Of a DNA stretch of 21,842 nt, positions 1-21,842 are shown piece after piece. The position numbers were made by a program, and so were the translations under genes. Below the pieces are notes generated by a model. The model saw nothing but the letters and a program-made list of their open reading frames with translations, was not told where the DNA came from and did not search any database. Position 1 is the stretch's first letter. Every line of letters begins with the position of its first letter. Origin of the DNA: an uncultured archaeon (GTDB taxonomy: Archaea > Aenigmatarchaeota > Aenigmatarchaeia > GW2011-AR5). Location of the stretch: the NCBI GenBank assembly GCA_964373695.1, contig CAYJVT010000014.1, positions 1 to 21,842 on the forward strand, given 5' to 3'.

Positions 1-35
1 TCATTTCTTTAAAGATTCTGAAATAAGTGTCTGAT

Positions 36-953
36 ATGCATTTCGCTCTTAGAACCAACGATGATTTCGTGGTCCGGGAAGTTATCGACAATAAATTTCT
101 CAGGAAGTTCGAGAGGACACCGTCCGGAGTCTCGCGCATTCGGGGTCCGTATTCGCTTTATATCGTGCGGAAGAGCGGCGAAAATACCAGGGATGCAATA
201 AAAAAGCTCCGCGAAAAAACAGGCGTGTCGGAAATAGGCTATGCCGGACTGAAGGACAAGAATGCTGTGACATACCAGTACATAACGGTTAAGGACTCCC
301 CATTCGATGCCTTGGACATGGGGAACATAAGCGTCTCTTTCGTCTCGAAGTCGATGAATCACATATCGGTTGGCGACCTTCTGGGGAACAATTTCGAGAT
401 AACCCTTCACGAGTGTACTGAAGTAGAAAAGCTGGAGGATTTCGCCCGAAGCGTAAGGGATGACGGCTTCTACAACTTCTTCGGCAGGCAGCGCTTCGGG
501 GTAAACGCGGACAATTACTTGATTGGGAGGTGTATAGTGAAGGGAGATATGAAGAAGGCCGGGAAGGCCGTCGAATGCCAGACAGGGAAAGGGATGGCAT
601 CTCTCCAGAAGGCCGGGATAAAGTTCTTCATCCATTCTTACCAGTCATGGATATTCAACTGCGTGCTGCAGAAATGTATCGAGAACAAGAATGTGCCAGA
701 CAAGCTGCCTCTGGTCGGTTACGGCTCGAAAATACAAAATTCCTTCATGAAAAGCTTCCTTGATAGGGAAGGTGTGTCGCCGGATGATTTCATGCTCAGG
801 GGGATGAGGATTTGCTGCAGGGGCTCCGAAAGGGCGACAAGGGTGAGGACATCAGTAAGCTATGTGATAAGAAACAGCACCGCGCTCATGAAATTCTTCC
901 TTCCGAAGGGCTCTTATGCAACAGTCCTGCTAGATGCGCTGGAAAAGATGTAG
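36..953 (+). CDS. truD: tRNA pseudouridine(13) synthase TruD (compact, about 305 aa)
   Basis: Catalytic GYAGLKDKNAVTYQ motif, GNNFEITL, NFFGRQRFG and C-terminal FFLPKGSYATVLL. ATG36 preferred over GTG27 because MHFALRTNDDFVVREV matches the usual TruD N-terminus. Confidence 0.95.
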   Translation: MHFALRTNDDFVVREVIDNKFLRKFERTPSGVSRIRGPYSLYIVRKSGENTRDAIKKLREKTGVSEIGYAGLKDKNAVTYQYITVKDSPFDALDMGNISVSFVSKSMNHISVGDLLGNNFEITLHECTEVEKLEDFARSVRDDGFYNFFGRQRFGVNADNYLIGRCIVKGDMKKAGKAVECQTGKGMASLQKAGIKFFIHSYQSWIFNCVLQKCIENKNVPDKLPLVGYGSKIQNSFMKSFLDREGVSPDDFMLRGMRICCRGSERATRVRTSVSYVIRNSTALMKFFLPKGSYATVLLDALEKM

Positions 954-963
954 TTATAGAGAT

Positions 964-1014
964 TGATGAAATTCAGCAGGAGATAGACCGGCAGCTTGAC
1001 GCGGCGTCTTCTGA
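964..1014 (+). ncRNA. Candidate C/D-box sRNA
   Basis: TGATGA at 964-969 and CTGA at 1011-1014 span 51 nt in the 77-nt gap between convergent genes. Internal C'/D' boxes are only degenerate. Confidence 0.3.
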
Positions 1015-1030
1015 CGACGAGAATTCATGA

Positions 1031-2344
1031 TTACTCAACCTGAAAGACTGTCACACCCCCGCTCCTGAACACTTCTTTGTATGGGAAGTATTCCTCACTG
1101 GAGCCGACTTGCGGCGCCCTTTCCGTATACAGTACATAGGAGATGTTGTATTTGGAAAGGATTTCCTTCCGGCTTATGTTCCTGTAAGCGTTCAGGATGT
1201 CCTGCAGGCGCTCGGCCGCCGGCGCCCCTATAAGGTTCGGGTCTGCGACATTCCTGCGTCCGGCGATTCCTGATACCCAATGACCTTCAAGAAACTGGGC
1301 AAGCACCGTCGCGTCCTCCGGCGTGTTTTTCTTCATCCACATCAATGCATTGTATTCATCGTCCGTGACTATACCCCACCTCAGGCTGCTCAGGGAGTAA
1401 ATGCCGGTTATCGCAGTTATGACGAGAATGATTGCTATAAGCTCCTTCCTCTTTATCGATGCAAGAGCATGCGCCGAGAATACGGCCATTGGCACTGCCA
1501 TGTAGACAAGCCCGCGGTCTGTCTCTATCTTTCCTGCTATGAATAGGGCAAGCATGACGGCAAGCCATAGAAGAACCGACCTGCTTACGTTCTTTCTTGA
1601 CATGTACAATCCGAGCACGGATAGGGGTATCAGGAAAGGCGTCAGCCTGTAAAGCGCGTCCGCTACTCCTATGTTTTCAAAGAGGGCGCTTGATATGTCC
1701 CACGGCATGCTTTGGGTGTAAACGGCAATAGCGCTTCCGTACAGGAAATATGCTGCCGAGGCCTCGATGATTACGGCGGCCGCAATGAAAAGGGATTTTG
1801 AATCCTTCTTCAGGACCGGGATATAAAGCAGCAGGGAAAGGATTGATATGGCCGGGGAAAAGATGAAAATGAGAAGCGATGTAGTGAAATACCGGGAGAA
1901 ATCCTTCTTAACGAGGAAGTAGCATGCCAGAGTGAGGAGCGTCAGGTCGATTGCCGTCACAAGGACGTTGCTCGAGCTCTTCCATATATGCACCGGTATG
2001 AAGGCCGTCAGAAATGATGCGAAAAGGGCCGTCCTTTCATTGTAAATTTCCCTCGTCAGAAGGAATACGGAAAGAACCGACATAGAGCCTATCAGCGTTA
2101 TGATTATTGGAGCGGCTCCGGGAATCGTCATGAGGAGAAGGTGGATTCCAGGCGGATACTCATACGGCCTGCCCCCGTATGAAAGCTCGTCATATGCAGG
2201 CTGGCCGTCCTCAAGGCTTTGGGACATCCTGATATGGTAGTACGAATCTAGCCCAATCGGCCTGTCCTCCCAGAAATACGGGGCCATCCTTATTGCAAGG
2301 GCCATCGCGAATATGACGGCGAGAAACACGATGGCGCGCTTCAT
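1031..2344 (-). CDS. STT3/AglB-like GT-C membrane glycosyltransferase, paralogue A
   Basis: Multi-TM protein with GLDSYYHIR and GGRPYEYPP after TM1, and C-terminal WMKKNTPEDATVLAQFLEGHWVSGIAGRR. Start is ATG2344 (MKRAIVFL) or ATG2353. Confidence 0.75.
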   Translation of the reverse strand: MKRAIVFLAVIFAMALAIRMAPYFWEDRPIGLDSYYHIRMSQSLEDGQPAYDELSYGGRPYEYPPGIHLLLMTIPGAAPIIITLIGSMSVLSVFLLTREIYNERTALFASFLTAFIPVHIWKSSSNVLVTAIDLTLLTLACYFLVKKDFSRYFTTSLLIFIFSPAISILSLLLYIPVLKKDSKSLFIAAAVIIEASAAYFLYGSAIAVYTQSMPWDISSALFENIGVADALYRLTPFLIPLSVLGLYMSRKNVSRSVLLWLAVMLALFIAGKIETDRGLVYMAVPMAVFSAHALASIKRKELIAIILVITAITGIYSLSSLRWGIVTDDEYNALMWMKKNTPEDATVLAQFLEGHWVSGIAGRRNVADPNLIGAPAAERLQDILNAYRNISRKEILSKYNISYVLYTERAPQVGSSEEYFPYKEVFRSGGVTVFQVE

Positions 2345-2353
2345 GATAGACAT

Positions 2354-2379
2354 TTAATGCTAATCAATAAAAACTGCCT
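2354..2379. promoter_or_regulatory. Overlapping divergent leaderless promoters of the GT-C pair
   Basis: Only 26 nt between ATG2353(-) and ATG2380(+); AT-rich with TATA-like TTTAAT (+) and TTTTTATT (-) about 25 nt from the opposite starts. Confidence 0.45.
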
Positions 2380-3735
2380 ATGGACAGGAGAATAGCCGTG
2401 CTGTTTGCGGTGTCTTTCATTGTTTTCATGGCGCCGTTTGCTATGAGACAATATTATTATGGTATAGATGAGATAGTCGGCACCCCGACTTTCTACCACA
2501 CAAGGATAGCCGAAAACATATTGGAGGGTAATTATTACGACGATATGAGTTTCGGGGGCCGACCCCTGACATATCCGCCGCTTTTCCCGCTGTTCCACGC
2601 GGCATTCGCTTTGATTCTTGGCTTGAATCTGGGCGGCATGGTGTTCGTGGCGCTTTCGGGCGCTCTCGGGACGTGCGCGGCGTACGCATTCAGCAGGAAA
2701 TATTTCAGGGAGGATTTGTTTGCCCTGTTTCTTGTCCTCATGCCGGGGATAATATTTCTCAATTCGCACATATCCACAAGAGCGCCGCCTATTGCACTAG
2801 GCATCTTATCGCTCTATCTTATGTCAAAAAAGAGATACTTGCATTCCGGGATTTCCATCGGGACAGCATTCCTTTTCCATCCCGAATCCGCCGGAATAAT
2901 GCTCATAGTTGTGCTTGCGTATGTTATGTCTGAAAAGAGCATCAGGATAAAAGACATCCTGAAGTTTGCCGTGCCTGTTATCCTGGTGTTTTTCGCGTGG
3001 TACGTGCCGTTCCTCGCGCAGAACGGCCTCCCGCAGCTTAATTCTTTGCACGAGGAATACAGGGACAGGAGATACAGCCTGGAGTCGCCTGCCGCCGAGA
3101 ACTTCTTGTGGGAGCTCGGAAAGGGCTATTTCACGCTGCCTCTTCTGGCGCTTTCTGCTGTCGGCCTGCTTTATTCAAGGAACAATTTCATGAGGTTCTG
3201 GTTCATTTTCGGCATCGCGCTCGCCTTTACGGCAGAAAGACTGTTATTCTACATGCTGTTCCCGGCAGCATTCATGGCAGCTTTCGGAATGATTAAGATG
3301 AAGTCTTCAGTGAACAGGAATATCTACAGGATTCTTGTCATCGTTGTAGTAATTTACATGGGATGGTTCGGCTTCTCGCGCACTGCTGCGCTGGCGCAGG
3401 ACTATCCGATGCGGCAGCAGATAGACACATTCCACTGGATAAGGGACAACACGCCTGCCGATGCTGTAATTCTTTCGGACTGGCAGTGGGGGCACTGGAT
3501 ATCTGGCATCGCCAAGCGGAAGAACTTCGTGGACGGCTACGCTGAATATGCGCCCGGCGTCAACACCAGGATATCGGAGCTTCATGAATTCTATGCTGCA
3601 TGCCGGATACCGGAGGGCTACGGCATTTCCTACGTGTACATGGAAGACTGGTTTGCCGAAAAATACGGCATCTATTGCCTTTCCGGCCTGGAAGTGGTAT
3701 ATGACAATGCCGGAATAAAGGTATACAAAATTTAG
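2380..3735 (+). CDS. STT3/AglB-like GT-C membrane glycosyltransferase, paralogue B
   Basis: Multi-TM protein with GTPTFYHTR, GGRPLTYPP and WIRDNTPADAVILSDWQWGHWISGIAKRK; aligns by eye with the 1031-2344 product. Confidence 0.75.
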   Translation: MDRRIAVLFAVSFIVFMAPFAMRQYYYGIDEIVGTPTFYHTRIAENILEGNYYDDMSFGGRPLTYPPLFPLFHAAFALILGLNLGGMVFVALSGALGTCAAYAFSRKYFREDLFALFLVLMPGIIFLNSHISTRAPPIALGILSLYLMSKKRYLHSGISIGTAFLFHPESAGIMLIVVLAYVMSEKSIRIKDILKFAVPVILVFFAWYVPFLAQNGLPQLNSLHEEYRDRRYSLESPAAENFLWELGKGYFTLPLLALSAVGLLYSRNNFMRFWFIFGIALAFTAERLLFYMLFPAAFMAAFGMIKMKSSVNRNIYRILVIVVVIYMGWFGFSRTAALAQDYPMRQQIDTFHWIRDNTPADAVILSDWQWGHWISGIAKRKNFVDGYAEYAPGVNTRISELHEFYAACRIPEGYGISYVYMEDWFAEKYGIYCLSGLEVVYDNAGIKVYKI

Positions 3736-5219
3736 CCATACTTCACTGCAAGCAGAGGCGCCGACAGGAATCCTATGCCGAAGAATATGACCCACACTGC
3801 CTGCACGTTGTACATCGGATCCGTGAGGTTTGTCACGCCTGCGTATATCGAGACAGCCGCTACCAGGGTTTCTATCCAGAAGCGCTTCGCTATTTTTATG
3901 TAGTCTTTTTTCTGCACAGTTTTCGGTGTGCGGAAGAATGTGAACTTCCTTCCTATAAGGGCGTTTATCGTGGCAAGCGTGAAGTTTACCGAGAGGCCGT
4001 ACATTGCAAATATGTATGCGAATATCCTCTTCATGTTGATTCTCTCGTCAAGGAACTGGACATAAAGCAGCGTGAAGAAGGAACTTAGCGTAAGTCCGAC
4101 GCCGAATACCCATACACCCACAGGCTCGTACATGTGAAATATGGGTATTTTGAAGAGCAGATGCAAAGTCATGATAATATCTATTAATAATATAGCCGGC
4201 CCGAGTGCATAAGTTGCGCATGAGAGGAAATGCTCGCTTTTCCTCCAGAAGCCGGGTATCTTCATTATACTTTTCCAGCGAATCATAAGAGTCTTCGTGG
4301 TTCCGTGCGCCCACCTGTATGTCTGGCCTGTCAGCGAAGAGAAAGATATTGGCAGAAGTCCTCTGCATTCAACTGGATTTATGAATCTGGATGTGTACCC
4401 TTTCGCGAATATCTTCGTTGATATGTCTATGTCTTCCGTGACGGTCTGCTCAGGCCAGCCTCCCATTTCCTCCACGACATTCTTTTTTATAACGCCGCTA
4501 GAGCCGCAGAATATCGAGAGATTCCTCATGTCCTTGCTCTTCATTATCGAGCCGAAGAACAGGTCGCGTATCATCCTTCCTATGCCAGTAACCATATTTT
4601 TACTGTCGTTTCTTTCTGCATTCCTCGACTGCACGAATGCTACTTTGCCGCTGCTTGCCAGGACTTCAACCGAATGTGAAAGGAAAGATTTTTCGGGCAT
4701 GTCATCGGCGTCGAGAAGTGCCAGCACATCTCCTTTTGAGCGCTGAAGTATGTCGTTCAGGGCCCCGGCTTTGTAGCCTCTTCTGTGATTCCTGTGAAAA
4801 AATTTCACCCCTTCCTTCCTGCAAAGCCTTTCTATCATCCTCATTTTTTTCACATCGGTGGAGTCGTCAGCGACTATTATCTCATACCTGTCTCTGGGGT
4901 AGTCCTGAGATTTGCACGCCTTTATGGTGCCTCTTACTGTTCCAACAGGCTCGTTGAAGACCGGTATCTGTATCGTGGTGAACGGGAATTTTTTCAGGCC
5001 TTTGTATTTTACGTGCCTCCATTCCATGGAGCAGAATACGGAATGGTACAGGTATACGCTGAAAACCGCCGTAAGTATCTCGGCTGAAACCAGAAGTATG
5101 TTGAGTGTCATCCCGACCGTCGACGTGACTTTCGGAAACACATATAATATTTCATACGCGAAGTAGTAAAAAATCAGTGCGGCCATTATCCCAAGCATTA
5201 TGGAGCTTTTTCTAACCAT
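3732..5219 (-). CDS. Processive cellulose-synthase-like family 2 glycosyltransferase
   Basis: IPVFNEP, DDS, GYKAGALN, DAD, FCGS, TED and QTYRW (D,D,D,QxxRW signature); 2 N-terminal and several C-terminal TM segments. Confidence 0.9.
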   Translation of the reverse strand: MVRKSSIMLGIMAALIFYYFAYEILYVFPKVTSTVGMTLNILLVSAEILTAVFSVYLYHSVFCSMEWRHVKYKGLKKFPFTTIQIPVFNEPVGTVRGTIKACKSQDYPRDRYEIIVADDSTDVKKMRMIERLCRKEGVKFFHRNHRRGYKAGALNDILQRSKGDVLALLDADDMPEKSFLSHSVEVLASSGKVAFVQSRNAERNDSKNMVTGIGRMIRDLFFGSIMKSKDMRNLSIFCGSSGVIKKNVVEEMGGWPEQTVTEDIDISTKIFAKGYTSRFINPVECRGLLPISFSSLTGQTYRWAHGTTKTLMIRWKSIMKIPGFWRKSEHFLSCATYALGPAILLIDIIMTLHLLFKIPIFHMYEPVGVWVFGVGLTLSSFFTLLYVQFLDERINMKRIFAYIFAMYGLSVNFTLATINALIGRKFTFFRTPKTVQKKDYIKIAKRFWIETLVAAVSIYAGVTNLTDPMYNVQAVWVIFFGIGFLSAPLLAVKYG

Positions 5220-5295
5220 ATATTCACTTCAATTCTAATCATATTAAATATGACTATGGGTATAATTAATCTATTCCTTTAAAATAGGTGCCTTT

Positions 5296-5814
5296 ATGAG
5301 GATTCTGCTTGACAACCCGAATGGATTCTTCAGGAAACACAGGGAAACGTTCTTGGAGTCTTTCGCATACATCGCCGTTATTACCGGCATTTTTGCTGCG
5401 CTTAACGAGGCCTCGATACGTGCCGGGCTTACAAATTATGTGCCGAAAGTTGGTATTGCCGAGTCACTCCTTGTGAATTATATAGGGCTCGTCGGCGGCT
5501 TTTTTCTGCTGGTATTGATTTTTTCGTTTGTGCCGCTGAAAAAGTACGGTTTCAGGAAAAGCTTCATCAAGTCTTTTTTCCTTCTCGCATATTCATCGAC
5601 GCCTATATTCATTCTGGGCTGGGTGCCTTTTGCCGTCTTGAAGGCAATAGGCCTTCTTTGGACGCTTTTCTTTGTCATGATAGGAGTAAAGACGAAGCTT
5701 GGCTATGACTACAGGAAATCTTTTTTCCTGACAATATTCATTGTCGCTATCGTCTATGCATTGATATTGATAAGCAGGAATGAGATTCTTTCTGTAGTCC
5801 CGATATACAATTAA
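5296..5814 (+). CDS. Yip1-domain membrane protein
   Basis: N-terminal LLDNPNGFF, AYSSTP motif, about 5 hydrophobic helices, SD-like AGGTG upstream. Confidence 0.7.
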   Translation: MRILLDNPNGFFRKHRETFLESFAYIAVITGIFAALNEASIRAGLTNYVPKVGIAESLLVNYIGLVGGFFLLVLIFSFVPLKKYGFRKSFIKSFFLLAYSSTPIFILGWVPFAVLKAIGLLWTLFFVMIGVKTKLGYDYRKSFFLTIFIVAIVYALILISRNEILSVVPIYN

Positions 5815-6365
5815 GCCTTCGGGACAGCGTCTATTTTCATTAAAACAAGCGCAAGCTTGTCCCCGGCAAGCGTCAACTCCTTGTAATCCGTCCCCTGTAG
5901 TGTGATTGTGCTGTTTTCAAGCTTCACCGAGGTTTCCTCAGCGCCTGTTGAAGGGCCCTTCAGCCAGAGCACAGGCCCTTCAAATACGGGCTTCTCTATT
6001 TCATTGCCTTTCTTGTCGTACCATGTGCTGTCAATGAAGTAATAAGGCTGGAATTCTATCAGGACGCCTTCGTATGCAAGATACACAGGCACTTTGGCCA
6101 TTATGTTGCTCATCAAGACGGTGAAATAAGCGTTGTCCTGCTGGCTGGAGCCGTCAAAAATGACGTTCATCCGATCTCTGTAGAATTGTTTCCGTATCTC
6201 TTCAGGCTCTGTCGTGTTCACCTTTATAGCGTCCTTTATGTCGTTGGAGAACGTGTATATTTCGGCATGACCCTGTATGGCGACCTCGCGTATTGAGGTA
6301 TCCTCCTGTTGGACGCACCCGGCTGCGATTATTGCGATGCCGATAAGCAGAAGATATAATTTCAT
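5811..6365 (-). CDS. Putative lipoprotein
   Basis: Signal peptide with lipobox MKLYLLLIGIAIIAAG-C; soluble remainder; TATAAA-like box about 25 nt upstream. Confidence 0.75.
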   Translation of the reverse strand: MKLYLLLIGIAIIAAGCVQQEDTSIREVAIQGHAEIYTFSNDIKDAIKVNTTEPEEIRKQFYRDRMNVIFDGSSQQDNAYFTVLMSNIMAKVPVYLAYEGVLIEFQPYYFIDSTWYDKKGNEIEKPVFEGPVLWLKGPSTGAEETSVKLENSTITLQGTDYKELTLAGDKLALVLMKIDAVPKA

Positions 6366-6439
6366 CTGAATCAGTTTGATTGAGAGTTTATATTCATTTC
6401 ACATACTGAAAAGTTATAGTCGAAAATTAGTTGAATTTA

Positions 6440-6474
6440 AAATAAAAAAGAAAAGTGAGGGGAATTGCTTCCCC
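6440..6474 (-). terminator. Intrinsic terminator of the S-layer gene
   Basis: Minus strand GGGGAA-GCAA-TTCCCC (GNRA loop), then TCACTTTTCTTTTTTATTTT, starting 7 nt after the stop. Confidence 0.8.
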
Positions 6475-6481
6475 ATTAGGC

Positions 6482-9241
6482 TTAAGCAGCTGCTGTGCTC
6501 ACGACACCGTTCTTCCATACCACGGTGTTCTTGCCAGTCAATTCGCTGGCATGAGCATCGTAGTTCTGCAAGATTCCGGTTCCGGTTCTTGTGTCGTCAG
6601 CGTTGTAACCTGCAACAACCAATGCTGATTTGCCGGTTGTGAACGCGTCCGAAACAAGGTCGACAAGCGTTGTTCCAGGGCCCTGGTCAAGGTACCACTG
6701 CCTGTCCTTGGTCTTGGCCGCCGTTGCGAGCTCTCTTACGAGGCTGTTAACAGCAGGTCCGCCAACGAGGACCAGGTTCTTTGTCGTCTTGTCAGCTGTC
6801 GTGACCTCGGAGTCCAGTTTTGCTATAGGTGTCTTAACTGGAACTGCCTGCTTCACTGTGCTTCCCGTAGCGCCGGCTGATGCAGACGTTGTTGCGCCTT
6901 CAGCCAGGACGAACACGTCTAAGGTTGTCTGCTCGTCCGGATACCATATCTTCACGGTATCCTGTCCTGAAGTCTTTCTCTCCGCATACGTACCGTACAG
7001 GTCGACATATCTGTTGACGTTCGAGTCGGTGCCGAGTGTGTCCGTGTCTTCAACCGCAGTGAATTCAGGTGCCGTCGGTATTGCAACGTTGTTCGAGCCG
7101 GATGTTTCCGTGCTGGCTGCCACGTATGCATAATACACGTTGCTGGCGTCATCTTTCTCTTCAATGATGACGATGCCAGGCTGCACAGATCTTGCCGCGC
7201 CGGTTGCGTCCTGGTCGGCTGCGACTGAGATGTTTATCCATCCCGATTTTCCAGCGCCGGCGTTCGATATGTTGTATACCAGCCCGCCTGTTGCTGTTCT
7301 GCTCAGGTTAAAAGTCGCTGTTGCACCCGACCCTGTGGATATGTTGAGCTTGGACACGCAAGGCGACTGCGGGCATGCTGATGCCGTTCCGTCTTCCTGC
7401 GTTGCCGAAGAGAGGTTCAGGTACACGGTGGATGTCACTTCACTGTCCCATATCGTTACGGTGCCCAGAGCGCCGCCTGGCAGTTGTATTGTTGCTGTTT
7501 GGTTTATGTTCACGCTCGCGTTGGCGGTCGTGAATGCGTACTTCTCGCCGAGCTTGCCTTTTAACGCAGGGAATACTGTTGTATAGGTGCCGACTACGTT
7601 GTCGCCTGCGCCCGTTCCCCATGTCACTCCAAAAGTCGTTGACGACCTGTTCGTGAAGTAATATGTCTGGCCGTCTATGACCTTCGCGTCCTTGTTGTCG
7701 CTTGAAGTGCTGATCCTCAGCGTCGTTCCTGAGAACACATCCCTAAGGTCTATGTATGCTGATGTCGTGCTGTCAAGGTTCACGGTGCTGACCTGGAACA
7801 TGTGCGGAAAGTCACCAGCGTCAACAATGAAGTACTCATTGTTTGCGATGGTTTCGTTCTCGACCACACGTATCGCGTAGCCGCTCGAGTCTGCAAGGCT
7901 GAATGCCGTTCCGGTGCTCGCTGATTTGTACGCCCAGCTGACAGTTGCTGTCTCGCCTTTGTCGTTTGTTATGGTTGCCTTGATCAGGTTGTCCCCTGAA
8001 GGGTCTACTGAAAGTGTGTTTCTGTTTGTAGTGTCGTCAAGCCCAGGCGATACTGAAGGGAATGCCAGCTTGAAGGTCTTCCACACAGGGTCCATGTATT
8101 CCCCGCCAAGAGCAAGGAAGTCCTTGTCCGATGAGGCACCGCCTACATAAACGTTGAATGATGCAAGCTTGCCGCTTGAAACAGTCAGGTTTACGTAAGA
8201 ACCTTGTAGCGTGTCTTCATTCGTGCCGACTTTCACCTTGCTGCCGTGCTGAAGAATCATCTTCTGCGCGCCGAGCAGCAGTTTTGCCGAGTTAACGCTC
8301 TGGTCTGTGGATGAAAGCTGGAATACGTCGTCAATGAAGATGTCCAGGCCGCCGACTGATGTCGTTGAGCCCTTGTTGATTGTCTTCTGGTCGCTGCCTA
8401 CCTTCAGGACAACTGCTGTTGCCGAGGATGTACCGACCATGGTGACATCATATGACTTCCCGCTGAGCGTTACCTGCACGTTCTCGCCAGACTTGAGGAC
8501 CTTCGTTTCAGCACCGCCGGATATAACAAGCTTGTTGCTTGTTGAGGCGTCGCCGTTGATGAAAGTCGTGTCGCTCAGAATGGTGAATTCCTTTCCGAAC
8601 ATGGTTATTTTTTCACCAACTCCTGTCGTGCCGTTGAGCTCCTTGTCGAACACTACCGATGTCCTGTACATGTAGGCGTTTCCTGTCGTGAGTGTAAGTG
8701 GAGTAGGCGCCGTTGTCCAGTCACCGAAGCTGTATGTAGGGTTCTTCGTGGAGTCCCCTGAAGGCTTCTCGAATTGTGCCGAGAATTCAGGTACCGTCGT
8801 GCTTCCAGGTGTTAGGTATATGAATTGCTGGTATTTGTGTGTTGTTGAAGCGTCCGCATCGTTCAGAATGCCGGTTGCAAGCAATGTAGGCAGGTCGTCT
8901 TTTGTCATGGTTGATCTCAGACCGCTCTTTCCGAGGGTGTCGTCCAAGAACAGCTTCGTATTGGTTGTTGCCACTGCCTTGCCTTCTCCGCTCACGCTTG
9001 TAGTTCCGGACACGCCGGATGTCTTGACAAGCTGCGTCACTTCTCCTCCCAGTCTTACTGAAAGGTCTATTGCACCTACAACGTCAGATGGGGCAGCTTC
9101 TGCGCCTACAACTACCAATGTAGGTATTTCACTGCCGGAGACGAAAGGTGCAGGGTATTTGTCCAATTGCGCAAATGCCACTGACGAACCAAGCATCATG
9201 GTTGCCATGGCACCTGCAGCCAAAACTTTTCTGAATTGCAT
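6482..9241 (-). CDS. S-layer protein (Methanococcus/Thermococcus S_layer_N + S_layer_C type)
   Basis: Signal MQFRKVLAAGAMATMMLGSSVAFA; VVVGAEAAPSDVVGAIDL; C-terminal NLVLVGGPAVNSLV and LVVAGYNADDT; Thr/Ser-rich; 11 NxS/T sequons counted by hand; AGGAG SD upstream. Confidence 0.92.
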   Translation of the reverse strand: MQFRKVLAAGAMATMMLGSSVAFAQLDKYPAPFVSGSEIPTLVVVGAEAAPSDVVGAIDLSVRLGGEVTQLVKTSGVSGTTSVSGEGKAVATTNTKLFLDDTLGKSGLRSTMTKDDLPTLLATGILNDADASTTHKYQQFIYLTPGSTTVPEFSAQFEKPSGDSTKNPTYSFGDWTTAPTPLTLTTGNAYMYRTSVVFDKELNGTTGVGEKITMFGKEFTILSDTTFINGDASTSNKLVISGGAETKVLKSGENVQVTLSGKSYDVTMVGTSSATAVVLKVGSDQKTINKGSTTSVGGLDIFIDDVFQLSSTDQSVNSAKLLLGAQKMILQHGSKVKVGTNEDTLQGSYVNLTVSSGKLASFNVYVGGASSDKDFLALGGEYMDPVWKTFKLAFPSVSPGLDDTTNRNTLSVDPSGDNLIKATITNDKGETATVSWAYKSASTGTAFSLADSSGYAIRVVENETIANNEYFIVDAGDFPHMFQVSTVNLDSTTSAYIDLRDVFSGTTLRISTSSDNKDAKVIDGQTYYFTNRSSTTFGVTWGTGAGDNVVGTYTTVFPALKGKLGEKYAFTTANASVNINQTATIQLPGGALGTVTIWDSEVTSTVYLNLSSATQEDGTASACPQSPCVSKLNISTGSGATATFNLSRTATGGLVYNISNAGAGKSGWINISVAADQDATGAARSVQPGIVIIEEKDDASNVYYAYVAASTETSGSNNVAIPTAPEFTAVEDTDTLGTDSNVNRYVDLYGTYAERKTSGQDTVKIWYPDEQTTLDVFVLAEGATTSASAGATGSTVKQAVPVKTPIAKLDSEVTTADKTTKNLVLVGGPAVNSLVRELATAAKTKDRQWYLDQGPGTTLVDLVSDAFTTGKSALVVAGYNADDTRTGTGILQNYDAHASELTGKNTVVWKNGVVSTAAA

Positions 9242-9433
9242 TTTTCTGCACTCTCCTTTTTTATATAATTTGGTTTGTTTTCCGGAATCAAACCAAGCAC
9301 GAAGACATTTATGCTATAATTATAGCACTCATATCATCCTGCCTAATCTGAAACATGACAGCATTCCCTTTCATTTTCATATTACTGGGATTACTGTATC
9401 AGAATACGTAGCGTATTCTGACCAAATTCTGTA
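9242..9433 (-). promoter_or_regulatory. Probable long structured 5' leader of the S-layer mRNA
   Basis: Hairpins at 9399-9421 (10-bp stem), 9312-9327 (16-bp palindrome) and 9270-9296 (8-bp stem); long-range inverted repeat 9421-9428/9267-9274; SD at 9253-9257. Confidence 0.5.
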
Positions 9434-9434
9434 C

Positions 9435-9507
9435 CATATAAATGTACTTAGTATATATATAAATCTGACTTGAAACAGTTTCAATCTATGTTCCATATAT
9501 ATTTAAA
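9435..9507 (-). promoter_or_regulatory. Tandem TATA boxes with a palindromic operator upstream of the S-layer gene
   Basis: Minus-strand TTTAAATA (9507-9500), TTTATATA (9463-9456), TTTATATG (9442-9435); perfect palindrome TTGAAAC-A-GTTTCAA at 9470-9484. Confidence 0.6.
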
Positions 9508-9628
9508 CTTATTTTTAATCGTTTATAAGAGATAAATATGAAGATAAAATGTTCTAAAGTCAATATTTTACCATTTTAGATATCAATATCATTTTTATGA
9601 TTCATATGGTTTCAATATCGGAATATCG

Positions 9629-10522
9629 TTATTTTTGCTGTTTTTTCAGTCTTATTATGTTTGTCCTGCCCTTTGGAATCTTCTCAACCAGGCCTCTATT
9701 CATGAGATCCTGTATTATCCTGGATACTTTGGGCTTTGAAAAGTCTGTTTCCTTGATTATCCTTCTCTGGTCGACGTCCTTCTTCTCGTTTATGAGTATC
9801 TGCATCACCTTTCTTTCGTTTTCCGTGAGAACAGGGAGTATATTTTTTGAGCTTGTCCTGAATCTCTTGTTATATATCACAAAACCGACTATAATAACCA
9901 ATAAAGCGCCTATAATGATGAAAAGCGGCAATATTTGCTGGTTTAGAGGCTGTATTCCCTCATAAATTATCGATATATCGTATGTTTCTCCCAATTTTGG
10001 CGTATTCGATATCCATTCGATGTATATCTTCCTGCCGTCAGAACCTTCCCTCCCGAAAGAAGGCTCAAAAGGCTGCAGGCCGGTCCCCGAAAGCCTTGAC
10101 CTCTCAACCAACGCAGCTCCAAGCGGCAGTTTTATGTTGGCCATGAATCTGTCGGTGAACTGGGTTATCGAGAACTTGTATGCAAAGCGGTGGAGGTCCC
10201 TTATGTTTTCTATGTTGTTTTCAAGCCTGAACTTATACACGACTGTCTTAGAGTTAATGTTGTTGCATATTATGGATACGCCGACATTTGACGATGCCGA
10301 GCATTTTATTGGCCTGCCGTCTGCTGTGACCTCCAGGTTCGCAGGCATCCCGAATATGAAATAGTCGCTCTTGGATGTTATGTTCGTGTAGTCAAGTTTC
10401 ACGAGCCATTCCGTGCTCCCGTCGTCATTTATGGAGATATCTATATTATATTCTTCCAGGGACGATGCGTATGCAAGCGAAGACATCAATACCATGAAAA
10501 ATGCGGCCAGTATCGCTTTCAT
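9629..10522 (-). CDS. Membrane-anchored winged-HTH protein (COG2512-like)
   Basis: Signal peptide, beta-rich external domain, one TM (ILPLFIIIGALLVIIVGFVIY) and C-terminal LTENERKVMQIL...DQRRIIKETDFSKPKVSRIIQDLMNRGLVEKIPKGRTNII. Confidence 0.85.
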   Translation of the reverse strand: MKAILAAFFMVLMSSLAYASSLEEYNIDISINDDGSTEWLVKLDYTNITSKSDYFIFGMPANLEVTADGRPIKCSASSNVGVSIICNNINSKTVVYKFRLENNIENIRDLHRFAYKFSITQFTDRFMANIKLPLGAALVERSRLSGTGLQPFEPSFGREGSDGRKIYIEWISNTPKLGETYDISIIYEGIQPLNQQILPLFIIIGALLVIIVGFVIYNKRFRTSSKNILPVLTENERKVMQILINEKKDVDQRRIIKETDFSKPKVSRIIQDLMNRGLVEKIPKGRTNIIRLKKQQK

Positions 10523-10568
10523 TATGTCTATTATTTCCTTGTTAATTATAAATCTTGTGGAGAAAACT

Positions 10569-11018
10569 CTATTTTTGCTCGCGGCTTTTCGCAGGCGCGA
10601 TTATTATACCACCCATGCCGGCCGCCGCGAACTGGTGGATGACTCCTGAAATCAGGTTCATCATGTTCTGGAGTTCTGATATGCTGATATTCTTCTCGTT
10701 CGGGCCGAATATTTCTATCGATGACGGGCCGTATGTTATTGCAAGGCTTACTAGGGTCATCACGTCTTTCACAAAAAATCTTATATCGGCTATCTGGGAG
10801 TATGCCTCTTCGACGCCTTTCAGGGGATTCTTCACCAGCGTGGCGTCTGAAAACGTCTTTTCATACACAAAGACACCCTGAACTCTGCAGAGTTCATCTA
10901 TGTGCTTCGAAAGGGAATTCCTGACTACTTCTTCCTTTATGGCCAGGACCTCTATGGAGAACATGGTCTCTATCCACCCGTCTTTTTTCTTTTTTCTCAT
11001 CTCCTCCTTGGTGTCCAT
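10569..11018 (-). CDS. Conserved hypothetical protein (YGPSSIEI motif)
   Basis: Clean ORF with globular composition; start moved to ATG11018 because of SD-like GAGTGAT; resembles DPANN hypotheticals from memory. Confidence 0.7.
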   Translation of the reverse strand: MDTKEEMRKKKKDGWIETMFSIEVLAIKEEVVRNSLSKHIDELCRVQGVFVYEKTFSDATLVKNPLKGVEEAYSQIADIRFFVKDVMTLVSLAITYGPSSIEIFGPNEKNISISELQNMMNLISGVIHQFAAAGMGGIIIAPAKSREQK

Positions 11019-11078
11019 TAAATCACTCTTACAGTAAACTTTATATGCCGCGGACTGCATCTATCTCTTGTGCATTAT

Positions 11079-11372
11079 ATGGATAACAGGTATACGGGTA
11101 TTGTTTTTGTCGTCTTCGGCATCATAGCTCTTCTTGGCTCTGTCATATTCATGTTCGTTCTTCTTGTTGTGGGGCAGGGCCTGGATGCCATTAGGAACGC
11201 AGACCCCGAGTTCATATCCCAGACCGGGGCGGACCCGGCGAGCCTGCAGAATTTCTACCAGCAGACTGACCAGGTGATGTATGTCGGATGGGCATGGGCC
11301 GTCTCCGTGGTTATTTCGTCCTTGGCTTCGGTATACAGCGGCGTAAGGAAGCTGAGGCCGAGAAAGAAATAA
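11079..11372 (+). CDS. Hypothetical 2-TM membrane protein
   Basis: Two hydrophobic helices and a basic C-terminus; ATG11079 preferred over GTG11070. Confidence 0.7.
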   Translation: MDNRYTGIVFVVFGIIALLGSVIFMFVLLVVGQGLDAIRNADPEFISQTGADPASLQNFYQQTDQVMYVGWAWAVSVVISSLASVYSGVRKLRPRKK

Positions 11373-11429
11373 CGCATTCGGTGGCAGTATAAAAATGTTG
11401 GATGACTTACTTGAGCCTATATATGAAAA

Positions 11430-11516
11430 GCCCCGATAGCTCAGTTGGTAGAGCGACAGTTTCGTATGATATGCCGCAAGAACTGTAGGTCGTGAGTTCG
11501 ACTCTCACTCGGGGCT
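11430..11516 (+). tRNA. tRNA-Thr(CGT) with a 14-nt intron at 37/38
   Basis: Acceptor GCCCCGA/TCGGGGC, U73, D arm GCTC/GAGC, anticodon stem ACAGT/ACTGT, loop TTCGTAA after removing 11467-11480, T arm GTGAG-TTCGACT-CTCAC; CCA not encoded. Confidence 0.9.
11467..11480 (+). other. tRNA-Thr intron (relaxed BHB)
   Basis: TGATATGCCGCAAG; central helix TTCG/CGCA has 3 of 4 pairs. Confidence 0.8.
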
Positions 11517-11738
11517 CTTCTGTTTTGTGTCCTCTTCCCACCATTCGAGCCCGTAATTTCTTTTTTCCTCCTTCTTGGAATAGAGTATCATGACTATGGA
11601 AACGGCCGATATGAGAGGCGCCAGTATGAAGTACGTCATGAAGAACGGAATTACTATGCCTATGAAGCTGTCCAGATAAAGCGACAGGAAGAAGGACGCG
11701 AAGAACCCTATGCCGATGCCTCTTATGACGGATTGCAT
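11505..11738 (-). CDS. Hypothetical 2-TM membrane protein overlapping the tRNA-Thr 3' end
   Basis: Hydrophobic 77-aa ORF with TTTAATAA about 20-25 nt upstream of ATG; its last 12 nt are antisense to the tRNA. Confidence 0.65.
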   Translation of the reverse strand: MQSVIRGIGIGFFASFFLSLYLDSFIGIVIPFFMTYFILAPLISAVSIVMILYSKKEEKRNYGLEWWEEDTKQKSPE

Positions 11739-11803
11739 TATTAATTATTCTTTCCTTTATTAAATATGCCAAAAGCAAGCATTTAAGAGTTCCGCAGATA
11801 TCT

Positions 11804-12103
11804 ATGGAAATGAAGGAGGTCCTTGCTGTAAGCTCTGATAAAAAGGAGAAGGTCGAGGACATGCTCAAGAAGGACGAGGAGATAAACAGGGGGAGCATAG
11901 TGGTGAAAAGCGCCTCTTCCCTGGGGTTTGACGATGACTGTTACTTCATAATTATCGACGCCCCTGAACATGCGATAAAAAAGGCGCTGAACATGGTCTC
12001 GGGCATTGCGTCGGTCTTCAAGGACAAGAACAGGGTCCTGAAAAAATACGAGGAGCAGGAAGAGGCTGCCATGCAGGGGTTCGGCAGCATCATGGGCGAT
12101 TGA
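11804..12103 (+). CDS. Conserved archaeal hypothetical protein
   Basis: 99-aa ORF ending EEQEEAAMQGFGSIMGD; stop overlaps the next start (TTGA). Confidence 0.75.
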   Translation: MEMKEVLAVSSDKKEKVEDMLKKDEEINRGSIVVKSASSLGFDDDCYFIIIDAPEHAIKKALNMVSGIASVFKDKNRVLKKYEEQEEAAMQGFGSIMGD

Positions 12104-12504
12104 AGTTGTTGTACGACAATATATCAGCGGACAGTCTAAGGAATTTAGACAAATACAGGGAAAAATTCAATTTTCTTTACATGTGCAAGTCTTGTGCAAG
12201 GAGCTTCGACAGCATGGAGCCGGTCGGCAGCTGCAAGTTCTGCTCATCCGAAGGTCCGGAAATCCTTGACATGAAAGTCTCTGGAAAGGTCATGTACAGA
12301 TATTATTGCCCGAAGTGTGAGAAGAACCGCGTTACTGAATCTCTCGTGGAGAAATGCACCGGCTGCGGCAGCAAGCTCATACATCTGTACAAATGGGGCA
12401 AGAACAGCAGGAAGGAGCTCTTCAGGATGCGGGCAAGGGGCCTTGCAGGAAAGGCCAGGGGAAGTATGTTTAATCTGAAGGACAAGGCTAGACCCCGAAC
12501 ATAG
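12100..12504 (+). CDS. Double zinc-ribbon protein
   Basis: Four CxxC motifs (CKSC, CKFC, CPKC, CTGC); TTG start coupled to the upstream TGA. Confidence 0.65.
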   Translation: MKLLYDNISADSLRNLDKYREKFNFLYMCKSCARSFDSMEPVGSCKFCSSEGPEILDMKVSGKVMYRYYCPKCEKNRVTESLVEKCTGCGSKLIHLYKWGKNSRKELFRMRARGLAGKARGSMFNLKDKARPRT

Positions 12505-12775
12505 CCCTGAGCTCTTCTGACGGCTGCCACGGCGGCACGAAGGAGAGTTCAAGCTCAACGCCTTTGACTCCTTCCATCGACCTCACTTTATTCTTGACTT
12601 CTTCCATGAGCTGAGGCCCGTATGGGCACGCCGGAGTAGTAAGCGTCATCTTTATATGAACGTTACCGCCATTCACCCTTATCTCGTAGATGAGCTCCAG
12701 GGTTATTATGTCCATGTGCAGCTCCGGGTCTTCCACTGTTTTCAGCGTGTTTTTCACGTCTTCTATCGTGACCAT
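12488..12775 (-). CDS. DUF59/SufT (MIP18) Fe-S assembly-related protein
   Basis: LKTVEDPELHMDIITLELIY, KMTLTTPACP and FVPPW motifs; start at MVTIEDV (ATG12775). Confidence 0.92.
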   Translation of the reverse strand: MVTIEDVKNTLKTVEDPELHMDIITLELIYEIRVNGGNVHIKMTLTTPACPYGPQLMEEVKNKVRSMEGVKGVELELSFVPPWQPSEELRAMFGV

Positions 12776-12826
12776 AAAAGTATAGAAGCAAGAATCTATT
12801 AAATACAATGGAGAGGTTTGAAAAAA

Positions 12827-13327
12827 ATGTTCATTTTAGGCCATATCGGGTTCTCCTTCGCGGCTCTCTATTGGCTGAAAAGAAGGGCAAAGGACATGGA
12901 CTACAGGCTTCTGCTGCTGGGTTCGATGCTTCCTGATATCATAGACAAGCCTCTAGGCCTTGTGGCATTCGCCGATACGGTGTACAACGGGAGGATAATA
13001 GCCCATACTGCCGTTTTTGCTTTTGTTATAACCGTGATATCAATCAGGATGAAAAGCGCGAAGCTTAAGATGCTTTCGATGGGCATATGGCTGCATCTTC
13101 TTCTGGACTTCATGTTCCTCTATCCCGCGACGCTCCTGTGGCCGCTTTTCGGCGGCTTCAAGCCTCTGGCGTATCACCCGGATTTTACTGCGGAACTGGT
13201 GTCAAACCCATTCGTTTACACGACAGAAGCGATAGGTCTGGCTTTTCTACTGCACATCTTTGCCAAGCACGGGCTTTACAAAAGGGAGAATTTCATGAGA
13301 TTCATTAAAACTGGAAAGCTTGGATAA
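12827..13327 (+). CDS. Membrane-bound metal-dependent hydrolase (YdjM/DUF457-like)
   Basis: GH...GSMLPDIIDKP...GRIIAHT...HLLLD motifs; stop abuts the tRNA-Val discriminator base. Confidence 0.85.
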   Translation: MFILGHIGFSFAALYWLKRRAKDMDYRLLLLGSMLPDIIDKPLGLVAFADTVYNGRIIAHTAVFAFVITVISIRMKSAKLKMLSMGIWLHLLLDFMFLYPATLLWPLFGGFKPLAYHPDFTAELVSNPFVYTTEAIGLAFLLHIFAKHGLYKRENFMRFIKTGKLG

Positions 13328-13341
13328 TGGGTTCGGGCGGA

Positions 13342-13372
13342 AAATCGGCCTGCGAGCGAAGCTCGCAAAGCT
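13342..13372 (-). other. tRNA-Val intron 3 (31 nt, position 59/60)
   Basis: Outer helix GGCGG/CCGCC, central helix TTCG/CGAT (one U.U), bulges AAA and TTT, intron hairpin GCGAGC-TTC-GCTCGC. Confidence 0.8.
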
Positions 13373-13389
13373 TTCGAACCGCCGGCCTT

Positions 13390-13416
13390 TTATGCCAAAG
13401 CACTTAAATACTTTGT
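13390..13416 (-). other. tRNA-Val intron 2 (27 nt, position 42/43, relaxed BHB)
   Basis: Central helix GTGC/GCAT, bulges AGA and AAA, intron helix CAAAG/CTTTG; outer exon helix weak. Confidence 0.75.
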
Positions 13417-13425
13417 CTGCACGTC

Positions 13426-13441
13426 AACTGCAACATCGCTT
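13426..13441 (-). other. tRNA-Val intron 1 (16 nt, position 33/34, strict BHB)
   Basis: Central helix CTGC/GCAG, bulges TTA and TTG, outer helix ACGT/ACGT, intron helix AGC/GTT. Confidence 0.85.
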
Positions 13442-13474
13442 AAGCAGACGTCATAGCCACTAGACTACGAACCC

Positions 13475-13508
13475 GTTTTAAATTTGTGATGTTGAAAACA
13501 TTAAAAGA
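13475..13508. promoter_or_regulatory. Overlapping divergent tRNA promoters
   Basis: 34-nt gap with TTTTAAAT (13476-13483, +) and TTTTAATG (13506-13499, -), each about 25 nt from the opposite tRNA 5' end. Confidence 0.6.
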
Positions 13509-13625
13509 GCATCCGTAATCTAATGGCAGGATTTCAGCTTCCCAAATGCCCTACGTTCTTCGAACGTATCGCATGCCATATTATGGAGATAGCTGATAAT
13601 GCGGGTTCGAATCCCGCCGGATGCA
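13509..13625 (+). tRNA. tRNA-Gly(CCC) with a 46-nt intron at 37/38
   Basis: Acceptor GCATCCG/CGGATGC, A73, anticodon stem TCAGC/GCTGA, loop TTCCCAA after removing 13545-13590, 4-nt variable loop, T arm GCGGG-TTCGAAT-CCCGC. Confidence 0.92.
13545..13590 (+). other. tRNA-Gly intron (46 nt)
   Basis: Central helix TTCC/GGAG; internal hairpin ATGC-CC-TACGTTC-TTC-GAACGTA-TC-GCAT. Confidence 0.85.
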
Positions 13626-13654
13626 TTGATAAGCTTTTTTCCTAAATTAGGTCA

Positions 13655-13813
13655 ATGGGACTCGGCAGCTACGCGCGCTTTGCAATAGGACTTGCACTTT
13701 CACTGGAAATACTGCGCTCTTGGTTCTCCGGCCAGCAGCTATCGATATTGGCTCTGGGGCTTGCGGTTGCCTTCTTGATTCTTTCCATCCTGTTCTTCAT
13801 TAAAAGGATATAA
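13655..13813 (+). CDS. Small 2-TM membrane protein (52 aa, absent from the ORF track)
   Basis: Manual translation MGLGSYARFAIGLALSLEILRSWFSGQQLSILALGLAVAFLILSILFFIKRI; fills the gap between tRNA-Gly and mvaD. Confidence 0.7.
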   Translation: MGLGSYARFAIGLALSLEILRSWFSGQQLSILALGLAVAFLILSILFFIKRI

Positions 13814-13835
13814 GAATTTCCATCATAGTAGAACG

Positions 13836-14825
13836 ATGAAAGCCACGGCAGTCGCGAATGCCAATATTGCCCTGTCAAAATACTGGGGAAAACGCAACAG
13901 CGCCCTGATACTGCCTTTCAACGGCAGTATTTCCATGACATGCGACGGCATGCATACGAAGACGACGGTGGAATTCTCTGAGAAATATGCGCATGACTCA
14001 ATAACAATAAACGACGAGGAGCTTAGAAAAGACGAGAAAGACATATTGGGCCATGTTGGCAGGATACGGCATCTTACGGGCATAAAAGAGCGTGCAAAAA
14101 TAGTTTCGGAAAGCAACTTTCCTGTTGCTGCCGGCCTTGCAAGCAGCGCTTCCGGCTTCGCAGCGCTGACGCTTGCGGCAACAAAGGCAGCCGGCCTTTC
14201 GCTTGATGAAAGAGAGATTACAATCCTCACCCGCCAGGGGTCTGGCAGTGCATGCCGCTCCATATGCGAGGGCTTCGCCGAATGGCACCGCGGCACAAAA
14301 GAAGACGGCTTGGACAGCTACGCTGAAAGCATCGCCAGCAAGAGGCATTGGCCTGAGTTCCGCATGCTTGCGACAATCGTGCAGGAATCCAAGAAAAAAG
14401 TCTCTTCAAGGGCCGGCATGAAGCAGACAGTTGAGACATGCCCCCTCTACAATGGATGGCTCGACAGCGTCGGCGCCGATCTGGATGCGATACGTGCTGG
14501 CATACTTGAAAAGGATTTCACAAAGGTCGGCTCTACAGCCGAGTACAATGCGCTGAAGATGCACGCCACTATGATGACCACGAAGCCTTCCATCATATAC
14601 TGGATACCCGCCACGGTCGAGATAATGCATTCGGTGATGCTATGGAGAGAGGAAGGGCTTGATGCCTACTTCACCATGGACGCAGGCCCTAACGTCAAAG
14701 TACTTTGTCTGGAAAAGGACGAGAAGGAGATTTCAAAACGCCTCTCGTCGCTTGGCGGTGTCATAAAGGTCATATCATGCAGGCCCGGCGACGGCGCATC
14801 CCTTTCAAACGAGCATTTGTTCTGA
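13836..14825 (+). CDS. mvaD: Diphosphomevalonate decarboxylase
   Basis: NIALSKYWGKR, NGSISMT, NFPVAAGLASSASGFAAL, GSGSACRS, NALKMHA and YFTMDAGPNV; KYWG rather than the haloarchaeal PMD-type KYHG. Confidence 0.95.
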   Translation: MKATAVANANIALSKYWGKRNSALILPFNGSISMTCDGMHTKTTVEFSEKYAHDSITINDEELRKDEKDILGHVGRIRHLTGIKERAKIVSESNFPVAAGLASSASGFAALTLAATKAAGLSLDEREITILTRQGSGSACRSICEGFAEWHRGTKEDGLDSYAESIASKRHWPEFRMLATIVQESKKKVSSRAGMKQTVETCPLYNGWLDSVGADLDAIRAGILEKDFTKVGSTAEYNALKMHATMMTTKPSIIYWIPATVEIMHSVMLWREEGLDAYFTMDAGPNVKVLCLEKDEKEISKRLSSLGGVIKVISCRPGDGASLSNEHLF

Positions 14826-14830
14826 TTATT

Positions 14831-16045
14831 ATGTTCAAAGTCTTTGCCTTTGATTTCGACGGTGTTCTTGCCAAGAACACTAAAGAATTGGTATTGCTGT
14901 GCAGGCGAGCATGGGAACGCATGGGGCGCGATGCAAGCAGGATAAGCAACAGCGATATAGAGAAATACAGGCCGCTCATAAGGAACGCCCTAGACTGGTT
15001 CGGCCTCCTGTCCCTTCTGGACGGGAAAAAGCCTGTTTCGCCGTCCTCGATAGCTGATATCAGGGCCAGGTATCCAGAGGAGTCAAAAAAATTTTCAGAG
15101 TTGTTTTTTGGGGAGAGGTACGTCATCCAGGAAAAGGATTTTGACGGCTGGCTGGAGCTTGTTGAGACTTTTGATTTTGTCATCAAAGCCGTGAAAGACA
15201 AGGCTGCCGAAAGCAGCGTATACATAGTCAGCAGCAAGGACAGGAAGACTATAATGTTGCTTCTGGAACGCATGGGAATAAATATCGATAAGGAACGGGT
15301 GTTTGGAAAGGAATTTTCCTTGGACAAAAGAAAAATAATACGCCGCATAATGGACATCGAAGGCGTAAGCGGAAGAGAGGTCTTGTTTATAGACGACTCG
15401 ATAGAGCAGCTGAAGTCAGTAATGGAAATGGGGACGGCTGTTGTTATGGCTTCATGGGGCTATACGACGGAAGAGTACGTGGAAGAGGCGAGGAATATGG
15501 GAATCTTTATCGCGGACGAAAATAATCTCCGTTCCATACTAACGGAAGAATATTTTGACATAGTCGACGAAAACGACAATATAGTAGGAAAGGCGGCGCG
15601 GAAGGAGTGCCACTCAAATCCGAAGCTAATCCACCGCGGCGTTGATATCATCATAACCAACTCCGGAGGCCAGATTCTCCTGCAGAAACGCGGCATGAAG
15701 AAAGACCTTTATCCGGGGATGTGGACATGCTCTGCGACAGGGCATAATGACGTCGGCGAAAGCTACCAGGATGCTGCCGAAAGGGAGCTGGAGGAGGAAT
15801 TGGGCATAAAAACACGGCTTAGTTTCCTTTGCTCCTATAGCCTCCGCTCGGAGGCAGAGAGCGAGAACCTGCAAATCTTCACTGGCATGCATGACGGCCC
15901 CTTCCATCCGAACACGGAGGAAGTGGACGAAGTGAAGTTCTTCGACATAAGCGAGGCAAGAAAACTGGCCGACGCCGGCAACAACGTGACGCCTGGGTTC
16001 ATCCAGGCCTTCGGGGAATATCTTAAATATTCTGGAAGGAAGTGA
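14831..16045 (+). CDS. HAD phosphatase-Nudix hydrolase fusion protein
   Basis: HAD motifs FDFDGV, IVSSK, IDDS, WGY; from about 15545 an IDI-like/YfcD-like Nudix domain with a full GX5EX7REUXEEXGU box. True start ATG14831, 5 nt after the mvaD stop. Confidence 0.85.
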   Translation: MFKVFAFDFDGVLAKNTKELVLLCRRAWERMGRDASRISNSDIEKYRPLIRNALDWFGLLSLLDGKKPVSPSSIADIRARYPEESKKFSELFFGERYVIQEKDFDGWLELVETFDFVIKAVKDKAAESSVYIVSSKDRKTIMLLLERMGINIDKERVFGKEFSLDKRKIIRRIMDIEGVSGREVLFIDDSIEQLKSVMEMGTAVVMASWGYTTEEYVEEARNMGIFIADENNLRSILTEEYFDIVDENDNIVGKAARKECHSNPKLIHRGVDIIITNSGGQILLQKRGMKKDLYPGMWTCSATGHNDVGESYQDAAERELEEELGIKTRLSFLCSYSLRSEAESENLQIFTGMHDGPFHPNTEEVDEVKFFDISEARKLADAGNNVTPGFIQAFGEYLKYSGRK

Positions 16046-16047
16046 AG

Positions 16048-17088
16048 ATGATGATAAAGGTTTCCGCACCAGCTAAATGCCATATAATTGGTGAGCATGC
16101 TGTGGTCTATAATAAACCTGCGATAATTGCAGCCGTCGGGAAAAGGATATATGTCAGCGCGGAGAAATCCGGTGTTATAGAGCTGAAAGATGCGAGATGG
16201 AACAGCAAGCGTGCCTGGGCGGTGCATGACGCTTATGAGGCGTCGCACAAAGCAACAGGGATATGGAATGAATGCATGAAGAAAAAAGATTTCACGGAGC
16301 TTCTTTTCTGGTCAAGAACAGGCAGCTCTTACGATAATTACTGGAAGGCCATGATAGGGACAGTGCTTCGCCTTACAGACGCCAGTTCCGGGATTTCATT
16401 GCACATAACAAAATGCGACATTCCGACAGGCTCCGGACTCGGCTCGTCGTCGGCAACTGCGGTTGCAGTGGTGAAGGCGATAAGCGAAGCTTACGGCAAG
16501 AATCTTCCTATTGAAAGAATAAATGAAATCGCATATGAGTGCGAGAAGCTCATCCACGGCACGCCGTCCGGGGGCGACAACTCGGCATCGTGCTACGGCG
16601 GATTGATATGGTTCCGGAAAGCGCAGCCGAAGAATGAAATTACCTCCCTGAGGAATGAAATAACCCATAAGCTGGAGAACTTCGTCCTCGTGTATGCTGG
16701 CGAGCCTCAGAAAAACACCGGGGAACTGATACAGATGGTGCGCGACATGCCGGAAAGCGAGCGCGAGCCGAAGATGCAGGAAATCGAGAAGATGACGCAT
16801 GAAATGAAGGAAGTCCTGAAGAAGAAAAATTATGCCGGAATGAAGGAGATAATGAACAGGACTAACGAAATTCTCACGTCCTTCGGACTCTCAACGCCGG
16901 AAACTGAAAAAATATTCGAGAAGATAGTTTCCTTGGGAGGCGCCGCGAAGATGTGCGGCGCCTGCGGAGGCGGGATGATGCTTGCGTGGCACAAGAATCC
17001 AGGAAAGATATCGGATGCGATGAAGAAGATGGGCTTCGACGCCTATGCAGCGGATTTGGCGGTGGAAGGCGTCAGGGTTGAGGATTAA
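16048..17088 (+). CDS. mvk: Mevalonate kinase
   Basis: SAPAKxxIIGEHAVVY, DIPTGSGLGSSSA, HGTPSGGDN and AKMCGACGGG GHMP motifs; GTG16042 and ATG16051 are alternative starts. Confidence 0.92.
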   Translation: MMIKVSAPAKCHIIGEHAVVYNKPAIIAAVGKRIYVSAEKSGVIELKDARWNSKRAWAVHDAYEASHKATGIWNECMKKKDFTELLFWSRTGSSYDNYWKAMIGTVLRLTDASSGISLHITKCDIPTGSGLGSSSATAVAVVKAISEAYGKNLPIERINEIAYECEKLIHGTPSGGDNSASCYGGLIWFRKAQPKNEITSLRNEITHKLENFVLVYAGEPQKNTGELIQMVRDMPESEREPKMQEIEKMTHEMKEVLKKKNYAGMKEIMNRTNEILTSFGLSTPETEKIFEKIVSLGGAAKMCGACGGGMMLAWHKNPGKISDAMKKMGFDAYAADLAVEGVRVED

Positions 17089-18131
17089 ATTTTGTAAGCC
17101 ACCGTTACAAACAACAAGTTGCTTGTCGGGAGAACCGGCCACGGATTTTCTGAAAGGACTTCATTAAGGTATCCTGAAGGTTTTGTCCACAAGCCTGATT
17201 TTTTTAGTTCAGTCTCATAATTTTCCACAGGTCTGTGTGCCTCGAGCATTACCAAATCATCTGTAGGATCAAAGGTTCCGCTTTGAATCGCTTCATTTCT
17301 TACGGCTTCCCACCCTTTCCAGAATCTTCTTATCATCTTGTCTGCTTCGTTATAACGTCTTCTAATGATATAATTACCCGAAGATGGGTTTTTGCATTGT
17401 GGATATATCTGGGCGAACATTTCAAGATCATGTTCTTTTGTTTCCCATTCAAACTCGTCTATCAGGAACTTGTAGACATTGTGAGGATGTTCCCACATGG
17501 AATTATGCCAGTCTGAAAGAACGATAAATCTATCTTTTTTTAATACTCTTGCCAGAGATTTCACCGGCGTGTCAAGATACGCGTGGTGGTGAATCGCTGC
17601 GACTGACGTCACAATATCCTGTGAATAAGGCTCAATATGCAAGGGCACGCAAGTGTCTCTTGTGTTCAGAGTTCTGAAATTTACATCTCTTTTTAATCCT
17701 TTTTTCTCAAGCCCTATTGCAGCAGATTCTAACCTGTCGTAAGAAGGCTCAACAAGCGTTGCATAAATTCTTTCCATGTCCTCGCCTTCACTCTCAAGAA
17801 AGTCGTAAAGAACAAGCGTGCTGACGCCAGCCCCGGTTTCCAAATAATTCACTCTTCCGGGCATATCCCTCATAAGCCTTGATACAGTCCTAGCATTAGC
17901 GTCGCGGAGCATCTGGGAGAAGTTTCCCATCCCGGATATGTTTACAGCATCGACCACATGCTGCATCTGCCTTGGCGATCCGACAGCCCACTCGATTTCA
18001 TATTGCCTGTCGCTTTCCTCCCTGAATTCACCTTCAGGAATTCCCCATTTGGGATAAGCATACGAAGGCACGCGCAAGGCGCTGCCTAATCTTACAGGCA
18101 TCCTTGATGAATCAATTTCATACGGCTCCAT
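17085..18131 (-). CDS. Class I SAM-dependent methyltransferase, substrate unknown
   Basis: YLETGAG (motif I), LVEPS (II), DIVTSVAAIHH (IV), RVLKKDRFIVLSD. Confidence 0.7.
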   Translation of the reverse strand: MEPYEIDSSRMPVRLGSALRVPSYAYPKWGIPEGEFREESDRQYEIEWAVGSPRQMQHVVDAVNISGMGNFSQMLRDANARTVSRLMRDMPGRVNYLETGAGVSTLVLYDFLESEGEDMERIYATLVEPSYDRLESAAIGLEKKGLKRDVNFRTLNTRDTCVPLHIEPYSQDIVTSVAAIHHHAYLDTPVKSLARVLKKDRFIVLSDWHNSMWEHPHNVYKFLIDEFEWETKEHDLEMFAQIYPQCKNPSSGNYIIRRRYNEADKMIRRFWKGWEAVRNEAIQSGTFDPTDDLVMLEAHRPVENYETELKKSGLWTKPSGYLNEVLSENPWPVLPTSNLLFVTVAYKI

Positions 18132-18212
18132 TTATTCCAACTCTGAAAGTGGTGTTTCTGCGTATCCGCATACCCTCTTTAAGGATTTCAAAAGCCTTCT
18201 TAAATCTACCCC

Positions 18213-18222
18213 TTTTATAAAA
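18213..18222 (+). promoter_or_regulatory. TATA box for the phosphomevalonate kinase-idi unit
   Basis: TTTTATAAAA ending 20 nt before ATG18243 (leaderless spacing). Confidence 0.6.
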
Positions 18223-18242
18223 CTTGTCGTTGTGATTTTATC

Positions 18243-19340
18243 ATGGTGCATTTCTCCGCCCCTGGCAAGCAGTTCATCTCCGGGGAATGGGCTATACTTG
18301 AAGTAGGCTCGAAGGGTCTTGTTGCAGCCGTCAACAGGCGCGTCCATGCTGATGTGAAGGAGAACGGCTGCATAAGCATATCAATAGACGACTTCGGCAT
18401 AAAGGACCTGAAGGCGGATTTCGACGGTTCAAGGCTGGTCTTCAGGGACGATATTTCTTCAGTTCGCGACAAATTGCAGTTTATCAAGGAGGCCATAGAG
18501 ATATCGCTCATGTTCCTCGACGAGCAGAAAATTGAAAGAAAGAATTTCTCCATAAGGACGTGGGGGGAGGATGTTTCCATAGGGAGCAGGAAGATAGGCT
18601 TCGGGAGCAGCGCCGCCTCCACTGTCGCCGTCATCGCCGCCGTCCTGAACTTCCATTCATATAACGCCGGCAAGGACGAGGTATACAAGCTTGCCGCCAT
18701 TGCCCACTACTACGCGCAAGGCAAGGTGGGTAGCGCTTTCGACGTGGCCGCCTCGACATACGGCGGAGTCTTCGTATACAGCCGCTTCGACCCCAAATGG
18801 CTGACTGCAAAGATAGAAAGAAGGGCGCCCCTTTCCGCTATTTTAAATGATGAGTGGCCGTCGCTTCTGGTGGAGAACCTCGACATCCCGGACGAATTTA
18901 TCATGCTTATAGGGTGGACAGGCGACTCCTTCTCCACGTCGGCCGCGATAAAAAAGATGAACGAGAAGAAGGCGTCTGACGAAACGACATACAGGGCTCT
19001 GATGGAAAACATCTCCTCATGCGCTTCCCGCGCCGTGGAGGCGTGGAAGGATGACGACAGGAAAGGCCTGATGAGGTGCCTGAACGAGAACGAGCTGTGC
19101 CTGCGCAACCTCGGGGACTGGGCTGACATCCCCATAGAAACGAAGGAATTGCGCCTTTTGCATGACATAGCGATGAAGCATGGCGCCGCCGGCAAGCTTT
19201 CAGGCTCCGGAGGCGGCGACTGCGGCATTGCCGTATGCTACGACAGGAAGACAGCCGAGAAGATACGCCAGGATTGGGAGAAATCCGGCCTGCAGACTGT
19301 GGATGCGGCTCTGGATATCGGGGGCGTCAGAGAAGAATAA
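18243..19340 (+). CDS. mvaK2: Phosphomevalonate kinase (Gram-positive/ERG8-like)
   Basis: SAPGKxFISGEWAIL, KIGFGSSAAST, QGKVGSAFDVAASTYGG, GWTG, GKLSGSGGGDCGI. Confidence 0.92.
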   Translation: MVHFSAPGKQFISGEWAILEVGSKGLVAAVNRRVHADVKENGCISISIDDFGIKDLKADFDGSRLVFRDDISSVRDKLQFIKEAIEISLMFLDEQKIERKNFSIRTWGEDVSIGSRKIGFGSSAASTVAVIAAVLNFHSYNAGKDEVYKLAAIAHYYAQGKVGSAFDVAASTYGGVFVYSRFDPKWLTAKIERRAPLSAILNDEWPSLLVENLDIPDEFIMLIGWTGDSFSTSAAIKKMNEKKASDETTYRALMENISSCASRAVEAWKDDDRKGLMRCLNENELCLRNLGDWADIPIETKELRLLHDIAMKHGAAGKLSGSGGGDCGIAVCYDRKTAEKIRQDWEKSGLQTVDAALDIGGVREE

Positions 19341-19364
19341 AAGCTCTTCTTTCAAGGTATTTTT

Positions 19365-19877
19365 ATGCCTGACACGCTTATACTGGTTGACAGCAGCGAC
19401 AAGGAGATAGGGTACGAGCAGAAGGAGAAGTGCCACAGGAACCCCGTTCCGTTGCACCGCGCTTTCTCTATATTCATATTCAACAGGAACGGCGAGCTTC
19501 TTATACAAAAAAGAAACAGCAAAAAGAAGACGTGGGGAGGCTTCTGGTCGAATACGTGCTGCAGCCACCCCAGGAAAGGCGAAGCCGTGCTTGAGGCTGC
19601 AAAGCGCCGGCTGAAAGAGGAACTTGGATTTGCTGCGGATTTGCGGTATTTGTTCAAGTTCGAGTATGACGCAAAATGCGACAATACATGGGGCGAACAT
19701 GAGCTTGATCACGTCTTCGTCGGCGAGTACGACGGCAAGGTTGCGCCCAACAGGGACGAGGTCGAGGACTGCAGGTGGATTGATATTGACGAACTGAAAG
19801 CCGACATGAAGAAGCGCCCTGAAAAATATACGCCTTGGTTCAGGATATGCATTGACAGGGTGCCAAAAGAAAAATGA
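19365..19877 (+). CDS. idi: Isopentenyl-diphosphate delta-isomerase, type 1
   Basis: LHRAFS, LLIQKR, WSNTCCSHP (catalytic Cys), GEHELDHVF (catalytic Glu), YTPWF. Confidence 0.96.
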   Translation: MPDTLILVDSSDKEIGYEQKEKCHRNPVPLHRAFSIFIFNRNGELLIQKRNSKKKTWGGFWSNTCCSHPRKGEAVLEAAKRRLKEELGFAADLRYLFKFEYDAKCDNTWGEHELDHVFVGEYDGKVAPNRDEVEDCRWIDIDELKADMKKRPEKYTPWFRICIDRVPKEK

Positions 19878-19895
19878 TTTTGATAGAATAGATGA

Positions 19896-20183
19896 TCATT
19901 CACGCCTTCTGCGGCCGTCATCACGCCTTTGCCTGCGGCCGTCCATGTCTCTTTTTGGAGGCTCCACGTAAGGCCTGCTCTTCATCTCCGCACGCATCGC
20001 CTCGACCTTGGTCATTCTAGTCAGGTAGCCGGCTACCCTGTTTCTGGCGCGCTTTTCCGACACGGCGTTAAGCTCTTTCAGCGATTCCTTGTTCTTCTCG
20101 AAATCGGCGCCGAACTTGTCTGCATAAAGTTCCTTCAGCTTCTCGCCGGCTCTTTTTATGTCCTTTGTCTTTATGTTTCCCAT
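19896..20183 (-). CDS. rps17e: 30S ribosomal protein S17e with an Arg/Asp-rich tail
   Basis: MGNIKTKDIKR...KF..DFEKNK...RNRVAGYLTR. Confidence 0.95.
   Translation of the reverse strand: MGNIKTKDIKRAGEKLKELYADKFGADFEKNKESLKELNAVSEKRARNRVAGYLTRMTKVEAMRAEMKSRPYVEPPKRDMDGRRQRRDDGRRRRE
19899..19943 (-). repeat. Imperfect tandem duplication in the rps17e tail
   Basis: GACGGCCGCAGGCAAAGGCGTGAT followed by GACGGCCGCAGAAGGCGTGAA (DGRRQRRD / DGRRRRE). Confidence 0.8.
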
Positions 20184-20242
20184 AGCTGCCTTTCTTATAA
20201 TTCAAGCAATGCTTTAATAGGTTTTAAGTGGGTTTAAATCCT

Positions 20243-21199
20243 ATGCAAAAGGCTGTTATTTCCAGGTCTCCGATAGGCACTTTTGCCTTCTCTCCCGGAG
20301 GTGACCTGATTTTTTACCAGTTGTACAGCAGGGAGCCGTCAAAGGCACTCGAAGAGTTCAATGCAAAGCGCATCATGAAGGAGATGAAGGGCTACGAGGT
20401 CTCTGAGGACAACGCCTTCATCCGGAAGAACATGAGGCAGTATGCGCTCAACCTGGGTTTTTGTGACAACGAGGCCGACCTCAACAGGTTCATCTCGGAG
20501 TTCAGTGCCCTTCTATCCAGGGAAAGGCTTGTGGGGATGATAGGGAGAGACAGGCTGCTCATTCAGGCAAGCAACGCTCTCGAAGACGCGAACAAAATCG
20601 TGTCTTTGATGCTGGAGAGGCTGTACGAATGGTATACGCTCCATTATCCGGAATGCAGGCTCGACAAGAAGCAGCTTATGGAGAGCGTTATAAAGCACGG
20701 TAGAAGGGAGAATTTCCCGTCGTTTTCCGGAAGCTCCGGCGTGCCTTTGTCCGAGAGCGACGAGATTATTCTCACGGAATATGCGAAGTCGATAAAGGAA
20801 ATGTCTGAAAAAATCAGGCTCATGGAGAAATACGTCAAGCATTCGATGAAAGAGATAATGCCGAACTTTTGCGGCCTGGTGGAGCCTCTCCTTGCCTCGC
20901 GGTTCCTTTCGCATGCGGGCTCGATGGAAAAGCTTGCTAGGCTGCCGTCTTCGGCCATACAGTTGATGGGGGCGGAGAAGGCGCTTTTCCGCCATCTCAA
21001 GAACAAGAAAAGGGACAAGTCGCCGAAGTTTGGCATGATATTTCTCTCGTCATGGGTCCAGAACTCGACGGAGAAAGGGAAGGCAGCAAGGCTTCTTGCA
21101 TCTAAGCTCATGATTGCGTCCAAGATAGACTTCTACTCCGGGCGCGACGAGTCGGAGCGCCTGAAGAGGGAATTGGTTGAGGAGATAGGAAGGATATGA
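20243..21199 (+). CDS. nop5: C/D box methylation guide RNP protein Nop5 (Nop56/58)
   Basis: LERLYEWYTLHYPE, MPN...AGSMEKLARLPSSAIQLMGAEKALF, SPKFG, GKAARLLASK...IDFYSG; ATG20243 preferred over GTG20228. Confidence 0.95.
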   Translation: MQKAVISRSPIGTFAFSPGGDLIFYQLYSREPSKALEEFNAKRIMKEMKGYEVSEDNAFIRKNMRQYALNLGFCDNEADLNRFISEFSALLSRERLVGMIGRDRLLIQASNALEDANKIVSLMLERLYEWYTLHYPECRLDKKQLMESVIKHGRRENFPSFSGSSGVPLSESDEIILTEYAKSIKEMSEKIRLMEKYVKHSMKEIMPNFCGLVEPLLASRFLSHAGSMEKLARLPSSAIQLMGAEKALFRHLKNKKRDKSPKFGMIFLSSWVQNSTEKGKAARLLASKLMIASKIDFYSGRDESERLKRELVEEIGRI

Positions 21200-21842
21200 A
21201 GCAGCTCTCGGACGGCATATGGAAGGACGGCAACCGGCTTTACACGAAGAACCTGAAGCCTGGAAAAAGGGTTTATGATGAAAGGCTTGTGAAGCACGAA
21301 GGCACAGAATACCGCGAATGGAACCCCTCTAGGAGCAAGCTTGGCGCTGCCATAGCAAACGGGATGAAGGCTGCGCCTCTTGCGGAGAATTCCAGGGTGC
21401 TTTATCTTGGCGCCTCCACCGGCACGACAGTCAGCCACGTCAGCGACATATGCACGGCAGGCATCGTTTATGCGCTGGAATTCTCCGAGCGCGTCTTCAG
21501 GTCGCTTCTGGATATCTCATCGGAGAGAAAAAACATTGCGCCGCTGATGGCGGATGCCAGAAAGACGGAGGGCTATTCGTGGATAGAGGAGTGCGACGTG
21601 GTATTTGTCGATGTGTCTCAGCCAGATGAAACGGAGATTGCGATAAGGAATGCCGAAATGTTTCTGAAGACCGGCGGAATCCTTATGATAGCCGTGAAGT
21701 CGCAGAGCATCGACGTCACGAAGAAGCCCGAGGAAGTCTACGAGCAGGAAGCGGAGAAGCTGGTGAAGTCAGGTTACGAGGTGCTCGAAATCATCGATTT
21801 GGAGCCGCATGAGGAGAAGCACGCGATGATCGTGGCGAGGAA
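21196..21842 (+). CDS. flpA: Fibrillarin-like rRNA/tRNA 2'-O-methyltransferase (3'-truncated by the window edge)
   Basis: Manual translation: VYDERL...YREWNPSRSKLGAAI...VLYLGASTGTTVSHVSD...YALEFS...ADAR...DVSQPDE...AVKSQSIDV...LEPHEEKHAMI; ATGA overlap with nop5. Confidence 0.97.
   Translation, partial: MKQLSDGIWKDGNRLYTKNLKPGKRVYDERLVKHEGTEYREWNPSRSKLGAAIANGMKAAPLAENSRVLYLGASTGTTVSHVSDICTAGIVYALEFSERVFRSLLDISSERKNIAPLMADARKTEGYSWIEECDVVFVDVSQPDETEIAIRNAEMFLKTGGILMIAVKSQSIDVTKKPEEVYEQEAEKLVKSGYEVLEIIDLEPHEEKHAMIVAR

Follow-up and report, generated by a model that had tools for sequence, protein, structure and literature searches.

A tRNA-Val(GAC) Gene with Three Introns at Non-Canonical Sites in an Archaeon of the Aenigmatarchaeota, and the Variation of Its Intron Set among Related Species

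Introduction

The closest described systems are the tRNA genes of the Thermoproteales, which include three-intron genes such as Pyrobaculum calidifontis tRNA-Glu(UUC) and P. islandicum tRNA-Pro(UGG); 59/60 and 20/21 are among the intron sites listed for this order, and introns are shared between isotypes, a pattern that was read as transposition (PMC4390854, PMC4090602). Most tRNA genes of the Asgard archaea carry interruptions, as many as five in a single gene; many of these genes escape standard annotation, and D-arm sites are common (bioRxiv 10.64898/2026.10.13.758758). For the DPANN, the available text of Kaneta et al. 2018 (PMC5829648) links a loop-bearing alpha4-type tRNA splicing endonuclease (EndA) to broad specificity and to a larger number of disrupted tRNA genes, and predicts that such genes await discovery in the DPANN that carry this enzyme. 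A full-text literature search found no gene-level account of tRNA introns in the Aenigmatarchaeota.

Interrupted multi-intron tRNA genes are a known archaeal phenomenon, and the tRNA-Val(GAC) gene described here is a new example. It lies in a stretch of 21,842 nucleotides, called the window below. The genome of the window is designated G000, and two other species of the same genus G001 and G002.

Results

Anatomy of the Gene and Its Neighbours

The Val(GAC) gene occupied 147 nt of the minus strand and was flanked by a divergent tRNA-Gly(CCC) gene. The features of the window were as follows.

13328-13474, minus strand: tRNA-Val(GAC) gene of 147 nt in which three introns separate four exons, without encoded CCA
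13442-13474, minus strand: exon 1, positions 1-33 of the mature tRNA (5′ half of the acceptor stem, D arm, 5′ half of the anticodon stem, then U32 and U33), placed by blastn-short with the mature sequence
13426-13441, minus strand: intron 1 of 16 nt, at the U33/G34 junction, with a full hBHBh′ motif
13417-13425, minus strand: exon 2, mature positions 34-42 (anticodon GAC, G37, U38 and anticodon stem 39-42), placed by blastn-short
13390-13416, minus strand: intron 2, 27 nt, at 42/43, relaxed HBh′ motif
13373-13389, minus strand: exon 3, positions 43-59 of the mature tRNA (variable loop, 5′ half of the T stem, T loop to A59), placed by blastn-short
13342-13372, minus strand: intron 3 of 31 nt, interrupting the T loop at the A59/U60 junction, with the T stem as outer helix
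13328-13341, minus strand: exon 4, positions 60-73 of the mature tRNA (U60, 3′ halves of the T and acceptor stems, discriminator A73), placed by blastn-short
13475-13508, no strand: A+T-rich spacer of 34 nt from which the Val(GAC) and Gly(CCC) genes diverge, read from the sequence alone
13509-13625, plus strand: tRNA-Gly(CCC) gene, one canonical 37/38 intron of 46 nt (about 13545-13590) with BHB H4, h5, h′3
11430-11517, plus strand: tRNA-Thr(CGT) gene, one canonical 37/38 intron of 14 nt (about 11467-11480), from tRNA finders and the BHB

Excision of gene positions 34-49, 59-85 and 103-133 left a 73-nt product that ARAGORN identified as tRNA-Val(gac). In the predicted cloverleaf, the acceptor stem had 7 bp, the anticodon and T stems 5 bp each, and the D stem 3 bp followed by a U13-U22 apposition. 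The gene started with the 7-nt acceptor 5′ strand and finished with its complement and an A. The features expected of a valine tRNA were present: GAC at positions 34-36, a 7-nt anticodon loop with U33, U8, A14, the GG of the D loop, a TTCGAAT T loop and A73. The introns represented 74 of the 147 nt, and none was located at 37/38. The exons were collinear and contiguous on one strand within the 147 nt; the gene is neither split nor permuted. A reading of the plus strand was rejected, ARAGORN returning only Val when both strands of the spliced product were submitted. The strand, the exon and intron coordinates, the anticodon, the 73-nt cloverleaf with perfect acceptor, anticodon and T stems, and the proportion of intron, half of the gene with nothing at the canonical site, had been proposed in an initial annotation made from the sequence alone and were all recovered here. 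The same was true of its count of five introns across the three tRNA genes of the window (three in Val, one in Thr and one in Gly).

TATA-like runs were visible approximately 25-33 nt upstream of the mature 5′ end of the Val and Gly genes alike, and the 34-nt spacer between the two is probably a shared bidirectional promoter region.

Splice Motifs at the Three Boundaries

In the bulge-helix-bulge (BHB) motif, the two exon bases before the splice site and the single intron base after it form the 5′ bulge, and the four bases preceding this bulge pair with the intron bases at positions -5 to -2. The 3′ bulge consists of the two intron bases that adjoin the following exon together with the initial base of that exon. 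This register was scored at the boundaries set by the cloverleaf alone, and each intron was shuffled 100,000 times. Intron 1 showed a complete central helix H (4/4), in which positions 28-31 were paired with the intron sequence GCAG, an outer helix of 4 bp (24-27/35-38) and an inner helix of 3 bp; 209 of the 100,000 shuffled sequences reached this H and inner helix. In intron 2, the central helix was formed by positions 37-40 and the intron (4/4, with one G-U pair), the outer helix was lacking and the inner helix extended over 8 bp, a result reached by 3 shuffles in 100,000. The central helix of intron 3 was incomplete (3/4) owing to a U54-U mismatch. Its outer helix was the 5-bp T stem, its inner helix consisted of 4 bp, a 1-nt bulge and 6 bp more, and 540 of the 100,000 shuffles did as well. 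Alternative boundaries that leave the mature sequence unchanged (a shift of -2 or -1 for intron 1 and of +1 for intron 2) gave far poorer scores and were rejected. The view that each insert forms its own BHB-like motif held at all three sites, but the motif was complete only in intron 1. Since intron 2 lacks an outer helix and intron 3 carries a mismatch in the 4-bp helix, both need an enzyme of broad specificity.

The three BHBs and the acceptor, D and T stems could be accommodated in one nested structure, provided that the outer helix of intron 1 was cut to 2 bp; the full 4-bp helix overlapped two bases of the central helix of intron 2 and two pairs of the D stem. In the folding model, the all-BHB conformer had an energy of -48.4 kcal/mol versus -60.2 kcal/mol for the MFE structure, i.e., it was approximately 12 kcal/mol above. 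In the partition-function model, the cost of forming motif 3 was 1.2 kcal/mol in every context. Motif 2 cost 3.3 kcal/mol in the full precursor and 5.0 kcal/mol once intron 1 was gone, and motif 1 cost 6.0 kcal/mol in the full precursor and 4.7 kcal/mol once intron 2 was gone. Under this model, removal of intron 2 before intron 1 would be mildly favoured, motifs 1 and 2 would not be mutually exclusive, and intron 3 would be independent of both.

Orthologues and Variation of the Intron Set

Orthologues were searched for at the DNA level across 61 related genomes and read by spliced alignment to reference sequences. The exons of the G001 and G002 genes were identical to those of the window (73/73 in both). 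The G002 gene contained two introns, at 33/34 (16 nt) and 42/43 (30 nt). The G001 gene contained introns of the same sizes at these two sites, and a 53-nt intron in the D loop. The T loop was intact in both species, showing directly where intron 3 starts and ends.

Intron 1 shared 14 and 9 of its 16 positions with its counterparts in the congeners, and H4, h4 and h′3 were found in all three species; its site and its BHB scores were the same in G001, G002, G056 and G029. In the inner helix, the pairs differed between G000 and G001 and all three were still paired, which explains the constancy of the score. The helices of intron 2 similarly differed in sequence between species with pairing retained, and the length of the 42/43 intron was 27 nt in G000, 30 nt in G001 and G002, and 17 nt in G005.

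Eleven Val(GAC) orthologues were cleanly parsed: three had no intron, two had one, three had two and three had three. Each of the three-intron genes possessed a different set. The sites used recurrently in the family were the D-loop site 20/21, 33/34, 37/38, 42/43 and 59/60. Triple-intron tRNAs had been presented as a rarity in the initial annotation, which does not apply within this lineage, given these 3 out of 11 orthologues. The anticodon was the same in the orthologues, and the acceptor, anticodon and T stems covaried across genera among the eight distinct orthologue sequences, with double-sided changes at 4:69, 5:68, 6:67, 29:41, 30:40, 49:65 and 52:62.

The orientation of the locus was variable. 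The flanks were collinear between G000 and G001, and the Val gene in the interior had the opposite orientation (window 13328-13625 compared with L003, G001:C32); the break points corresponded to the ends of the Val gene, which are 7-bp inverted repeats formed by the acceptor stem. Compared with the YdjM-like gene upstream, the whole Val-Gly pair was inverted in G002 (L002, G002:C63). The spacer of L002 contained, about 50 nt upstream of the intact Val gene, a second copy of 13 nt of the Val 5′ end; this copy may be a footprint of the rearrangement. Val-Gly adjacency was also sought in other genera, and the two genes were neighbours within this genus only.

Intron 3 and the Family of T-Loop Introns

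Intron 3 belonged to a family of T-loop introns with common ends, AGC at the start and GGCCGATTT at the finish. The 59/60 members that matched it had the same length. The introns of the genus compared with it were as follows.

Leu(CAG), G001: 59/60 intron, 28/31 identical to intron 3
Pro(TGG), G001 and G002: 59/60 intron, 27/31 identical
Leu(CAG), G000: 59/60 intron, 26/31 identical
tRNA of unassigned isotype, G002: 59/60 intron, 26/31 identical
Val(CAC), G001: 59/60 intron, more distant
tRNA at C2:53467, G000: 59/60 intron, more distant

In other genera, the introns located at 59/60 in Val genes resembled intron 3 less closely, with 14-23 identical columns. The 3/4 central helix with its U-U mismatch was present in 12 of the 14 introns compared at this site, and the Leu(CAG) and Pro(TGG) introns were each kept in two species. 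The Leu(CAG) gene of G000 (G000:C44:4351-4463, plus strand), situated directly after Leu(TAG), also contained a D-loop intron and was reported neither by Rfam nor by ARAGORN.

In an alignment of nine members, 93% of the cells paired in the proposed structure and the three central pairs were invariant. The T stem and inner helix together contributed seven pairs with double-sided changes, including four within the inner helix. A covariance model built on this alignment matched in 13 of the 61 sampled genomes and found three copies in G000, five in G001 and two in G002; two of the five G001 matches had identical sequences, were both located at contig ends, and are probably one gene. One G001 copy was situated in the Gly(CCC) gene beside Val, as a 59/60 intron in the 3′ part of the gene (L003 624-674, G001:C32, minus strand). 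The Gly(CCC) gene of the window had an intact T loop without the family intron. Within the genus, the family intron was seen in Val(GAC) in G000 only, and in Gly(CCC) and Val(CAC) in G001 only.

The T-loop motif can work in any tRNA, as it is built only of the T stem and of universal T-loop bases, and the spread of the family over Leu(CAG), Pro(TGG), Val(CAC) and Gly(CCC) is what mobile introns would be expected to produce. We infer that intron 3 came recently to Val(GAC), copied from another tRNA gene; two independent losses, instead of a recent gain, are the alternative account of its distribution. It is possible, at slightly less than even chances in our judgement, that the tRNA genes of this genus are being remodelled at the time scale of species, intron 3 being a recent copy of an active T-loop family and the Val gene having flipped in place between the inverted repeats of its own acceptor stem. 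If this is true, the genus would be a natural system for catching the gain of archaeal tRNA introns, a process whose mechanism at the DNA level is, to our knowledge, not known.

Valine tRNA Genes of the Genome and Their Detection

The unspliced Val(GAC) gene was not called by ARAGORN in default or intron mode. It also gave no match to the Rfam tRNA model, whether at the gathering threshold, at E<=1 over the whole window or at E<=10 on a 501-nt slice. As a stand-in for the spliced sequence, a 70/73-identical intronless orthologue (L008) was scored on the Rfam tRNA model RF00005 and reached 71.1 bits. The two-intron gene of G002 scored 51.5 bits, and the three-intron gene of G001 was unreported, as in G000. 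The expectation that standard finders might miss the gene was borne out with both programs.

Whatever the anticodon, ARAGORN and Infernal detected no uninterrupted Val gene in the 1.02-Mb, 91%-complete assembly, and blastn-short with the mature sequence detected no second Val(GAC) copy in it. The initial annotation had envisaged a pseudogene in the event that an uninterrupted Val(GAC) gene existed elsewhere; the assembly yielded none. The GTY codons (GTT and GTC) accounted for 54.5% of the valine codons in 402 long ORFs.

The other Val isoacceptors were located with the sequences of relatives. Val(CAC) (G000:C2:27529-27614, minus strand) contained one D-loop intron of 13-14 nt and was miscalled Cys(aca) by ARAGORN. 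Val(TAC) (G000:C12:8324-8460, plus strand) contained a D-loop insert and a canonical intron of 51 nt. All three valine tRNA genes of G000 were interrupted. A 204-nt tRNA gene at C22:12971-13174 (minus strand) was considered as a second Val gene, its first 15 nt being as in Val, and was rejected, no Val anticodon arm being found in it. This gene possessed several BHB-supported inserts and had no unique parse, the anticodon being TTC, TCA or GTT depending on the cuts chosen. Its 5′ end recurred at C57:41-55.

ARAGORN and Rfam together yielded zero valine tRNAs for G000 (GAC missed, CAC called Cys and TAC not found), although the codons read by GAC represent more than half of the valine codons. 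Automated tRNA counts are consequently misleading for the Aenigmatarchaeota, and such counts feed the quality grades of MAGs and the claims of "missing tRNA" in DPANN.

The Splicing Machinery

A single EndA homologue of 194 aa was encoded in G000 (C2:46161-46742; L021 1222-1806, plus strand), with the domains PF01974 and PF02778. No second EndA subunit was found in this genome, even at E<=10. The nearest relatives of the protein, at 87-92% identity, were from groundwater MAGs of Candidatus Aenigmatarchaeota, in agreement with the initial guess of a DPANN host, and its best solved relative was the alpha4 enzyme of M. jannaschii (1a79). A basic insert of six residues, absent in 1a79, was situated just before the catalytic His and aligned without gaps to N. 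equitans NEQ205 (3iey_A). Judged by this alignment, the insert is the DPANN "L3" loop to which Kaneta et al. 2018 (PMC5829648) link broad specificity. Ala replaced the catalytic Lys (K156 in M. jannaschii) in G000, and this residue was Ala or Ser in 80 of 80 Aenigmatarchaeota EndA homologues, in which the loop Gly-Pro-Lys before the catalytic His was invariant. With Ala in place of the catalytic Lys, the chemistry of this EndA is not that of the textbook.

RtcB and an archaeal CCA-adding enzyme were also encoded in G000. The match to the RtcB profile was divided, with positions 1-51 and positions 48-426 separated by about 1.45 kb in a single open frame of 989 aa (G000:C31:6291-9113, plus strand), which suggests an intein inside the tRNA ligase.

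Discussion

The locus is very probably a functional tRNA-Val(GAC) gene, present in one copy in its Aenigmatarchaeota (DPANN) host, with three introns spliced by EndA. We propose that transcription of the minus strand would produce a precursor of about 147 nt, in which the lone alpha-type EndA with its L3 loop would cut both 3-nt bulges of the three BHBs, at 33/34, 42/43 and 59/60. RtcB would ligate the four exons and the CCA-adding enzyme would finish the 3′ end. For introns 1 and 2, the anticodon stem would have to open each time. Intron 3, whose motif uses the T stem and universal T-loop bases, would fold independently of the other two. Against this reading stand the energy of the all-BHB conformer, about 12 kcal/mol over the predicted minimum, the imperfect motifs of introns 2 and 3, the Ala at the catalytic position of the only EndA, and the 91% completeness of the assembly, whose missing part may harbour another copy.

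Several features of intron 3 could also mark a gene recently disabled or impaired: neither congener has this intron in Val(GAC), its central helix is limited to 3/4, and the gene is inverted relative to G001. The intron would then be a fresh insertion in this species only, its U-U motif would be cut poorly or not at all, and the locus would be a pseudogene in the making. We regard this as improbable: the same U-U 3/4 helix occurs in 12 of the 14 introns at 59/60, including those of Leu(CAG) and Pro(TGG) retained in two species each, and the helices covary. Moreover, the third BHB is predicted to form easily, at a cost of 1.2 kcal/mol in the model, another Val(GAC) gene was not found and the exons are unchanged.

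Two further readings appear less credible than the preceding one, to about the same extent. The choice of three deletions opens a large search space, in which a cloverleaf might be assembled from three freely chosen segments of a decayed pseudogene or tRNA-like remnant, and standard finders do not call the gene. The exon boundaries, nevertheless, are independently confirmed by orthologues that lack one or the other intron. The exons are invariant while the introns diverge, BHBs are found at the boundaries, and the stems covary across genera; we regard such a remnant as very improbable. Three independent assemblies agree on the exons, on their order and on shared intron sites, the flanks are collinear and the inserts carry splice motifs, all of which speaks strongly against a chimeric or mis-oriented contig mimicking an interrupted gene, an artefact suggested by the MAG source and by the different gene orientation in the congeners.

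With a functional three-intron gene as the preferred reading, the main interest of the locus resides in the intron polymorphism between species and in the T-loop family that intron 3 shares with other tRNA genes. The otherwise identical gene, with its three intron sets in three congeneric species, offers a tractable comparison for the gain and loss of tRNA introns. The three motifs, one full, one devoid of the outer helix and one mismatched, also provide natural substrates for testing a lone loop-bearing EndA without the classic catalytic lysine.

Among the known systems, the split and permuted genes of Nanoarchaeum equitans and Caldivirga rely on the same BHB endonuclease chemistry, the former in a small-genome archaeon, but the exons are collinear here. 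The Val(GAC) gene is a concrete case of the pattern that the available text of Kaneta et al. 2018 (PMC5829648) associates with the loop-bearing EndA of DPANN; that text gives no gene-level description for Aenigmatarchaeota and makes no mention of the replacement of the catalytic Lys. Asgard archaea have almost no intron families crossing isotypes (1.5% at 80% identity; bioRxiv 10.64898/2026.10.13.758758), whereas intron 3 behaves as in the Thermoproteales. The initial annotation held that triple-intron tRNAs are known mainly from Thermoproteales such as Thermofilum. This is corrected by the published three-intron examples consulted, which are from Pyrobaculum (PMC4390854), and by the Asgard archaea, for which up to five introns per gene are reported (bioRxiv 10.64898/2026.10.13.758758).

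Like its Thermoproteales counterparts, whose introns are mostly at non-canonical sites, the Val(GAC) gene has three BHB-type introns, and intron 3 is 26-28/31 identical to the 59/60 introns of Leu(CAG) and Pro(TGG); this sharing across isotypes was found for intron 3 only. The sites 33/34 and 42/43 are unnamed in the site list of the Thermoproteales review. The host, unlike the Thermoproteales, is a DPANN archaeon, and its enzyme is a single alpha-type EndA with the L3 loop instead of an (alpha-beta)2 enzyme with the crenarchaeal loop. The Val(GAC) gene would work as the multi-intron tRNA genes of the Thermoproteales do, in another phylum and with an endonuclease of another architecture.
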